From positions 153,644 to 217,643 of the forward strand of contig CAVTOA010000003.1 in assembly GCA_963736285.1 (NCBI GenBank): a stretch of DNA of 64,000 nucleotides. The letters run 5' to 3'. The notes beneath the pieces were generated by a model that saw only the letters and a list, made by a program, of their open reading frames with translations, did not search any database and had not been told where the DNA came from. Positions 1 through 64,000 of the stretch are shown piece by piece (position 1 is the first letter of the stretch; the number at the start of each line of letters is the position of its first letter). Both the position numbers and the translations under genes were made by a program. The DNA is from an uncultured Acidimicrobiales bacterium (GTDB lineage Bacteria; Actinomycetota; Actinomycetes; Mycobacteriales; QHCE01).

Positions 1-141
1 AAGGACGTAATCGCCCCCGTGGCGGCACCAGCGGTGGTGGTCCGGCGACACAGCGAGCGCGGTGCACTTCTGCGCACCAAGCAATAGGGTACGTAGCCGC
101 CGCGGAGATGGTCGAACCGGGGTCGGCTCAGCGCCAGGGTC

Positions 142-1161
142 GTGATTCCCAGCACCTACGACACATCAGGCCCGCATGATCGCGCAAAGCCCGGCACACT
201 AGAAACCATGATCAGTCCAGCTCTGCGCCTACTCGGTGACAGTTGGACCCTGCTCATTCTGGACGAGGCGATGCGTGGAGCGCATCGGTTCTCGGACTGG
301 CGAGACCGTTTGGCCATTCCCAACAGTGTGCTCAGCCATCGACTTACCATGCTGGTGGATCACGCGATCTTCGCGCACCCACAGAATGCTAACTATCCGG
401 GCTACACCCTCACCAGACGAGGCGAAGCGCTCTGGATGTTTATCGCCAGCCTGCACTTGTGGCAAGAACGCTGGGAATCCTCCGCGCCGCCGACTCCCCC
501 CATGATCCATTCGCGCTGCGGCCGGCACTGCACGCCGAAGTTCAGTTGCACCTGCGCACCGTTGCCGGTCTTTCGCAAAGACTTGAGCATCGTGAAGCTG
601 CCCGAGTCACGCCTGGCACACGATGTCCACAGTGGCCTTTCGGGCCGTCACCGCAATGCTGGTGGCCACACCTCTGCTCGCGCTGGCCGGGGACATTTGC
701 ACAGGACAACGTTGCGCGCGTTGGGCAGCCGCTGGAGTGTCGAAATTCTGGTGGCGGCACTGTGGGGGGCGCGGCGGTTCAAAGATTTCACGACCCGACT
801 GGCCATTCCTTCCGCGGTCCTAAGCGGACGGCTGCGCGGCTTCGTCGAACTTGGTTTGATGCGCGTAGTGACCAAGGAACGCCCCGACCGCTCCTACTAC
901 GAACTCACCGACAAAGGAACAGCCTTTTCTGACTCGCTGATCTTCGCGAATACCTGGGGTCGAGTGTGGATGCCTGACATGGGCGATCCGCAGTGGTGCT
1001 GCGCCATAATCGCTGCGGAAGAATCATCGACCCGGTACTGCGTTGCAGCAGCTGCCACGCCATCCTCAACCGCCGCGAAATGCCCTGGAGATAGGGGGCT
1101 TGTGGCGGATACCCTGAGCTTGCGCTTAATAGAAATAGTTGTGGGGTGTGTAGAAATGTGA
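142..1161 (+). CDS. Tandem-duplicated HxlR-type winged-helix regulator (two HxlR domains, each followed by a Cys cluster); 3' end probably frameshifted
   Basis: There are two internal repeats with the HxlR signature: 'LLGDSWTLLILDEAMRGAHRFSDWRDRLAIPNSVLSHRL..YTLTRRG' and 'ALGSRWSVEILVAALWGARRFKDFTTRLAIPSAVLSGRL..YELTDKG'. Repeat 1 is followed by 'HSRCGRHCTPKFSCTC'. The homologous 'HNRCGRIIDPVLRCSSCH' after repeat 2 is only readable in another frame (open from 978, stop 1092-1094). An alternative ATG start lies at 208. Confidence 0.6.
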   Translation: MIPSTYDTSGPHDRAKPGTLETMISPALRLLGDSWTLLILDEAMRGAHRFSDWRDRLAIPNSVLSHRLTMLVDHAIFAHPQNANYPGYTLTRRGEALWMFIASLHLWQERWESSAPPTPPMIHSRCGRHCTPKFSCTCAPLPVFRKDLSIVKLPESRLAHDVHSGLSGRHRNAGGHTSARAGRGHLHRTTLRALGSRWSVEILVAALWGARRFKDFTTRLAIPSAVLSGRLRGFVELGLMRVVTKERPDRSYYELTDKGTAFSDSLIFANTWGRVWMPDMGDPQWCCAIIAAEESSTRYCVAAAATPSSTAAKCPGDRGLVADTLSLRLIEIVVGCVEM

Positions 1162-1176
1162 TCTACACACCCCACA
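1140..1176. terminator. Perfect 15-bp stem hairpin overlapping the stop codon of the HxlR-like gene
   Basis: TGTGGGGTGTGTAGA (1140-1154), loop aatgtga, TCTACACACCCCACA (1162-1176). It sits between convergent genes and has no U-tract. Confidence 0.5.
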
Positions 1177-1409
1177 GATTCGCGCCGACTACCTCGAACG
1201 TGTCGCCGTGGGCAAGGCTAACCAGGACTTGACTGACCAATGTGCCGTTTGCTGCACGTTGGGGACCAGTCGGTGATTGGGCTCTTTGAAAGAAAACCCT
1301 CCGCCAATATTTCGTGCTGGGATCGGATTGTGCGGCACGTGTATTTGCGGCATGTCGTTCGACCTGCTGGCGAACACGCCCGTACCGAGGACTAGCTGGT
1401 GGTTTAGAA

Positions 1410-1877
1410 TTACTCTTCGGGCCAATAACACGCTGCACCAAACCTGGTGACCCGAACTTGCTCGGGCATGCCCATGGTGAATGCCTCCGGCTGTTCTTGG
1501 CTGTTTCCCAACCCGAGGCTCAGCGGGCAAAAGGCGGTAAATGACCGGCAAACTGCCGCAACTGCTCCCCCACTGAACGACTTGGCAACCAGGCCGCCAT
1601 CCACTAAGGCGTTGAAACCAACATCTGGATTTTCAATGCCGGCCCGCAGTGCTTGGTTCTTGGATCTGTGGGCGCGACGGGGTCTGCGTTGGACGAGCTC
1701 GGGCAGCCCGTGCGCTAAAGACCAGATGGCGTATTGGGCATAGTCCAAATGGAAAAAATCTTGCCCAATACGCACATCTAATGATTCGGGTTCTTCAGAC
1801 TGCTGGTCTGCGAAACGTGGCCCCAGCGCGAGCCCAATCGGCACCCAGACGCAACCATTGAAAACTGCCCCTCTCAT
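1410..1877 (-). CDS. Hypothetical protein, paralog A of the 2550..2990 product
   Basis: 155 aa. It shares 'VPIG.ALGP', 'FF.L', 'W.LAHG.PEL' and 'L.LGLGN..E.P' blocks with the 146-aa ORF at 2550..2990. No family was recognised. Confidence 0.5.
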   Translation of the reverse strand: MRGAVFNGCVWVPIGLALGPRFADQQSEEPESLDVRIGQDFFHLDYAQYAIWSLAHGLPELVQRRPRRAHRSKNQALRAGIENPDVGFNALVDGGLVAKSFSGGAVAAVCRSFTAFCPLSLGLGNSQEQPEAFTMGMPEQVRVTRFGAACYWPEE

Positions 1878-1929
1878 CCAAAGAGGACCAAGGGGTTGTA
1901 GTCAGGCCACTCGCCGCGACTACCTATAT

Positions 1930-2550
1930 TTAGCGACCAGTGCGAGCAGCAACGGGGGGGATTACCATTGCGGGCGCGCGGGGCGGGGGAGCACCGGGAA
2001 TTGTCCCATCGCTCCATGACCTATCAAGGCCACGCTTACCTCCATGAGCTCCTGCTGCCGGCGCGGTAGGCGTTACTCGCTGTTGAGCAGCACGAGGCTC
2101 TTCTCTTTCCCTCCGCCGAGCACCCCGTTCCCCGCCGAGCACGTCCTGCATCCTCTGGCTTGTGCCTCCCTTACCATTTACAACTGATGCGACGAGCCTA
2201 GACAACTTGGCTTGACTGCCCATCGTCCTCCCAAACGCCTCGAACAGGTATGCAGGTGGCCATAGTACTCTCCAAGGTTTCCTCCAGCTCAAGCCTTTGC
2301 CCCGTGCATATCCAGCGAGGCCTTCTTCCGCTCCGGCAATCGGATCCGCGACTCTTCCGAGAACTTCTACAGTCATCATGTTCTCCAATCGAAGTACAAG
2401 CAATTCGTTGCCATCAGCATGGGCGACTGTGTCATAAACACGTTCACGAGCCCAGTTGGGGTTAACGGTACCCCGTCCTCGCCAACGAGCTGTTCCAGCG
2501 ACGCGATTTTTACCGCCGCATCCCACAAGGAGGGAAAATTGGATAGGCAC
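1930..2550 (-). CDS. Hypothetical protein, partner gene of paralog B
   Basis: 206 aa. Its GTG start overlaps the stop of the upstream gene (TAGTG at 2548-2552), which suggests translational coupling. The C-terminal half is R/A/P-rich and low complexity. No recognisable domain. Confidence 0.4.
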   Translation of the reverse strand: MPIQFSLLVGCGGKNRVAGTARWRGRGTVNPNWARERVYDTVAHADGNELLVLRLENMMTVEVLGRVADPIAGAEEGLAGYARGKGLSWRKPWRVLWPPAYLFEAFGRTMGSQAKLSRLVASVVNGKGGTSQRMQDVLGGERGARRREREEPRAAQQRVTPTAPAAGAHGGKRGLDRSWSDGTIPGAPPPRAPAMVIPPVAARTGR

Positions 2551-2990
2551 TACCAGACAAAATAGACACGCTCATCAACAATTGCCCATGGATCGCCCGG
2601 AGCCCCTATGGAGTAGTAATCAGGGTCTTCGGCAGTGTTACCTAGGCCTAATGCCAGCGCGCAAGCTCGGTAACTCCTTGCAAAACGCTGAAGTTGAGAC
2701 TCTACCGGCATAACCTGTTCAAGCAGGCGCTTTTGCTTGAGATCCTTAAAAAGAGATTCAGCCTCGAACACCCCTGCTTGACGAGCTTGATCCTGGATTT
2801 GCGCACGCGTCGGCGCACGATGTTCGATCAGTTCCGGCGAACCGTGCGCAAGTGTCCATACCCGAAAACCAGCCTCATTGAGGCGAAAAAAATGATCGCC
2901 CGCGCGAATATCATACGAGTCAGGGACATCCTCGTCACCGGAATACCACGGGCCGAGGGCTTGGCCGATGGGTACTACGAAGGCCACCAT
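2550..2990 (-). CDS. Hypothetical protein, paralog B
   Basis: 146 aa, clearly homologous to 1410..1877. It starts 47 nt downstream of the frame-corrected rne stop, on the same strand. Confidence 0.55.
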   Translation of the reverse strand: MVAFVVPIGQALGPWYSGDEDVPDSYDIRAGDHFFRLNEAGFRVWTLAHGSPELIEHRAPTRAQIQDQARQAGVFEAESLFKDLKQKRLLEQVMPVESQLQRFARSYRACALALGLGNTAEDPDYYSIGAPGDPWAIVDERVYFVW

Positions 2991-3037
2991 GCGACTGCCA
3001 CCCCCTTATGCGGCGCCAGCGCGAGGCTGGCCCGCCT

Positions 3038-5408
3038 CTAGTCTTCCTGCCGGTCCACTGCGGACGTAGGTTCCGATGTCGTGTCCGATTGTGGCATGTC
3101 GTTGCTGCCAACTGGGCCGCTGTTCGGCGAGGAGTCGCTCGCGTCGTCCCCGGGCTTGGGTTCATAGACCGCAACGTCGCTTTGCTCCACAGTGGACTCT
3201 TCAGACTGCTGACTGGCTACTGCCACAGATTCTGCGGATGCCGCTACCGACTCTGCCGCCGGCTCCGTCGATTTCTGCTGCTCAGCGATCTGCGCTGGAC
3301 CCTGCCGGCGCTCGGCCCGAGAGCGCCGCTTGCCGCTCTTGGCGGCAACCTCCGACGGTCCACCGCTGCTGAGGCGTGTGGTGATGTTGCCGCGCGTGCT
3401 CCACCAACGGTTCGCTGTGCACCACCACACCACGCCCGCGGCAGTGGTCACACGGCTCGCTGAACACCTCGAGCAGACCTTGTCCCACTCGCTTACGCGT
3501 CATCTGTACCAAGCCCAGCGAGGTGACCTCGGCGACTTGGTGCCGGGTGCGGTCGCGCCCCAAGCATTCGGTGAGGCGGCGCAGCACCAAGTCTCGATTG
3601 GACTCCAGCACCATGTCGATGAAGTCGATGACGATGATGCCGCCGATGTCGCGCAGCCGCAGCTGCCGGACGATTTCTTCAGCAGCCTCGAGGTTGTTGC
3701 GGGTCACGGTCTCTTCTAGCGAACCACCCTGCCCGGTGAACCGCCCAGTGTTGACGTCGATGACGGTCATGGCCTCAGTGCGGTCGATGACCAGCGAACC
3801 ACCGGACGGCAGCCACACCTTGCGGTCGAGCGCCTTGGTCAGCTGCTCGTCTACCCGTAGATCGGCGAAGAGGTCTGTTTGCGCGGTGTGGTGCGACAAC
3901 CGCTCCACCAGCTCTGGGGAAACGTGGCCCACGTACTGCTCCACCAGCTCCCATGCGTCGTGTTCGGACGCATCGCCGTGCACGATGAGTTTGGTGAAGT
4001 CTTCGTTGAAAATGTCGCGGATGACCCGAATGATGAGATCCGGCTCGGAATAGAGCTGGGTAGGCGCCGAACTCTTAACAGAATTCTGACCGGCGCGATT
4101 CTGAATCGTCTCCCACTGCGCGGCCAATCGCGCCACGTCCCGAGACAGCTCTTCTTCGCTCACGCCCTCAGCAGCAGTACGAACAATGACACCAGCGTCT
4201 GGCGGCACTACTGCCTTCAAAATTTCTTTGAGCCGCTTGCGCTCAGTGTCGGGCAGTTTCCGGGAAATGCCAGTCATTTCATTGCCAGGCACATAAACCA
4301 AGAAACGCCCCGGCAGGCTGATCTGGCTGGTCAAGCGAGCACCCTTGTGGCCGATCGGGTCTTTAGTGACCTGGACCATGACGGTGTCGCCAGACTTAAG
4401 CGCCTGCTCGATCTTGCGCGGCTTGCCTTCCATGCCAGCAATGTCCCAATTGACCTCGCCGGCGTAGAGCACCGCGTTGCGACCCTTGCCGATATCGACG
4501 AAGGCAGCCTCCATGCTGGGCAACACGTTTTGCACCCGGCCGAGGTACACCCCGCCCACCAGCGAACTCGACACAGCCCGCGTCGCGTAATGCTCGACCA
4601 GAATGTCGTCCTCAAGCACCGCGATCTGGGTGAGCTCCCCACGCTGACGCACCGCCATAACCCGCTCTACCGACTCGCGGCGCGCCAGAAACTCGGCTTC
4701 CGTGAGCACCGTGGAGCGACGACGATGTTCGCGTCCATCCCGACGACGCTGACGCTTAGCCTCAAGCCGCGCCGAGCCTTTGGTGCCCTGAACCTCGTCG
4801 TTACTGCTGGGGGTGTCGTGGTCGCTAGATGAGGTTGCGTTGTCTGAGCCAACCTGCGGATCGGTACCCCGACGACGCCTGCGACGCCGACGGCTCGTAC
4901 TCGTGACCTCTTCTGCGGCGTCGGAGCCTTTGGGCTGCTCGGCGTTTTTGGACTCGTCGGCTTGCTCGTCCGTTTGCGGCTCTGCGCTGCCCGACGCCTT
5001 TTTCGACGCGTGGCTTTTGTCGTTCTCCGACTTAGTGGTCTCCGCATCGGCGCTGCGTTGATTCTCTGCAGACGAGTTTTCTGCCTGCTCAGGCTCGTCG
5101 CTGCCACGACCGCGCCCCCGACCACGACGGCCACGCCGACGGCGATTGGGGTTGTCGCCGGAGGCGGAATCGTCGCTATCTGAGGAACCACCCGAAGATG
5201 GTGAAGCGTTGTGGTCTTTGCCACCTCCGCGTGACGGTGTAGAGCTTTCGCCATTAGTGCGAGGGCGTGGAGGCGGGGCCGTGACCTCAGGCGCGACGAA
5301 CATGATGGTCGTCGGCACCGCGGGTGGAGCCCCTTGTTGGCTAGCCGGAGAAGTATGCGCCGAAGCACCCTCTTGCGAGGTAGCCCCGGTCGACTCATTG
5401 TCGAGCAT
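3038..5408 (-). CDS. rne: Ribonuclease E/G family endoribonuclease, with an apparent frameshift in the C-terminal tail near 3370-3400
   Basis: S1 domain 'GGVYLGRVQNVLPSMEAAFVDIGKGRNAVLY', catalytic core 'DRTEAMTVIDVNTGRF' and Zn-link 'CDHCRGRG'. The N-terminal region is R/S/D-rich and disordered. ATG at 5408 is preceded by GGGAG. The acidic S/A/E-rich tail continues in the frame of ORF 3038..3451. Confidence 0.85.
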
Positions 5409-5835
5409 CCGGGTTGATCTCCCGTTCCGCTCCCGGGCGCGTGATCCGCGGCCGCTCAGGAGCGCGTTGTTATGGAATCTGTTTGCGATGCGCCGCAGGG
5501 TGTGACGCATCAAAGCTGTCAAGTCGCACTGGCGAAACAACAGGGGCCCAGTTGAAGACCAACTTGTTGCCTCGACGGCACGCCGCCAACGCCCTCTACA
5601 CGATCTGCCCGAACCGAGGAGATGGCCAAGCCTGAACGCCCAGGACACATCGTGCGGACCGAACAGGTTTTGACCCTGACAAGATTCGAACACCGGCGAG
5701 AACATCGTCGGGTCGCACAACGGATGGTGCATGCCGCACGACACCTCGAGTATCGCACAGACTCCGCGTCCACTCCGAGGCGACGCGCCTACGGCAAGGC
5801 CGCCGAACCCTCATCTGCCCGCCAGAACACGCCTC

Positions 5836-6237
5836 CTACCAGTCAATTGTCGGATCTTCCGGTGTCGGGGCTCGCTCGGCCCGACCATGCTCCCGAGCAA
5901 GGCGAGGGGTCTCGAGCAGCCGCTCCCGTTCGCGTTCGGCCTCACTCAGTGAGCGCGCCTGGTGTGACAGATGCGACTCACATCGACGGTGCACGACCTC
6001 TCGCATGTAACCCAAAGCGACGCCAACGCCGAACAGGAGCGCGGCCAGCACCCACAACCCAACCACTGTGCCCATAGTGAGCCCGCCTGTGGCTACGCCA
6101 GCCATGCTGTGAATGAGCATGATCGCCACAGCAACACCCGCTGCGACCCCGGCCACCACTTGGGCGATGCGCTGCAAGAACCGAAGAGTGAGCACCATTG
6201 ATGAGCTGCGCAAAGCAGAATCGGAAAAAGTCACCAC
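5836..6237 (-). CDS. Small integral membrane protein (hypothetical)
   Basis: 133 aa with two hydrophobic helices ('VVAGVAAGVAVAIMLI', 'VVGLWVLAALLFGVGVALG') and a charged C-terminal tail. Confidence 0.4.
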   Translation of the reverse strand: MVTFSDSALRSSSMVLTLRFLQRIAQVVAGVAAGVAVAIMLIHSMAGVATGGLTMGTVVGLWVLAALLFGVGVALGYMREVVHRRCESHLSHQARSLSEAERERERLLETPRLAREHGRAERAPTPEDPTIDW

Positions 6238-6340
6238 GACCGCCGTGATTGTCTTGTGTTATATGGAAAACCAACCTGCCGCCGCAGGCATCCGACACAG
6301 TGTGGCCAGTCGCGGACTACCGGGCAAGCCCTTCTTTGAT

Positions 6341-7153
6341 TCACCGCGCCTCGCCGGGGTCGACGAGCTCCGCGCGGGCCTCGTACACGTGAAGCCGAGC
6401 AAGCGGACTTTGCCGAGTGACGGTGCCGTCTATCTGCTGGAATGGCCCGCCATTCACCGAATACCGGCCGCTGTACGTCACCTCAACTAAAACGTGCACA
6501 TCCCCCGTACTCCGGTACTTATGGGTGACTGTTTGCTCGGGATACGGTTTTCCCGGATCGGCCGTAGAAAGTTCAGTATTGTCGCCGAATTTCCATTCGA
6601 AATGTGTCGGCGTAATTCTAAGAATTACATGATTACCGAGCAAGGTGAGTTTCGTATATTCACTCTTTGCATCGCTGAAAAATATTTCGTCAAAATTGAC
6701 TATCGCCGAATCTGCCGGCTGCGTCTTTGGCGCTGATATATCTGGTTGAACTCTTTGGAATTCCCAAATAATCTTCTCCCTTAGTGCCTCAGTATTGTTG
6801 TCGGAATCAGTGCATTGATATGTCGTGGATGTCGGCCGCCCAACCGCGTTTGCTCCATCCACAACGTATTCAGTTACTGAAGACCATTGCTGACCTTCAT
6901 TACATGAACCCGCTCCACACGGAATGGGCTCATTTGCGTTTCCCTGTTTAGGGCACACCGGGCTGATGGTTACAAAGGTGTGTGGATAGATCGATGGCTC
7001 GTTCTTGTTAGCAACTGAAGCGCTACTTGTTTGCTGATTTCCGATCTCAAATTGGCTGTTATTGATTTTTCCGGTGACATCATTGTCATCAGCGCGCGAA
7101 CTTTGAGAAGCCACTAATAAGATGACAACAATTGAAATTAATAACCTTTTCAT
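6341..7153 (-). CDS. Secreted protein with C-terminal PKD-like domain
   Basis: Signal peptide 'MKRLLISIVVILLVASQSSRA'. The C-terminus reads 'FEWKFGDNT..VTHKYRSTGDVHVLVEVTYSG', a PKD-type pattern. The start overlaps the upstream gene by 4 nt (ATGA). The N-terminal two-thirds is ~38-40% GC. Confidence 0.6.
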   Translation of the reverse strand: MKRLLISIVVILLVASQSSRADDNDVTGKINNSQFEIGNQQTSSASVANKNEPSIYPHTFVTISPVCPKQGNANEPIPCGAGSCNEGQQWSSVTEYVVDGANAVGRPTSTTYQCTDSDNNTEALREKIIWEFQRVQPDISAPKTQPADSAIVNFDEIFFSDAKSEYTKLTLLGNHVILRITPTHFEWKFGDNTELSTADPGKPYPEQTVTHKYRSTGDVHVLVEVTYSGRYSVNGGPFQQIDGTVTRQSPLARLHVYEARAELVDPGEAR

Positions 7154-7797
7154 CCTTCATTCACTGGACCAATGTATTCCATACTAAATTGAGATATTGA
7201 CGTCTGCCATCTCACCACCAAAGACTCTTGCTTATTCATCTCAGGGGAACTCGGCGCTCCTATCAATTTCCCATCTCTACTGGTGGCTCCAGCTTCTTCT
7301 CTGCTGTACGACAGCAGACCGACATAGTCGCCAGGAACCTGATTTGGTGCGAGCTGTATCCAGTTGACCGCGTACTTTCCCTTATATAGATATTGGAGTT
7401 CCTTCTGGCTGTTTTTTATAGTTTGGGCAATCGCAATACAAGCCTTGCAGTCTTGCGTGTACGCCGACTGGAGAGCCGATGGATCCAAGGCCGCGTTTGC
7501 GTAGTTCAATACGTCGAAGAAGTAGTAGACGAAGGCTTTGGCCCCCGCGACGGTATTTTGCTTGGCGGCATCGGGCATTGCTGGTCGAACAAGAACCGGG
7601 CTCGACATCGGGGCGCTCTCACTTGGCGATCGGCCCACATATTGGCCACCGCGATGGTCCTCTTTAGAGGGCCACGTCCATATCAGCCCCGCGATGACCG
7701 CTGCCGCAACCAGCGCAGCGAAGATCGAGACTACAAGGCCAGACCGCTGCCGAATACTGCTCCACAAAGCACGCACAACCAGGCAGGATAGCGGCAA
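7150..7797 (-). CDS. Membrane-anchored DUF6318-like protein
   Basis: N-terminal TM anchor, then 'AGAKAFVYYFFDVLNYANAALDPSALQSAYTQDCKACIAI', which resembles the actinobacterial DUF6318 pattern (family assignment from memory). Confidence 0.55.
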   Translation of the reverse strand: MPLSCLVVRALWSSIRQRSGLVVSIFAALVAAAVIAGLIWTWPSKEDHRGGQYVGRSPSESAPMSSPVLVRPAMPDAAKQNTVAGAKAFVYYFFDVLNYANAALDPSALQSAYTQDCKACIAIAQTIKNSQKELQYLYKGKYAVNWIQLAPNQVPGDYVGLLSYSREEAGATSRDGKLIGAPSSPEMNKQESLVVRWQTSISQFSMEYIGPVNEG

Positions 7798-7871
7798 CGT
7801 TCATTCAGCGAGCGACCCAAGCAAAGACCTGTGGAAAACATAGGAATCTAACGTGCGCCTAAGCGCTTCTG

Positions 7872-7897
7872 TTTTTTGCGGATTGCCCGCAAAAAAA
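7872..7897. repeat. Copy of intergenic motif TGCGGATTGCCCGC flanked by T6/A7 tracts
   Basis: ttttttGCGGATTGCCCGCaaaaaaa. The same 14-mer occurs twice, inverted, at 58687-58733. Confidence 0.5.
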
Positions 7898-7940
7898 CGC
7901 AAACACGGGAGGTTCACAAAGCATTGCGGGCATCAAACCA

Positions 7941-8453
7941 TTAGGCCGCGTGTTCCCAGCAGTAAAGCCGCGCAGGATCCGCCAGTTCACCCGCAACGCT
8001 ACGCAGCTCGTCAATGATCCCTATCAGCTCGTCAACGTCACGGCCGGCCAATAGGACTGCACTGTCCGGGTGGGACTTCCACTGCTCGGCCACGTCGTCC
8101 CACTCCATCTCCGGATCGCCATCGGCCCCCCGCAACGCCAATGCCGCGTCTGGCGTAAGCGCGAACACCTCTTGCTCGACCGACTCGCCCACCGCCACTA
8201 GCCGCCCCACCGGTCGCAGTACCAGATGAGCAGAGGCGACGGCAGGGACGCCGCCCAAGATCGCCACCAGCCGTGGCAACGCAGCGAGCGGAATGTCCAC
8301 TGTGGACACATGTGGCACGTGTTCGGCGGCGGGAAGCACTCGCCACCCGTCAGCCTGTTCCGGCATGGCCACCACGAAGGTGACTGCTACGTCGCGTGAG
8401 TCCGTACTGGTCGTCGCGTTCACCCCTTCATCAAACACCACAATGCCCGCCAC
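7941..8453 (-). CDS. Hypothetical protein
   Basis: 170-aa ORF directly downstream of ileS with backbone-like GC. No recognised motif. Confidence 0.45.
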   Translation of the reverse strand: MAGIVVFDEGVNATTSTDSRDVAVTFVVAMPEQADGWRVLPAAEHVPHVSTVDIPLAALPRLVAILGGVPAVASAHLVLRPVGRLVAVGESVEQEVFALTPDAALALRGADGDPEMEWDDVAEQWKSHPDSAVLLAGRDVDELIGIIDELRSVAGELADPARLYCWEHAA

Positions 8454-8488
8454 ACCGAGGTAGGTGTTCCTCTTCCTCGAAGGACCGG

Positions 8489-11400
8489 TCAGCTTCCTTG
8501 CGCGAATCGCCGCAGCCAGACACGCACGTCGAGCTCCTCGTTGTGCGCGGTGTAGAACTCTGCTGATAGTGACGGTTCACCCTCGTGCACCACAGCGGCG
8601 AGCAGCGCTTCCGAGATCAACTGCTGGTGTGCGGTCCACGCACGTCGGGTGGCTTCGTCGGCGGTGTGCCAGCACAGCTCGATTCGGTCGACGACCTCAA
8701 GCCCGGCGTGCTTCCGCGCTTCTTGCACCAGCCGCACGATTTCGCGAGCAACACCAGCCTCCCGTAGCTGCGGGGTGATGGCATTATCGAGCGCCACCGT
8801 GACGCCTTGCTCCGTTACCACCGACCAGCCCTCTCGGGGTGTCTCAGTGATGATCAGCTCGTCGGCGGACAGCTCGACCTGGTCGCCTTCTACCCGCACA
8901 ACAGCACTTCCGGCAACGCGCACCGACTGGGCTAGTGCGCTCGGACTCTGCCGATCTAATGGCGGCGGCAACTTCTTGGGTTTGACCGGCAAAGCGCCGC
9001 CCCAGTTCCCGGAAGTTTGGTTTGACCGCCACATCGACGAGCTCCCCCGCCTCCCCCAACCCAGCGACTGACTCCACGTTGAGTTCATCCGCGATCTGCC
9101 CGCGCAACTCGTCCGAAAGCTGCTCCCAGTCTGGTGTACTGACGAGCACTCTGGCTAACGGTTGACGGATCTTTACACCAGAACCCACCCGGGCGGCCCG
9201 TCCAGCCTCGACGAGTTTCCGCACCGAAGCCATATGATTCCGCAGCTCGTCATTGGCCCATGCTGGCTCCGGCACTGGCCATTTCGTCAAGTGAACCGAG
9301 TCTGTCGCGCCCGGTGTGTACGCGCGGACCACCGATTGCCACACGCGCTCGGTCACGAACGGCACCAATGGCGCAAGTAGACGAGTAAGCCCATCCAGAC
9401 ACTCAAACAGCGTCGCCAGCGCTGCGGGATCTCCGTCCCAGAAACGCGCACGAGAACGACGAACGTACCAATTGGACAGATCGTCAATGAACTGGCTGAG
9501 CCGGCGTCCAGCCCGGGCGGTATCGAACTCCTCCAACGCTTCGTCTACTTCGGACATCGTGCTGGCTAACTCAGCGAGCGCCCATCGATCCAGTACCGAG
9601 CGCTGATCCGCTGCCAGCATGGCATCTGGTTGCCACTGGGCGATGGAGGCATACAACGAGAAAAACGACGCCGTGTTCCAGTACGTCAACAGCACCTTGC
9701 GCACGATCTCCTGCAACGCGGCGTGCCCGACCCGGCGCGACGCCCACGGCGACCCCGAGCACAGCATGAACCAGCGCAGAGCGTCGGCACCGTGTTGCTC
9801 CATCAACGGAATCGGCGCCAGCACATTACCCAAGTGCTTGCTCATTTTGCGGCCGTCTTCGGCCAAAATGTGCCCGAGGCAGATCACATTTTCGTACGGC
9901 GACCGGTCAAAAATCAGGGTGCCTACCGCCATGAGCGTGTAGAACCAGCCGCGGGTTTGGTCGATCGCCTCAGAGATGAACTGCGCTGGATAGGACCGAT
10001 CGAACTCGGCCGCGCTACCGTCGACGTGCGGATAGCCCCACTGCGCGAACGGCATGGACCCAGAGTCGAACCACGCATCAATGACCTCTGGCACCCGGGT
10101 CGCTGTCTGGCCACAGCTGGGGCAGGCAAACGTGACATCGTCCACATAGGGTCGATGTGGGTCCATATTAGACACATCTTGCCCGGCGAGCTCGCCTAGC
10201 TCGGCCAGCGACCCGACGCATGTGAGGTGCTCGTCCGGGCAACGCCAGATCGGCAAAGGCGTACCCCAGTACCTGCTACGCGACAACGCCCAGTCGATGT
10301 TGTTGGTGAGCCAATCGCCGTACCGACCGTGCTTGATGTGCTCTGGGTGCCACTGTGTCTGCTCATTCTCGCGCAGCAGTGCGGCTTTGATAGCGGTAGT
10401 GCGGATGTACCAAGCTGGCTGCGCGTAATACATCAGCGGCGTATGACAGCGCCAGCAATGCGGGTACGGATGCTCGTAGGGCTGCTCACGAAACAGGGCG
10501 CCCCGGCGCTGCAGCTCGGCAACCAGGGTGGCGTCAGCATCTTTGAAGAATTGACCGCCTACCAGCGGGACGGCGGCACCAAAGCGCCCATCCATCTCCA
10601 CCGGATTGACCACCGGCAGGTCGTATCGGCGCACAGTCGCGAGGTCGTCAGCACCGAACGCGGGCGCCTGGTGCACCAAACCAGTGCCGTCTTCCACCGT
10701 CACGTAATCGGCAAGCAACACCATGTGCGCGTCGGGGATGTCCACCAACGGCAGGGGTGGCTGGTAGTGCACACCCTCCAGCTCGCGCCCGGGCACCCGA
10801 GCAACGATCTCGGCGTCTTCGCCCAAGACCGCCGAGGCCAGCGATTCGGCAACGACGAATACCGGCTGGTCAGGTGCCCGCCGAGCAAATACATAGGTGA
10901 CATTGGGATTGACCGCGACCGCGGTATTGGAGACCAAGGTCCACGGTGTCGTGGTCCAAATCAGCAGCTCCGCTTTGCCCGCCCATTGACCCGTGGTGAT
11001 CGGCAGGCGCACGTAAACCGAGGGGTCGATGATGGTCTCGTAGCCTTGCGCTACCTCGTGGTCGGAGAGCCCCGTTCCACAGCGAGGGCAATACGGCGCC
11101 ACCCGATGGTCCTGCGTCAAAAGACCTTTATCGAAGATCTGCCGCAGCGCCCACCACACACTCTCCACATAGGCCGGTGTCATCGTCCAATATGGATTGT
11201 CGATATCTACCCAGTAGCCCATCCGTTCCGTCATCTGACTGAACTCACCGATGTGTCGCTGTACCGACTCGCGGCAACGCGCATTGAACTCCGCGATGCC
11301 AAACCGCTCAATGTCAGGTTTTCCAGTAAAACCAAGCTCTTTTTCCACCGCAAGCTCAACCGGCAAGCCGTGACAATCCCAGCCGGCCTTCCGGGGGACG

Positions 11401-11669
11401 TGGTAGCCCTTCATCGTCTTAAAACGCGGAAACACGTCTTTGAAGACCCGGGCCTCGACATGATGCGTACCTGGATTGCCATTGGCGGTGGGAGGTCCTT
11501 CATAAAACGTCCACTGAGGACCGTTCGCCGTCTGCTCAGTGCTCCGCGCGAAGATGTTGCGCTCCTGCCAGAATCGCAGGATTTCGTGATCGAGAGCCGG
11601 AAGATCGACCTGGGTAGCCAACGGTGCCGGCGTAGTTGGCGCCACAGCGTCCGGTGTCGCCTCGGCCAT
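8489..11669 (-). CDS. ileS: Isoleucine--tRNA ligase (type 2), apparent frameshift near 8945-8965
   Basis: N-terminus 'FYEGPPTANGNPGTHH' (HIGH-type) and 'KMSKHLGN' (KMSKS). The C-terminal domain ('ELIITETPREGWSV..VALDNAITPQLREAGVAREIVRLVQEARK') lies in the frame of ORF 8489..9088. ATG at 11669. Confidence 0.9.
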
Positions 11670-11770
11670 GTTGTTACTCCTTCGCACACGTGCGCACCAT
11701 GGCTGGCTGCGCAGGACTCGCCGCGGTGTGCGAGGACGAAGCTGGTGCGGTGACTGCCGGGTCGATACTT

Positions 11771-11815
11771 GTGCGGGAAGACTACCGCGTAGAGCACGAG
11801 GCTTCTTTCCCGCAC
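11771..11815. promoter_or_regulatory. Strong hairpin in the ileS / cell-wall-hydrolase divergent intergenic region
   Basis: GTGCGGGAAGA (11771-11781) pairs with TCTTTCCCGCAC (11804-11815) with one bulge. It lies inside the ~210-nt ileS leader. Confidence 0.4.
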
Positions 11816-11880
11816 TCAGTGGCTCACTCATGCGGAAACGAATGCGAAAAAATTTACATTACGCAACTAACGGTCATAGC

Positions 11881-12804
11881 ATGCGACTCATGCACATCAA
11901 TATTCACATAGGGCGCATCTGCATTTTAGGAGTGGTTTCAACGACAATTTTCACTATGTGCGCCGCCCCGGCGTTTGCCGATCCAAGCGCGCCAGAGACG
12001 CCGGCCCCCAGCGCCTCTTCGCCTGGCCCGACCTCGCCCAGCGGGTCAACGTCGGCTTCCCCGGCGCCGACAGCACCCACGCCGTCGTCCGCATCACCAT
12101 CCGTCGCGGCTGTTCCGCTTTCTTCGGTCGCAGCGCTCAACTACCGCGTCTACGGCACGCGCGAAGGCCTCGTCGGCGGGCACACCGCCAGCGGTCACAC
12201 CATCGCAAACCGTGACCATTTCGTTGCGCTTCCCTCTCAGCGCGCGCTCAACCTGTCGGTTCAGGTGTGCTACGGCAAAACCGGCAAATGTGAAACCACA
12301 CCGGTCTGGGACGTGGGGCCATGGAACACCCGAGACGACTACTGGAACCCGTCGTCAGCCCGCGAGTCCTTCACTGACCTACCACAGGGCAAGCCAGAAG
12401 CCCAAGCCGCAAAAGAAGACGGATACAACGGTGGCCATGACGAAGAAGGACGGGCGGTCAGCAATCAAGCAGGCATCGACCTCGCCGATGGCACATTTTG
12501 GGACGCGCTCGGCATGACCGACAACGATTGGGTTCAGGTCACATATCTATGGACTGGCGGAAATCAGACCACGATTAATTCTGGTGGCGGACTACTCAAC
12601 GTCCGGTCTGGCGCCACGACCGACTCAGACATTGTTGCCGCCTTGGGCGACGGCAGCAGCGTTGTCGTCAATTGCACCGTCAACGGAACGTCCGTGGCAG
12701 GGACAGCGGGCACCACCAGCGCATGGGGTCGTCTTTCCACCGGCGGATACGTCGCCGCCGCGTACCTGAATAACGGCCAAAGCCTCGGAGTCGGCGCCTG
12801 CTAG
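11881..12804 (+). CDS. Secreted DPBB (RlpA/3D-like) domain protein with C-terminal SH3b domain; probable cell-wall hydrolase
   Basis: Signal peptide '..ILGVVSTTIFTMCAAPAFA', P/S/A-rich linker, 'GGHTASGHTIANRDHFVALPS', and an SH3b-like C-terminus 'LLNVRSGATTDSDIVAALGDGSSVVV..GGYVAAAYL'. The start is uncertain (ATG 11830 or 11881). Confidence 0.55.
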   Translation: MRLMHINIHIGRICILGVVSTTIFTMCAAPAFADPSAPETPAPSASSPGPTSPSGSTSASPAPTAPTPSSASPSVAAVPLSSVAALNYRVYGTREGLVGGHTASGHTIANRDHFVALPSQRALNLSVQVCYGKTGKCETTPVWDVGPWNTRDDYWNPSSARESFTDLPQGKPEAQAAKEDGYNGGHDEEGRAVSNQAGIDLADGTFWDALGMTDNDWVQVTYLWTGGNQTTINSGGGLLNVRSGATTDSDIVAALGDGSSVVVNCTVNGTSVAGTAGTTSAWGRLSTGGYVAAAYLNNGQSLGVGAC

Positions 12805-12807
12805 CGA

Positions 12808-13224
12808 TTACAGCGAAGGAAAGAAAATCTTCAGCTCGCGGACCGCGGACTCCAGTGAATCCGATGCATGCACGAGATTCTGCTGATTAGACAACGACAA
12901 GTCGCCGCGAATGGTTCCCGGTAGGGCAACCCGCCCATCGGTCGCGCCATTGAGACCGCGCACCACCTCGATGGCGCGGTCGCCCGACAGCACCAAGGCC
13001 ACCAACGAACCAGATGTGACAAAGGTTCGCAGACCTGGATACCACGGCTGCGCGACGTGCTCCGCGTAGTGCTCGTCGGCGGTAGCAGCATCGATCGTGC
13101 GCAGATCCATCGCTTCGACTATCAGACCTTTGCGCTCGTACCGGGCCAGGATCTCGCCCACCAAGCCGCGCCGCACCGCGTCAGGCTTGATGAGGACAAG
13201 GGTGCGCTCGATAGCTTCAGCCAC
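12808..13224 (-). CDS. ndk: Nucleoside-diphosphate kinase
   Basis: 'ERTLVLIKPDAV' and active-site 'NLVHASDS'. AAGGAG RBS upstream of ATG 13224. Confidence 0.95.
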   Translation of the reverse strand: MAEAIERTLVLIKPDAVRRGLVGEILARYERKGLIVEAMDLRTIDAATADEHYAEHVAQPWYPGLRTFVTSGSLVALVLSGDRAIEVVRGLNGATDGRVALPGTIRGDLSLSNQQNLVHASDSLESAVRELKIFFPSL

Positions 13225-13327
13225 GGTTTCTGCTCCTTGCGAGACTGGTGGGTCGGCTGATGTGGAGATGCCAGCATCCTCAACCGGCGACGTTTACCTC
13301 GCGTCGCGTCAGGAAGGACCTTGGCGG

Positions 13328-13894
13328 CTACGAAATCTTAGTGATGGGTTGGGCCCTCCGACCGGGGGGGGCATTGGCGGGGGCGCCTGACCAACCTGTT
13401 GTGCCCGGGCTGCCGTGCGAGGTCGACCGCGATCGAGCCGGACGGCCGCTGGGGGATCTTGTTTGGACAGGCTCGGAATCTTGGCTCTGTTGTTTATTTA
13501 CGACGTTTATCCGCAGAAAGGGAAAGAGCTTCTTCAGTCGCCACATTTCTTGATTAAGCGCCGCTAAAACCTCGTCTTCGTCTTGACTCGCTGGGCAATA
13601 GATGGCACCGCCTTTTGGGCAATCACGCCCTGGAAACTCCTTATTATTAAGATCCGCAAAATGGACTGGGGGATAACGCACAATGGTCAATTCTTGATGC
13701 TCTGAATTTTCAACTTTATGGTTACTTATCTTCTCACCCCATTCCCGAAAAACTTCTTCGTCGATAGCGAGATAGCTTGGGTACTTTTCCCCTTTTGGGT
13801 CAGGAAGGAATCCCTCTAAGTCAAGGTAGGGAAAGACAACTCCCTTAGGAGGGCTCCAATATTGCCCATACTTATCCAATGCCAGCCGGTTCAA
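13328..13894 (-). CDS. Hypothetical protein (low-GC insert); its 3' end reads through into native high-GC DNA
   Basis: 188 aa with no recognised family. The last ~45 codons (P/S/R/G-rich) lie in high-GC flanking DNA, left of ~13465. It overlaps the upstream ORF by 23 nt in another frame. Confidence 0.4.
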   Translation of the reverse strand: MNRLALDKYGQYWSPPKGVVFPYLDLEGFLPDPKGEKYPSYLAIDEEVFREWGEKISNHKVENSEHQELTIVRYPPVHFADLNNKEFPGRDCPKGGAIYCPASQDEDEVLAALNQEMWRLKKLFPFLRINVVNKQQSQDSEPVQTRSPSGRPARSRSTSHGSPGTTGWSGAPANAPPGRRAQPITKIS

Positions 13895-14360
13895 GGGAAG
13901 TGACGGATCCCGTGACGCCCAATTTGTCGGCTAAACATGCTGCGGCTGGTGCGGTTAATTCAATCGCAGCAGGCGTTTTTGCCAAGCAAATTGCCGTGGG
14001 TGTAGCGTCAAAAAACGCCATCCAGTCTTCACCACGAAATTCTTCTTGCAAGTGTTGTATTAGTGCTGCGGACACGATGTCATTAAATTTCGCGGCAATG
14101 ATGTGTGGATCATGATCATCCCCATTCGGGTTAGTACATACCGTGTGGGGAATTTTTTCGTGCGACACAAGCAATCTCAATACGGTTTCGGGTTCGTTGA
14201 GAACTTCCTTCACCAATCGCACTGTATCCAAAAGATTCAGCTCGGCAAATTTCGCTGAATTGTCTAGTATTTTCCTATCAAGGACACCTTTAGACTCTGG
14301 GGAGCAAATTCGCTCAATCAAGCCAATCCACATTTGGCGATTGTCTACCGCATTACCCAT
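13872..14360 (-). CDS. Hypothetical, apparently helix-rich protein (low-GC insert)
   Basis: ATG at 14360 is preceded by GGAGGAG. 162 aa with no recognised family. It may be the N-terminal part of one ~345-aa frameshifted gene together with 13328..13894. Confidence 0.45.
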   Translation of the reverse strand: MGNAVDNRQMWIGLIERICSPESKGVLDRKILDNSAKFAELNLLDTVRLVKEVLNEPETVLRLLVSHEKIPHTVCTNPNGDDHDPHIIAAKFNDIVSAALIQHLQEEFRGEDWMAFFDATPTAICLAKTPAAIELTAPAAACLADKLGVTGSVTSLEPAGIG

Positions 14361-14395
14361 CAAGGACTCCTCCCCGCTTACACAAACCTGGCCTG

Positions 14396-14899
14396 TCAGC
14401 TAGATAGAACTGTGCGGCGCACCCGCAAGACATATATCCAAATCGCCAGGAAAAGCGCGCCAATAACGATCAACGACCAGTGCACCAACCCGGCGATGAT
14501 GATTCCGATTTGGACTACCAATCCGAGACGCCAGCCCCAGTCGCGTCGCAGCGCCCCCATCGTCAGCACACAAGCAAGGATCAGCGCTCCCACTACCCCC
14601 AGCGCGACGCCAGCGCCAGCGGAGCTGAATTGGCGCACCGGCTGCAGCGCCAGAAGTAGCACAATCACCTCGAGCACCAAGGTGCCCATGCCCACGCCGC
14701 GCACGGCAGCCGCTGGATTCTTGAGCCCAGACAGCCTGGGAGCGGGTGCGCCCGACTGTGAGCCAAGACGTTCGTGACTGGAGCCCCCGTCGTCGTCCCC
14801 GGTCTCCGGTCGAGTCTCCTGCTGGGAGCCTTCCGTAGCAGATTCTTCCTCGGTAGAGCCGCCGTTCCGCTTCGGTTCCTCTGTTGGCCCTTCCGTCAT
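14396..14899 (-). CDS. DUF4233-family membrane protein (Rv2446c-like)
   Basis: Four hydrophobic helices and the conserved position immediately downstream of folC, with a 4-nt ATGA overlap. Confidence 0.6.
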   Translation of the reverse strand: MTEGPTEEPKRNGGSTEEESATEGSQQETRPETGDDDGGSSHERLGSQSGAPAPRLSGLKNPAAAVRGVGMGTLVLEVIVLLLALQPVRQFSSAGAGVALGVVGALILACVLTMGALRRDWGWRLGLVVQIGIIIAGLVHWSLIVIGALFLAIWIYVLRVRRTVLSS

Positions 14900-16266
14900 C
14901 GCCGCACCAACCGTCGCACGTCAGCTGCGGTAACCACCGAGCCTGTCGCCAAAATCCCGACCCCCGCCAGCGAGGCATCCGCCGCGTCTTCCTCGGCCAA
15001 CCGCACCGCCGCCTCCAGCGCATCGTCGAGGTGCGGGGCCACCTCCACCCGGTCAGCGCCAAAAATCGGCACCGCAATGGCGGCGAGAGCGTCCGCGCTC
15101 ATTCTCCTCGGTGACGAATTTTCCGTCACCACCAATTCGTCAGCGACTGGCTCCAACAACTCCAGCATGCCACTGACGTCCTTATCACCCAGCACGGCCA
15201 AAACCACCACGAGGCGACGAAAGTCGAATGCTTCGGCAAGTCCGCCCAAGGCGGCAGTCATCCCCGAGGGATTGTGCGCGGCATCAATCACCATGGTGGG
15301 CGAGGTGCGCACTCGCTCCAACCGACCTGGCGAACTCGCCTGCGCGAAGCCCCTACGGATGGTTTCCACATCCAGTTGCCGGTGCGCGTCCGCCCCCAAG
15401 AAGGCCTCCACTGTGGCCAACGCAATCGCCGCATTTTGCGCCTGATGCGCCCCATACAGCGGAAGGAAAATATCGTCATACACGCCGCCGAGACCCTGCA
15501 GCACCAGCCGCTGACCGCCCACTGCGGGCTCCCGGTTGAGCACGCCAAATTCCATTCCCTCGCGGGCAACAGTGGCGTCCATTTCGACCGCTCTGCGCAG
15601 CAACCGCTCGGCAGCTTCTGGCTGTTGGGCCGCCAATAGGACTGTGGCTCCGGAGTGGATGATGCCGGCTTTTTCGGTAGCGATGTCGGCGATGGTGGGA
15701 CCAAGCACGTCTTGATGATCCATGCCTATCGGCGTGACCAGCGCAACCTGGGCGTCCAGCACGTTCGTGGCGTCCCATTTTCCGCCGAGTCCAACCTCGA
15801 CCACGGCCACATCCACCGGCGCATCCGCAAAAGCAGCGAACGCAATGGCGGTCACAAACTCAAAGTAGGTGACGGTCTGCTCGCCTTGTTCCTTAGCGGC
15901 GGCGTCAATCAGGTCGACTAGCGGAGCTACCTCCCGGTATGCGGCCACGAACCGCTCTTCGGAGATCGGCACACCCCCAATGGAGATGCGTTCGGTCACA
16001 CTGTCTAGATGCGGACTGGTATACCGACCCGGACGCAGGTCATGTGCCCGCAAAAGAGCATCGACTAATCGAGACGTCGTGGTTTTGCCATTCGTGCCCG
16101 TCACATGAATCGCCGGGTATGTGCGCTGGGGTTCACCAAGTAGATCGAGCAGCTTAATAATGCGATCTCGATTAGGCACCATGCGTCCAGAGCCGCGCCC
16201 CAATAAAGCAGCTTCCACGTCCGCTGCGGTCAACGGCGTGTTCTTAGCTTCTCGCTGGTCAGTCAC
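14896..16266 (-). CDS. folC: Bifunctional folylpolyglutamate synthase / dihydrofolate synthase
   Basis: Mur-ligase P-loop 'HVTGTNGKTTT' in a full-length 456-aa FolC-type ORF. Confidence 0.9.
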   Translation of the reverse strand: MTDQREAKNTPLTAADVEAALLGRGSGRMVPNRDRIIKLLDLLGEPQRTYPAIHVTGTNGKTTTSRLVDALLRAHDLRPGRYTSPHLDSVTERISIGGVPISEERFVAAYREVAPLVDLIDAAAKEQGEQTVTYFEFVTAIAFAAFADAPVDVAVVEVGLGGKWDATNVLDAQVALVTPIGMDHQDVLGPTIADIATEKAGIIHSGATVLLAAQQPEAAERLLRRAVEMDATVAREGMEFGVLNREPAVGGQRLVLQGLGGVYDDIFLPLYGAHQAQNAAIALATVEAFLGADAHRQLDVETIRRGFAQASSPGRLERVRTSPTMVIDAAHNPSGMTAALGGLAEAFDFRRLVVVLAVLGDKDVSGMLELLEPVADELVVTENSSPRRMSADALAAIAVPIFGADRVEVAPHLDDALEAAVRLAEEDAADASLAGVGILATGSVVTAADVRRLVRR

Positions 16267-16346
16267 GGCGCTGATGGTAGCCGGCGGCTAAACTCGCCCT
16301 GCGTTCACCGGACGCTAGGCACGAACACGAGCATGGATACGCCCTT

Positions 16347-16453
16347 AGAGCTGGTGTGGATTGGTCTGTGCCAAGGCCGCGAGAGCCGCCCTGTAGGGAT
16401 CTGGATCGTACGGTGACGAGAACGCGCGGCAGAGACCAATCCACACGAGCTCT
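16347..16453. repeat. Long inverted repeat (26-nt arms, 2 mismatches) immediately after the clpX stop; member of a GTGTGGATTGG hairpin family
   Basis: agagctgGTGTGGATTGGtctgtgcc (16347-16372) versus ggcagagaCCAATCCACACgagctct (16428-16453), with a 55-nt spacer. The core is shared with the hairpin at 40147-40192. Confidence 0.6.
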
Positions 16454-16456
16454 GCG

Positions 16457-17746
16457 CTAAGCGCTTTTTTCTTCTGGCTCGATCCTGGCCAGCTTTTCCC
16501 GCGGCACAATAGTGGGATTGACGTGTTTGAGCACCGCATCGCCATTAATGACGACTCGTGCCACATCTGATCGACTGGGTACCTCATACATGACCGAGAG
16601 GAGGACCTCTTCCATGATGGCGCGCAAACCGCGTGCGCCGGTGCCTCGCAAAATCGCCTGATCCGCGATCGCCTCAATCGCATCCTCAGAGAACTCGAGC
16701 TCCACACCGTCCAAATCGAACAGTCTGCGATATTGACGAACCAACGCATTGCGCGGCTCGGTGAGAATCTTCACCAATGCGTGTCTATCGAGACTACGCA
16801 CATTGGTAATGACAGGAACGCGTCCCACAAATTCTGGAATAAGACCAAACTTAAGCAAGTCTTCGGGCATGACATCGACGAAAATGTCGTCTGCGGTGCG
16901 TTCAGAAAGACTGCGGATATCGGCGGTGAATCCCACGCCTTTTCGACCCGCACGCTGTTCGATTATTTTTTCCAAACCGGAAAATGCGCCACCCACAATG
17001 AACAACACCTTTGTGGTGTCGATCTGAATGAATTCTTGATGCGGATGTTTGCGCCCCCCTTGTGGAGGAACAGCGGCGGTGGTGCCCTCCAAAATCTTGA
17101 GCAAGGCCTGCTGCACACCCTCGCCCGACACATCCCGGGTAATCGAAGGGTTCTCACTCTTGCGCGCGATCTTGTCGACCTCATCGATGTAGATGATTCC
17201 GGTCTCGGCCCGCTTGACGTCGTAGTCTGCCGCTTGGATCAGCTTGAGCAGAATATTTTCGACATCTTCGCCGACGTACCCCGCCTCGGTGAGAGCCGTC
17301 GCATCCGCAATGGCGAAGGGAACGTTCAACATTCGCGCAAGAGTCTGCGCTAGATGGGTCTTTCCACAACCGGTCGGGCCGACCAGCAAGATGTTCGACT
17401 TGGCGATCTCTACCGCCGGCTCGTCGGACTTGCTGGCCTTGCCCACCGTCTCAGCCTGAATGCGTTTGTAGTGGTTATAGACAGCGACCGACAACGCGCG
17501 CTTTGCCGCATCCTGACCCACCACATATTGGTCGAGAAACTCGCAAATCTCGACCGGCTTAGGCAGCTGATCGAGATTTAGCTCAGCGGATTCCGCGAGT
17601 TCTTCTTCGATGATTTCGTTGCACAAGTCAATGCACTCATCGCAGATATACACGCCAGGTCCGGCGATGAGCTTCTTGACCTGTTTCTGCGACTTGCCGC
17701 AGAACGAACACTTCAATAGGTCGGCCCCGTCACCCATGCGCGCCAC
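16457..17746 (-). CDS. clpX: ATP-dependent Clp protease ATP-binding subunit ClpX
   Basis: N-terminal zinc ribbon '[12 protein letters not shown]' and Walker A 'GPTGCGKT'. Confidence 0.97.
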
Positions 17747-17776
17747 CGTCGACCATCTCCTAAGATCGTCGTGCGT

Positions 17777-18427
17777 TTAACCGGCTGCAACCGGCATTCT
17801 TTTACGACTATTCAGTATCTCGTCGATCAGCCCGTACTCTTTCGCCTCTTCGGCGGTCAAGAATTTGTCGCGCTCGATGTCTTTTCGCACCTCTTCCATA
17901 GTGCGACCAGTATGGCGAGACAGCATCTCCTCCAACTGCGTACGAATGCGCAAAATCTCTCGGGCCTGAATCTCGATATCGCTACCAGAACCGTAGCCGC
18001 CTTCAACCGAAGGTTGGTGGATCAAAATCCGCGCGTTGGGCAATGCCATGCGTTTACCCGCTGTTCCAGCCGCGAGCAACACCGCGGCCGCCGACGATGC
18101 CTGACCCATGCACACCGTTTGGATGTCAGGCCGCACATATTGCATGGTGTCGTAAATAGCCGTGAGCGCGGTAAACGATCCACCCGGCGAATTGATGTAC
18201 ATGGTGATGTCGCGGTCCGGCTCTGCTGACTCCAGCACGAGAAGCTGGGCCATCACATCGTTGGCGCTCGCGTCGTCGATCTGCACGCCGAGGAAAATGA
18301 TTCGGTCCTCGAACATCTTGTTATACGGATTGGACTCTTTGACGCCATACGATGTGCGCTCAATGAAAGACGGCAACACATATCTGTTGTGCGGACTGAA
18401 CTGAGAAGGGGCGAGCAGTTCGCTCAT
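17777..18427 (-). CDS. clpP2: ATP-dependent Clp protease proteolytic subunit 2
   Basis: 'GQASSAAAVLLAAG' (active-site Ser) and 'IHQP'. ATG 18427 has a GGAGG RBS. The ORF-track N-terminal extension was trimmed. Confidence 0.9.
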   Translation of the reverse strand: MSELLAPSQFSPHNRYVLPSFIERTSYGVKESNPYNKMFEDRIIFLGVQIDDASANDVMAQLLVLESAEPDRDITMYINSPGGSFTALTAIYDTMQYVRPDIQTVCMGQASSAAAVLLAAGTAGKRMALPNARILIHQPSVEGGYGSGSDIEIQAREILRIRTQLEEMLSRHTGRTMEEVRKDIERDKFLTAEEAKEYGLIDEILNSRKRMPVAAG

Positions 18428-18517
18428 GGGAATACCTCCGGTGATCGAAATGGGCCTGGCTGTAGCGAACATCACGTCGAAACGCAAGCGTGCGCACACG
18501 CTGATGTCGACGACGAC

Positions 18518-19192
18518 TCACTCAGTTGCGCCGCTAGAAACACTGACCGCGCTCGCCAAAACCTTGTCGATGATGCCGTAGTTCTTGGCTTCTTCTGCCG
18601 TGAACCAACGGTCGCGATCGGAATCTTTCTCGATCTGCTCAACGGTCTGACCAGTATGGTGCGCGATGCGTTCTTGCATCATTTTCTTGGTGTAGAGCAT
18701 CTGCTCGGCCATGATCGCCACGTCGCTCGCGGTGCCGCCCAAACCACCGGAGGGCTGATGCATCATGATCTTGGTGTGCGGCAACGCAATGCGCTTTCCT
18801 GGCGTTCCGGCACACAAGATGAACTGGCCCATAGACGCGGCAAGTCCCATACCGACGGTTGCCACATCGTTGGGGATGTACTGCATGGTGTCGTAAATGG
18901 CCATACCCGCTGAGACAGAGCCGCCGGGCGAGTTGACGTACAACGAAATATCGCCTTCACGGTCTTCTGCGGACAGCAAAATGAGCTGCGCGCAAACCCG
19001 GTTGGCCATTTCGTCGTCGAACTCCTGACCAATGAAGATGATGCGCTCACGCAGGAGCCGATTGAACACTGAATCGTCGAAGTTCATGCCGCTAGGACTC
19101 GCTGCCCGATTGCTTACAGACGCGCGCTGGTGGTTAAGCAACGGAGAGCTCGACGGGACAGTTGGCTTTTGAGTGGGGTGCTGTTCAGTCAC
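18518..19192 (-). CDS. clpP1: ATP-dependent Clp protease proteolytic subunit 1
   Basis: 'GLAASMGQFIL' and 'MHQPSGG'. GTG start at 19192 (alternative ATG 19087). Confidence 0.9.
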   Translation of the reverse strand: MTEQHPTQKPTVPSSSPLLNHQRASVSNRAASPSGMNFDDSVFNRLLRERIIFIGQEFDDEMANRVCAQLILLSAEDREGDISLYVNSPGGSVSAGMAIYDTMQYIPNDVATVGMGLAASMGQFILCAGTPGKRIALPHTKIMMHQPSGGLGGTASDVAIMAEQMLYTKKMMQERIAHHTGQTVEQIEKDSDRDRWFTAEEAKNYGIIDKVLASAVSVSSGATE

Positions 19193-19290
19193 GCGTCGAC
19201 CCTAGCCCGAGTCGGCGAAAATACGAGACTGATCTGGCCGGTGTTCGCTCTCGGCTCAGCGACACCCCACTACATCAGCTGACAGCGAAC

Positions 19291-20637
19291 TTACGAGTTG
19301 GAAACGGCGCCAGCGGGAATCTGGCCGCGAATCGCGTCAACGTCGACTTTGGCACCAGCAGTATCGACCACGTTCACTCGCTCCAGCGTCAACGACAATG
19401 CCTTGCCACGCCGCAGATCCGCTGCGACCAGCGGCAGTTGCTGCGACTTGACCAAGTGGTCGGCGTAAGCCTGGGGCTCAATCCGAGCACCTTGCGCCCG
19501 CCGAACGATCTCTTGGGTCAGTTCGGCGTCGGTAACACCCAGCTCTTCGACATCCGCAACCGCATCGAGCACAAACTGTGAACGAACAGCTTCTTCGGAG
19601 TCCGAACGAAGCGTGGAGTCGAACTCCTCTTCCGTCTTGCCCTGGCCCTGAAGATAGGTGTTGATAGTGGCGCCCATCTGCTCCAAATAGCCAGTCAGCT
19701 GCTGCTTGCGGTACGCCACCTCGCTCTCCACCACTCGTTCCGGCAAGGGGATGTCGACAGCACCCAGCAACGCCTGCAACGCGCGGTCACGAGCCTGTAC
19801 CGCTTGCTCGTGAGCACGTGTCCGAGACAACCGCTCACGCAGACCGACACGCAGCTCTTCTACCGCGTCGAACTCGCTTGCTGACTGCGCAAACTCATCG
19901 TTGAGCTCGGGGAGTTCTTTTTCTTTGACCGCACGGATTGTGGCGGTTACCTCGGCTGTCTCGCCCGCGTACTGGCCGCCCACCAGCGTCGTGGTGAAGA
20001 CCGCTTCCTCGCCGGCTGATTTGCCACGGACGGCATCGTCAAGACCATCGAGAAGGTCGCCGCTGCCCACACGATGGGAGATGTTGGAGGCACTACCATC
20101 GGCGATCTCTTCACCGCCTACCGTGGCACGCAGGTCGAGGTTAATGAAGTCGTCGTTGGCCGCCGCGCGTTCTACAGTCTTCAAAGTGGAGAAACGATCG
20201 CGTAGCTTGACAAGCTCATCGTCCACATCGGTGTCGCTGACCTCAATCTCGTCAACCAGCACCTCGAGGGTGGAGAAGTCTGGCAACTCGAGCTCTGGAC
20301 GGACATCGACCTCGGCACTAAATGCCAGTTTCTCGCCGTCGGCTAGTTCTTTGAGGTCGATCTCAGGCTGGCCAAGCACGCGGAGCTTGTGCTCTTGGTA
20401 TGCCTGCGTCAAATAGTGAGGAACAGCGTTGTTGATGCTCTCCTCAAGTACAGCCGCCCTACCTACCCGCTTGTCAATGAGACTGGGCGGAACTTTGCCC
20501 TTGCGGAATCCTGGGATCGAGATCTGCTTGCTGATGGTCTTGTAAGCCTTGTCGATACTCGGCTTAAGCTCGTCGAAGGGCACCTCAATATCTAGCCGTA
20601 CCCGGGTTGGACTCAGGGTTTCGACGGTGCTCTCCAC
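19291..20637 (-). CDS. tig: Trigger factor
   Basis: Ribosome-binding signature 'GFRKGKVP'. GTG start with an AGGAG RBS. Lies in tig-clpP1-clpP2-clpX order. Confidence 0.95.
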   Translation of the reverse strand: MESTVETLSPTRVRLDIEVPFDELKPSIDKAYKTISKQISIPGFRKGKVPPSLIDKRVGRAAVLEESINNAVPHYLTQAYQEHKLRVLGQPEIDLKELADGEKLAFSAEVDVRPELELPDFSTLEVLVDEIEVSDTDVDDELVKLRDRFSTLKTVERAAANDDFINLDLRATVGGEEIADGSASNISHRVGSGDLLDGLDDAVRGKSAGEEAVFTTTLVGGQYAGETAEVTATIRAVKEKELPELNDEFAQSASEFDAVEELRVGLRERLSRTRAHEQAVQARDRALQALLGAVDIPLPERVVESEVAYRKQQLTGYLEQMGATINTYLQGQGKTEEEFDSTLRSDSEEAVRSQFVLDAVADVEELGVTDAELTQEIVRRAQGARIEPQAYADHLVKSQQLPLVAADLRRGKALSLTLERVNVVDTAGAKVDVDAIRGQIPAGAVSNS

Positions 20638-20739
20638 GTGCGGACTCCTATACGTTCTGCGAATATTGTGGCGGCAACTGACTCATAGCAACGAACAGCT
20701 TTCTGGCCGATCACTCGCACTAGGGAAGCTGTGCGTGCG

Positions 20740-20803
20740 GCCGCCTAAATTTACCGAAACACGATCATGCCACGGCGGCCTCCAGGCTTGGAAACCCGGG
20801 CTA
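20740..20803. repeat. Copy 1 of a 64-bp repeat (tig upstream region)
   Basis: 53/64 ungapped identity with 22102-22165. The conserved core is CGATCATGCCACGG..CTTGGA.ACCCGGGCTA. Confidence 0.7.
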
Positions 20804-20880
20804 CGTGGGTGGCAAAAAAAAGAAAACTAGTACGAGATTCCCGATAAGCCAAGTAGGCCCTTTACAAGTCATGCTCCAAT

Positions 20881-21783
20881 ATGGTTATGCCTACTACCAC
20901 TGAACTCGGTCTCGATGAGGTCATCAAAGGGATAAAGCCCCACGAGGTACTTGGGGTCCCCCAAGTACCTACAGTCGAGGAACTGAAGAGTGCATACCGG
21001 GAAGCGATAAAAGCATTCCATCCCGACACGGCGCAAAATTGCAGCCCCGAACGCATGGAACAACTTCGCAAGGCTACGGGCATGCTGAATGAAGCGTATG
21101 CGAAATTGCTTCCCGAGGCGCAAGCACGCGATGCCAGCCGTCAGCAAGAAGCAATGCAGACTGCTCTCGGAGGGGCGACTAATCGTCCTCGGCAACCTAG
21201 TGCAGGACCGTATTCTGACGCAGACGAAGCACGTCTTCAGATGACGTGGCGGCGCAACAGGGCTTGGAGCGGTGCGTTGGCGAGGCTACAAAAAGGAGGA
21301 CTCCCAACTGACTCAATGCAAAATAAATCCGGTAGGTACTCAACACCAAACACTGCTGACTTAGCGGCTCAGGGTCTAGGTGAAAGCAACCAAGCGCTTA
21401 GTAATCAAATGGGTCAAGCGAATCTCTACGCTGATCAAGTCCTTGAGATTTTGGAACAAGCAGTTCGTCAGGCCATCCGCCTAGGTAATGCCGAAGCGCA
21501 GCTCCTTCACGCCAACGAGCAAGGTGCAGCGCCTCACATTCTCGAGGACCTCGAACAAGAGTGGACGGACCTTGCAAGGGCTCACGAGACCAGCTGGCAA
21601 GAGTTGATAAAACTTCTAAATGCTCCTCAAGTAGGCACACAGCCGCCACAAGCCAACGACACGACACCCGGCAAACCCGTCCGGTTCGTAATCGTTGATC
21701 CCCGCGCCCGGGCGGGAAAGGGAACAGGGAACAGTCAAAAACCAGTAGACCTACGCAGTAGCAAGTCTCGGCAATTTCTGTGA
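20881..21783 (+). CDS. Orphan J-domain (DnaJ-like) protein with Q/A-rich C-terminal region
   Basis: 'EVLGVPQVPTVEELKSAYREAIKAFHPDTAQ' contains the HPD tripeptide. There is no Gly/Phe or zinc-finger region. GC is ~52%, below backbone. Confidence 0.7.
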   Translation: MVMPTTTELGLDEVIKGIKPHEVLGVPQVPTVEELKSAYREAIKAFHPDTAQNCSPERMEQLRKATGMLNEAYAKLLPEAQARDASRQQEAMQTALGGATNRPRQPSAGPYSDADEARLQMTWRRNRAWSGALARLQKGGLPTDSMQNKSGRYSTPNTADLAAQGLGESNQALSNQMGQANLYADQVLEILEQAVRQAIRLGNAEAQLLHANEQGAAPHILEDLEQEWTDLARAHETSWQELIKLLNAPQVGTQPPQANDTTPGKPVRFVIVDPRARAGKGTGNSQKPVDLRSSKSRQFL

Positions 21784-21898
21784 CTCCGCAAAGTCCAACA
21801 CGACAACTTTGCGTCCTAACCAGATGGTCGTGACGCAGCCACCTGCGGCTGCCTGGAATACGTAATCTACGGGGGCACACGGAACGCCATCCCATCGC

Positions 21899-21958
21899 GA
21901 AGTGGCTAATCATTTTCCTGCACAGTATTGTGCTATGCAGAAAATGATTAGCCACTTC
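21899..21958. other. 23-bp-stem hairpin (one bulged C) 25 bp from the island-boundary repeat
   Basis: GAAGTGGCTAATCATTTTC(C)TGCA (21899-21922), 13-nt loop, TGCAGAAAATGATTAGCCACTTC (21936-21958). Confidence 0.6.
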
Positions 21959-21982
21959 TGCCGAGCGACGCGTGTAATCTAC

Positions 21983-22067
21983 CGTCCACATAAGACGGTC
22001 GGGATGACAGGATTTGAACCTGCGACCCCTCGCTCCCAAAGCGAGTGCGCTACCAAGCTGCGCTACA
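21983..22067 (-). repeat. attL-like direct repeat: 16 nt of 3' flank plus a 5'-truncated tRNA-Pro(TGG) copy (69 of 74 nt)
   Basis: 83/85 identical to 25403-25487 (mismatches at 21997 and 22025). It lacks the 5' CGGGA of the acceptor stem, so it cannot fold as a tRNA. Confidence 0.85.
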
Positions 22068-22101
22068 GCTTCTCGCTATCTCAGGAGGAATTGCTGCGTC
22101 A

Positions 22102-22165
22102 GCCGCCCAAATTTGTCGAAATGCGATCATGCCACGGTGGTCTCTCGCCTTGGAGACCCGGGCTA
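22102..22165. repeat. Copy 2 of the 64-bp repeat, 34 bp from the truncated tRNA-Pro fragment
   Basis: 53/64 identity to 20740-20803. Weaker gapped similarity continues across 22068-22101 versus 20698-20739. Confidence 0.7.
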
Positions 22166-22286
22166 TGCCGCAGGCTATGCCATTATCGGTGAGTTCCTCC
22201 CACAAGCGACGCCATAACGGCGCAGAGACAAAAAGGCTACACGTATGCTCTTGCTGCTGTCGTCTGCGTGAACGAGAGGCTGTTCC

Positions 22287-22972
22287 ATGCAAGTATCAGC
22301 CGTTACTTTCGACGGTGACGGAACTCTGTGGGACGTATTCGCCGCAGCGCGCCAAGCATTAGCAATGGTCGCTAAGTACATAAACAATATGAAGAAAGCA
22401 AGCGCCCAGTCACTGTCGAGACCCTCGAACAGGCTCGCCACATCGTTGCAGAGGCGCATCCACATTGGAGCATGGAGCAGGTGCGCCGTACATCGTTTGC
22501 ACATGTTCTCGGGCACAGCAAACCCGCCGGAGCTAGCGTTAGTGCACTCTGGACCAGTTTTGTGACGCAGCGCTGGGCCAACACTCGCCCATTCGATGAT
22601 GTAGTGCCGACCTTGCGTAGCCTCCGCGCAGTCGGCATCAAGACTGGTTTGCTGTCGAACGGCAATACTCGACCCGAAAACGTTGGCTTGGACGGTCTAT
22701 TTGACTTCGTGTTGGTCTCCGAGTTTGAGGGGATTCGAAAACCAGATCCCGTGGTGTTCGCGAACGCAGCCAGTGACCTGGAGTGCGCTCCAAGAGACAT
22801 TTTGCATGTAGGTGACGACATAACCGATGACTACGCGGCAAGTAAAAATGCTGGCTTCCAAGCGCTTTTATTACAACGGAACACTCCCTATATTGCCAAC
22901 GACTCCACGGCATCTCTTACAACACTGACCGAATTACCGCCTCTCATTCAGAGGCCAACAGGCAACAATTAA
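22287..22972 (+). pseudogene. HAD-superfamily hydrolase, frameshifted
   Basis: Motif I 'VTFDGDGTLWD' is in the frame of ORF 22287. Motifs II-IV ('LLSNG', 'KPDP', 'HVGDDITDD') are in the frame of ORF 22472. Confidence 0.7.
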
Positions 22973-23066
22973 ACAAATATTTCAAGAGCAAAGATGGCAG
23001 TGGAGTAATTGGCGAAGATAAGGACCGAGGAAGACTACCAAAGCTGCGGTAGAGAGCCGCCATTTC

Positions 23067-23643
23067 TTGCTTTTCCTAAATAGGATAATCAGAAGAACTC
23101 CACAATTCGATGCGCGATTCCTAGTCAACTTGTCAAATCCAAATCTTCCCATCAAATTCGACGGAAGCTCTTTCTGGTGCGCGGAGGAAGCACTGGAATT
23201 GTCAGCAGTCGGCGCTACATGGTTGGGGGCATCAGCCTTCTGCCAATGGATTGGAGGCCGGCTGCCGACGCGCCATGAGTGGTTTAGTGCAGCAAGCAAC
23301 AGTGCAGGGGATCCATATCCTTGGGGAAGGTCTGCACCCGATCCTGCTAGAGCGAACTATGGACACCACAAGTCCGGCCCGACAAAATCCGGTACATACC
23401 CCGCGACAGCGCATGGCTTTTTCGATCTCGTCGGCAACGTCAAGAGAGTGGTGCCTCGATCGCCCTTCGTCACTAGACCCACAAGATGCTACGCAGCGTT
23501 ACGTCGTTGGTGGCGGCTGGAGTAGTCCCCCAAGCGATCTACACATAAGGCAAGCAATCAAAAAAATAGCCGTCATGGGCAGTTCTAGCTGTGGCTTCAG
23601 AGTCAACTTTCCTCACGATCGCTGCAGCCAAGCGAGTTCCTAG
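23067..23643 (+). pseudogene. FGE/SUMF1-type (formylglycine-generating-enzyme-like) domain protein, frameshifted and short
   Basis: 'CQWIGGRLPTRHEW..YPWG..ANY..GTYPATAHGFFDLVGNV' is followed in another frame by 'EWCLD..YVVGGGW..GFRV'. The shift maps to ~23440-23460 (gtcaagagagtgg). Confidence 0.65.
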
Positions 23644-23762
23644 TTCGACAGCATCTACTCCGAAATGCTCGCAACACGCTTGCTACCGCGTGCTTAATTC
23701 ATTTAAATCATTTGCCCGCACAGGATTTTCCTCCGCAGGAAAATCTTCTGTAGGATCATGAC

Positions 23763-25182
23763 GTGGTCTTTTACAACCGAACCGACGAAATTGCCATGCT
23801 CACCGAGCGATGTACCAGCACAAGCGCTGAACTGCTTGTCGTATATGGACGGCGTCGCATCGGGAAAACGGAGCTGATTACTCATCTGGCAGAAGGCCAT
23901 CGTTCGCTGTACTTCGAAGCCACCGATTCGGTCATGCTGGATCAGCTCAGGGACCTCAGTGCGGAACTCGCTCTTGCCTCCGAAAATAAGCTGCTCGCGG
24001 CCCAACCACTTACTCACTGGCAGGCGGCCCTAACTGCTATCGCCCAATTCGTGGGCGATCAACCCACGCTCATCGTGCTTGACGAATTCCAGCTTCTCGC
24101 AAAACAAGCCCCAGCGCTCGAGAGTCTACTTAGCCGCTGGTGGCGCACGACAGGGCGGACGTTGCCGGTCACGTTGATCTTGGCCGGCAGTGAGATCTCA
24201 TTTTTCGAAGACCAAGTACTGGCTGGCCGCCTCTATGGGCGCCGCACCGGGCAGCTAAAATTGTCGCCTTTTCTGGCGAAAGAGGCGGCGCTATTTCACC
24301 ACGGGTATAGCCCGGTAGACCGAGTTCGGGCTTATTCGATCTGCGGTGGCATTCCTTATTATCTAGACCGTTTTCACGACCGCCAGCCGCTTAAGTATCA
24401 CTTGCTTCATGAAATTTTTGAACGCACCGGTCTGTTACACGATGAAGCAGAACTGATGCTCCGTCAGTCCATTGCCGACCCTACTAATCACATCGCCGTA
24501 TTGCGTTCTATTGCCCATGGACACAACCGCAACAACGATATTTGCCAACGCACCCAGCTCACGCCCGCACACATTAGCAAACTCATTAACTCACTTGAGC
24601 GTCTTGGTCTTATCGAACAATTGCGCCCTATTACTGCTTCTTCCAGATCAAAAAAGACCGCATACTCAATTAGCGATCATTTTCTTCGTTTTCATTATCG
24701 TTTTGTAGAACCCGCAAAATCGCAGCTGCGCACTACCGAACTAGCCAAGCGCTACCTAACAGATACTGTGTTGCCACAGCTAGACCACTACGCCTCGCTT
24801 GCGTGGGAAGACATCTGCCGGCAGCATGTTTTGCGCGTCCATGCCGAGGTGACCTCAGTGGGGCGATGGTGGGGACAAGTTCCCGTCGAAGACAAAGCCA
24901 GTCGTCGCACTCGAGGAACGTGAAATTGACGTTGTCGGAGTTACCGCCACCGGACATCCCGTTGCGATAGGGATGTGTAAATGGACTAACAGAAAAGTTG
25001 ACTTTGACGAATTGAATGTGCTTGACCGGCTAGCGCACCATATCGACAGTTATCAGACAGGAGCGGACCGCTATATATTCTCCCGCAGTGGCTTTACCAT
25101 CAAACTGGTCGAGCATGCGAAAACAGATGTACACCTACATCTCATAACGCCAGCTGATATTTACTCTTCTTCAATTGAATAG
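23763..25182 (+). pseudogene. AAA ATPase (PF01637-like) with wHTH and C-terminal DUF234 domain, frameshifted near 24853-24921
   Basis: Walker A 'GRRRIGKT', Walker B 'LIVLDEF', wHTH 'LTPAHISKLINSLERLGLIEQ' and 'DHFLRFHYRFVEP'. The C-terminus 'EIDVVGV..GMCKWTNRKV' continues in the frame of ORF 24973. Confidence 0.75.
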
Positions 25183-25418
25183 AAGGCTTCGGCAGAACTA
25201 ATCCAACAGCTCGGTCGACCTGATGAGACGGACGGGTTGGTTCTTGCGATTCGCATGTTTCCGGCTTCATCGCGTTCCCAGCCTGGGGCTCCTCGGAGAG
25301 GTCTTCGCTGAACCTGTCGGAGAAGCCGCAGCATGTGATTCTGCAAAAGAAAAAATTAGAAAAAATTAGTCAGCGTCTACCCGGTCCTACACCGGGACTG
25401 ATCGTCCACATAAGACAG

Positions 25419-25492
25419 TCGGGATGACAGGATTTGAACCTGCGGCCCCTCGCTCCCAAAGCGAGTGCGCTACCAAGCTGCGCTACATCCCG
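25419..25492 (-). tRNA. tRNA-Pro (anticodon TGG)
   Basis: Full cloverleaf: acceptor CGGGATG/CATCCCG, anticodon arm CTCGC-TTTGGGA-GCGAG, T-arm GCAGG-TTCAAAT-CCTGT. Confidence 0.9.
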
Positions 25493-25657
25493 ATTTGCAG
25501 TGAGTACCTGCGGGCTGGAGTCTACGGCACCATTTATAGACAACGCCGACCAACCCACCCCGAGTTAAACGGGACCGCTGACCACCATCCGAATGTGCCA
25601 TCCGCTACGCTGACACGCGGTGCACGGATGGCACACAAGTACATTCGTGAACCAATT

Positions 25658-25731
25658 GCGGGCGTAGCTCAATGGTAGAGTCTCAGTCTTCCAAACTGAT
25701 GGTGCGGGTTCGATTCCCGTCGCCCGCTCCA
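25658..25731 (+). tRNA. tRNA-Gly (anticodon TCC), CCA encoded
   Basis: Acceptor GCGGGCG/CGCCCGC, anticodon arm TCAGT-CTTCCAA-ACTGA, T-loop TTCGATT. Confidence 0.9.
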
Positions 25732-26185
25732 CTGTGAAGTCGCAGGTACGCAACCTGATAACAGTTCTCGTCACTGTTGCTAGCGGTACCCATTGCACTA
25801 GCCGTGCCACCCACGTGCCATTACCAAACGCAATGACGTTCTCACTTTCCGTTACTCCTAAATAGAGGACCACCCTCCACACATGGTCCTAGATTCACCA
25901 CGCCGCGCTGAGCAGCGATTGTCGTGTTTGAGCATTCCACGTCGCGGGCATGCACATCCCAACAACACAACGGCACACCACGGCGGTGCCCTCATAATCC
26001 ACGGCGGAAAACCGCATCTGGCCGACTCGTGGAGGAGAGTAGGTGCATTGAAACGATCCCCCGGGCAACAGCGATGACATCTATAGCGCAATATCCATGG
26101 GCGGGCGATTTGCCCGTATTGGTCGTTTGGATGGTTCATGCACAATTTGTTTAGTACAGCGAGGACCGCGCGGGGAGGTAATGCG

Positions 26186-26608
26186 ATGCGTGCACAGCTC
26201 ACGCTCGAACCCAGAGCAGCCAGTCCCCGTCGCGCCCGTCATTTCACCGCTGGCGTCCTCACCGAATGGGGCTTGGCCTCAGACTGCGACAATGTGGTTG
26301 AGTCAGCAATCTTGCTTGTGAGCGAGCTGGTGACAAATGCCGTCCTCCACGCGCATTCGGGCGTGGAGCTCATCATTGACCGCCCCTACCCCGTCCAAGA
26401 CGCCACCACTATGGGCCCTGGGGAACGCGCCGATGGCGTCATTCGCATCGAAGTGAGAGACCGCAGCGCCGAAAATCCGGTAGTGCGACACGTCGGACCC
26501 GAATCAACGACCGGACGCGGCCTGGCGCTCGTCGAAGCCCTGTCGCACCGCTGGGGTGTCTGTACTTCCTTTGATGGGAAGCAAGTGTGGTTTGAACTCT
26601 TGGCTTAG
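26186..26608 (+). CDS. Anti-sigma-factor-type serine kinase (HATPase_c_2, RsbW/SpoIIAB-like)
   Basis: 'SELVTNAVLHA', 'IEVRDRS', 'GRGLALVEALSHRWGV'. ATG 26186 with a GGAGG RBS. No adjacent STAS or sigma partner. Confidence 0.7.
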   Translation: MRAQLTLEPRAASPRRARHFTAGVLTEWGLASDCDNVVESAILLVSELVTNAVLHAHSGVELIIDRPYPVQDATTMGPGERADGVIRIEVRDRSAENPVVRHVGPESTTGRGLALVEALSHRWGVCTSFDGKQVWFELLA

Positions 26609-26624
26609 CGCGCGAGAGCTCTCT

Positions 26625-27107
26625 TTAGGAGTGGGCAGGGGTGGATACTTCCGCACCACGCTCATAGGTGTCTAATTCCGCGATCCGACGAATATGCCGC
26701 TCGGCGCCGGAAAAGTCGGTAGTCACGAACGTATTGACGATCGCCGTTGCTTCTTCCACCGAGTGCATCCGCGCCCCGACACCCAACACGTTCGCGTTGT
26801 TGTGTTCCCGTGCCAGCCGTGCCGTTTCCACACTCCAGCCCAGTGCCGCCCGCACACCCCGGACCTTGTTTGCCGCTATCTGCTCGCCGTTGCCCGAGCC
26901 CCCCAGCACAATTCCGAGACTTCCCGGATCTGCCACGACTTTTTGCCCAGTACGAACGCAAAACGACGGGTAGTCATCTTCGGGGTCGAAAGTGCTCGCA
27001 CCACAGTCGACAACCTCATACCCAGTGTCATGCAGGTATGTCAGGAGATGCTTCTTGAGGTCGAAGCCAGCGTGGTCGCCGCCAAGATAAACCCGGGAAG
27101 TAGCCAT
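26625..27107 (-). CDS. rpiB: Ribose-5-phosphate isomerase B
   Basis: 'GGDHAGFDLK' and 'GSGNGEQIAANK' in an ORF of RpiB/LacAB size (160 aa). Confidence 0.92.
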   Translation of the reverse strand: MATSRVYLGGDHAGFDLKKHLLTYLHDTGYEVVDCGASTFDPEDDYPSFCVRTGQKVVADPGSLGIVLGGSGNGEQIAANKVRGVRAALGWSVETARLAREHNNANVLGVGARMHSVEEATAIVNTFVTTDFSGAERHIRRIAELDTYERGAEVSTPAHS

Positions 27108-27215
27108 GGCGCACAGTCTGCCATCCCGCCCTGACGAATAGTGACTACCTCACCGCCGTCTCTTCCGCTGCCATCATCCACATTGGAGGCTTGCGTAGCA
27201 AACCCTGCCCAACGG

Positions 27216-28485
27216 TCACACGTCAGCGAGAAAAAGTCCCGCCCTCACTTTGGGCGTGAACCAGGTGCTCTTTCGGGGCATTTTCAGCCGCTCAAGGTTG
27301 ACGGCGATGAAGTCCTCGACGCTTACCGGCGCGATCAAAACCGCCAGCTGGGCACGCCCCTGGTCCACCTGTTCGGCAAGCCATTCTGGTGGATAGTCGC
27401 CGCCGACGAAAGTAATGCGCTTGTCTCCCGCGTCTAGCTGAAGTGCATGTTCGAATAGCACCCGCTCGACCACACTGTGATCGAGTTGCTCCACCACACT
27501 GCCCGCAACCCGCGGCAAATGCACCAGGTAGGTCTGCCCTTCCAGGTAGAGGACGATTTCCCCAGGCCTGCTGCGGTATCCGCGGCCGATCCTCCACCCG
27601 CTCAACCGAGGCCCCGGCAGCAACAAGCACCTCCAGCAAGGTCTCGGAGGTGTGCGCACCGAGCTCGCGTACCAGCCGGTGATACGGCCGAATACGCACA
27701 GACTGCGGCGTGGTGATCACGGCCAAAAATCGACGCAGACCCGCCGTCTGGGCGGCGAGGGTGCGGTGGTTACCGTCAGCGACGACGAGCTCTCCGCCGC
27801 CAGCAAGCTGAAGCAGCTGTTCACGATCAGCGCCTTCGCCCAGCAACCACACGGAGTGCCGCTGACCATGCTGATCAACATCCACTGTGGACGGATCACC
27901 GAGGCGCTGCGTGAGCTCACTAAGAAAGCTCTGCAACTGTTCGCCCTGCTGGGTTTGCAACAACAACACTGCCGACAACAGCGTGTGCAGCTCGTCGGTC
28001 AGGGCTACTCGTTCCCGCACCTTCTCCGCAAAAACGTCTTCGTTGCGAATGACAACACCCGGTTCCTCAGCGCTCGAGGAGATCTGTGTGGTATCGACAT
28101 GACAGAAGACTCCAAACGCGGGGCCTTCCGGCGTATCGATGCGGTACGGCGCCACTACGTCACTGGCTTCGGCGAACCGACCATCGGCTTGCAGCTGGTG
28201 TAGCCGCTTGACCGCGAGGGGCAAAGCCTCACCGAAGCTGTGCCGTGCTTGCACAGAAGCCGGAGCGCGATGTGGCATTTCGAGAGCCAATACCGAGTCT
28301 GGCTGAGCTTGGATCGCCGCGGTGACCTCAGTGTCAGAACTGAACTCGTCGTAGTTTTGTGCACCGGTGCCTCCGGTGGACAGCCACGCGTGCGGTATGG
28401 CATGGACCGGGGATTGAGCGGTAACAGAATGCGTCGACAGACCTTCGTGAGTAGCCATTGCCGGCAAGGCTACAAGAGGGGTCAC
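27216..28485 (-). CDS. DUF1015-family protein, apparent frameshift at a C4/G4 run (~27560-27563)
   Basis: The N-terminal 300 aa are in ORF 27292..28485 ('DGNHR'). The conserved C-terminus 'GEIVLYLEGQTYLVHL..MPRKSTWFTPKV' is in ORF 27216..27659. Confidence 0.75.
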
Positions 28486-28627
28486 CTCTCATGTAAACCT
28501 AGACACATCTGTCCCACCACGCCCCGCGGCATGCAAAACTGGCAGAGCGAGCTACAAGGCTGTGCCTGGAGCAAGCAGTTTCTGTCTTGCGGCTCAACGA
28601 CGAGATATCCATTTTTAAGGAGTTTTT

Positions 28628-31207
28628 GTGTCTGGGAGCAAGCTGACCCGCGACGAGGCAACGACTCGAGCAGCACTGCTCGAGGTAGATGCCTACGACA
28701 TTAGCCTCGATCTCACTGACGGCAACGGGGGGTCTGGCGCGGGCACGTTTCGCTCTCTGACCACGGTCACATTCCACTGTAGACAGCCGGGCGAGACCAG
28801 CTTCATCGACCTCATCGCAGCGTCGGTCGCCTCAGCGACCCTCAACGGGGTCGCACTGGATACCAGCACTCACGAACAAAACCGGCGAGTCACATTGCCG
28901 AACTTGGCAGAGCGGAACGTGCTAGAAGTCGATGCCCAGTGTCTATTCATGAACACCGGTGAGGGGCTACACCGGTTCGTGGATCCGGTGGATAACGAGG
29001 TGTATTTGTTTTCTCAGTCCGAGACACGCGATGCGCATCGCATCTACGCAAACTTCGACCAGCCCGATTTGAAAGCCACGTTCACCTACCACGTGACCGC
29101 GCCGGTCCAGTGGACAGTCGTCAGTAATTCGCCCGTCGACCGCACCGAACCCGGGCCACATGGCAGCATAATCTGGCACTTTGCCGCGACCCCTCGAATC
29201 CCCACCTATATCACCGCAGTCGTCGCGGGCAACTACCACGGAGTTCAGGACGAACACCACGGTATGCCGCTCGGCTTGTATTGCCGTCAGTCGCTGGCGC
29301 CATACCTAGAGGCCGACGACATTCTTACCGTCACCAAACAGGGGCTCGACTTTTACCAACAAAAATTCGACCGTCCCTATGCGTTTGCCAAATACGACCA
29401 ACTCTTCGTCCCCGAGTTCAATGCGGGCGCGATGGAGAACGCCGGGTGCGTCACCTTCTCCGAAGAGCTGCTCTTCCGCAGCAGGTCCACCCAATTGCGC
29501 TACGAAACTCGAGCGAACGTGGTCTTGCACGAGATGGCGCACATGTGGTTTGGCGACTTGGTGACCATGAAGTGGTGGGACGACCTATGGCTCAATGAGT
29601 CGTTCGCGGAATGGGCGGCCAGCTGGTCCTGCGTGGGCGCGACCAAGTACAACGAGGCATGGACGAGTTTCTGTACCGGTCGTAAAGCCTGGGGATACCG
29701 TCAAGACCAGCTCTCCTCTACGCACCCCATCGCCGTGGACGCTCCAGATGTGGCGGCCGCTGAAGCCAATTTCGACGGAATCACCTACGCCAAGGGCGCA
29801 TCGGTGCTCAAGCAGTTGGTTGCCTACGTCGGCGAAGAAACATTCCTGAGCGCACTCCGGCCATACTTCCGTGAGCACGCGTTCAGTAACGCGACTTTGG
29901 CCGACCTGATGACCTCGCTAGAAAACGTCTCCGGCCGCAACATGAGCGACTGGTCCCGTCTGTGGCTGCAGACCGCTGGGGTCAACACTCTCCGACCCGA
30001 ATACACAGTGGACAGCGAAGGCCGTTTTACGCGATTTGGCGTACGGCAGGAAGCGGCAGCGGACTACCCCACGCTCCGTCCACATCGGATAGCCATCGGT
30101 CTCTACGATCACGATGCCACTGGCGCTCTCGTGCGTCGTGAAAGACTCGAGGTCGATATCGCGGACGTGTTCACCCCAGTTGAGGCACTGGTCGGAGCTA
30201 AACGTCCTGCTCTCGTATTGCTCAATGACGACGACCTCACCTACGCGAAAATTCGGTTGGACGCGCACTCGATGAGCAACGTGGTGCGCGATATTGGCAG
30301 CATCGACAGTTCGCTCGCGCGAGGTCTGCTCTGGGCGGCGGCATGGGATATGACCCGGGATGGCGAGCTCGCGACCCGTGACTACCTGCACCTGACCGTC
30401 AATGGCCTGCCCACCGAAACCGTGTTGGGGGTAGTACAGACCCAACTGGCTTACGTTCTCCGCGCCCTTGAGCTCTACGCTGATCCAGCATGGACCGTCA
30501 CCGGGCTCACCGAACTGGCCGACCGCGCATGGCAGACAGCACAGGCAGCCGCAGCGGGTAGCGACCTCCAGCTGGTCTGGGTGCGGGCGTTCGCCAGTGC
30601 CGCTCGTCGCGCCGATCAACTACAAACCGTGCACGCATTGCTGAATGGCGAGTCCACATTGGATGGATTGGCTGTCGACACCGAGCTGCGTTGGCATCTG
30701 GTGAAGTCTCTGGTGGCAGCCGGAGTCATCGGGGATGCCGAGATCGACGCTGAGCTCGAGCTAGACCCGACTGATCGCGGGCAACGGCACGCTGCCACAT
30801 GCCGGGCGCTCGCACCATCGCTGGAGGCAAAAGCTGCCGCGTGGCGCGACATCACCGAAGAAACCGAGCTGCCGAACCAGACGGTACTCGCAATCCTGCG
30901 GGGATTCGGTGCGCCCGAGCATGCCGAGCTACTCGCTCAATACACCGCACCCTATTTCGCGGCCGCGTCGAAGGCCTGGCACGAACGCACCACCAAGGTC
31001 GCCGAAAACATCGCCGAGCTGCTGTATCCAGCGTGGGCCATCGATGCGGAGACAGTACGTCTGACTGATGAATACCTCACGGCTAATCCCGACCTACCCG
31101 GGCCTCTTCGCCGGCTCATGGCCGAAGGCCGCGACTCGGTCATTCGCGCGATAAACGCTCGCGCGTGTGACGCCGCTGCCGCAACGATAAACACACCGCA
31201 GGGCTAG
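28628..31207 (+). CDS. pepN: Aminopeptidase N (M1 family)
   Basis: 'GAMEN' exopeptidase motif and 'HEMAHMWFGD..WLNESFAEW' zinc site. GTG start with an AAGGAG RBS. Confidence 0.95.
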   Translation: MSGSKLTRDEATTRAALLEVDAYDISLDLTDGNGGSGAGTFRSLTTVTFHCRQPGETSFIDLIAASVASATLNGVALDTSTHEQNRRVTLPNLAERNVLEVDAQCLFMNTGEGLHRFVDPVDNEVYLFSQSETRDAHRIYANFDQPDLKATFTYHVTAPVQWTVVSNSPVDRTEPGPHGSIIWHFAATPRIPTYITAVVAGNYHGVQDEHHGMPLGLYCRQSLAPYLEADDILTVTKQGLDFYQQKFDRPYAFAKYDQLFVPEFNAGAMENAGCVTFSEELLFRSRSTQLRYETRANVVLHEMAHMWFGDLVTMKWWDDLWLNESFAEWAASWSCVGATKYNEAWTSFCTGRKAWGYRQDQLSSTHPIAVDAPDVAAAEANFDGITYAKGASVLKQLVAYVGEETFLSALRPYFREHAFSNATLADLMTSLENVSGRNMSDWSRLWLQTAGVNTLRPEYTVDSEGRFTRFGVRQEAAADYPTLRPHRIAIGLYDHDATGALVRRERLEVDIADVFTPVEALVGAKRPALVLLNDDDLTYAKIRLDAHSMSNVVRDIGSIDSSLARGLLWAAAWDMTRDGELATRDYLHLTVNGLPTETVLGVVQTQLAYVLRALELYADPAWTVTGLTELADRAWQTAQAAAAGSDLQLVWVRAFASAARRADQLQTVHALLNGESTLDGLAVDTELRWHLVKSLVAAGVIGDAEIDAELELDPTDRGQRHAATCRALAPSLEAKAAAWRDITEETELPNQTVLAILRGFGAPEHAELLAQYTAPYFAAASKAWHERTTKVAENIAELLYPAWAIDAETVRLTDEYLTANPDLPGPLRRLMAEGRDSVIRAINARACDAAAATINTPQG

Positions 31208-31222
31208 CGGAGCCAACTGCCG

Positions 31223-31265
31223 ATCGGTGAGACCTCCACTGTGGACACACAGAGATCTCACCGAT
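31223..31265 (+). terminator. Hairpin 16 nt after the pepN stop
   Basis: ATCGGTGAGA (31223-31232) / TCTCACCGAT (31256-31265), 23-nt loop, no U-tract. Confidence 0.4.
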
Positions 31266-31355
31266 GGCGGCAGTACTAAGCAATTCCCAAACTGAGAACT
31301 CACGCGGACTGGGTTCGTCCAGGCCAGACGCCCGAGCCCGGACCTTATGGGAGCC

Positions 31356-31745
31356 CTAAGCGTGTGCTTGGTCGGCGAGCATGCGCAGGCCCGTAATCAC
31401 ACCGCCTGCTAGATCGCCGCCACTAAAGGCAGAGGTCATCGACAGCGCCACCAGCGCACATTGCTGATCAGTGAGTCGTTGCCCACTGTTTTTTCCGGTC
31501 ACGATCTCCAGCACCCGTTGATTGGGTGAGATCGCCAATAACACAGACTCTGACGGGTCGGCGAGCTGGTCATGCAACTGCTCGGCGTGCAGCCGCACGG
31601 GTTCGGCGAGCTCACCCACATACACGCTGAACGTGAGTCCAGTCTCGTGGTTTGCTGCCGTGAGCACTTCGCTGACACCTTCGAGCGCCCGTGGCGAGAA
31701 TGGTCCATTTAGGACCGGTGGCGGGGTGGCTTCACCACTTAGCAC
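31356..31745 (-). CDS. DUF5130-family protein (Rv2468c-like)
   Basis: 'TFSVYVGEL', 'VLLAISPNQRVLEIVTG' and 'GGDLAGGVITGLRMLA', in the conserved position next to pepN. Confidence 0.6.
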   Translation of the reverse strand: MLSGEATPPPVLNGPFSPRALEGVSEVLTAANHETGLTFSVYVGELAEPVRLHAEQLHDQLADPSESVLLAISPNQRVLEIVTGKNSGQRLTDQQCALVALSMTSAFSGGDLAGGVITGLRMLADQAHA

Positions 31746-32049
31746 GTGCGCCTCCCTTTACTCCATCGTGCATCTCATTCCCTGTGTCGCTCGCGCTGAG
31801 CTCGCGGTCGCCTCGGGTTCCGAGGGGATAGTCACCTCGAGTGAGCCGCGGCACAGCATTGTGTTCAGCGGTCTCTCGCGGCTCGTTCACGGCGGCAAGA
31901 AACCATACTGGCGCAAACGAGTACGGAATTCCGGGACGGTACCGGCGTCTGTTGCGGCGGCCGCTTAGCCCGTAGATAAGTAGCGTGAACACAGCAATTA
32001 CACCGAGCGGTATACCAACAAACACCGCGGTGGTCTCAACAATGGTCAT
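31732..32049 (-). CDS. Small membrane protein (hypothetical)
   Basis: ATG 32049 gives 'MTIVETTAVFVGIPLGVIAVFTLLIYGL' (one TM helix) followed by a basic stretch. The ORF-track N-terminal extension was trimmed. Confidence 0.4.
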   Translation of the reverse strand: MTIVETTAVFVGIPLGVIAVFTLLIYGLSGRRNRRRYRPGIPYSFAPVWFLAAVNEPRETAEHNAVPRLTRGDYPLGTRGDRELSASDTGNEMHDGVKGGARAKW

Positions 32050-32123
32050 GACGTCATCCTGACAGGTGCGCTCGTCGTCGAAATCGACAAGGCGTAGACA
32101 TTCTTGCTTACCGTAGCGGAGGC

Positions 32124-33743
32124 CTAGCCACGCTGCGACGACAGTGCGCGAACCAGGTCCACAAGCCCGCCCAGTGCCAACGGCGTGCGGGACAAGAACG
32201 CGGCGCCACACAGGGCCATAAACGTGCCTGTGGTGAGATTTTGAATGAGCGTGCTACGCCTGGGGCCCAACTCGAAGGTGCTACGCAGTAAGTAGCCCGC
32301 CAGACGCGTCAACCACCACACGCCCAGCGCCGCCGCCGCCGCAATGCCCACTCCCCACATAGGATCGCCCAGGCTGTAGCGGCTAAAAACGGCCGTTCCC
32401 AACCAGACAGCCCAGCACAGGCCGAGCCACAGACCCATCAGCACGCTGAAGCCACGACCTCGCGATGCCACCCGAGCACCGCTGAAAAATTCTTCGTAGA
32501 AGGGCGAATGCTGTCTTTGCCGCCCTTCTGAATAAGGGTGGTCCCGTCTCGATGAGGCTCCGCCGGAAGCCAACAAGGACGCATCGTCGCCCAGATTGTC
32601 AGCTCTGTTACGCACTGACGCGCTGCCAGAAAAATTGCTGGGACGCAGTACCGGCATGACGCTGGTACTGCCTGGATGTGGCGTCGGCGGGTTCGCTGGT
32701 GCTTGGTGTGGTGCTTGGCGTGTTTCCGCTACGGGACCGCGATGTGGTGGATCACCCCAGTAAGTGAGCCGAATCTGTTCCGGAAAACCGCGCACCAACT
32801 CAACCAACCGACCTACCCAGCTGTGGAGCTCATCAGCCCGAGGGCGATCTCCCGGGCGGTCGGCCAACGGGGCGAGTAAGTGCGACGCCAGTGCGGGCGA
32901 AGAGTCGAGCAACGGGTGTCGTCGGATCTCGGTGAATGACGATATTTCCCTGCCATCGGGGACAGCGCCGGCCCGCTCCTGGCGCGGATGCCACCCCGTC
33001 ACGAGGTAGTAGGCCACGGAACCAAAGCCGTGTATGTCGTAGGGCAGGCCGACAGAGGCAGCTCCTTGATGCGCTTCTGGCCCGCCAGAAGATGGCGAAT
33101 AGGCGACCGTCGTCAAGTGAGCGTTGTCGTGATAGCGCGACGCCGTGAAGTCGATCAGACACGCTTGGCCGTTCGGAAGTATGAGCACATTGGACGGTTT
33201 GACATCCATGTGCACCACCGGAGTGGCACCATCTACCGGTTGGTGCAGCTGACGAAGTGTCTCCGCGAGGCCCGCCAGAATGATCGTTCCGTCAGCGTTG
33301 CTCGGTGCCCCACCTGAGGCCACCCGGTCGTCCCGGAGCCTTTCGATGACCGTCTTACCCGGCACATAACTGAGCACCTGGTACGGGATCGCCGACGTTG
33401 CCGCACCGAGGGGCTGATCTGGCCTACGGGGTGGCACCCCCGAAAATCCATCTATGCGCTGACAGATCCCCGGTATGCCACGGCTGTTGAGATCCATCAA
33501 CACCGCGTCGCCTTTGTCCCATGCGACAAGCTGTTCGACGAGTGGGTGGTGCGGGTCATGCCGAAAAATTTTGACGGACACCGATGCCGAACGGACGCCA
33601 TGCGACAGCCGGACACCGCGATAAACCTCGGCCTGCCCGCCTGTTCCCACATGCTCAAGCAAGCGATACCGCTGCTGGCTATCGGGCAGCGGGCTTTCTG
33701 GCCCACAGACCAAATCAAGCACCTTTAGTGGTCCTTCCGACAT
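32124..33743 (-). CDS. Membrane-associated Ser/Thr protein kinase with atypical catalytic motifs
   Basis: 'VGTGGQAEVYRG', 'VSVKIF', catalytic loop 'HMDVKPSNVLI' (non-RD) and 'IDFTASR' (DFT instead of DFG). The C-terminal ~140 aa contains several hydrophobic helices. Start trimmed to ATG 33743. Confidence 0.8.
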   Translation of the reverse strand: MSEGPLKVLDLVCGPESPLPDSQQRYRLLEHVGTGGQAEVYRGVRLSHGVRSASVSVKIFRHDPHHPLVEQLVAWDKGDAVLMDLNSRGIPGICQRIDGFSGVPPRRPDQPLGAATSAIPYQVLSYVPGKTVIERLRDDRVASGGAPSNADGTIILAGLAETLRQLHQPVDGATPVVHMDVKPSNVLILPNGQACLIDFTASRYHDNAHLTTVAYSPSSGGPEAHQGAASVGLPYDIHGFGSVAYYLVTGWHPRQERAGAVPDGREISSFTEIRRHPLLDSSPALASHLLAPLADRPGDRPRADELHSWVGRLVELVRGFPEQIRLTYWGDPPHRGPVAETRQAPHQAPANPPTPHPGSTSVMPVLRPSNFSGSASVRNRADNLGDDASLLASGGASSRRDHPYSEGRQRQHSPFYEEFFSGARVASRGRGFSVLMGLWLGLCWAVWLGTAVFSRYSLGDPMWGVGIAAAAALGVWWLTRLAGYLLRSTFELGPRRSTLIQNLTTGTFMALCGAAFLSRTPLALGGLVDLVRALSSQRG

Positions 33744-33780
33744 TGTCTGAGATTGCCCGCCGATCGAGTGCCTCAACCCA

Positions 33781-34713
33781 TCACCATCTGACCGCGTGAC
33801 AAGCATTTGCCATGGTGGGCTCCACCTGCAAGGTAGCGTGCTGGATCCCGAACTCGTCTTGCAGCAGCGCACGTGCATGTCCGAGTACCCGCGGGATATC
33901 CGTCCCCGGATCGACGCCGAGGTGGACCGTAGCAACCTCCATGCCAGAGGTCAGTGTCCATACATGCAAGTCATGAACGTCTTGAACATGATCCAACCGC
34001 GCTAAGCGTGCACTGATAGCAGTGACATCGAGGTGACCGGGTGCGGCCTGCACCAGTACCCGAAGCGCGTGCCACACGACCATGGCGGCGCGCGGTGCCA
34101 TAAACCCCGCGAGGAGCAACGCGAGAACCGGGTCGATCCAGTGTGCACTAGTGAAGGTCACCACCACACCGGCGATCAGGACCGCCATGGACCCCAACGC
34201 GTCAGCTAGCACTTCCGTCGCGGCGGACCGCACCGCAAGACTCGTGCGCGATCCGGCGCGGAGCAAGCCAAAACTGACCGCATTGACGATGAAGCCGACG
34301 ATCGCCACCGCAATCATCGGCGGCCCTGGCACAGATACTGGGTTATCGAAACGCTTACATGCCTCGATGGCCACATATATCGCCACGCCACAGAGCAGCA
34401 GGCCATTTGCCAACGCCGCCAAGGTCTCAAGCCGATATAGCCCGTAGGTGCGACGCGCCGTTGCCGCCGAGCCAGCCGCCACTGTTACCGCGAGGGTGGC
34501 CAACACCAGCGCGATCAGATCGGTCGCCATGTGACCAGCGTCAGAAAGAACCGTCAATGCTCTGGTGTGGACAGCAACGACCACTTCAACCACGAGAAAC
34601 ATCGCTGTAAGTATCGAAACGATGACGAGCCGGCCCCGGTGCTCGTCGGCAGCACTCAACCCGTGAGTGTGTTGATGTCCGTGTTGCTCGATCACGTCTA
34701 CAACGGTAGCCAA
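33781..34713 (-). CDS. Cation diffusion facilitator family metal efflux transporter
   Basis: His-rich N-terminus 'EQHGHQHTHG', TM2 'SDAGHMATD' (HxxxD) and a C-terminal cytoplasmic domain. TTG start. Confidence 0.88.
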   Translation of the reverse strand: MATVVDVIEQHGHQHTHGLSAADEHRGRLVIVSILTAMFLVVEVVVAVHTRALTVLSDAGHMATDLIALVLATLAVTVAAGSAATARRTYGLYRLETLAALANGLLLCGVAIYVAIEACKRFDNPVSVPGPPMIAVAIVGFIVNAVSFGLLRAGSRTSLAVRSAATEVLADALGSMAVLIAGVVVTFTSAHWIDPVLALLLAGFMAPRAAMVVWHALRVLVQAAPGHLDVTAISARLARLDHVQDVHDLHVWTLTSGMEVATVHLGVDPGTDIPRVLGHARALLQDEFGIQHATLQVEPTMANACHAVRW

Positions 34714-34738
34714 ATAGCTCAGTGGCGCGCGTCCGGGA

Positions 34739-35383
34739 CTAGGCGGTGACAGCCTGTTTCGCGGGGGGACGAGACACGGGGTGCGCGAGATCGAGCCAGT
34801 CTAACCACCGAGGATCTGGACGGCGATGGCCAAGGATTCGCCAGACCGCACCCATAGGAGCAATGGGTTGTTGACGTAGGTGCCAGCCAAGCTCGGCGAG
34901 TGTGTGATCGGCCTTTGTGTGGTTGCACCGCGTGCAGGCAGCCACCACGTTGTTCCACACGTGTCGCCCGCCACGGCTGCGCGGAATCACATGGTCAACC
35001 GTTGTGGCCGGAGTATCGCAGTACACGCACCGACCTCGGTCCCTGGCGAAGATCGCTCGGCGAGTTAGGGTGACGCTCCCCCGGAACGGCACGCGCACAT
35101 ACCGCGTCAAACGCACCACGACCGGCGAGGGCACCGATCGCGACACGCTATGCAGGACCGTCTCGCTCGCCGTCACGAGGACCGCCTTTTCGGTCAACAC
35201 CAAGACCGCCGCGCGGCGGGCTGAAATCACACACAACGGTTCGTAGGTAGCATTTAGCACCAACGCCGCGCTCGATATGCGTGCCGTTGGTGCCGATACG
35301 GGTAGCCCCGATGGGCGCTGCGTGGCTCTCACCGCATCACCTCCGGACCTATCTTTACGCACGTCGCGGGCGATCGCACGCAC
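34739..35383 (-). CDS. HNH endonuclease (Rv2469c-like)
   Basis: 'CVYCD..VDHVIPRSRGGRHVWNNVVAACTRCNHTK'. The start codon is uncertain. Confidence 0.8.
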   Translation of the reverse strand: MRAIARDVRKDRSGGDAVRATQRPSGLPVSAPTARISSAALVLNATYEPLCVISARRAAVLVLTEKAVLVTASETVLHSVSRSVPSPVVVRLTRYVRVPFRGSVTLTRRAIFARDRGRCVYCDTPATTVDHVIPRSRGGRHVWNNVVAACTRCNHTKADHTLAELGWHLRQQPIAPMGAVWRILGHRRPDPRWLDWLDLAHPVSRPPAKQAVTA

Positions 35384-35476
35384 GTTGGCGCTACCGACAC
35401 CGAGGTTGGCGCCATCGGATGCGTCTTACAGATACGCCGTCAAAGCACGGGCGCTCGCGGATTAGGCTCTTACACC

Positions 35477-36508
35477 GTGAACTCCCTCTCCTATGTCGTC
35501 AGCAATCTCGCCGATGGCGCGGCGCCAGCCAAACCAGAATGCGCCGACGATGGCACGACTTTGTGCGCGATGGTGTGGAACGTCACGCACAAGACCTGGC
35601 TTGCGAACAGCTCGGACCTGCTGATCGCCAAGCCGCTGACGATTCTGACCATCATCGTGGGGGCGCTCATTGTTCGGTGGTTAGTGCATCGCGGCATCAC
35701 CAGGCTCACCCGCAAAACCACGCAAGCAAGCGTGCCCACCATCTTGCGACCGCTAAAGGAGCGAGTCCCCTCCTCACCCACGGCCAACGGATTACTGTCA
35801 GAGCGCCGCCGGCAACGCGCGGAGACCATCGCATCCGTGCTCCGCAGCGTTAGCTCAGTGATCATCGTCGCGACGGTGGTGATGCTGATCGCGGATCAAC
35901 TTGGGATCGGTCTCGGTCCCCTGTTGACGAGCGCGGGGATAGCCGGCGTGGCTATCGGCTTCGGTGCGCAAACACTGGTCAAGGACTATCTGGCTGGCAT
36001 CTTCATGGTGTTAGAAGACCAATACGGTGTCGGTGACGCGGTCGATTTAGGCGACGCGTCTGGATCGGTGGAAGCCATCGGATTACGTGTCACCACAATC
36101 CGGGACGTGCGAGGCGTGGTGTGGTACGTCCGCAATGGCGAGGTCGTCCGCGTGGGCAACCTGAGCCAAGGGTGGGCTCGCGCGGTAGTAGATATTCCAG
36201 TGCCATTTGGGACAGACGTAGAGCGGGCCAACGAGGTCATCGCACAAGCGGCCCAAGCCTTGGCAGCAGACGAGGAATGGCACACCGATCTCCTGGAAGA
36301 ACCAGAGGTGCTGGGAGTCAATCAGCTCAGCAGCGTCGGCATGATGTTGCGGGTCATGGTAAAGACCACCAGCTCAGCTCAATGGAAGGTGGCCCGTGAG
36401 CTGCGGGCTCACATCACCGCGGCGCTCTCGGAGGCAGGCATTTCGTCCGGGTGGCCGGTGGATACGAGCACCGCACCTCAGGATCAGGCTAAAAACAAGG
36501 CTATCTAA
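35477..36508 (+). CDS. Mechanosensitive ion channel (MscS family)
   Basis: TM helices followed by 'VKDYLAGIFMVLEDQYGVGDAVDLG..GSVEAIGLRVTTIRD'. Confidence 0.85.
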   Translation: MNSLSYVVSNLADGAAPAKPECADDGTTLCAMVWNVTHKTWLANSSDLLIAKPLTILTIIVGALIVRWLVHRGITRLTRKTTQASVPTILRPLKERVPSSPTANGLLSERRRQRAETIASVLRSVSSVIIVATVVMLIADQLGIGLGPLLTSAGIAGVAIGFGAQTLVKDYLAGIFMVLEDQYGVGDAVDLGDASGSVEAIGLRVTTIRDVRGVVWYVRNGEVVRVGNLSQGWARAVVDIPVPFGTDVERANEVIAQAAQALAADEEWHTDLLEEPEVLGVNQLSSVGMMLRVMVKTTSSAQWKVARELRAHITAALSEAGISSGWPVDTSTAPQDQAKNKAI

Positions 36509-36680
36509 GTACCAAATGTGGCTAATTAAGTCGAGAAATGCCTTAATTTGGCACATTGCCGGCCGCAACCCCTGTCAGCTCCCCGGCTAGCCGAGCACAC
36601 TAGAAAGTGCCCTGGCATGGGAGAAGAACACTATCTGGCTCACACCAATAGGTCCCACACCGATAGGTAAGGAGCCCCGC

Positions 36681-37943
36681 GTGACCTCCGTTATCGACCG
36701 CCCGGCGACCTACCGGGAACTGTTTGCGGTCGGCGAGTTCCGCACTCTGTTTATCGCCCAGATGCTGTCCGCGGCCGGAGACATGCTCGCCAAAGTCGCG
36801 ATCTCCATCTTGGTCTTTGAACGCACTCAATCGGCATTGCTCGCTGCCGCCGCCTTCGCCATCAGCTACCTACCCAGTGTCCTAGGTGGACCGTTCCTCG
36901 CGACTATCGCCGACCGGCTGCCCTGGCGTCACACAATGGTGGGCTCTGACCTGCTCAGAGCTGCCCTGGTGGTGTTTGTCGCGCTGCCCGGCACCCCGTT
37001 GTGGGGCATGCTGTCGCTGCTTTTCGTGGTCGCCCTTCTTACTAGCCCCTTCGACGCGGCCCGCATCTCGATGCTTCCTCACATTCTGGTGGGAGAGGAC
37101 TATGTTCTTGGATCCGCGGCTCTCAACGTCTCGCACCAGATGAGCCAAATCGTGGGCTTTGCGGCCGGGGGGCTCATCGTCTCGTTCATCTCGCCCCATG
37201 GCGCGCTGTTCATCGACGCCGCAACATTTGCGGTCTCCGCCGCACTCTTGCACCGCTACCTCCGGCTGCGCCCATCACCGCTTCGGCCCGAGCAGCGGTC
37301 AACGTTGCGTCGCGATACCGCTGAAGGGTTTCGCCTTATCTATCGACACGACATCACCCGGATGCTCGTGCTCTTCGCCTGGTGTGTCTCTGCGTTTGGA
37401 TTCGCTCACGAAGGTCTCGCAGTACCCCTGGCGCACGAACTCGGCGGTGACGCGATCACTGTCGGACTCATTCTCGCGGTTAATCCCCTGGGTGTAGTTC
37501 TTGGCGGCACAGTATTTACTCGCATGATCGGACGACAACGACGATTGCGCCTGCTGCCACCGCTTGCCTTTGTGGCCTGCGGGGCGCTGGTTTTGGTGGC
37601 GCTACCAGTACCACTGTGGACAGTCCTGGTGCTGTTTTTCATCAGTGGACTAGGAATGTCGTTTATTCTTCCGCTCAATGCCCTCTTCAACCGGGTGGTG
37701 CCCTCGGCTTATCGGGGTCGCGCTGCTGGCGTCGTTCTCTCGGGCCTAATGGCAGGTCAGGGTTTGGCGATTGTCGCCGCGGGTTGGAGCGCGGACCACA
37801 TGTCCGCACGTGCCGTGGTGGGCATAGCGGGCGTTCTCGGAATTATCGCGACCGCGCTGCTCACGCACCACTGGCCCAATAACCGGCGTCTTACGCGTCC
37901 CATCGAGGAGCCACAGCGAGAAGCGACACCGCAAATCGCGTAA
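36681..37943 (+). CDS. MFS transporter
   Basis: 12 predicted TM segments, '[17 protein letters not shown]', GTG start with an AAGGAG RBS. Confidence 0.8.
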
Positions 37944-38002
37944 TGGATTGGGCGATTTCAGTCCTGCGACCGCCTCGCGGGCAACGCCATGGAGCTGGCA
38001 GG

Positions 38003-38422
38003 ATGTGTGGTGTGACGCAAGAAGCTGAATCGCTACCCCTTGAGCCAACGCAAAGAAGCTTCTACCAGCAGGTGGGTGGTGCGCCGGTCTTTCAAAAACT
38101 GGTCGACTACTTCTACGCCGGAGTGCAATCAGATCCGGTATTGCGTCCGCTGTATCCAGAAGAAGACCTCGGCCCGGCCGCGGACCGGCTGCGCATGTTT
38201 CTGGAGCAGTATTGGGGCGGCCCAAAAACCTACTCCGAGCAGCGAGGCCACCCTCGACTACGCATGCGTCATGCTCCTTTCATCATTGGCCCAGCGGAAC
38301 GAGATGCGTGGCTACGGCATATGCGCACGGCATTAGATGCCCTCGAACTTGACGCACAGTACGACGCAGAACTGTGGGAATACCTTCAACGCGCGGCTAG
38401 CTTCATGGTTAATGCCCATTAA
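38003..38422 (+). CDS. glbO: Group II truncated hemoglobin
   Basis: '[56 protein letters not shown]'. ATG 38003 with a GGAG RBS. Confidence 0.85.
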
Positions 38423-38484
38423 GCCGGCCCTCACATTCAGCGGCCCGTGCCCGATAGCGAACAATTCTCACGGAAGGAACCACG

Positions 38485-40104
38485 GTGACGGAGTGGTGGC
38501 GTGACGCTGTCTTTTACCAAATTTATGTGCGTAGCTTCGCTGACAGCAACGGTGACGGCATCGGCGATCTCGCGGGCATTGAGTCTCGTTTGGACTATCT
38601 CGCGGGCCTGGGGGTAGATGCGCTGTGGCTTACCCCCTTCTACCGCTCACCGATGGCCGATCACGGCTACGACGTCGCTAATCCACGCGACGTAGACCCC
38701 AGCTTCGGCGACTTGTCGGCGTTCGATCGGCTGATTGCCTCGGCGCATCAACGCGGAATCAAAGTCACCGTCGACATCGTCCCCAACCATGTGTCGTCTG
38801 AGCACCCTTGGTTCGTGCAAGCGGTGCGCGCTGGCGCCGGCAGCCAGGAGCGCAGCCGTTTCATTTTCCGGAATGGACGAGGCGAGCACGGAGAGCTGCC
38901 ACCCAACAACTGGCCCTCAATATTCGGTGGACCCGCGTGGACGCGTGTCGTAGAACCAGATGGCACCCCTGGACAGTGGTACCTGCACCTGTTCGCTCCT
39001 GAACAGCCCGATGTCAATTGGGACAACTTTGAGGTTGCGGGAGATCTCCAGCGCACACTGCGTTTCTGGCTCAATCGAGGTGTGGACGGCTTCCGGGTAG
39101 ACGTCGCGCACGGTATGGCCAAGCCGATGGACCTGCCGGATCTTCCCGACCATCGTCTCCTTAAGGCCTATCACGGCGATCCGCGTCCGATGATGGACAA
39201 CGATGCGGTGCACGAGATCCATCGCATGATCCGATCGGTGCTCGACGAATATCCGGGCGCCATGGCCGTGGGTGAGGTGTGGGTTGGTGACCACGAACGT
39301 CGCCGACGCTATGTTCGTCGCGACGAGCTGCAACTGGCGTTCGACTTTTCCCTGGCAGAAGCCACATGGGAGGTCAACCCCCTGCAAGAAGCAATCGAGA
39401 GCGGCTTGGCGTCGGTGACGGGCACGCTCGCACCGCCATGTTGGGTACTGTCCAATCACGACATAGAACGGCATGTGACCCGCTACGGTGGGGGCGCCAT
39501 CGGCACCAGGCGAGCCCGAGCGGCGGCGCTGGTGCAGCTGGCCTTGCCCGGGGTCGCTTACCTGTATCAGGGCGACGAACTTGGCCTTCCCAACGTCGAT
39601 CTTCCGGATTGGGCTCTGCGGGATCCCATCTGGGAACGGTCTGGTCACGCGGTACGCGGGCGGGATGGCTGCCGAGTTCCCCTGCCCTGGCAGGGAACTG
39701 TGCCTCCATTGGGTTTCTCTGACGTCACGGTGGAGACTGGGAACACCGAGATAGCGACCACCGAGCCGTGGCTGCCCATGCCCGAGTCGTGGAGTGAGCT
39801 GACGGTGGAAAGGCAAGCGGCCGATCCAGACTCCGTGCTGACGTTGTATCGAGACGCGCTGCGGCTGCGCCGCAAGCTTCCGACGATGCGAGGTGGGTTC
39901 CACTGGCTGAACGCGCCAGACGGCTGTTTAGCGTTTGCTCGGAAAGGTGGCCTCACCTGCGTGGTCAACACCTCTGATCACGCCGTATCGCTACCCGTAT
40001 CCAATGTGGAGATAGCGTTGTTTAGTCAGCCACTCACCAGTGCTGACGGCGAGATGCTCACACACAACCTGCTACCTGGAAACAGCGCCGTGTGGCTGAT
40101 GTGA
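38485..40104 (+). CDS. aglA: GH13 alpha-glucosidase (oligo-1,6-glucosidase / trehalose-6-P-hydrolase-like)
   Basis: 'WWRDAVFYQIYVRSF', 'GVDGFRVDVAH', 'GEVW' and 'SNHD'. Confidence 0.9.
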   Translation: MTEWWRDAVFYQIYVRSFADSNGDGIGDLAGIESRLDYLAGLGVDALWLTPFYRSPMADHGYDVANPRDVDPSFGDLSAFDRLIASAHQRGIKVTVDIVPNHVSSEHPWFVQAVRAGAGSQERSRFIFRNGRGEHGELPPNNWPSIFGGPAWTRVVEPDGTPGQWYLHLFAPEQPDVNWDNFEVAGDLQRTLRFWLNRGVDGFRVDVAHGMAKPMDLPDLPDHRLLKAYHGDPRPMMDNDAVHEIHRMIRSVLDEYPGAMAVGEVWVGDHERRRRYVRRDELQLAFDFSLAEATWEVNPLQEAIESGLASVTGTLAPPCWVLSNHDIERHVTRYGGGAIGTRRARAAALVQLALPGVAYLYQGDELGLPNVDLPDWALRDPIWERSGHAVRGRDGCRVPLPWQGTVPPLGFSDVTVETGNTEIATTEPWLPMPESWSELTVERQAADPDSVLTLYRDALRLRRKLPTMRGGFHWLNAPDGCLAFARKGGLTCVVNTSDHAVSLPVSNVEIALFSQPLTSADGEMLTHNLLPGNSAVWLM

Positions 40105-40146
40105 GCAATCGCCTGCCTACTACTCAAAAGCGGAGAGCCGTGGAGA

Positions 40147-40192
40147 GCTTGTGTGGATTGGTTTCTGCCAAGACAGAGGCAATCCACACAGC
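40147..40192. repeat. Hairpin between the convergent aglA and ettA genes; second member of the GTGTGGATTGG family
   Basis: gcttGTGTGGATTGGtttctg (40147-40167) / cagaggCAATCCACACagc (40174-40192). Confidence 0.55.
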
Positions 40193-40194
40193 TA

Positions 40195-41868
40195 TTAGTC
40201 GCGGGTGAGTTTGCGGTAGGTAGCCCGGTGCGGACGAGTGGCGTCCGGGCCGAGGCGCTCCACTTTGTTCTTCTCGTACGAGTCGAAGTTACCCTCGAAC
40301 CAATACCAGTTGGCGTCGCCCTCGTAGGCCAAAATGTGGGTCGCCACCCGGTCGAGGAACCACCGGTCGTGGGTAATGACCACCGCACATCCCGGAAACT
40401 CTAGAAGCGCGTTCTCCAGCGACGACAGCGTCTCGACGTCGAGGTCGTTGGTGGGTTCGTCCAACAGCAACACGTTGCCACCCTGTTTGAGGGTCAACGC
40501 CAAGTTGAGCCGGTTCCGCTCTCCACCAGACAGGACCCCTGCCGGCTTCTGCTGGTCTGGCCCCTTAAAACCGAACGCACTCACGTATGCCCGCGACGGC
40601 ATCTCTACATGCCCTACTTGCAGGTGATCAAGGCCGTCGGAGACGACCTCCCAGACGTTTTTCTTAGGATCAATGCCAGCTCGGCTCTGGTCTACATAAG
40701 ACAGTTTGACGGTATCGCCGACCCGCACGTCGCCAGCGTCTGGCTTCTCCATGCCGACAATGGTCTTGAACAGTGTCGTCTTGCCCGCTCCGTTAGGGCC
40801 AATGATGCCGACGATTCCGTTACGTGGCAACGAAAAGCTCAAATCGTCGATCAGGACCCGATCGTCGAAGCCCTTGCGCAACCGCCCTGCCTCAATGACC
40901 GAGCTACCCAGACGCGGACCCGGCGGAATCTGGATCTCTTCGAAGTCAAGCTTGCGTTCTTTGTCGGCCGCCGCCGCCATCTCCTCATACCGAGCCAGCC
41001 TGGCCTTGCTCTTGGTCTGCCGCCCCTTGGCGTTGGAGCGCACCCACTCCAGCTCTTCTTTAAGCCGCTTCTGGCGTTTGGCGTCTTTCTGACCCTCAAC
41101 TTTGAGGCGCTCCGCCTTTTTCTCCAAATAGGTGGAGTAGTTGCCTTCGTAGCCGATCGCGCGGCCGCGGTCGAGCTCCAGGATCCACTCGGCCACATTG
41201 TCCAAGAAGTATCGATCGTGCGTGACCGCGAGAACACAGCCCGGGTACTTGGCCAGGTGTTGCTCCAGCCATAGCACGCTTTCGGCGTCGAGGTGGTTAG
41301 TGGGCTCGTCCAGCAGCAACAAGTCTGGCTGCTGCAACAGCAGCTTGCAGAGCGCGACCCGGCGGCGCTCGCCCCCAGAAAGCACGGATACATCGGCATC
41401 CGGCGGTGGGCAACGCAGCGCGTCCATAGCTTGCTCGAGCTGTGAGTCGAGATCCCAGGCGTTGAGGTGGTCGAGCTGCTCCTGCAGCTTGCCCATCTCT
41501 TCCATCAACTCGTCGGTGTAGTCGGTGGCGAGTTGTTCGGCGATGGCGTTGAACCGCTCGAGTTTGGCCTTGGTCTCGGCTACGCCATCCTCGATGTTGC
41601 CCAAGACCGACTTGGTCTCGTCCAGCGGAGGTTCCTGCAGCAGGATCCCTACTGTGTAATCGGGAGACAACACTGCGTCACCATTGGACGGTTGCTCCAT
41701 CCCCGCCATGATCTTCAGCACGGTGGATTTACCGGCACCGTTAGGCCCGACCACCCCGATCTTAGCCCCGGGAAGAAACGCTAGCGTTACGTCGTCGAGA
41801 ATAACTTTGTCGCCGTGCGACTTGCGCACCTTACGCATGGTGTAGATGTACTGAGCCACGCCACTCAT
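40195..41868 (-). CDS. ettA: Energy-dependent translational throttle protein EttA (ABC-F)
   Basis: 'QYIYTMRKVRKSHGDKVILDDV' and two cassettes ('GPNGAGKST'/'LSGGERRRVAL', 'GPNGAGKTT'/'LSGGERNRLNL'). ATG 41868 with a GGAAGG RBS. Confidence 0.95.
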   Translation of the reverse strand: MSGVAQYIYTMRKVRKSHGDKVILDDVTLAFLPGAKIGVVGPNGAGKSTVLKIMAGMEQPSNGDAVLSPDYTVGILLQEPPLDETKSVLGNIEDGVAETKAKLERFNAIAEQLATDYTDELMEEMGKLQEQLDHLNAWDLDSQLEQAMDALRCPPPDADVSVLSGGERRRVALCKLLLQQPDLLLLDEPTNHLDAESVLWLEQHLAKYPGCVLAVTHDRYFLDNVAEWILELDRGRAIGYEGNYSTYLEKKAERLKVEGQKDAKRQKRLKEELEWVRSNAKGRQTKSKARLARYEEMAAAADKERKLDFEEIQIPPGPRLGSSVIEAGRLRKGFDDRVLIDDLSFSLPRNGIVGIIGPNGAGKTTLFKTIVGMEKPDAGDVRVGDTVKLSYVDQSRAGIDPKKNVWEVVSDGLDHLQVGHVEMPSRAYVSAFGFKGPDQQKPAGVLSGGERNRLNLALTLKQGGNVLLLDEPTNDLDVETLSSLENALLEFPGCAVVITHDRWFLDRVATHILAYEGDANWYWFEGNFDSYEKNKVERLGPDATRPHRATYRKLTRD

Positions 41869-41936
41869 CCTTCCAGGTGTCTCATTCCATGACCCAACGT
41901 GGTGTAGGTGAACAGAAGGCAAATCAAGGAGCCCCC

Positions 41937-43283
41937 ATGCAATTGCCGCATTCAACACCGCGCGGCTTGGCAGCTATTCCCGCGACTTCACCCGCGTCGA
42001 CGCGTGCACCATGGCGGGCACGAACCGCCCTCGTCATTGGTCTCATTGGTGCGACCGCGGCGCTCGCCGGATGCGATCAGCACATGAGCGCTGTCGCTAA
42101 TGCGAGCAACCTCGAAGGCGTCGGACCAGTTACCTTGGCATTGCGCTCCGACCACATCACCCCCACCATTCGCAGCCAAATCGATCAGTGGAACCGCACC
42201 CATAAAAGCGAAACGGTCACGCTCAACGAGCTGCCAGCGGGATCCAGCGCTGCCCGCAATGCCGTTACCTCCGATGCCAGCAATGGTAGAGAGCATTCGT
42301 CCATTCTGGAGCTTCCGTTCGACCAAGTCGCAGAATTCGCCGACCATGGTTGGATCGCACAGCTCCCGAGCACGAACCTCGCTCTGGACTCCATGCCGGA
42401 CCCGGTCGCGCAGAGCGTGCGGTACTCGGGTTCGGTCTACGCGGTTCCTTATAGCCTCGACGTGGCCCTGCTCTACTACCGTGCCGACCTACTGCAGAAG
42501 GCCGGAGCGCAGCCTCCATCCACATGGGACGATGTGGCCGCTGATTGTGCCGCGATAGCCAATCCCCAGCACCTCAATTGCTTTGGTCTTCCACTATCCG
42601 ATAAGAACGAATTAACCCGCGCCGCTATAGACGCCGTGTCCACATCGGATGGAGCGCTGATCGACAGCAACGATGCCCCCGCCGCCGACACCGACCAAGC
42701 CAGGGAAGGCATCGGCGCACTAGTGAGCCGCGCTCAGGACGGCACCATCACCCGCGACCAATCCTCCACTGCACTGCGAAGCGCCTTCACCGACGGAAAG
42801 CTGTTGTTCTTGCGGGACACCGCCGATTCTGCGGGTGCGTTAACCGCAGCACAGCCACCTACCGAAACCGCTGGGCAGGACGGCAGCGTCGGCGTCGCCA
42901 CCGTGCCCAGTGTGCACGGCGGCGGGTCAGTGACCGCCGAAGGCGACGCGCTGGCAGTCTCCGCTTCCGCTGAGCACCAGGAGACCGCGCTCTCCGTCAT
43001 TGCCTACTTGGCACACTCACGCAACGCGGACGCCCGTACCGCAGCTGACGGCACACCGACGCCATACCCACAACATTGGACGAATGCGGTAGTCCAGCGC
43101 TATCCAGCGCTTGGCGTCGTTCGAGACGCCACCTCGGGCGCGGTGCCGTGCCTGCCCATCACCCGCTACGCCGCTTTTAGCGAAGCTGTCTCCGATGCGC
43201 TCGGCCAGTCTTTACGAGGAGAAGCCTCGGTCGACCAAGCACTGGCCGGTCTTCAACGCCGCCTGGAGAATCTGCTCGGCTGA
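41937..43283 (+). CDS. Lipoprotein, ABC-transporter sugar-binding protein (family 1 SBP), orphan
   Basis: Lipobox 'ALAGC' and typical SBP blocks ('VYAVPYSLDVALLYYRADLL'). AAGGAG RBS before ATG 41937. No permease or ATPase genes are adjacent. Confidence 0.75.
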   Translation: MQLPHSTPRGLAAIPATSPASTRAPWRARTALVIGLIGATAALAGCDQHMSAVANASNLEGVGPVTLALRSDHITPTIRSQIDQWNRTHKSETVTLNELPAGSSAARNAVTSDASNGREHSSILELPFDQVAEFADHGWIAQLPSTNLALDSMPDPVAQSVRYSGSVYAVPYSLDVALLYYRADLLQKAGAQPPSTWDDVAADCAAIANPQHLNCFGLPLSDKNELTRAAIDAVSTSDGALIDSNDAPAADTDQAREGIGALVSRAQDGTITRDQSSTALRSAFTDGKLLFLRDTADSAGALTAAQPPTETAGQDGSVGVATVPSVHGGGSVTAEGDALAVSASAEHQETALSVIAYLAHSRNADARTAADGTPTPYPQHWTNAVVQRYPALGVVRDATSGAVPCLPITRYAAFSEAVSDALGQSLRGEASVDQALAGLQRRLENLLG

Positions 43284-43408
43284 CACCCGGGGCCAGTACA
43301 CCCATTTAAAAATCGCTGCCGCAAACGCACCAAGCCGCTAGCTCCTCTTATAGGGTAAAGCGGTCATATGCCATTGGCATTGCACGAGTCAGATGCGGGG
43401 GCATCGCG

Positions 43409-44827
43409 GTGACGGGCGAGGATCGTGCGGACTTTGTGGTGGTAGCGAACCGATTGCCCGTCGACCAGCACAAGGCCCGCAGCGGAAAAAGCACGTGGCA
43501 GCCAAGCCCGGGGGGTCTTGTGACCGCACTGGAACCAGTCATGTCTCGCGAAGACGGTGTATGGATTGGGTGGGCTGGCTCTCCAGGCTTGGCACCAGAG
43601 CCGTTTAGCGCTGACGGACTCAAACTGCACCCGGTTTCCTTGTCCAATGAGGACATTGTCGATTACTACGAAGGTTTCTCGAATGGAACGCTGTGGCCGC
43701 TGTACCACGACGCGGTGGCCGCGCCGCAATACCACCGGCATTGGTGGGAACGCTATTACACAGTAAACAAACGATTTGCCGAAGTCACCGCAGAGGCCGC
43801 AGCCGACCGGGCGACCGTGTGGATCCAGGATTACCAGCTACAGCTCGTACCCGGAATGCTGCGAGAGTTGCGACCCGATCTACGAATTGGCTTTTTTCTG
43901 CATATTCCGTTTCCCCCCATCGAACTATTCATGCAATTGCCGTGGCGCAAACAGCTTGTTCGGGGACTACTCGGTGCCGACTTGATCGGATTCCAACGGC
44001 CAGAAGGTGCCGACAATTTCTTGCGGCTCGCCGAATACTTGGTCGATCTGCCGCGCAAGGCCGATACCACCACAGTGGACGGACGCACGGTCACCGCACG
44101 AGCTTTTCCGATTTCTATCGATGCACCGCGATTGAGTGACCTTGCTTACTCGCCTTCAGTAAGGGACCGAGCAAAACAGATTCGGAAAGAACTGGGCGAT
44201 CCGCGCTACATCATTTTGGGTGTCGACCGTCTCGATTACACCAAAGGAATAGACAAGCGGCTCAAAGCCTTCCGCGAATTGCTGCGCGACAAAGAAATCT
44301 CCGTTCCAGAAACCGTTCTTGTGCAGGTTGCTACACCTAGTCGAGAAAGAGTAGAGCACTATCAAGAGCTGCGCGAAGACATCGAACGAGAAGTAGGGCG
44401 CATTAACGGCGACTTTGGCCGAGTGGGAACGGCGGCGGTTCATTACCTGCGGCAGTCCTACGGAAAAGAAGAACTGTGTGCGCTCTACAGCATCGCCGAC
44501 GTCATGCTGGTGACGCCACTGCGTGATGGCATGAATTTGGTGGCAAAGGAGTACGTCGCGTCTCGGCCAGATTTGGGCGGAACACTGGTACTCAGCGAGT
44601 TCACTGGTGCGGCCGCCGAACTTGAGGGTGCATTCTTGGTCAATCCACACGACGTGGACGGGCTCAAGCGCGCGATCGTCGACGCACTGCGGGTCGACAA
44701 AGAAGACGGTCGCCGAAGAATGTCGACCATGCGCGAATACCTGCTAGAACACGATGTTGCCCGTTGGGCGCGCGACTTTCTGACCGCACTAGGTGCGCCA
44801 GACGCAGAGAATGCGGCACCACGATGA
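43409..44827 (+). CDS. otsA: Alpha,alpha-trehalose-phosphate synthase (GT20)
   Basis: '[11 protein letters not shown]', '[11 protein letters not shown]', '[16 protein letters not shown]'. Confidence 0.93.
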
Positions 44828-45792
44828 GTCGACCTTTCGGACTCGACGAACAAGCCAGCGTCTTGCGGGTGGCCTGCTCCCCCTGGCTCGATGTCGTCAG
44901 CGATTACGACGGCTCGCTCGCGGGCTTTGCTACCGATCCGGCTAAAGCGTGGCCGTTTCCCGGAGCAGTGGACGTGCTGCAGCGTCTCGCCACCACTCCG
45001 AATACTCGCACCGTGGTGTTGACCGGTCGCAACCCACTCGATGTGCGCCGGTTAATTCGATACGGCGCCGACAATTTTTCTCCCGACGAAAACACACTCA
45101 GCTTTACTCTCAAAAATGGCAAAACGGGAAAGCTGCTGGTGACGGGGAATCACGGCAACGTCGCAGATCCCGAGCTGCGGCAGCAGAAAAGCTCAGCAAT
45201 TTTGACCGACTATGACATGGCCATCCGAGAAAAACTCATCGCTGAACTGCGGAGTGCACTCGGCGAGCAATTCCCAAAATATTCCGACAAGATCGTCGAC
45301 AGCGCCAGTGACAATCCTGATAATTCTATTTTCCTAGAGCACAAGACCACCGGCGTCACAGTTCATACGCGCTCGTTTCGCACAGAGGCACAGCACGATG
45401 CCGAACGCATAAATGACTTTGCGCACACATTTGCTAAGGAGTACTCGGAGAAAAATGCTCCACTATTTGTTCTCTCCGGCGTAAAAAGCACCGAAATCTC
45501 AGTTCGAAAGCTCAATAAAGGAAACGGAATTGCGCAAATACGCGCGACGCAACCCCGCAATGTCTCGGCCAGTCTGATCTTCATTGGAGACGACATCACC
45601 GACCTATCGGCGTTCACCCGACTGGGTTCGGACGATCTTGGCGTGGTCGTAGGAGATCGGATTGTCCAAGAAATTCAGAGCATGGAAAAAAAACCGGAGA
45701 AGCTCATTTTTGTCGATGAACCGGCAGCCGTGGTCACCCTGCTAGAGCAGATCAGTCTCATGAGAGAAACGAGCGTCGCATCAACAAGCTAG
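44824..45792 (+). CDS. otsB: Trehalose-phosphate phosphatase (HAD)
   Basis: The ATG overlaps the otsA stop (ATGA). Motif I 'VSDYDGSL', motif IV 'FIGDDITD'. Confidence 0.8.
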
Positions 45793-45809
45793 CCTCGTTG
45801 CCCTCCCCA

Positions 45810-45860
45810 AGCTGACCGGTCATTTTCTGGATTGAGACTTCAGAAACCGACCGGTCAGCT
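45810..45860. terminator. Bidirectional hairpin between the convergent otsB and cobB-like genes
   Basis: AGCTGACCGGTC (45810-45821) / GACCGGTCAGCT (45849-45860), perfect 12-bp arms. Confidence 0.5.
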
Positions 45861-47243
45861 GGAGGGCGCCATTCTGGAATTTGCGGCGGCTGCTCTCTCG
45901 GTAAAGAGCCTCATCCGTTGCGGCATCGCCGGCCAACCGAGCTCCAAAAAGGATGCATAGAGGTTACTCCGAACAAATCCCTCAGCTGGTCGGCCCGACC
46001 ATCGCCATGCGGCAGAACCGCCCGCGCGTGGGTCCATCTCCCACCGGCGAAGAACGTGACCGACAACCCGTGTTCCCGCGTTAGCCGCAACATGATCGCT
46101 GACAGCGATCGCGTCCCGATAGCCGCCGAAGGCTTGGTCGCCGAGGTGGGCGCGCCCACCAATAACGCCGCACATTTCATGCGAATCAAAACCGTTCGCC
46201 AGCCACCACACACCCCCGCCCTCCGCCAGAATCGGCGCATCGGCGGCCGCGAGTTGCCTGACCGCAGCACACAGCTCGGTATTTTTCGCCAGCTCCTCGA
46301 CATAGTGCGTTGGCAAACCTCCCCCGATGACCAGTCCCGACGTTGCCGGAGGCAACGCGGAATCTCGCAAAGGATCGACCAGCTCAATATGTGCCCCAGC
46401 CGCCTCAAGCAATGCACGGGTTTCGGCGTAGCCATAAGCAAGGTCGCCGGCACCGAGCATGGCCACTGTCGGTCTTTCTGATCCCCATCGTTCCGGCGCC
46501 TCCGCCCCCTCAACAGCGACAGCGTCCGACGCCGACCACATCGGCGAGCTGATAGCCGGCGCAGATCGCGCAATTGCCAGCAGCTGATCGAGATCGCACC
46601 CCCGCCGCACCGATGCGGCATAACTCGCGAGGGCGGCGGTGACCGTCCGATCACGATGCCCAGCGGGCACGATCCCGCTCCGGTGTGACGGCAAGGGGGC
46701 GAGGCCGTCACGATCGAGAACACCCAGTACGGTAACGCCGATCTCCATCAGTGCTTCGCGGAGTGAACGGGCATGAGAGCTCGATGACACCCCGGTGAAA
46801 ATAACGCCGGCAAGCCACAGCGAGGGATCGAAATTTCGCATTCCTTGAACAGTGGCTGCGGCTGAACGTCCTTGCCCGGCCGCATTCACGACCAAGACCA
46901 CTGGCGCCTGTAGCAGTGCGGCGACTTGTGCGGTAGTGGCCTGGGTGCCGGCATCGTCGTAGAGGCCCGCGACTCCCTCCACAATGGCCACATCTGCGGC
47001 CTGTGCGGCAGCGGCAAACAGTGGCGCTATTCGTTTGGGCCCCAGTAAACGAGGATCTAAGTTGTGCCCACGACGCCCGGCCGCGAGAGTGTGATATGCC
47101 GGCCCCACATGATCCGGGCCAATCGTGTGGCCGCTCACCCGCAGACCACGAGTATTGAGGGCCGCCAAAATGCCCGTTGTTACCGTGGTTTTGCCGCTTC
47201 CTGCTGACGGGGCGGCTATCACTAACCGTGGAACAACAGTCAC
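45855..47243 (-). CDS. Cobyrinate a,c-diamide synthase family protein (CobB/CbiA-like), orphan, with a degenerate glutaminase domain
   Basis: P-loop 'APSAGSGKTT'. The C-terminal GATase-3-like region reads 'ILAEGGGVWWL', where family members carry the nucleophile Cys (ECGG). Confidence 0.75.
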   Translation of the reverse strand: MTVVPRLVIAAPSAGSGKTTVTTGILAALNTRGLRVSGHTIGPDHVGPAYHTLAAGRRGHNLDPRLLGPKRIAPLFAAAAQAADVAIVEGVAGLYDDAGTQATTAQVAALLQAPVVLVVNAAGQGRSAAATVQGMRNFDPSLWLAGVIFTGVSSSSHARSLREALMEIGVTVLGVLDRDGLAPLPSHRSGIVPAGHRDRTVTAALASYAASVRRGCDLDQLLAIARSAPAISSPMWSASDAVAVEGAEAPERWGSERPTVAMLGAGDLAYGYAETRALLEAAGAHIELVDPLRDSALPPATSGLVIGGGLPTHYVEELAKNTELCAAVRQLAAADAPILAEGGGVWWLANGFDSHEMCGVIGGRAHLGDQAFGGYRDAIAVSDHVAANAGTRVVGHVLRRWEMDPRAGGSAAWRWSGRPAEGFVRSNLYASFLELGWPAMPQRMRLFTERAAAANSRMAPSS

Positions 47244-47317
47244 CGAATTTCCTTCTTATTTTTGTATCCGCGTTGGGGCTGATGGCGAATGCCTTCCACA
47301 ACACCTAATCTGACGCG

Positions 47318-48109
47318 ATGTTAAGCGAGCACGGCAAGCTGATCGGTGTCGAGGTATTTATCGGCGTGATGGCGGGCGTCTTGTCGGGCCTATTTGGGGT
47401 TGGCGGCGGAATTGTCCTAGTGCCTCTCATTACGCTGCTGTTGCACGTTCGGCAGAAGGACGCACATGCCACATCACTGGTCGCCGTGTGTCTCACCTCC
47501 CTTGTTGGTAGCGCCTCCTATGCCATCACCGGAAATGTGTATTGGCTTGCGGTTGTCATGTTGGCGGTGGGCGGCATTGTCGGTGCACGGATAGGGGCGG
47601 CGACGGTGCGTCGAATCAGCGATCGCCGGCTACGCATCGCCTTTGCCGTGCTGTTGTGCGTGGTAGCGGTAGTGCTGCTGACTGGCGTGACCCCGAAAGA
47701 AGGCCTCACCGCCGGTCTCGGCTCCGCCGGAATGATTCTCAAGGCATTGGGCTATCTCGGCACTGGCCTCGTCGCGGGAGTCCTTAGTGGACTTTTTGGC
47801 GTGGGTGGTGGATTGATCATGATTCCGCTGCTCGTTCTCATCGGCGGGCTCGACCAGCATGTGGCCGAGGGGACCTCGCTGGCCGCGATCGCCCCCATCG
47901 CGTTGGTGGGTGCACTCGAGCACAGCAAGAGTGGCTACACCCGCTGGTCGCTGGGTGTTCGGCTCGGCCTCGGTGGAGCACTGGGCTCTTTGGCCGGGGT
48001 CACGTTGGCGCTGGCACTTTCCGGAACCGTATTGCAGCGGATCTTTGCCGTAGTGCTCGCTGCCGCAGCAATTCAGATGGTGCTTACGAGTCGGGGTCAT
48101 CGAGGATAG
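47318..48109 (+). CDS. TauE/SafE family sulfite/anion exporter
   Basis: Internal duplication with 'LFGVGGGIVLVPL' and 'LFGVGGGLIMIPL', and 7-8 TM helices. Confidence 0.85.
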   Translation: MLSEHGKLIGVEVFIGVMAGVLSGLFGVGGGIVLVPLITLLLHVRQKDAHATSLVAVCLTSLVGSASYAITGNVYWLAVVMLAVGGIVGARIGAATVRRISDRRLRIAFAVLLCVVAVVLLTGVTPKEGLTAGLGSAGMILKALGYLGTGLVAGVLSGLFGVGGGLIMIPLLVLIGGLDQHVAEGTSLAAIAPIALVGALEHSKSGYTRWSLGVRLGLGGALGSLAGVTLALALSGTVLQRIFAVVLAAAAIQMVLTSRGHRG

Positions 48110-49274
48110 TCGCGGAGGAACCCCATTCTCTGCTGGTCCCGTTGACGCTTCGCCCTGCCGGTACCGCATGAACGAGATCGCTGGCCAGACGCCTGCTAGG
48201 TCGAGCCTCGGCCGGCTGAACATCGCCCTCTCGGCTCGCCGAGCGTGGCCGCACAGCCACCTGTTCGACATCGTTTTCTGCTGCGGTGGGCTCGTTTTTT
48301 ACAACCTCATTGAGGTCGGTGTCACCGAAGTGGCCTCGCCGATTTTGCGGGCCGGCCATAGGCTCAGGGTCTTGTTCTGGTTTAAGACCTTGCGGTTGAG
48401 CTTCGTGGCCAAACGATTTACGGGGCTGCGCCGCCACCTCGGCTTGATCGTCTTCCTCCACCTGAGCCGAGTACTGACGTATCTGGTCTGGGTGCGGGAT
48501 GGCCCCCGAAATGCGCGGCCGGTGTCGTGAACCTCTAACTCCTACTCCACCAGAAAAAGCCGCACCGGCTTCCGCCGAGCTCACCGTTGCGTTCGCCGGC
48601 TCCTCGGTCACGGACAGTCCCGGCGCGCTGGAAATGGGGCTTTGCTCCCGCTTCCGCGACCTCTTAGGCACGGGAGAATTATGCGAAGAGGCAACCACCT
48701 CTGAAGTGCCAGAGTCAGCCTCGGCCAAATGATCCGTGATCTCCAACAGCTGTTGCCCGTCTCGGCCCTGATACAGGCTGGCGCGCAGCAGACTCACGGG
48801 AACTCGATAGTCCAACAAGAAATCCACCGATGACTTAATTACTGGGCTGAACTCTGTGGCGATCACGATGAGCCGAGGTTTGGCTGACGTGCTCGACGGC
48901 AGGGCAGCACCGCCGAAACGCTGCCACCCCCGCCAAAAGTCGTCCTCGCCCTGCCCATGCAACTCGGCTAGCTGGTCCATACCGACACCGCGAGCCCAGC
49001 CCACGTGTTCCAACGACTCAGCTAGCTCATCCACACCCAGTGCGAGCGAGACCTGGACTACGACGACGTTGCCCGTGGAATCGAGAGCGAGTACGGATCG
49101 TCGGTTAGCTCGCAATGGTGAAGGTCCACAGTAGACGCGATATAACCGCTCCCCCACCGCATCATCGAGGCTGCGCCACATAATCTGCACCAATGCCTCT
49201 TGATCGGCGGCGGAGTCGGGCGTGATCGAATTTAGCGGTGTGAGGCCGTCCGAGCTCACCTGGAAAAGCGCCAT
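48084..49274 (-). CDS. Hypothetical protein: N-terminal PD-(D/E)xK/NucS-like fold with substituted catalytic residues, plus a ~200-aa disordered tail
   Basis: 'VLALDSTGNVVVVQVSLAL' aligns to the nuclease pattern D..G..V.VE.K, with Q and S at the E and K positions. 'PRLIVIATEFSPVIKSSVDFL' follows. It is downstream of the SSB-like gene on the same strand. Confidence 0.45.
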   Translation of the reverse strand: MALFQVSSDGLTPLNSITPDSAADQEALVQIMWRSLDDAVGERLYRVYCGPSPLRANRRSVLALDSTGNVVVVQVSLALGVDELAESLEHVGWARGVGMDQLAELHGQGEDDFWRGWQRFGGAALPSSTSAKPRLIVIATEFSPVIKSSVDFLLDYRVPVSLLRASLYQGRDGQQLLEITDHLAEADSGTSEVVASSHNSPVPKRSRKREQSPISSAPGLSVTEEPANATVSSAEAGAAFSGGVGVRGSRHRPRISGAIPHPDQIRQYSAQVEEDDQAEVAAQPRKSFGHEAQPQGLKPEQDPEPMAGPQNRRGHFGDTDLNEVVKNEPTAAENDVEQVAVRPRSASREGDVQPAEARPSRRLASDLVHAVPAGRSVNGTSREWGSSATILDDPDS

Positions 49275-49398
49275 GGGGGGATCCCTTCCTGTCAGCTTGT
49301 AAAACGATCAAGCCCGCGGTTAGACGCGGATAGGTGAACGAGAAAACCTGCGAACCGATATGCGCCACGCCACAAACCTGTGGAACGACGGCTACTGC

Positions 49399-49818
49399 CT
49401 ATGCGGCCACCATCTCCACCATGTTGTCGACTTCTGTATCTACATCGGCTGGTGGCAGATCACGGTTTCGGGTAAAGCTAGAACGGCCTTTACTCAAATC
49501 GAAACCCACGGCCGTTGCATCCAACTCACAACCAACCCGACGTTGTTCGTTCACTGTATAGCTACGGGTATAAAGCCGACCCATCACCACAACCGGATCG
49601 CCTTTGGCCACGCTGTGGGCTACATTGTCGCCCAGCGTCCGCCAGCAGTTGACCTTGATGAATAACGAATCACCATCACCGAACGCCCCTGTCGCACGAT
49701 CGAAGCGTCGCGATGTAGACGCCACTCGTAGGTTGGCAACGGTAACGCCGGAATCTAGCTTCTGCCACTGCGGGTCGTCCACGACATTGCCGACGATCGT
49801 AATAAGCGTTTCGAGCAT
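49399..49818 (-). CDS. Single-stranded DNA-binding protein paralog lacking the acidic C-terminal tip (Rv2478c-like)
   Basis: OB-fold blocks 'ITIVGNVVDDP', 'VANLRVAST', 'DSLFIKVNCWRTLGDNV', 'GDPVVVMGRL'. Confidence 0.8.
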   Translation of the reverse strand: MLETLITIVGNVVDDPQWQKLDSGVTVANLRVASTSRRFDRATGAFGDGDSLFIKVNCWRTLGDNVAHSVAKGDPVVVMGRLYTRSYTVNEQRRVGCELDATAVGFDLSKGRSSFTRNRDLPPADVDTEVDNMVEMVAA

Positions 49819-50117
49819 GAGAACCCCTTCTTAGCCCCTCACAAGCTCGCGTCGATGACCGTTAACTCGCGGCGGCCAGACGCAATCTTCTGTCCAATGC
49901 GAACCCTCCATGACCGAATGAATCTTGCGTGAATCTCAAGGAACTCCGGTCGGGTAGTCCGTACGAACGAGACTGACAGCTCAACGGCGAACGGAAAATC
50001 GCGGCAACGCATCTGTGGATGACGGGCTCCGTTGTGGACAGCGGCTCTATTCTCACCATCTCTGATAGAGCGCACGCTACGTGCACAGCTGCGCGAAGAG
50101 CAAGGGCACAAATAGCG

Positions 50118-50169
50118 CACAAAAGACTGTGGCCGTCGTGCGTCCAAAATGGAGCACAACGGCCACAGT
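50118..50169 (-). terminator. Intrinsic terminator of the LPXTG gene at 50227..51444
   Basis: On the minus strand: ACTGTGGCCGT, 22-nt loop, ACGGCCACAGT, followed by CTTTTGTG. Confidence 0.6.
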
Positions 50170-50226
50170 GATAGACCGAACGTACTAAACAGCGATGCCT
50201 TAGCGAGAGCTACAGGCTGCGAAGGA

Positions 50227-51444
50227 CTATGCCTTGGCAGAACCCTCGCTGGCAGCGCTACGGCGACGACGGGTCACGATGTACAGTGCCGCACCACCGC
50301 CGATGAGGAGCGCACCCACACCCGCGAACAGGCCGGCCTGCGCACCGGTCACGGGTAGAGAGCTGCCGCCCTCGCCGCCGTTGGCCTGATTGTCATAGCT
50401 GACCTGCGCGGCCTGCTTGACGGGCAAAGTGCCGCCAGTGACCACCATGGCGGGGTTGACCTGGCCGCTCGTGACAGTTGCGAGTACCTGTCCAACAGCT
50501 TCCTGTGGACCGCCAACTGCCTCGAGCAGGACCTTGCCCTTGTCCGCACCTTTAGGAAGAGCTACAAAGTAGTCCTTACCTGCCTGAAGCTCGGTTACTT
50601 TGTTACCAGCCTCATCCAGCAACTGACCGCTCGCTGGGTTGGCAAGGTTCACATTGACGTCCTTCGCGGCGTCGGGAGCCTTAACGGGCCCGAGCAAACG
50701 AGTGGTGTCGCCACCCACCTTGTCCTTCAACGCAGCGGGCAAGTCGGTGACACTCGGTGCGCCAGTCTCTGGCAAGTCCAATGCCGACATTTCTTGAACA
50801 GGGGCACCGACGTTGGCCTTGCTGGTCAAGTAGTTGTAAAGGTCGGCAACCGCTGGTGGGTTACCAGCTGAAGCCAGCTTGGTTCCGTCGGAGAAATGCC
50901 AGACAGCGGCCTGAGTCGCGGCGACGGCTTGCTGTGGGGTGAGCGCTTCGCCTACGGGCAGGTTGGCCTTACCCGCGAGGCTCTGGACCAAGGAGGTGAC
51001 ATCGCCAGGGTTGGCGTCCGCAATGGCCGCGTTCTTCACGATCCACTGGATGCGTTCCAGGGCGCCCTTCGGCAGATTGGCAGCAGAAGTGGCGTTAGCG
51101 AGCGGAAGCTGGCCATTCTCCAACTTCTGAGCTGGGTCTAGCGAGAAGCCTTGGACGGTTTGACCGTCTTGCTCGGCGGCAAGCATCTGAGTCGGCAGCT
51201 TTTGGGTCGCTCCGCCAGGGCCTTCGGCGACAATCGACCCGACGGTGCCGGGGACAGCAGTGACATGAGAAGGCACAGCCGTGGCCTGACCCGGAACGCT
51301 TTGCACGGTACCGGTGACGGTGGAAAGGTCCGGAGCAACGTCGGCGACCGCGGCTGACGAGTAGGTCATAGCAGCGATCGCGGCTACACCTGCGGCGCCA
51401 ACAATGCGCAAAGATCGACCACGGAATTGACGTGGGGAAGACAA
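50227..51444 (-). CDS. LPXTG-anchored surface protein with a TQXA (thioester-type) domain in which the Cys position is Ser
   Basis: Signal peptide present. 'GFSLDPAQ' aligns to 'MYCIDLKTDAQ' of the paralog. 'ERIQWIVKN' and 'AVAATQAAVWHFSDG' match the domain. Sorting signal 'LPVTGAQAGLFAGVGALLIGGGAALYIVTRRRR'. The protein contains no Cys at all. Confidence 0.8.
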   Translation of the reverse strand: MSSPRQFRGRSLRIVGAAGVAAIAAMTYSSAAVADVAPDLSTVTGTVQSVPGQATAVPSHVTAVPGTVGSIVAEGPGGATQKLPTQMLAAEQDGQTVQGFSLDPAQKLENGQLPLANATSAANLPKGALERIQWIVKNAAIADANPGDVTSLVQSLAGKANLPVGEALTPQQAVAATQAAVWHFSDGTKLASAGNPPAVADLYNYLTSKANVGAPVQEMSALDLPETGAPSVTDLPAALKDKVGGDTTRLLGPVKAPDAAKDVNVNLANPASGQLLDEAGNKVTELQAGKDYFVALPKGADKGKVLLEAVGGPQEAVGQVLATVTSGQVNPAMVVTGGTLPVKQAAQVSYDNQANGGEGGSSLPVTGAQAGLFAGVGALLIGGGAALYIVTRRRRSAASEGSAKA

Positions 51445-51600
51445 GGGTTTTACCTCCCAGTAATGGGCTTAATGCGCGCTTCTATGAAGGGGGTATCGCA
51501 ACGCGCGCTTTTTAGAGGACGCGAGCGAGCGTAGTAAAACCCACGTCATTAAATCCACCCCGATTAACAATTAATAGAAATAAAAGACACTGCTTTGTTT

Positions 51601-51653
51601 TGTGAATACTGTAAATGGCAAGTATTTACATGCATAATTAGCAAATATTCACA
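51601..51653. promoter_or_regulatory. Nested inverted repeats in an AT-rich region upstream of the LPXTG gene
   Basis: TGTGAATA (51601-51608) / TATTCACA (51646-51653) enclose TGTAAAT (51610-51616) / ATTTACA (51624-51630). Confidence 0.35.
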
Positions 51654-51815
51654 TTGTGTATTACTACTGCAACTTTAAGTAAAGAATAGTTGCCGACTGG
51701 GTACAGCAGTGGCAAAAACGTTCAGGCGCAACAGGTCGGTTAAGCTGTGCACCTGACTCACCTCGCCAAAATTGGCATCGCCAACAACGACCCCGGCCAG
51801 TCAAGGCGAGTCGGA

Positions 51816-51888
51816 GCGCCCGTAGCTCAGTGGATAGAGCATCGGACTTCTAATCCGACGGTCGCAGGTTCGAATCCTGCCGGGCGCG
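51816..51888 (+). tRNA. tRNA-Arg (anticodon TCT)
   Basis: Acceptor GCGCCCG/CGGGCGC, anticodon arm TCGGA-CTTCTAA-TCCGA, T-loop TTCGAAT. Confidence 0.9.
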
Positions 51889-52315
51889 CAATCTGGGGCT
51901 TTTTTCAAAATCCTGGTTCGTCGGAATCGCCACGATCATGTCTCCGCAGAAATTGCCTGAGGTGCTTCATCGGAGTACGTCACGAACCGACCTGGGATAC
52001 ATCCGCCGTCGTTGTGCGGGTCGCGCCGCCCAACTCCCCTCATGGAACTGAATCCACGGCATTTCATCAATTTTCGGACAATTTTCGACTTTGCTGTAAT
52101 GAAAGTTCTTCACCGCACGTTTTAGTAGTGACACGTGCGTGCAACAGCGCGCTTAGCGTCTCTTGTGGCTCAGGACGGAGGTTGACTATCGGCAAACTCA
52201 CAACCCGGTTTTCCACAGCTACCCCGTATTTACCTGCGCACTTATCGGAAAACCCGTATATTAATTTGGTCTGTTATCACCTGAAGCACTTCGCTTCACC
52301 AAAAGAATTGACGAG

Positions 52316-53446
52316 ATGCACACAAACCTAAAAAAGGGCCTGCGTCGCGCTGCGGGCCTATTCACGCTGACGGCCACCGCTGCCGCCCTAGTCCTCGGGT
52401 TCCTCGCCCAACCTGTTGCGGCCAAGCCAGTTGAGGGCCAGCTTCTTCAGAGCCGCGACTGGGGATCTGACGTCCACATCAAGGGCGAAAATCACGCCAT
52501 CCAAACGGCATTGTTCACGTTGCAGCTACAAGACAAGTCCCAGCTCACCATGTACTGCATCGACCTGAAGACCGATGCGCAGAGCGGTACGACCTACGTC
52601 GAAGACAAATGGAGCAACTACCCTGGTGAGGGCAAGTTCAAGGCCCAGCCCGAGAAGGTCAACTGGATTCTGCACAACTCTTACCCCTCGGTAAATCTGG
52701 CTCTGTTGCAAGACCTCGCCGGCATCGACACCCTGTCTAAAAAGGACGCAATTGCTGGTACTCAGGCGGCGATCTGGTACTTCAGCAATGGTGGCGAACT
52801 GACCGACGACAACAACGCGGTAGTGAAGGCGCTCTACACCTTCCTCACGGGCCCGGCCAACATTGGCATCAAGTCCGAGCCGAAGGCTTCGTTGACGATC
52901 GACCCAGACACCGCTACTGGTAAGGCCGGCGACAAGATCGGTCCGTTCACCGTCACGTCCAACGCCACGTCAGTTCCGCTCCAGTTCACCGGTGATGGTG
53001 GCGCAACTTTGGTAGACGAAAACGACAATGTTGTCACCACCGCTACCAACGGCAGCAAGCTGTACGTCAAGGTTCCGGCTGACGCAAAAGATGGTCAGGC
53101 CACTATCGATGCCACGGTCAACACGACCGTCGAAACTGGTCGGTTGTTCTTGGGCAAGAACCACAAGAAGACCCAGACCCTGATCACCGCTAAGACCACG
53201 CAGACCAAGGTCAGCGACAGCGTGTGTGCCAAGTGGACCGCTACTCCGGTTACTCCGACCACCCCGGTTCCGAGCACTCCCGTGCAGACCACTCCTGTTG
53301 CGCACACTCCAAGCCAGCCGACTCTGCCAGTAACGGGCGCACAGGCCGGCTTGTTCGCCGTCCTCGGTGTTGTCCTTGTTGGTGGTGGCGCAGCGCTATT
53401 CATTACCACGCGTCGTCGCAAGAACGCCGCTAAGGCCGCCTCCTAA
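52316..53446 (+). CDS. LPXTG-anchored Cys-Gln thioester-domain (TQXA) surface adhesin
   Basis: Signal peptide present. Thioester Cys motif 'MYCIDL', then 'EKVNWILHNSYP', then Gln motif 'IAGTQAAIWYFSNGG'. Sorting signal 'LPVTGAQAGLFAVLGVVLVGGGAALFITTRRRK'. Confidence 0.85.
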   Translation: MHTNLKKGLRRAAGLFTLTATAAALVLGFLAQPVAAKPVEGQLLQSRDWGSDVHIKGENHAIQTALFTLQLQDKSQLTMYCIDLKTDAQSGTTYVEDKWSNYPGEGKFKAQPEKVNWILHNSYPSVNLALLQDLAGIDTLSKKDAIAGTQAAIWYFSNGGELTDDNNAVVKALYTFLTGPANIGIKSEPKASLTIDPDTATGKAGDKIGPFTVTSNATSVPLQFTGDGGATLVDENDNVVTTATNGSKLYVKVPADAKDGQATIDATVNTTVETGRLFLGKNHKKTQTLITAKTTQTKVSDSVCAKWTATPVTPTTPVPSTPVQTTPVAHTPSQPTLPVTGAQAGLFAVLGVVLVGGGAALFITTRRRKNAAKAAS

Positions 53447-53475
53447 GCTCTTCGAGCAGGCGTATCGCACGATCA

Positions 53476-53527
53476 CAGTGGCCCGCACGGTCTTTGTACA
53501 AGACCGTGCGGGCCACTGTTGTTGTCG
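53476..53527 (+). terminator. Intrinsic terminator (19-bp perfect stem plus T-rich tail)
   Basis: CAGTGGCCCGCACGGTCTT..AAGACCGTGCGGGCCACTG followed by TTGTTGTTG, between convergent genes. Confidence 0.75.
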
Positions 53528-53580
53528 CACCACAGGCAATCGCTGAAGCGGTGTGAATCCGGACCGGACCGCGAGCGCTG

Positions 53581-54555
53581 CTACGCGGCCTCTAAGCCAG
53601 CGGGGCCGGCGAGCGAGCGCAACTGACGTAACGCGGCCGACTCGAGCTGCCGGACCCGCTCTCGGCTAAGCCCCAAGGTTCCGGCGATCTCGGTCAGCGA
53701 CTGTTCTCTACCATCTTCCATGCCGAAACGAGCCCGGATGATGAGCGCCGAACGCGTATCCAACTCTGTAATCAACCGTTCCAGCCGGTCTTTTTCGACA
53801 TCGGCGACCACTAGCTCTTCTGGCGACGGCTCATCGATATCGGCAACAAGGTCGGAGAGCGGCGTCTCTTCGTCTTCGCCTACCGGCGTGTCCAGACTGA
53901 CCGCCTCCCGGGAAAACGTAATCAGCTCCTCGATGCGCTCGGGCTCAACGTCGAGCGCGCCGGCCAACTCGACCGACTCTGGTTCTCGCCCCAGCTCACG
54001 AGTGAGTTCACGTCGCAAGGAACGCATCCGGTTGATTTCTTCAACCAGATGTACCGGCAACCGCACCACCCGAGCCTGTTGTGCGATAGCACGACTAATG
54101 GCCTGACGAATCCACCAAGTGGCATAGGTGGAAAACTTGAACCCCTTGCGGTAGTCGAACTTTTCGACCGCCCGCACCAAGCCCGAGTTGCCTTCCTGAA
54201 TGAGGTCTAGCAGCGGCATCGCCGCACGGGTGTACCGGCGTGCGATCGAGACCACCAGTCGCAGGTTAGCGACGATGAAGGTTTCTTTCGCCCGATACCC
54301 CTCGGCCGCGAGACGTTGCAGCTCCCGCCTGGTCACTCCTGCGGGGAGTTGGTCCTCTGGGCCAGCTAATAGGTGGTCGGCATATAGCCCAGCCTCTACC
54401 GACTTCGACAGATCTACTTCGCCCATCGCGTCGAGTAGCGGCGTCTGGCTAATCTCGTGTAGGTATGTTCCGACGAGGTCACGCTCAAGCAGCGCCGCAT
54501 CGGCGGCGTCCCTGCGGACTCGCCTCGCATCCCGCTCTTGCGGAGCCTCGGCCAT
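53581..54555 (-). CDS. Group-2 (SigB-like) sigma-70 family RNA polymerase sigma factor
   Basis: Region 2 'DLIQEGNSGLVRAVEKFDYRKGFKFSTYATWWIRQAI' and region 4.2 'LSRERVRQLESAALRQL'. ATG 54555 with an AAGGAG RBS. The ORF-track extension was trimmed. Confidence 0.9.
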   Translation of the reverse strand: MAEAPQERDARRVRRDAADAALLERDLVGTYLHEISQTPLLDAMGEVDLSKSVEAGLYADHLLAGPEDQLPAGVTRRELQRLAAEGYRAKETFIVANLRLVVSIARRYTRAAMPLLDLIQEGNSGLVRAVEKFDYRKGFKFSTYATWWIRQAISRAIAQQARVVRLPVHLVEEINRMRSLRRELTRELGREPESVELAGALDVEPERIEELITFSREAVSLDTPVGEDEETPLSDLVADIDEPSPEELVVADVEKDRLERLITELDTRSALIIRARFGMEDGREQSLTEIAGTLGLSRERVRQLESAALRQLRSLAGPAGLEAA

Positions 54556-54610
54556 AACCGCTCCTTTCGCCGTCACCGATTGCACCTGATGTTGAGCACA
54601 ACCCCGTGCG

Positions 54611-55180
54611 ATGACAAAAGATTCCAAGCCGACGGTACTGTTCGCTGTGATGTCCCCATCAGAGCCAATTAACGCGGGTTTTACCCAGCCCGGCAGTCTC
54701 ACCTCATTCGTTGACGCGATGGCCGAATTCGCCACCGGCGTCACTGTTGTCTGCGTCCGAGATCCAGACGACGACGGCGACGTCGGCATGACGGCAACAT
54801 CATTTGCCTCAGTAGCGCTCTCACCTCCCATGATCTCAATCGGCGTGGTGGAAACGTCCTACACCCATGAGGTGCTCAGTCGGGCGTCGCGATGGTCGGT
54901 CACCGTACTCAGCGCGCATCAGCGCGCCCTGGCCGGTCGGTTTGGCGTCGCTGGCCGACCCAGCCCACGGCTATTGCTTGCTGGCGAACCACATCACCGC
55001 GGGGCTATGAGCGGCGCGCTGGTTATCGACGAGGGCCTGACCGCGCTGGAATGTGAAACCGAACAGCGCATCGTGGCTGGGGACCACACGGTGCTGATTG
55101 CCCGAGTCCTGGACATCGCTTATGTCAATTCGAAAAAAGAGCCACTGCTGAGGTTTCGACGAGGTTACAGCGCGCTGTAA
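54611..55180 (+). CDS. Flavin reductase family protein (FMN-binding split barrel)
   Basis: 'FATGVTVVC', 'GMTATSFASVALSPPMISI', 'GDHTVLIARV'. Confidence 0.8.
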   Translation: MTKDSKPTVLFAVMSPSEPINAGFTQPGSLTSFVDAMAEFATGVTVVCVRDPDDDGDVGMTATSFASVALSPPMISIGVVETSYTHEVLSRASRWSVTVLSAHQRALAGRFGVAGRPSPRLLLAGEPHHRGAMSGALVIDEGLTALECETEQRIVAGDHTVLIARVLDIAYVNSKKEPLLRFRRGYSAL

Positions 55181-55247
55181 TGTCCCTTTTGGGAGAGGCT
55201 GTCGGGATTCACCCGCATAACGCCTCTTGGAGAGGGGGCTCCTCCGC

Positions 55248-55574
55248 ATGTCAGCTCACCGTAGCGTCGTCATGGATCCGCTGCAGGCTACACAGACTCT
55301 TAGCCGCGCCCGCACACACGACGCCGATCCCGCCCGCTACCTAGCGCGCTATTTGGGCCATGGTGCTTATCCGGCAACCGGGGCGGCTCTGCTTACCCGA
55401 CTCCGTAATCAGCAAGCGCCGGCCGCACTGGTTGATTCCCTGTCACGGCTATCCAGTCGGCAAATCTTCTACAGCTTGACCGACGTCTACACCGCGCTTG
55501 GGGTGCACGCCATTCAGTCACGTGGCCCGTGGGAGGAAGCGTTCTCCTGGCCGGGCACGGTGGTTCCCAGCTAG
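55248..55574 (+). CDS. DUF2795-like small protein
   Basis: 'YLGHGAYPATGAALLTRLRNQQAPAALVDSL..YSLTDVYTALG' fits the DUF2795 pattern. The start is uncertain. Confidence 0.5.
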   Translation: MSAHRSVVMDPLQATQTLSRARTHDADPARYLARYLGHGAYPATGAALLTRLRNQQAPAALVDSLSRLSSRQIFYSLTDVYTALGVHAIQSRGPWEEAFSWPGTVVPS

Positions 55575-56614
55575 GTGCCAATCTCAATCACCGCTTTGAT
55601 GTCATCGTCGCGGTGCGTGGTGGTCTCCGCGAAATTCGCCAGCGGAACCCTGCGGGTGATCAGCGATTCGAGCCATCCTCGATCTGCCTCCGCCAGCGTT
55701 ATTGCCGCGGCCAGATAGTGGCGCCTGTTGGCATTGACCGAACCAAACACCACATCGTTTTCGAGCACTGCTTCGCGCCCAAACCCGCCCGCGTCAAAAG
55801 GAACTGTGCGACCCCGAGTGGACACACCGGTCAGGCAGACAATGCCGTTGGCCCCATTGCGGGACATGACATCGACGACCAACGCCGGCGCTCCGGTGCA
55901 CTCCAACACGATGTCTGGCACAACCGGAAGGTCCTCGATGGCGCCGTAGTGGTAGATCGCCCCCATCTTTTGAACAAGTTCCGGCTTGGGGCCATCGGCG
56001 CGCTGGTCAAACACGTGCACATCCAGACCTTCGCGAACCCCTAACATCGCGGCCAACTGACCGATTGGGCCCGCACCGGTGACGAGAACAGTGTGGGGTG
56101 CAAAGGTGGCCCGCGCGCCGATCCGCTTAATCTGCTCCCAAGCCTTGGTCACGATGGTCAACGGCTCCATCAGCACCCCCACTGAGCTCAGTGACGCATC
56201 CAACGCGACGGCACATTCTGGGCGCAACCGGTAGCGTTCTCGGGCAAAACCGTGCAAACCCTTGATGCCGTGCTCTGTGTACTGGCCGTTGTCGCACATG
56301 TCTGCTTCTCCCGCAGCGCAGTTGACGCAGGGCACCGGATCGGGCACCCGCACAATCCCCACGACCAAGTCACCTGGCGCAAATGTGCCGGAGGAGTCTT
56401 CGATCACGCGCCCCAACGACTCATGCCCAAGCACCAAACGGTCTTCGTCCGGAGGTGCCTCGCCATACTCGTTGGCCATAATCTCTAGATCTGTGCCGCA
56501 CACTCCTACCGCGAGTCCTTCGACCAATACCGCACCCTCTGACACGTCTGGTTCGCCTATCTCCGCAATCGAAGCCGAGTCAGCCACACCCGGTTGAACG
56601 GTCAAAGCCTTCAT
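55571..56614 (-). CDS. Zinc-dependent MDR dehydrogenase (glucose/threonine-dehydrogenase-like)
   Basis: 'GVCGTDLEI', 'LGHESLGRV' and Rossmann 'VTGAGPIGQL'. ATG 56614. Confidence 0.85.
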   Translation of the reverse strand: MKALTVQPGVADSASIAEIGEPDVSEGAVLVEGLAVGVCGTDLEIMANEYGEAPPDEDRLVLGHESLGRVIEDSSGTFAPGDLVVGIVRVPDPVPCVNCAAGEADMCDNGQYTEHGIKGLHGFARERYRLRPECAVALDASLSSVGVLMEPLTIVTKAWEQIKRIGARATFAPHTVLVTGAGPIGQLAAMLGVREGLDVHVFDQRADGPKPELVQKMGAIYHYGAIEDLPVVPDIVLECTGAPALVVDVMSRNGANGIVCLTGVSTRGRTVPFDAGGFGREAVLENDVVFGSVNANRRHYLAAAITLAEADRGWLESLITRRVPLANFAETTTHRDDDIKAVIEIGT

Positions 56615-56767
56615 CGCTACTCCATATCTGTGCCATCTGAGGTCGAACAATGATGCCCTTTTTCTACCCAAAATGCGGATAACGCCTATACGTCTAGTAT
56701 TGGCCGACGTCTTCACGGAACGAGCACGCCGCGGTCGGCAACAAACGTCACAGAGCTGGAACGTAGA

Positions 56768-57421
56768 GTGACCGACGTGGCAGACAAAACGACAGATCGC
56801 CTCGTGTGGATCGATTGCGAAATGACTGGGCTAAGCCTTACGGACGATGCACTTATCGAGGTCGCGGCGCTCGTAACCGACTCCGAGCTCACCATTCTTG
56901 GAGAAGGCGTCGATGTCGTCATTCATGCCGACGATGCCGCCCTGGAAGCCATGCCCGAGGTCGTGCGCGCCATGCATGGCAAGTCGGGCCTCACCGAAGA
57001 AGTCCGCGCCTCGACCGTCAGCATGGCTGAGGCAGAACAACGAATCTTCGATTACATCGCCACCCACGTTCCCGAACCGCGAACCGCTCCCCTATGTGGC
57101 AACTCCATCGGCACCGACCGCGGCTTCATCGCCCGCGACATGCCTCGGCTCAACGATTACCTGCACTACCGCATGGTCGACGTGTCTTCGGTCAAAGAAC
57201 TCTGCCGACGGTGGTATCCACGTGTCTATTTTGGACAGCCAGAAAAAGGGCTGGCGCATCGCGCACTCGCCGACATCAAAGAAAGCATCCGCGAGCTCGC
57301 CTACTATCGACGCTCAATATTTGTGCCACTACCCGGGCCAGACGTCGACGAGGCACGAGCGATCGCGAAGCAAGTCACTGTCGATAACGGCCATGCTGGC
57401 ACAGGGGTGGCAACCGAGTAG
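56768..57421 (+). CDS. orn: Oligoribonuclease
   Basis: DEDDh motifs '[11 protein letters not shown]', '[10 protein letters not shown]', '[12 protein letters not shown]'. Confidence 0.92.
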
Positions 57422-57511
57422 CGAGGCCCTCCAGCGATACGGCTATGATGTTGCAGGTTCCTCGGCCTTGCACATCTAGCCGTTCTGGCTCGTAGCGCAT
57501 GCCGTAAACAT

Positions 57512-57585
57512 GGTGGCTGTAGCTCAGTTGGTAGAGCACCGGGTTGTGGTCCCGGGTGTCGTGGGTTCAAGTCCCATCAGTCACC
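57512..57585 (+). tRNA. tRNA-His (anticodon GTG) with encoded G-1
   Basis: G-1 plus acceptor GTGGCTG/CAGTCAC, anticodon loop TTGTGGT, T-loop TTCAAGT. Confidence 0.9.
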
Positions 57586-57600
57586 CCGCGAATACCCAGC

Positions 57601-57639
57601 AGGTGAGTGTCTTCATGTCGAGGACACTCACCTTTTTTT
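57601..57639 (+). terminator. Canonical intrinsic terminator after tRNA-His
   Basis: AGGTGAGTGTC, 11-nt loop, GACACTCACCT, followed by a T6 run. Confidence 0.85.
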
Positions 57640-57694
57640 GCGCGCGCCACCACGGCTCGCACGAGCCAAGAGTCGACGGGCACGAGACCCCGCG

Positions 57695-58576
57695 CTACTT
57701 CAAGAGTCGAGACATACGCCGGTCCGCGAGAATTTTTCCACCGGTCTGACATGTCGGACAGTACTGGAACGACGAGTCAGCAAAGTGGACAGAGCGCACC
57801 GCGTCGCCACACACTGGACACGCCTCACCATCCTTGCCATGTACCCGCAACGTCAACTTCTTTCCGGCCTTCAACTCGCCGGCTGCGAGCCCCTGCGCAT
57901 TGGCTACCGCCGCTCTCAGGACACTGCCGATGGCGTTATAGAGGCGATCGAGCCGCAGCGCATCGAGATTGCGGGCGGTCGCAAACGGCGAGACGCGGGC
58001 AGCGTGCAAGATCTCGTCCGAATAAGCATTGCCAATGCCGGCGATCGCCGATTGATCTACCAACAACTTCTTAACCCGGACGCTTGTTGCTCCGGCGATC
58101 TCCTGCCACCGGTCGTGAGTGAACTCCGCCCCCAGCGGATCCACACCCAACCGTTGGATGCCAGGTACGTCGTTAAGCTCACGCACCGCATAGACGGCGA
58201 GCCGCTTCTTTGTTCCTTGCTCCGTGACGCTCCAACTTGACTGATCGTCAAAAACAAGGCGCAACGCTAGTGGCCCCCTACCCGAACGAACCGGTCCAGC
58301 GTCTGCCCGCTCCGCCCAACGAATCCACCCAGCCCGCGCCAGGTGCAGTACCAAGTGGAACCGCGTAGCTGCCGTACCCGGCGCATCGACCATGACGTCC
58401 AGGAACTTCCCACGCCGTCCAATACCAGCCACTACTAAATTAACGAGCGCGGTGACGGGCGGGTCGAACGTCTTAAGTGCCTGGATGGACGCCACGTCGA
58501 CTCGAGTGACGCGCAGGCCGACTGTCCGGTCAGCAAGATAGTCGACGAGTGCCTGCACCTCGGGAAGCTCGGGCAT
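57695..58576 (-). CDS. nei: Fpg/Nei family DNA glycosylase / AP lyase
   Basis: N-terminus 'MPELPEV', an H2TH region, and a C-terminal zinc finger 'CPVCG..CPTCQ'. Confidence 0.9.
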   Translation of the reverse strand: MPELPEVQALVDYLADRTVGLRVTRVDVASIQALKTFDPPVTALVNLVVAGIGRRGKFLDVMVDAPGTAATRFHLVLHLARAGWIRWAERADAGPVRSGRGPLALRLVFDDQSSWSVTEQGTKKRLAVYAVRELNDVPGIQRLGVDPLGAEFTHDRWQEIAGATSVRVKKLLVDQSAIAGIGNAYSDEILHAARVSPFATARNLDALRLDRLYNAIGSVLRAAVANAQGLAAGELKAGKKLTLRVHGKDGEACPVCGDAVRSVHFADSSFQYCPTCQTGGKILADRRMSRLLK

Positions 58577-58686
58577 ACCAGCAGTCTGCGACGCGATTGC
58601 TTATCCCGCTACTCCTAGGAGCACCTTGTCGAGGTAAGGGCCGCATTGCCCAGCGTCGTCACGCTCGCTCGCACCCCTTGGCTTTC

Positions 58687-58733
58687 TGCGGATTGCCCGC
58701 AATATTAAGAGCCGAAATCGCGGGCAATCCGCA
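58687..58733. repeat. Inverted pair of the TGCGGATTGCCCGC motif
   Basis: TGCGGATTGCCCGC (58687-58700), 19-nt spacer, GCGGGCAATCCGCA (58720-58733). T/A tracts flank it, as in the 7872-7897 copy. Confidence 0.55.
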
Positions 58734-58765
58734 AAAAAGCATGCGTCTCAGGCCTCGGTGCGCCG

Positions 58766-59995
58766 TTACTGGTCAGGATGTGAGTTCTGCTTCTGCTGGT
58801 ACAACGCCGACCCCTTTTGGTAGTCGTCCCAGCTCATGGTCCAGTCAGTCCAGCCATCGCCAGCCTTAACATTGGCCTCGGTGCCTTCAATATCAATGAC
58901 ATCGCCCATCTTGCTCATCTCGTAGAACCATTTAGCGTTCTCAGTAGCGAGATTGACGCAACCGTGTGACACATTGACCGAGCCTTGCTGCCCCGTCGAC
59001 CACGGTGCCGCGTGAACAAACTCGCCGCCCCAGGTGAAACGGACATCCCAGTAGACGGTCTCGCGATAGCCACCGGGAGCATTCGATGGGACACCAAACG
59101 TCGAGGAATCGAAAATCATCGACGGCGCTTTATCCATGGCGACCAGAGTTCCCGACGACGTGGGTGTCGCCGCAGCGCCAAGGCTGACGGGAAATTCTTT
59201 GACGAGTTTCCCGTCTTGATAGACACGTATCTTTTTGTCGCTATTACTGACCTTGCTGATCGTCTCTGAACCCACGGTCAAATGGAAAACCCGATCCGCA
59301 TTGCCGTAATACCCGCCGCCCATATCGAGCCCACCGATGCCAGCCCGCACAGAAATCTTGGTACCCGGCTTCCAATATTCCTTGGGGCGATAATGCACCT
59401 CGGAGTCGGAGAACCAATTCCACGACCCCTCGACCTGAGGGTCGCTCCGCACAAACAGCCGGCGTTCGACGTCCGCCTTTTTCTCGTCGGAGATATCGCC
59501 ATCGAATTTGATCACAATGGGCAAACCGACACCAACCTCCTGACCGTTGGTCACATAGAGGGTCGTCTCGATGGTGCGGGACGGCCGCGACATGGTTTTG
59601 AAATGCGAACTGTAGCTCTTGGTCAACGAGCCGTTCTTTGCTGAAACCTTCAACGTGTAAGAGGTGCTGTAGGCGAGCTGCTTCTCCGGAACCCAGGTGG
59701 AGTCACCCCGCAAGAAACTCCCCGACACTGAATTACCTTCAGAAGAAACCAGCTCCGTTTTCGCGATTTTCCCCGTTGTCGTGATGGGAAACTCTACGCT
59801 CGGCGAAACGTTAGTAGAACCATTCGCCGGACCATCGACGCTCAAAGACACTGGCTTTAACGCGTGAGATCCCGACGCATCCCCGGGGGTGGCAAACCTA
59901 CCCGTTTGGTCACAAGCCGCTACGGCAAGCAAGCCGACGATCGCCGCGATCACCCATAGCCGCCGTCGCATAAGAGAGGTTTGCACTACCCGCAT
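58766..59995 (-). CDS. L,D-transpeptidase lipoprotein (YkuD domain)
   Basis: Lipobox 'LLAVAAC', Ig-like N-terminal domains, and catalytic 'SHGCVNL'. Confidence 0.88.
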   Translation of the reverse strand: MRVVQTSLMRRRLWVIAAIVGLLAVAACDQTGRFATPGDASGSHALKPVSLSVDGPANGSTNVSPSVEFPITTTGKIAKTELVSSEGNSVSGSFLRGDSTWVPEKQLAYSTSYTLKVSAKNGSLTKSYSSHFKTMSRPSRTIETTLYVTNGQEVGVGLPIVIKFDGDISDEKKADVERRLFVRSDPQVEGSWNWFSDSEVHYRPKEYWKPGTKISVRAGIGGLDMGGGYYGNADRVFHLTVGSETISKVSNSDKKIRVYQDGKLVKEFPVSLGAAATPTSSGTLVAMDKAPSMIFDSSTFGVPSNAPGGYRETVYWDVRFTWGGEFVHAAPWSTGQQGSVNVSHGCVNLATENAKWFYEMSKMGDVIDIEGTEANVKAGDGWTDWTMSWDDYQKGSALYQQKQNSHPDQ

Positions 59996-60224
59996 AGTGG
60001 GCTCCGAAAAATGTAGATGCGCGAAAAACGAAGGAAAGCCAATAGTCTTCAGAAAATCTAACGTCGTCCGCTTCGCCTCGAACAGCCGCCATACCCCTAC
60101 CCCACACGGTTTGGGCTTAGCCGACCGGTTCGTCGGCGGTCAGAACTAACTGCTAGGGTTACGCTTCGTTCACGGGTTCACGATCCGTTGCAAGTATAGG
60201 TGACGCCCGTTTACGCAGTGCAAT

Positions 60225-60297
60225 GCGCCGCTAGCTCAATTGGCAGAGCAGCTGGCTCTTAACCAGCGGGTTCGGGGTTCGAGTCCCTGGCGGCGCA
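60225..60297 (+). tRNA. tRNA-Lys (anticodon CTT)
   Basis: Acceptor GCGCCGC/GCGGCGC, anticodon arm GCTGG-CTCTTAA-CCAGC, T-loop TTCGAGT. Confidence 0.9.
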
Positions 60298-60328
60298 CTC
60301 GAAAGATCAGCTAAGCCATGATGGTGCG

Positions 60329-61168
60329 GTGTTAGCCGATGTCCTTTCTTCTCTTCTCTGTCCTTTCTGCAAAGGCGCTTTGTCGCTATGTCCACCACAG
60401 GTGGGCTGCGAGTTAGGTCACCGGTTTGACGTGGCCCGGCAGGGCTACCTCAATCTGCATGGCGCGCCGGCCAAGCCGTTCACCGGCGACGATGCGGCCA
60501 TGGTCAACGCCCGGGCAGCTTTCCTTGATGCCGGCCACTACGCGCCCATAGCCGATGCCATCGCCCGACACGCGATTGCGATGACCCCCATGGATGATGG
60601 GTTGCTTGTCGACGTTGGCGCGGGGACCGGATACTACCTTCAGTCACTCCTGACACATATGACTGACGCATTCGCTATCGCGGTGGACGCGTCAAAATAC
60701 GCGCTGCGCCGAGCCGCTCGCTGCCATCCACGGGTTACGGCAGTCGCCGCAAATGCCTGGCAAGGTCTTCCGATTCAATCAGGCACAGCCTCGGCAATTC
60801 TTAATGTGTTCGCACCCCGTAATGGCGGAGAGTTTCGCCGCATCCTGAAGCAAGACGGCGCGCTTATTACAGTCACCCCGCGGCCCGACCATTTGCACGA
60901 AGTCGTGACTGGTCTCGAATTGCTCTCCGTTGATGACCAGAAATCATTGCGTGTCGCGCGAAGCCTCGGCAACGATTTCACGCTCGTTAAGCAGGAATCA
61001 ACACGCTTCCCCATAGCCCTAGAAAAAGCGGACTCCTTGACGCTGGCAGGCATGGGCCCCAGCGCGCGGCACACGGATCCGGGAAGTCTGCTCGCACGAG
61101 CAGATCACCTCGAATACCCGATAAACGTCACTGTGTCTGTAGACATCTCCATATTTCGTGCCGGTTAA
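60329..61168 (+). CDS. rlmA: 23S rRNA (guanine-N1)-methyltransferase RlmA-like
   Basis: N-terminal Zn motif 'LLCPFCKGAL..CELGHRFDVARQGYLNL' and SAM motif 'VDVGAGTGYY'. Confidence 0.8.
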   Translation: MLADVLSSLLCPFCKGALSLCPPQVGCELGHRFDVARQGYLNLHGAPAKPFTGDDAAMVNARAAFLDAGHYAPIADAIARHAIAMTPMDDGLLVDVGAGTGYYLQSLLTHMTDAFAIAVDASKYALRRAARCHPRVTAVAANAWQGLPIQSGTASAILNVFAPRNGGEFRRILKQDGALITVTPRPDHLHEVVTGLELLSVDDQKSLRVARSLGNDFTLVKQESTRFPIALEKADSLTLAGMGPSARHTDPGSLLARADHLEYPINVTVSVDISIFRAG

Positions 61169-61271
61169 GGAGTGACGTGTGCCAACTTGTGGCATATCTC
61201 GTCGCACTCCCCATGCAATCTGCATACTGAATCCAGTGCCGCTACGACATCCATCTACTGAAGGTTGTCTC

Positions 61272-61457
61272 ATGCAGAAAGCCGATCTTCGGAACGCAAC
61301 ATGGCGTAAGTCTTCACTTAGCACTGCGTGTGGATCTAATTGCGTCGAGGTAGCACCCATCAACAACTACATCGCCGTCCGCGACTCCAAAGATCCAGAC
61401 GGGCCCGCATTCGTATTCAGCCGAACACAGTGGACAGAATTTATTCGCGCACTATAA
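61272..61457 (+). CDS. DUF397 domain protein
   Basis: 'WRKSSLSTACGSNCVEVA..VRDSKDPDGPAFVF'. ATG 61272 with a GAAGG RBS. Confidence 0.8.
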   Translation: MQKADLRNATWRKSSLSTACGSNCVEVAPINNYIAVRDSKDPDGPAFVFSRTQWTEFIRAL

Positions 61458-61471
61458 CGCGTAATTCCTTA

Positions 61472-61510
61472 AGCCCGTCGGATTGCCCTTCACACAGCAC
61501 GTCCGACGGG
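61472..61510 (+). terminator. Hairpin after the DUF397 gene
   Basis: GCCCGTCGGA (61472-61481) / TCCGACGGGC (61501-61510), followed by a very AT-rich ~180-bp stretch. Confidence 0.5.
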
Positions 61511-61614
61511 CGAGGATAACTAATGAGTTAAAATATGTATCCAACATTCCCATTATTGAAATGCTGATATTTCTCAGGCAATTAAGAATGACACCGTTAA
61601 ACTAACACAAATAA

Positions 61615-62985
61615 TTGCCATTAAAATTATGGCGTAATGATCGGACGGAGATTTTTTACTATATTCATTGCGTGTATAAATTTGCTAAAGAATTTTCGCT
61701 ATTTCGAAACCGTCAATTCACCCTATTACTTACCGCACGCACCATTTCCACATTAGGAAACACTTTCGCGCCGGTCGCGGTGGCATTCGGCATTCTGGGA
61801 CTAGATCCAGCAAATACCGGCCCGCTCTCTGCCGTGCTCATCGCTCAGAGCGTCGCGCAACTTGTGTGCTTCCTCGCTGGCGGCGTCATCGCAGACCGGA
61901 TTCCCCGACATCTCCTGATGGGACTTGCCGAGCTGGTGGGATGTTGTGCATATGCGGGCCTAGCGTTCATGCTCTCCACAGAAAATGCGCCCCTGTTTGG
62001 CCTCATAGGATGCGGGGCGTTGGCAGGGTCAGCAATGGCGCTTTTTCTACCTGCTGCCACCGGCGTCATGCCAGACATTGTGCCTACCGCCGACCTACAA
62101 GCCAGCAATAGCTTGTTGCGGTTCGGTACAAACATAGCGAGCATGGCAGGATTTGCACTATCTGGATTAACGGTCACATTTCTTGGAGCAGGAACAGCTC
62201 TCGCATTAGATGCCGCGAGTTTCGCCATTTCTGCTGTTCTCATCGCGGCCTTGCGCATTCCTCGCCGCATTGTTGCGGGCACGCAATCTGGGAATTCCCA
62301 AAATCAAGGCATCACCAGTTTCTTCCATGATCTCCGCGATGGATGGCGCGAATTTATTTCTCGACAATGGCTCTGGTTAGTGGTATTGCAATGTGGACTA
62401 GATGTAGCCGCCTGTCATGCGATGTATGGCGTGCTCGGTCCGTTGGTGGCCCAAGATCATTACGGTGGCGCCATCGCATGGTCGGCAGCGCTATGTGCGG
62501 AGACTCTCGGAACGGTTATTGGGGCCGCGATCGCCATGCGCATTCAGCCTCGCCGCCCCATTCTGGTGGCCGTTCTTGTCCAGATCGGCGCCGCGATTCA
62601 ACCCACTTTGCTAGGACTACCTGTGTGGTGGATCTTTGTGGTGTCGGGCTCATTTGTAGCTGGCATAGCCCTGGAAAATTTCAACGTGTTGTGGGAAACC
62701 ACTGTGCAAAGAGAAGTGCCGAAAGAAAAACTGTCGAGGGTAAGCTCTTACGACTATTTTGGATCCTTTTTATTGGGACCGGTGGGACTCGCGGTGGGGG
62801 CATTCGCGGCACCACAGTTTGGCGCCCGAGTGTCCCTTCTAGGTTGTGCGGCGATCATGGGCATTTCTGCGGCAGCTCTTCTACTCTTCCCGCAGATACG
62901 ACACCTCACCACCCCGAAGCCAACACTCGCTCACGAGCCAGAACAAACATCCGCCCGCGCGCTTGAGTCAGCGAGCAACGCCTAG
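61615..62985 (+). CDS. MFS transporter (EntS/MFS_3-like)
   Basis: 'FRNRQFTLLLTARTISTLGNTF' and 12 TM segments. The true start is probably downstream of 61615, because the first ~20 codons lie in AT-rich DNA. Confidence 0.75.
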   Translation: MPLKLWRNDRTEIFYYIHCVYKFAKEFSLFRNRQFTLLLTARTISTLGNTFAPVAVAFGILGLDPANTGPLSAVLIAQSVAQLVCFLAGGVIADRIPRHLLMGLAELVGCCAYAGLAFMLSTENAPLFGLIGCGALAGSAMALFLPAATGVMPDIVPTADLQASNSLLRFGTNIASMAGFALSGLTVTFLGAGTALALDAASFAISAVLIAALRIPRRIVAGTQSGNSQNQGITSFFHDLRDGWREFISRQWLWLVVLQCGLDVAACHAMYGVLGPLVAQDHYGGAIAWSAALCAETLGTVIGAAIAMRIQPRRPILVAVLVQIGAAIQPTLLGLPVWWIFVVSGSFVAGIALENFNVLWETTVQREVPKEKLSRVSSYDYFGSFLLGPVGLAVGAFAAPQFGARVSLLGCAAIMGISAAALLLFPQIRHLTTPKPTLAHEPEQTSARALESASNA

Positions 62986-63115
62986 AACCCAGTGATCAAA
63001 TCCACCAAATGCCCAGTAAATGGTAAATATCCGTATTTAGCCGCGCGCTACCTGCTTTTTCTGCACACTGAGTCGGCGGCATGGCGTCGCACTCCCAACT
63101 GAAAGGCAGCCCAGC

Positions 63116-63304
63116 ATGCGTGGAGCCAAACTCAAACAGGCAGCATGGCGTAAGTCGACCCGAAGCGGCGGCGGCAACAATTGTGTAGAGGTCGCGCCTG
63201 TAGAGGGATTCGTTGCCGTGCGGGACTCGAAAGACCCCGATGGTCCAGCCTTTGTGTTTAGGCCACAGGAATGGACGGCATTCGTCTCGAAGCTGCGGGG
63301 CTAG
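63116..63304 (+). CDS. DUF397 domain protein (paralog of 61272..61457)
   Basis: 'WRKSTRSGGGNNCVEVA..VRDSKDPDGPAFVF'. Confidence 0.8.
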   Translation: MRGAKLKQAAWRKSTRSGGGNNCVEVAPVEGFVAVRDSKDPDGPAFVFRPQEWTAFVSKLRG

Positions 63305-63358
63305 TCGGCTGGGGTGCACTGGTGTGCGAATCCGCCTCGTGCACCAGTGCACCACCCA

Positions 63359-64000
63359 TCACACAGACGTCGCGATACGTAAATTCTGAGCGGCCACCGC
63401 TTGCCACGACCACCGCTCCCTCGCCAGCCGAACTACCGTCTCACGCATCTCACGCCGCTGCTGTTCAGGCAACGCGAAAATCGAGTCGATACAGCGGGCC
63501 ATTCCCTCGATCGGATAGCTAGGGTCGTAAGTAAACAAAGTAGGTGTGTCTAACGCGGACTCGACGGCGAGGCCGACCTCCATGATCCCGGAGTGCGCCG
63601 GAACAATTGGCAGTACGCCCGCTGCGGCCGCCTCAGCAGCAACCATGCCAAACGCCTCATCTCCGATCGTGGGCACAGCCAATACATCCCAGTTGGGCAA
63701 AGTCACTGAGAGCTGATCGTGTTCTTGCCGGCCCAACCACCCAACGTCCACTTGGCGATAACGCTTCGACGTTATGCCGTTCCAGTGCCCTTGCTCAATA
63801 AAGCTAGCCAGCTGATTCAACGGGGCCGTGCCATCACCCTCCTTGGCTAACGTAGCAACGGTCTCTACGTCGCCGAGGTTAAGAGCGGCATCAAGTTGGT
63901 GCAGTCCGGCTTCGAACCCGCCAAATCCGACCAATTGCGCGCGCAGATCGGGGGTCTGGGTCAGGCCCAATGCCGCCAACAAATTTTGCGGACCCTTGTA
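63359..64000 (-). CDS. GT4-family glycosyltransferase, 5'-truncated by the window edge
   Basis: C-terminal 'GDEAFGMVAAEAAAAGVLPIV' (E-x7-E region). The reading frame stays open to position 64000. Confidence 0.7.
   Translation of the reverse strand, partial: YKGPQNLLAALGLTQTPDLRAQLVGFGGFEAGLHQLDAALNLGDVETVATLAKEGDGTAPLNQLASFIEQGHWNGITSKRYRQVDVGWLGRQEHDQLSVTLPNWDVLAVPTIGDEAFGMVAAEAAAAGVLPIVPAHSGIMEVGLAVESALDTPTLFTYDPSYPIEGMARCIDSIFALPEQQRREMRETVVRLARERWSWQAVAAQNLRIATSV

Follow-up and report, generated by a model that had tools for sequence, protein, structure and literature searches.

The interval of about 4.8 kb between a tRNA-Pro gene and tig is best explained, at a probability of about 0.72 for the reading as a whole, as a tandem of integrase-less CIME-like remnants that accreted at the tRNA gene's 3' end. 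tRNA genes are textbook landing sites for integrative elements, and the feature is probably a decayed tRNA-integrated island without an integrase; its division into two units, named E1 and E2, is close to an even call that tips slightly in favour. All positions refer to the window, which is the whole 64-kb stretch of DNA that was analysed. The insertion is marked by a direct repeat of 85 nt, one copy of which lies in an intact tRNA gene.

25418..25492, minus strand: intact tRNA-Pro(TGG), the target gene (ARAGORN; Rfam tRNA; cloverleaf fold)
25403..25487, minus strand: right copy of the 85-nt repeat, the att core adjoining the intact tRNA end (repeat finder, blastn)
21983..22067, minus strand: left copy of the 85-nt repeat, a 5'-truncated pseudo-tRNA-Pro (83/85 identity; local Rfam match)

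The two copies are identical at 83 of 85 positions (98%), as the sequence-only reading had stated, with a spacing of 3420 nt; the repeat finder and blastn agree on the pair (blastn E 5e-36), and no further match to the repeat was found by blastn elsewhere in the 64 kb. The right copy consists of tRNA positions 6-75, i.e. the 3' 70 nt of the tRNA, and 15 nt of 3' flank, and its placement within an intact tRNA-Pro(TGG) agrees with the ARAGORN call and with an Rfam tRNA match over the full model at 25419-25492 (68 bits). In the left copy the tRNA sequence begins only at position 6; this copy had been described as 16 nt of 3' flank plus 69 nt of tRNA, a split that holds with the tRNA end given by Rfam and becomes 15 + 70 nt with that given by ARAGORN. 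It carries GAAGC in place of the tRNA 5' CGGGA, and the acceptor stem cannot form, again in line with the first description. When both copies were checked with ARAGORN and Rfam the right one behaved as a tRNA and the left one failed as a full tRNA, with no ARAGORN call at 21983-22067 and only a local Rfam match (47.7 bits over model positions 6-65). The window has four other tRNAs, and no partial copy of any of them was found.

Of the two mismatches, one falls on the base immediately 3' of the tRNA (21997 G vs 25417 A), and the other is variable-loop position 48 (22025/25445), with T in the truncated copy and C in the intact copy and all relatives; by this comparison the T of the truncated copy is the derived base. 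Both tRNA copies share a lineage-specific acceptor pair, A5:U68, at which all relatives have G:C. We read the left copy as an att core standing between units E2 and E1.

The DNA between the repeat copies was named unit E2 and holds three cargo genes.

22068..25402, no strand: unit E2, the island of the sequence-only reading, 3335 bp, cargo only (low GC, GC3, six-frame Pfam)
22287..22972, plus strand: HAD-family hydrolase pseudogene with one frameshift at ~22376-22380
23067..23643, plus strand: FGE-sulfatase-like pseudogene with a 5' truncation and a frameshift at ~23441-23443
23763..25182, plus strand: pseudogene of an ATPase_2/AAA/wHTH/DUF234 ATPase, frameshifted once between 24884 and 24913

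The lower GC that had been noticed here is real, with 52.7% in E2 against a window mean of 58.9% (sd 2.3 in 3.3-kb windows), and no other 3.3-kb window of the 64 kb is as low; outside E1 and E2 the GC is 59.3%. GC3 is likewise low, at 0.54-0.56 vs 0.65-0.72 in core genes. HAD, FGE and ATPase were the only Pfam domains found in the six frames of E2, and the claim that the island contains disrupted genes only holds for 3/3 of them, each being broken by frameshift or truncation. In the HAD pseudogene the DxDxT motif lies in one frame and the remainder in another; after repair of the frameshift the Pfam Hydrolase profile is covered over 2-191 of 191, and the frameshift itself is reproduced in an independent Logan contig (L089). 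That of the FGE-like pseudogene falls within the GNV(W)EW motif, and after repair the Pfam profile is covered only from 94 to 253 of 255. Against a 466-aa homologue (P0124), tblastn aligns the ATPase over residues 3-374 in one frame (75% identity) and 382-466 in another (59%). Frameshifts are not exclusive to the island: the DUF1015 gene (27216-28485), which lies outside it, is also frameshifted, and the count among the examined ORFs outside the tRNA-Pro-tig interval is one.

The ATPase, itself frameshifted, matches the PADLOC candidate defence family PDC-S27 with an E value of 2e-51, a family that is a candidate for defence only, with validation pending (PMC12988326). Proteins of Pseudonocardiaceae and Streptosporangiales share 75% identity with it, whereas for the host trigger factor no named organism exceeds 59% identity, and this difference argues for a horizontal origin. 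Its relatives on plasmids reach 38% identity at most, none was found on viral contigs, and no exact product of the ATPase ORF or of its C-terminal ORF was found in other assemblies. When the island DNA was compared with plasmid and phage records, the match was at the tRNA only.

The DNA beyond the truncated tRNA copy (20732-21982) looks like a second, related unit, E1, to judge from features at its two ends that recur in E2.

20732..20803, no strand: D2a, end repeat of E1, upstream of tig with 94 nt between it and the start codon
20887..21783, plus strand: J-domain orphan gene, the cargo of E1 (Pfam DnaJ 31.7 bits, HPD motif present)
21897..21963, no strand: perfect hairpin, the arm motif of E1, each arm bearing GAAAATGATTAG
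22095..22165, no strand: D2b, end repeat of E2 (72 nt), separated from the truncated tRNA copy by 27 nt
25349..25369, plus strand: arm motif of E2, in which GAAAAAATTAG stands twice in direct orientation, with 33 nt from its end to the right repeat copy

D2a and D2b are 82% identical over 72 nt (blastn, E 1e-12), and D2b would be the P-arm side of an att site. At the other end, the hairpin copies of GAAAATGATTAG lie at 21906-21917 on the minus strand and 21940-21951 on the plus strand, the second ending 31 nt before the left repeat copy. In the 64 kb there are 4 occurrences of the general motif GAAAA(N1-2)ATTAG where 0.05 would be expected; each of them adjoins a repeat copy, two per copy, and the pairs are 31-33 nt from the 85-nt core in both units. 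The hairpin folds at -40 kcal/mol (z about -10), and the hairpin-side flank of the left copy has a weak in-register similarity to the flank of the right copy. E1 has a GC content of 54.0%. Its J-domain gene is the sole intact gene of the tRNA-Pro-tig interval and has a GC3 of 0.50; no homologue of its product was found at E<=1e-3 among 5.8 billion proteins and no exact product in other assemblies. The sequence-only reading had placed the left edge of the island at the truncated tRNA copy, which is probably not the true edge of the foreign DNA, since the low-GC3 J-domain region has both end features.

As to the nature of D2, a structured or known RNA was rejected (no Rfam match, fold z about -1), as was a coding sequence, the substitutions, on inspection, favouring synonymous changes in neither candidate frame. 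Its exact pattern gave no match in viral and metagenome contigs. The promoter and terminator scan returned sites no more numerous than in shuffled sequence.

Relatives were used to place the insertion. Across 27 Micromonospora loci tRNA-Pro and tig are separated by 47-170 bp, and across most Streptomyces loci by 140-572 bp, with the same orientation and the tRNA upstream in both, these being distant relatives with trigger factors 50-56% identical. This short spacing suggests that DNA was inserted between the two genes here, and the whole interval is probably inserted DNA, in which case the ancestral empty site would have had tRNA-Pro beside tig rather than beside the J-domain gene. In the three nearest relatives used (trigger factor 63%, 61% and 60%) the gap is 2.3-7.1 kb and filled by unrelated genes, which marks the tRNA-Pro-tig locus as a hot spot. 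The closest trigger factors in the protein search were 68%, 64% and 63% identical, two of them on contigs too short for context, and the trigger-factor scan of genome contigs gave Micromonospora as the closest, at 56%. No partial tRNA-Pro copies were found in the loci of 81 relatives, and the tRNA 3' end with its 15-nt flank had no exact match in viral and metagenome contigs.

Mobility genes were searched for throughout the interval. The absence of an integrase from the island, already stated in the sequence-only reading, was reproduced, with no recombinase, transposase or excisionase in 20640-25402 by six-frame Pfam search at E<=1. PHROGs gave generic J-domain, HAD, FGE and AAA matches only, with no integration protein except a weak match to an AAA domain, and no integrase was found elsewhere in the window among the ORFs tested, which were a subset of those present. 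The ends are those of a tRNA island, with the 3' part of an intact tRNA and a truncated 3'-side copy in the same orientation, and the composition is atypical in both GC and GC3; the tyrosine or serine recombinase near one end that marks an autonomous island is absent. A prophage remnant was rejected, there being no phage structural, replication or lysis genes and a phage DNA match at the tRNA only. E2 is by definition a CIME-like remnant, in which the two att sites are kept together with three inactivated cargo genes and integration and transfer genes, including any recombinase, are absent; both the definition and the model of decay followed by accretion are given in PMC5704250. The description of the element as immobilised is correct only in cis; as its att sites still agree at 98% of positions and its arm motifs are kept, an integrase encoded elsewhere might still mobilise it.

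The footprint of site-specific integration into a tRNA 3' end that had been proposed is recovered in the repeat layout, the composition and the pseudogenes, and we infer the integrase step from the architecture. An incoming circular element, with an att site holding tRNA positions 6-75 and 15 nt, would have recombined with the chromosomal tRNA, by which the intact tRNA would have been rebuilt at one junction (25418-25492) and the displaced 5'-truncated copy left at the other (21983-22067). Most likely E1 belongs to the same family as E2 and is the older of the two, as argued by D2 at the tRNA-distal end and the motif pair 31-33 nt from the core at the tRNA-near end of each. E2 would then have inserted into the tRNA rebuilt by E1, i.e. 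by tandem accretion, and the distal att copy of E1 would since have been lost; the tandem model predicts such a third, tRNA-like copy beside D2a, where the search gave nothing significant. Against this explanation, D2a is only 94 nt from tig and an extra deletion must be assumed; no mobility gene is left in either unit, so that the mechanism is drawn from the architecture; and the cargo (HAD, FGE, ATPase, J-domain) is atypical for AICEs or prophages.

An unlikely alternative of some substance is that E2 is the only island and that D2a, the hairpin and the J-domain gene belong to the native chromosome. The likeness of D2b and of the motif pair in E2 to these would then stem from incoming DNA that derived from a related strain's homologous tRNA-Pro-tig locus, carried by an element that took flanks with it through imprecise excision, or by a circularised fragment, and entering through a single crossover in the 85-nt identity, integrase- or RecA-mediated (Campbell-type insertion). 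Such a history needs no lost third att copy and is compatible with neither unit having a mobility gene, and the pair A5:U68 in both tRNA copies, where relatives have G:C, would make the donor a close relative. It sits poorly, however, with a J-domain gene that is island-like in GC3 and has no homologue found, and with the absence of anything between tRNA-Pro and tig in Micromonospora and Streptomyces, and closing the circle calls for an ad hoc join from 27 nt past D2 to tRNA position 6. The interleaved order of D2a, repeat, D2b, repeat is also what a tandem duplication of a native segment (D2, genes, 3' tRNA-Pro) would give, if the content of one copy was later replaced and no mobile element took part. 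This is very improbable: the stretches of 1.2 kb and 3.2 kb enclosed by the common ends are wholly dissimilar despite the 98% identity of the 85-nt ends, at the edge of the repeat the identity falls abruptly from 98% to ~70%, and both copies are atypical in composition.

The contig is apparently metagenome-derived, and the Logan contigs of run ERR11523651 are short, with neither junction spanned, as would suit an assembly artefact in which DNA of another organism was joined via the common tRNA-Pro sequence. An artefact is hardly credible, though, for it needs entry and exit via a pair of tRNA copies with two base differences between them, of which one is cut off at position 6 and has a unique 5' junction, while Logan contigs of the same run reproduce the island (22125-23155) and both flanks at 99.9-100% identity, and the arm features that both units have link the island with the DNA next to it. 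A 14-nt exact core common to D2a and D2b is the point at which two independent Logan contigs of the same organism stop, one ending exactly at its last base and the other starting 1 nt into it; these ends would fit a haplotype produced by D2a x D2b recombination, without the J-domain gene and the truncated tRNA. They bear on a rather doubtful variant in which E1 and E2 would belong to a family of small cassettes that never had their own integrase, each with its cargo framed by D2 at one end and a GAAAA(N1-2)ATTAG pair at the other, an integrase elsewhere in the genome inserting and removing them at tRNA-Pro; D2 itself might then be a recombination site. A further hint in this direction is that both units keep both arms while having no cargo in common and no trace of mobility genes.

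Of little weight in itself, the locus is useful for annotation, where it adds a pseudo-tRNA and three pseudogenes along with 4.8 kb of accessory DNA for an actinobacterial lineage that has been sampled poorly, and as a marker for strain comparison at the hot spot between tRNA-Pro and the tig-clpP-clpX cluster. On a small scale it also illustrates the gain and later inactivation of a candidate defence gene (PDC-S27 family). Its interest would grow only if sites for trans-mobilised cassettes prove to lie in the conserved arms.

Among known systems, AICEs resemble the present feature in their actinobacterial host, their target at a tRNA 3' end and the tRNA being kept functional, and pSAM2 uses a tRNA-Pro. 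Published cases include decayed remnants as well as tandem elements with a single 44-bp att copy between them, whereas here no int, xis, rep (repSA/repAM), FtsK-like tra, kor or pif module is present in any frame, and the feature could be at most a remnant of one. The identity segment of pSAM2 is 58 bp and starts at the anticodon loop, in contrast to the 85 nt found here, which reach tRNA position 6. An island of Streptomyces coelicolor is likewise at tRNA-Pro and bounded by a direct repeat of 43 bp, of which one copy lies in the tRNA-Pro 3' end, and it is thought to be AICE-derived with later changes; it is large and still has its integrase next to the tRNA, which has been lost in the present island (PMC2440964). 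Closest are the CIMEs and tandem accretion of the ICESt1/CIME model (PMC5704250), although at 1.25 and 3.3 kb the units here are very small, an outermost att copy is lacking, no cognate ICE or integrase is known for the lineage, and cis-mobilisation is putative. The likeness lies in a unit flanked by attL and attR from which integration and transfer genes are absent, and in a second related unit in tandem with one att copy between, an arrangement that decay followed by accretion is expected to leave. The feature is thus of an ordinary kind, decayed integrase-less tandem remnants having been described before, and what looks new here is the second related unit beyond the truncated copy, with end features common to both.

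A decayed island at tRNA-Pro is a well-known kind of feature, and the sequence-only reading that described one here was correct in both its observation and its interpretation. We refine it in one respect: the island is probably a tandem of two integrase-less units, which fill the whole interval between tRNA-Pro and the trigger factor gene (tig). These units are E2 (22068-25402; HAD, FGE-like and ATPase_2/DUF234 genes) and E1 (20732-21982; a J-domain gene), the latter nearer tig.

Features of the tRNA-Pro-tig interval and its surroundings
20887-21783, plus strand: J-domain gene, 298 aa, with an HPD motif and a Q/A/E-rich remainder, GC3 0.50
21897-21963: hairpin between the J-domain gene and the truncated tRNA, a near-perfect palindrome with a stem of 23-28 bp, -40 kcal/mol, z about -10
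25418-25492, minus strand: tRNA-Pro(TGG), called by ARAGORN; full-length match to the Rfam tRNA model, 68 bits
25658-25731: tRNA-Gly(TCC), back to back with tRNA-Pro(TGG)
27216-28485, minus strand: DUF1015 gene, outside the island, frameshifted near 27563-27574

The 85-nt direct repeat (21983-22067 and 25403-25487) was recovered by a repeat search of the window, with 83/85 positions identical, and by a sensitive blastn comparison of 20400-25800 with the whole window (E 5e-36); the sole further repeat from the latter comparison was D2, described below. As had been claimed, the right copy belongs to an intact tRNA-Pro(TGG), and the left copy lacks the 5' CGGGA, so that no acceptor stem can form. 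The right copy comprises tRNA positions 6-75 and 15 nt of 3' flank, and the left has GAAGC at the place of the CGGGA. ARAGORN called no tRNA at the left copy, and the Rfam tRNA model matched it only locally (positions 6-65, 47.7 bits). ARAGORN called five tRNA genes in the window, and the other four have no partial copy anywhere in it; a second partial tRNA-Pro was absent from 81/81 relatives' loci examined.

Position 48 of the tRNA is T in the truncated copy but C in the intact one and in all relatives. The acceptor pair is A5:U68 here and G5:C68 in all of the 80-odd relatives examined, and the truncated copy (21998-22067) bears the matching U68 side; as both copies share this departure from the relatives, the donor was presumably a close relative. 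The two mismatches between the repeat copies fit one crossover between tRNA position 48 and the tRNA 3' end, with an attP carrying T at both differing positions and a resident site carrying C at both, and they fit later mutation of the non-functional copy equally well.

The lower GC content noticed between the repeat copies proved to be the lowest among all 3.3-kb windows of the 64 kb (52.7%; mean 58.9%, sd 2.3), and GC3 was 0.54-0.56 in the island genes versus 0.65-0.72 in core genes. A six-frame Pfam scan of 20640-25402 (E<=1) returned only four families, namely DnaJ, HAD, FGE-sulfatase and ATPase_2/AAA/wHTH/DUF234, and no recombinase, transposase or excisionase; the statements that no integrase lies between the copies and that every gene there is disrupted both held. 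In the HAD gene the DxDxT motif and the remainder fall in different frames owing to one frameshift (~22376-22380), and once this is repaired the Pfam profile is covered whole (2-191/191). The independent Logan contig L089 (run ERR11523651) is 100% identical to 22125-23155, HAD frameshift included, so this lesion is not specific to one assembler. The FGE-like gene is 5'-incomplete, with profile coverage beginning only at position 94, and has an additional frameshift at ~23442 within its GNV(W)EW motif. The ATPase changes frame once relative to a 466-aa homologue: residues 3-374 and 382-466 align in different frames, which places a single frameshift between 24884 and 24913.

Pfam checks of ORFs beyond the interval showed apparently complete genes (Mur ligase, GT20, cation efflux, sigma-70, SSB, Fpg and others), the DUF1015 gene being the exception. 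In it, the similarity to a Micromonospora protein changes frame beside a GGGG/AAA run, and Logan contig L088, from the same organism, terminates close by at 27550; this frameshift may reflect either an indel polymorphism or faulty assembly. As a rough estimate, three lesions in 3.3 kb versus about one in the remaining 59 kb would be far above a uniform error rate, so that erosion appears concentrated in the island, yet not exclusive to it.

Prauserella, Haloechinothrix, Planomonospora, Streptosporangium and many metagenomic actinobacteria encode 466-aa proteins that share 66-75% identity with the ATPase, whereas the host trigger factor reaches 68% to its best match overall and <=59% to any named organism; on this comparison the ATPase gene was probably acquired horizontally. 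Its family (P0122-P0240; window gene 23763-25182) is unusually conserved across several actinobacterial orders, and the homologues are lone genes in unrelated, variable contexts, with neighbours such as an rve transposase (Prauserella muralis) or a PIN/Phd toxin-antitoxin pair (metagenome contig). The protein matches PDC-S27 of PADLOC (E 2e-51), a candidate defence family without experimental validation (PMC12988326). Low GC3 (0.45-0.59) also marks four other patches, which may likewise be accessory, but none has a tRNA fragment at its edge: 1163-2990 and 13328-14363 hold ORFs without a Pfam family, and in 6341-7797 and 61179-62985 there are DUF6318 together with a weak, sub-threshold PKD match, and DUF397 together with an MFS transporter.

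The D2 repeat (72 nt, 82% identical, E 1e-12) has one copy, D2a (20732-20803), 94 nt ahead of the tig start codon and the other, D2b (22095-22165), in the island at a distance of 27 nt from the truncated tRNA. The motif GAAAA(N1-2)ATTAG occurs four times in 64 kb, versus 0.05 expected, as a pair just left of each 85-nt copy, the nearer motif ending 31 nt before the left copy and 33 nt before the right. The 25 nt around the pairs align weakly between the sites in the same register; the pair is direct beside the right copy and inverted beside the left, where it forms the arms of the hairpin. One hairpin arm also shows weak similarity (78% over 37 nt) to 23706-23761, an inverted repeat that closely precedes the ATPase pseudogene. 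Read in the tRNA direction, the order is tRNA-Pro core, motif pair, ATPase, FGE, HAD and D2b, then truncated core, motif pair, J-domain gene and D2a, then tig. The J-domain protein has no homologue at E<=1e-3 among 5.8 billion proteins. Its gene adjoins the proteostasis cluster tig-clpP1-clpP2-clpX, and A is enriched on the coding strand (AT skew +0.24 to +0.28).

The actinobacterial lineage of the host is unsampled; among the genome contigs searched, Micromonospora gave the best trigger factor match (56%). Micromonospora (27 loci) has tRNA-Gly and tRNA-Pro directly upstream of tig, with a tRNA-Pro-tig gap of 47-170 bp; most Streptomyces loci have a gap of 140-572 bp, and Kitasatospora one of ~1.8-1.9 kb. 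The short gaps in Micromonospora and Streptomyces imply that tRNA-Pro ancestrally adjoined tig. In the window, 4780 bp separate tig from the intact tRNA and 1360 bp separate it from the truncated copy. L082, L083 and L084, the three closest relatives whose contigs could be used (trigger factor 60-63%), have tRNA-Pro-tig gaps of 7.1, 2.3 and 6.0 kb, filled with mutually unrelated genes. The whole 4.8 kb thus appears accessory, and the interval a hot spot within this region of the phylogeny. L082 carries rpiB and a HATPase_c_2 gene between tRNA-Pro and tig, which in the window lie beyond the tRNA pair on the opposite side; the locus seems to have been repeatedly rearranged in this clade.

The weak point of the tandem reading is that the third att copy it predicts beside D2a was undetectable there. 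A single island inserted in a native J-domain locus, its arms alike through a donor locus homologous to the recipient, leaves no such copy to explain; it requires an ad hoc circle junction and is at odds with an orphan, compositionally atypical J-domain gene, and we consider it rather improbable. Tandem duplication is improbable, since no similarity links the unit interiors although their ends are 98% identical.

Misassembly is also unlikely: the second tRNA copy is truncated and slightly different, the arm features connect the island with the DNA next to it, and both island and flanks recur in Logan contigs, even though no independent contig spans either junction. Contig L081 (17198-20775) terminates exactly on the last base of CGATCATGCCACGG, a 14-nt exact core common to D2a (20762-20775) and D2b (22124-22137), and L089 starts 1 nt inside that core in D2b. 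Logan assemblies use k = 31, so a 14-nt repeat should leave the de Bruijn graph unbroken. A haplotype in the sample joining D2a to D2b would fit these ends, the 1-nt offset not being accounted for; if real, it would have lost 1362 bp, including the J-domain gene and the truncated tRNA.

For the tandem reading, we infer a circular element whose attP held tRNA positions 6-75 and 15 nt, and which recombined with the chromosomal tRNA; this probably already formed the junction of the older unit E1. Its integrase would since have been lost, or never carried. With its observed architecture, missing recombinase genes, pseudogenes and atypical composition, E2 is now by definition a CIME-like remnant (CIME, cis-mobilizable element). 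Alike ends, unrelated cargo and one att copy between E1 and E2 would be as expected from tandem accretion at a tRNA. The arrangement resembles the tandem actinomycete integrative and conjugative elements of Streptomyces avermitilis, two units separated by a single 44-bp att copy (PMC2440964), and the CIME/ICE arrays, in which related units have accreted in tandem at one site (PMC5704250).

Follow-up and report, generated by a model that had tools for sequence, protein, structure and literature searches.

The thioester domain (TED) protein designated ORF A is one of a syntenic clade of intact surface proteins with the TED fold, found in divergent uncultured actinomycetes, that lack the thioester. 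ORF A has no cysteine; its divergently transcribed neighbor, ORF B, is a canonical class II TED. We think it probable that ORF A comes from an old, vertically inherited clade that does without the thioester, and that its role is non-covalent or structural. ORF A does not represent new chemistry, and natural Cys-less TEDs are a modest novelty.

The ORF A and ORF B gene pair

The two genes lie in a window of 64 kb, which is the whole stretch of DNA that was analyzed. Through EttA, at 87-88% identity, the source organism can be placed only near MAGs of Mycobacteriales/Corynebacteriales. ORF A (50227-51444, minus strand) encodes a sortase-anchored protein of 405 aa, and ORF B (52316-53446, plus strand) encodes one of 376 aa. 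The 871-bp region between the divergent genes contains a tRNA-Arg with anticodon TCT (51816-51889, plus strand; ARAGORN). A preliminary description of this DNA had reported the divergent arrangement around the tRNA, and had assigned to both genes a signal peptide, a TQXA-type domain and near-identical sorting signals, with no sortase gene in the window; all of this holds. In the HMM searches ORF A scores 43.9 bits against Pfam TED (3.4e-11; cut-off 22) and 33.0 bits against TIGR03934 TQXA_dom (4.2e-08; cut-off 30.4), and the corresponding scores for ORF B are 70.7 bits (1.5e-19) and 56.5 bits (1.9e-15). The Pfam match of ORF A spans profile positions 22-101 only, which leaves out the first part of the model, where the Cys lies. 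The two proteins are real paralogs: BLASTP aligns them at 28% identity (E 7e-21), with FSLD of ORF A opposite YCID of ORF B.

Both proteins have a signal peptide and a C-terminal LPXTG motif followed by a hydrophobic span and a basic tail, and both are predicted to be sortase-anchored surface proteins. The ORF A signal peptide (51340-51444, minus strand), as read from the sequence, has a basic n-region, the hydrophobic stretch IVGAAGVAAIAAM and then AVA/D. This region aligns with the N-termini of the orthologs P0010, P0011 and P0002; residues 1-37 have pLDDT values below 50 in the AF2 model. The LPVTG motif of ORF A (50344-50358, minus strand) precedes a membrane-spanning segment and an RRRR tail and scores 17.6 bits against TIGR01167 LPXTG_anchor, and that of ORF B (53324-53338, plus strand) scores 20.6 bits (cut-off 15.9). 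No TLxTC sortase motif occurs anywhere in the 64-kb window, and the cognate sortase is absent from it.

The sorting signals of both proteins read LPVTGAQAGLF...RRR[RK]. One might suspect a recent gene conversion, but the DNA of the two signals is only about 70% identical, with many synonymous differences, and we reject conversion for that reason. Insertion of ORF B at the tRNA-Arg was also considered and dropped, as there is no direct repeat of the tRNA end and the GC content is only mildly lower. A promoter scan of the locus gave no hits, and sites resembling terminators were no more frequent than expected by chance.

Fold and class of the two proteins

The AF2 model of ORF A has a mean pLDDT of 79.7 and a pTM of 0.72, and that of ORF B has a pLDDT of 86.1. 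The best Foldseek matches of ORF A are 6fwy (7.5e-09) and 6fwv (3.8e-08), and those of ORF B are 6fwv (3.7e-14) and 6fwy (6.9e-13), over 284-336 columns for the two models. All significant fold matches of ORF A (E ≤ 0.001) are TEDs. The structures matched are class II TEDs (BaTIE 6FWV and EfmTIE86-TED 6FWY, a group that includes SaTIE; PMC6194298), in which a β-sandwich is inserted in the head fold and the bonding Gln comes after it, at a Cys-to-Gln spacing of about 170-205 residues. Judged by the fold match of the models, ORF A and ORF B are class II TEDs whose β-sandwich is part of the domain, which the preliminary description had not recognized.

The solved class II proteins and the two ORFs have in common the head domain, the inserted β-sandwich, the TQxxΦW helix and the LPXTG-anchored context. 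In the class II TEDs, and by prediction in ORF B, which has all three motifs, the bonding Gln follows the Cys by about 200 residues, whereas ORF A has neither the bonding Cys nor the bonding Gln. Both ORFs differ from the solved proteins in lacking isopeptide or ester stalk domains, so that next to nothing separates the TED from the sorting signal, and their sequence identity to the solved class II structures is only 11-20%. The class I TEDs (SfbI-TED 5A0L, Cpa 2XI9/4C0Z and CpTIE 5A0G; PMC4450167) belong to the same family, PF08341/TIGR03934, and share the head fold, the [YFL]CΦζ motif and the TQ motif with ORF B. They are, however, weaker fold matches to both ORFs than the class II TEDs, have no β-sandwich insert, and have a Cys-to-Gln spacing of about 150 residues.

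How do these proteins connect to the solved TEDs in sequence? The profile of the canonical family matches BaTIE 6fwv at 5.3e-13, in an alignment that runs through the β-sandwich. A single-sequence search of ORF A against the PDB sequences found nothing, and the profile of the Cys-less clade gave a weak match, to the TQ helix of Cpa only; the link of ORF A to the solved TEDs thus runs through the canonical-family profile and the fold search.

The bond-forming positions

In the solved TEDs the thioester-bonding Gln sits in a ΦQζΦΦ motif on a late β-strand, strand Q (PMC4450167, PMC6194298), and in BaTIE the bond joins Cys71 and Gln266 (PMC6194298). The Gln of the TQxxΦW motif, on helix-α2, lies right next to the thioester (PMC6194298); it makes a hydrogen bond to the Cys backbone and is not needed for the thioester to form (PMC4450167, PMC6194298). 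The preliminary description had taken YCID and TQAAIWYF of ORF B as the pair needed for the thioester. That pairing fails, because the predicted partner of the Cys is Gln287 and not the TQ-helix Gln.

Cys81 of ORF B (MYCID; 52556-52558, plus strand), the predicted thioester Cys, conforms to the [YFL]CΦζ motif and lies in a column that is invariant in 59 canonical relatives. Gln287 (KKTQTLITA; 53174-53176, plus strand), the predicted partner, is in a ΦQζΦΦ motif, TQTLI, and is conserved in all 59 aligned relatives. The TQAAIW helix motif, with Gln150 (52760-52777, plus strand), aligns to ATQLAVW of BaTIE. BaTIE Gln266 (chain index 235) is in the strand aligned to Gln287; HMMER sets the two residues one position apart. 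From Cys to Gln the distance is 206 residues in ORF B, 195 in BaTIE and 204 in EfmTIE86; 193 canonical relatives have spacings of 195-244 residues, resembling class II. An internal Cys81-Gln287 thioester is predicted for ORF B.

ORF A contains no cysteine, and ORF B contains two, Cys81 and Cys304. In BLASTP, MAFFT, hmmalign and hhalign alike, Ser101 of ORF A (codon TCG; 51142-51144, minus strand) stands opposite Cys81, and in both AF2 models a strand ends at this residue (95-101 in ORF A, 76-81 in ORF B). The preliminary description was correct, then, in reading FSLD at the Cys position of a cysteine-free paralog, and also in its observation that the TQ motif is retained: TQAAVW, a TQxxΦW motif, spans Thr177-Trp182 (50899-50916, minus strand), where Gln178 corresponds to the Gln that does not form the bond (PMC4450167, PMC6194298).

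Where strand Q would carry the thioester-forming Gln, ORF A has Asn330-Pro331 (50452-50457, minus strand) and the ΦQζΦΦ motif is gone. Opposite Gln287, MAFFT and hhalign put Pro331 and hmmalign puts Asn330; both residues are within a predicted strand, 328-337. The juxtaposition of Ser101 with Asn330/Pro331 is suggested by alignment and predicted secondary structure rather than by distances. When the Cys-less and canonical profiles are aligned with hhalign (probability 100%, E 3.6e-57), S101 pairs with C81, Q178 with Q150, and P331 with Q287. With Ser101 and Asn330/Pro331 at the two canonical positions, neither a thioester nor its oxygen analogue is possible between them. Gln328 lies in the same predicted strand (SGQVNPAMVV), 2-3 residues upstream of Asn330/Pro331, and a register shift bringing it to the partner column is formally conceivable.

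Cys-less relatives and their chromosomal position

Gln is present at the 287 column in 193 of 193 full-length Cys-bearing relatives and in 10 of 20 Cys-less ones (Fisher p = 4e-12, kinship ignored). The ten closest database relatives of ORF A, from independent assemblies, all lack the Cys. In the ORF A clade the Cys column holds Ser five times, Thr, Pro and Arg twice each, and Gln once, so that the ortholog survey proposed in the preliminary description finds Ser, Thr, Pro, Arg or Gln among the nearest relatives. The best match of ORF A, P0010, has Pro, and P0002 has Ser in the pairwise and the larger alignments; hmmalign misplaces this column for several clade members, and MAFFT and hhalign were therefore used there. 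The nearest relatives, P0010, P0011 and P0012, also lack the strand-Q Gln. Among Cys-less TEDs as a whole, Ser is the commonest replacement.

In an alignment of 73 sequences, no column but that of the TQ-helix Gln is invariant. This Gln is kept in all Cys-less proteins, including those with Pro, Arg, Gln, Ala or Gly at the Cys column, and its conservation is thus independent of any nucleophile. A sister subclade (P0002, P0013, L002 and L003) has Ser or Thr at the Cys column together with a retained strand-Q Gln, which, at the level of sequence, is the pattern expected of a hydroxyl nucleophile. In Nocardiopsis mangrovi, the L022 protein has lost the Cys and is 82% identical to a Cys-bearing ortholog, L060. 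Judging from the alignments, the Cys has been lost several times independently, and the loss in L022 is very recent. In the literature that we searched, coverage of which was incomplete and whose silence is weak evidence, neither natural Cys-less TEDs nor a TED with an oxoester turned up.

The ORF A clade also keeps its neighbors. Directly downstream of ORF A is an SSB paralog (49399-49818, minus strand; Pfam SSB 3e-17), a syntenic marker of the clade, and the second neighbor is a protein of 396 aa (48084-49274, minus strand) with no Pfam family match. The order TED-then-SSB is found in L001, L002, L003, L083 and L084 as well, and tblastn detects the 396-aa neighbor in L001-L004, L083 and L084 at 31-40% identity over the N-terminal ~200 aa. 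The TED-SSB-unknown gene string is kept in at least six loci, with proteins only 30-40% identical. That positional orthologs persist within this string in six or more genomes, at such divergence, points to long purifying selection.

Proposed function of a TED without the thioester

Homology, fold class, residue equivalences, joint loss of the bonding pair and synteny are established here, and on them we build the following proposal. The extracellular part of each protein would be one class II TED, a β-barrel plus a three-helix head with an inserted β-sandwich. In ORF B, Cys81 (strand C) and Gln287 (strand Q) would autocatalytically form an internal thioester, which an amine of the ligand would attack to give a covalent link. 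The ORF A clade, old and vertically inherited, would have lost this chemistry by replacement of the Cys with Ser101 and of the Gln with Asn330/Pro331, while keeping the fold, the signal peptide, the LPVTG anchor and the TQxxΦW helix. Since these are kept, ORF A is most likely still on the cell wall; since both bond-forming residues are lost, any binding is most likely without covalent chemistry. ORF A would work either by non-covalent binding at the same cleft or as a structural component of the envelope. The suggestion of a non-reactive paralog in the preliminary description gains support from the loss of both residues in a protein that still has a confident class II TED fold. A parallel is offered by thioester-less paralogs of the A2M/complement proteins, such as the type II bacterial A2M MagD (PMC5764988), in which the motif is lost and the protein is still folded and functions non-covalently. 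Neither the fold nor the motif (CXEQ) is related to those of TEDs, and the parallel is one of evolutionary logic, by analogy only.

The Cys-less proteins thus appear, from sequences and models, to be natural exceptions: intact, surface-targeted, confidently folding TEDs without the Cys, often without the Gln too, and one clade of them has kept its place in the chromosome in divergent uncultured actinomycetes. The TED fold would then have a thioester-independent function, and the strict conservation of the TQ-helix Gln would have a reason other than bonding. In databases, names such as "Cys-Gln thioester bond-forming surface protein" are given to proteins that are unable to make this bond, P0011 for example. 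The adjacent ORF A and ORF B provide a natural with-and-without comparison in a single organism.

Other explanations

Might ORF A be a non-reactive decoy or competitor for the ligand of ORF B, or a partner of ORF B? Such a role would explain the adjacency of divergent neighbors with near-identical sorting signals, and a Cys-less copy beside canonical copies recurs in Nocardiopsis tandem arrays. We nevertheless consider it unlikely, as no canonical TED is near the ORF A orthologs L001-L003, L083 and L084 within the available flanks, and the low identity of ORF A and ORF B means that a common ligand is not required.

Does a hydroxyl ester form in the TED fold after all, either from Ser101 of ORF A to Gln178 or Gln328, or in the sister proteins with Ser or Thr and a strand-Q Gln? 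We would be surprised if it did. The sister proteins (P0002, P0013, L002, L003, Nocardiopsis L022 and L044, and P0051) are more plausible ester formers than ORF A; if they do form the bond, they would be natural "oxo-TEDs" whose cross-link reacts more slowly or not at all.

It is somewhat harder still to see ORF A as a decaying pseudogene, a non-functional remnant of a duplicated TED gene. One would expect loss of both catalytic residues from such a gene, the N-terminal part of ORF A is outside the Pfam model match, and the exact protein is known from one sequence only. Yet the frame of 405 codons is intact from signal peptide to LPVTG, membrane anchor and basic tail, the predicted fold is confident, and the positional orthologs persist. 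Its sorting signal, moreover, is conserved as protein despite the synonymous differences from ORF B.

The preliminary description had raised a Ser-Gln oxoester in ORF A, the kind of chemistry seen in the Cpe0147-type adhesin repeats. In these Thr/Ser-Gln ester domains of Gram-positive surface proteins an oxygen ester is made to a Gln side chain, and Ser nucleophiles are known in engineered and predicted natural cases (PMC12679949). The domains have an Ig-like fold with protease-like His/Asp/Glu machinery, however, and their bond is a stabilizing cross-link, not a reactive warhead (PMC12679949). ORF A has no homology to them, and neither Pfam nor Foldseek gave a fold or family match of ORF A to an Ig-like Cpe0147-type ester domain. 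In the form that would preserve TED chemistry, with oxygen replacing sulfur, Ser101 would be joined to the canonical strand-Q Gln. Ser101 is exactly at the Cys column, Ser is the replacement seen most often, and ester cross-links of Ser/Thr with Gln do exist in that different adhesin fold (PMC12679949). But the partner position of ORF A is Asn330/Pro331, its nearest relatives all lack the Gln as well, and the known esters require the His/Asp/Glu catalytic set in an Ig-like fold (PMC12679949). The nearest experimental analogue of the ORF A Ser, the engineered C109S of the class I SfbI-TED, resembles C109A and Q261A in calorimetry and behaves as thioester-deficient though its Gln is present (bioRxiv 10.64898/2026.02.05.703941). 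The alignment already speaks against this form, which we judge highly improbable.

The Gln that the preliminary description invoked was in fact Gln178 of helix-α2. A bond from Ser101 to this residue, or to Gln328, has just as slender a chance. Gln178 is invariant even in the Cys-less proteins and its counterpart adjoins the thioester in solved TEDs (PMC6194298), and Gln328 is close to the partner column. Against this, the TQ Gln is as strictly kept where the Ser column holds Pro, Arg, Gln, Ala or Gly, as it does in part among the closest relatives; its role in the literature is backbone hydrogen-bonding, not that of an acyl donor (PMC6194298); and such an ester is without precedent.

That Ser101 is a sequencing or assembly error hiding a Cys, an a priori possibility only, can be set aside as next to impossible: the codon TCG is two substitutions from TGC or TGT, which makes a single-base error unlikely, the partner Gln is missing as well, and ten relatives from independent assemblies agree in having no Cys.

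The two genes and their locus

ORF A (50227-51444, minus strand; 405 aa from a TTG start) and ORF B (52316-53446, plus strand; 376 aa) diverge around a tRNA-Arg(TCT) gene (51816-51889), as the preliminary description had it. Both pass the curated cut-offs of the Pfam TED (thioester domain) and TIGR03934 TQXA_dom models, both have LPXTG-anchor matches, and no other LPXTG proteins occur in the window. At 28% identity (BLASTP, E 7e-21), with FSLD of ORF A aligned with YCID of ORF B, they are by sequence clear paralogs. ORF B has two cysteines, Cys81 and Cys304, and ORF A, as first read, has none. The ORF A codon for Ser101, within FSLD, is TCG, two changes from either Cys codon, so that a base-calling error masking a Cys is unlikely. 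The reported absence of a sortase agrees with our finding no sortase-type TLxTC motif in any frame of the window. The sorting signals are alike as protein, which suggests shared constraint from one sortase; recent conversion is disfavoured by a DNA identity of ~70% with many synonymous differences.

Several minor features of the locus may be recorded here. GC content is 0.49-0.54 at 51200-52700, a stretch that takes in the intergenic region together with the first half of ORF B, versus ~0.61 around it. Insertion at tRNA-Arg is unsupported, as a repeat of the tRNA 3' end was not found. A 194-aa ORF (51747-52331, plus strand) spanning the tRNA and intergenic region is almost certainly spurious. 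ORF B has an identical copy on a 2167-bp Logan contig from an independent sequencing run (L082, ERR11523651), so another sampling effort has captured this organism or a very close relative of it.

The bonding pair of ORF B

Which Gln would bond with Cys81? In TEDs a [YFL]CΦζ motif carries the thioester Cys, and a weak ΦQζΦΦ motif in a late β-strand, strand Q, carries the Gln (PMC4450167, PMC6194298). The TQxxΦW motif forms a helix; its Gln and Trp adjoin the bond and hydrogen-bond the Cys backbone, and both are dispensable for bond formation (PMC4450167 section 6; PMC6194298). The pairing of YCID with TQAAIWYF proposed at first thus fails, since the TQ-helix Gln is not the bond partner (PMC4450167, PMC6194298).

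The confident AlphaFold2 models of ORF A (mean pLDDT 79.7, pTM 0.72) and ORF B (pLDDT 86.1) find their best PDB matches among class II domains, 6fwy (7.5e-09 for ORF A, 6.9e-13 for ORF B) and 6fwv (3.8e-08 and 3.7e-14), in alignments of ~280-335 columns; class I TEDs give weaker matches to both models, confined to the head domain. Both proteins are thus class II TEDs. Given the extent of these matches, what follows the TQ helix and resembles a separate Ig-like domain is the β-sandwich insert of class II, downstream of which the bonding Gln is expected. When 59 Cys-bearing relatives of ORF B from actinobacteria are combined in a profile, just two Gln columns are invariant, Gln150 in the TQ helix and Gln287 in KKTQTLITA. 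Crystallographic class II pairs are BaTIE Cys71-Gln266, EfmTIE86 Cys88-Gln292 and SaTIE Cys296-Gln467 (PMC6194298). The profile matches BaTIE (E 5.3e-13) through the sandwich into strand KVQNTTVLL, whose Gln (chain index 235, residue 266) is the crystallographically proven partner; the HMMER alignment sets it one residue off Gln287, beside a two-residue gap. In BaTIE the TQ helix has a Gln of its own, a different residue, ~Gln123 when counted on this alignment. The Cys-to-Gln spacing is 195-244 residues in 193 canonical, Cys-bearing relatives and 206 in ORF B. Because Gln287 is invariant, matches the Gln266 strand and has class II-like spacing, Cys81-Gln287 is the predicted thioester of ORF B, an ordinary class II TED adhesin candidate.

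Loss of both bond partners in ORF A

Profile-profile alignment of ORF A and its closest relatives with the canonical family (probability 100%, E 3.6e-57) pairs Ser101 with Cys81, Gln178 with Gln150 and Pro331 with Gln287. MAFFT also places Pro331 opposite Gln287, and hmmalign places Asn330 there; in either case ORF A lacks the acyl donor. In the models a β-strand ends at Ser101 (residues 95-101) and at Cys81 (residues 76-81). The alignment thus bears out the Ser-for-Cys correspondence, and it puts no Gln at the bonding position. ORF A is a surface protein that has the TED fold without the thioester, the first of two readings offered earlier.

Could a hydroxyl ester form instead? Gln328 lies in the same predicted strand (residues 328-337), 2-3 residues upstream of 330/331, but a register shift bringing it into bonding position is unlikely. 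Ser/Thr-Gln esters are real, and are found in Ig-like adhesin repeats with a protease-like His/Asp/Glu set (PMC12679949). In a TED, the engineered SfbI mutant C109S is classed as thioester-deficient alongside C109A and Q261A, and it melts like the bond-less state despite having the Gln (bioRxiv 10.64898/2026.02.05.703941). We consider a hydroxyl ester very improbable, whether it were to form in Ser/Thr members that have the Gln or to link ORF A's Ser101 with some non-canonical Gln. The earlier oxoester proposal for ORF A invoked the wrong Gln, and is not supported.

Survey of the Cys and Gln columns

We searched 1.84 billion representative proteins exhaustively with HMMER and obtained 120 matches. 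None of the ten closest (P0010-P0017, P0002 and ORF A) has the Cys, and nearly all from P0018 on have YC[IV][DE]. Within the Cys-less clade, the survey of orthologs called for in the preliminary description shows Ser (ORF A, P0011, P0002, P0013, P0015), Thr (loci L002, L003), Pro (P0012 and the best match, P0010), Arg (P0014, P0017) or Gln (P0016) at this column. P0011 (NUS74288.1; L084, 6313-7815), where the Cys column has Ser and the bonding-Gln column Ala, is named "Cys-Gln thioester bond-forming surface protein" by NCBI though it has neither residue, a name propagated by family match alone. In the multiple alignment (columns ~440-640), P0002, P0013, P0015 and P0017 have 1-2 extra Cys-containing β-domains, with faint PF05506 matches, between TED and LPXTG; ORF A has none, its TED lying ~12 residues from the sorting signal.

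In a census of 243 TED sequences aligned to the canonical HMM, Gln occupies the 287 column in 193/193 full-length Cys-bearing proteins and in 10 of the 20 resolvable Cys-less ones (Fisher's exact test, shared ancestry ignored, p = 4e-12), the replacements being N/P, D, A, A, P, N, S, G, L and R. This is the pattern that would be expected of a functional pair, Cys and Gln287, decaying together. The TQ-helix Gln is kept in every Cys-less protein, and is the single invariant column of a 73-sequence alignment; its conservation has a cause other than bonding.

The Cys and Gln are termed universally conserved in the 2015 and 2018 TED papers (PMC4450167, PMC6194298), and the searchable literature yielded no account of natural Cys-less TEDs. 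The Cys-less clade is therefore a modest novelty, a set of natural exceptions.

Independent losses of the Cys

Nearest-neighbour analysis shows several separate Cys losses: in the ORF A clade; in a Nocardiopsis group (L014, L044, L078) plus L027; in L022 (Ser, Gln kept; 82% identical to Cys-bearing L060); in P0141 (Ala; 54% identical to Cys-bearing P0144); and in the singletons P0049, P0051 and P0087. The first replacement is most often Ser, as expected with or without use of its hydroxyl: a single substitution in TGC gives it, and the residue is nearly isosteric. Set against N. sediminis L060, N. mangrovi L022 represents a very recent natural Cys-to-Ser swap and would be an ideal test case. 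The Nocardiopsis loci (L014, L022, L027, L044, L078, L060) are tandem arrays of 2-4 TED paralogs, one copy lacking Cys.

Maintenance of ORF A

Is ORF A a live gene? It is intact in frame, signal peptide (AVA|D), LPVTG, membrane span and RRRR tail, with a confident predicted fold. In other assemblies its orthologs lie in the same string, which runs TED, SSB paralog, a 400-490-aa protein without Pfam match, TauE, OtsA and EttA. L001, L002, L003, L083 and L084 have this string and L004 has it minus the SSB, the proteins being 27-36% identical. That the gene has stayed at one locus despite such divergence speaks for purifying selection on ORF A rather than decay.

In the window (40195-49818), as in L001, L002, L003, L083 and L084, the string accompanying the Cys-less TED comprises EttA, a solute-binding protein, OtsA, (SURF1/CobQ-like), TauE, the protein without Pfam match (396-490 aa) and a second SSB paralog. 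The 396-490-aa protein is conserved in its N-terminal ~200 aa (31-40% identity) and seems disordered in its C-terminal half. EttA is 87-88% identical to those of uncultured Mycobacteriales/Corynebacteriales MAGs, and places the organism near them. The EttA ORF (40195-41958, minus strand) is 587 aa from GTG versus 557 aa in the same-contig database protein, and the true start is probably ~30 codons downstream.
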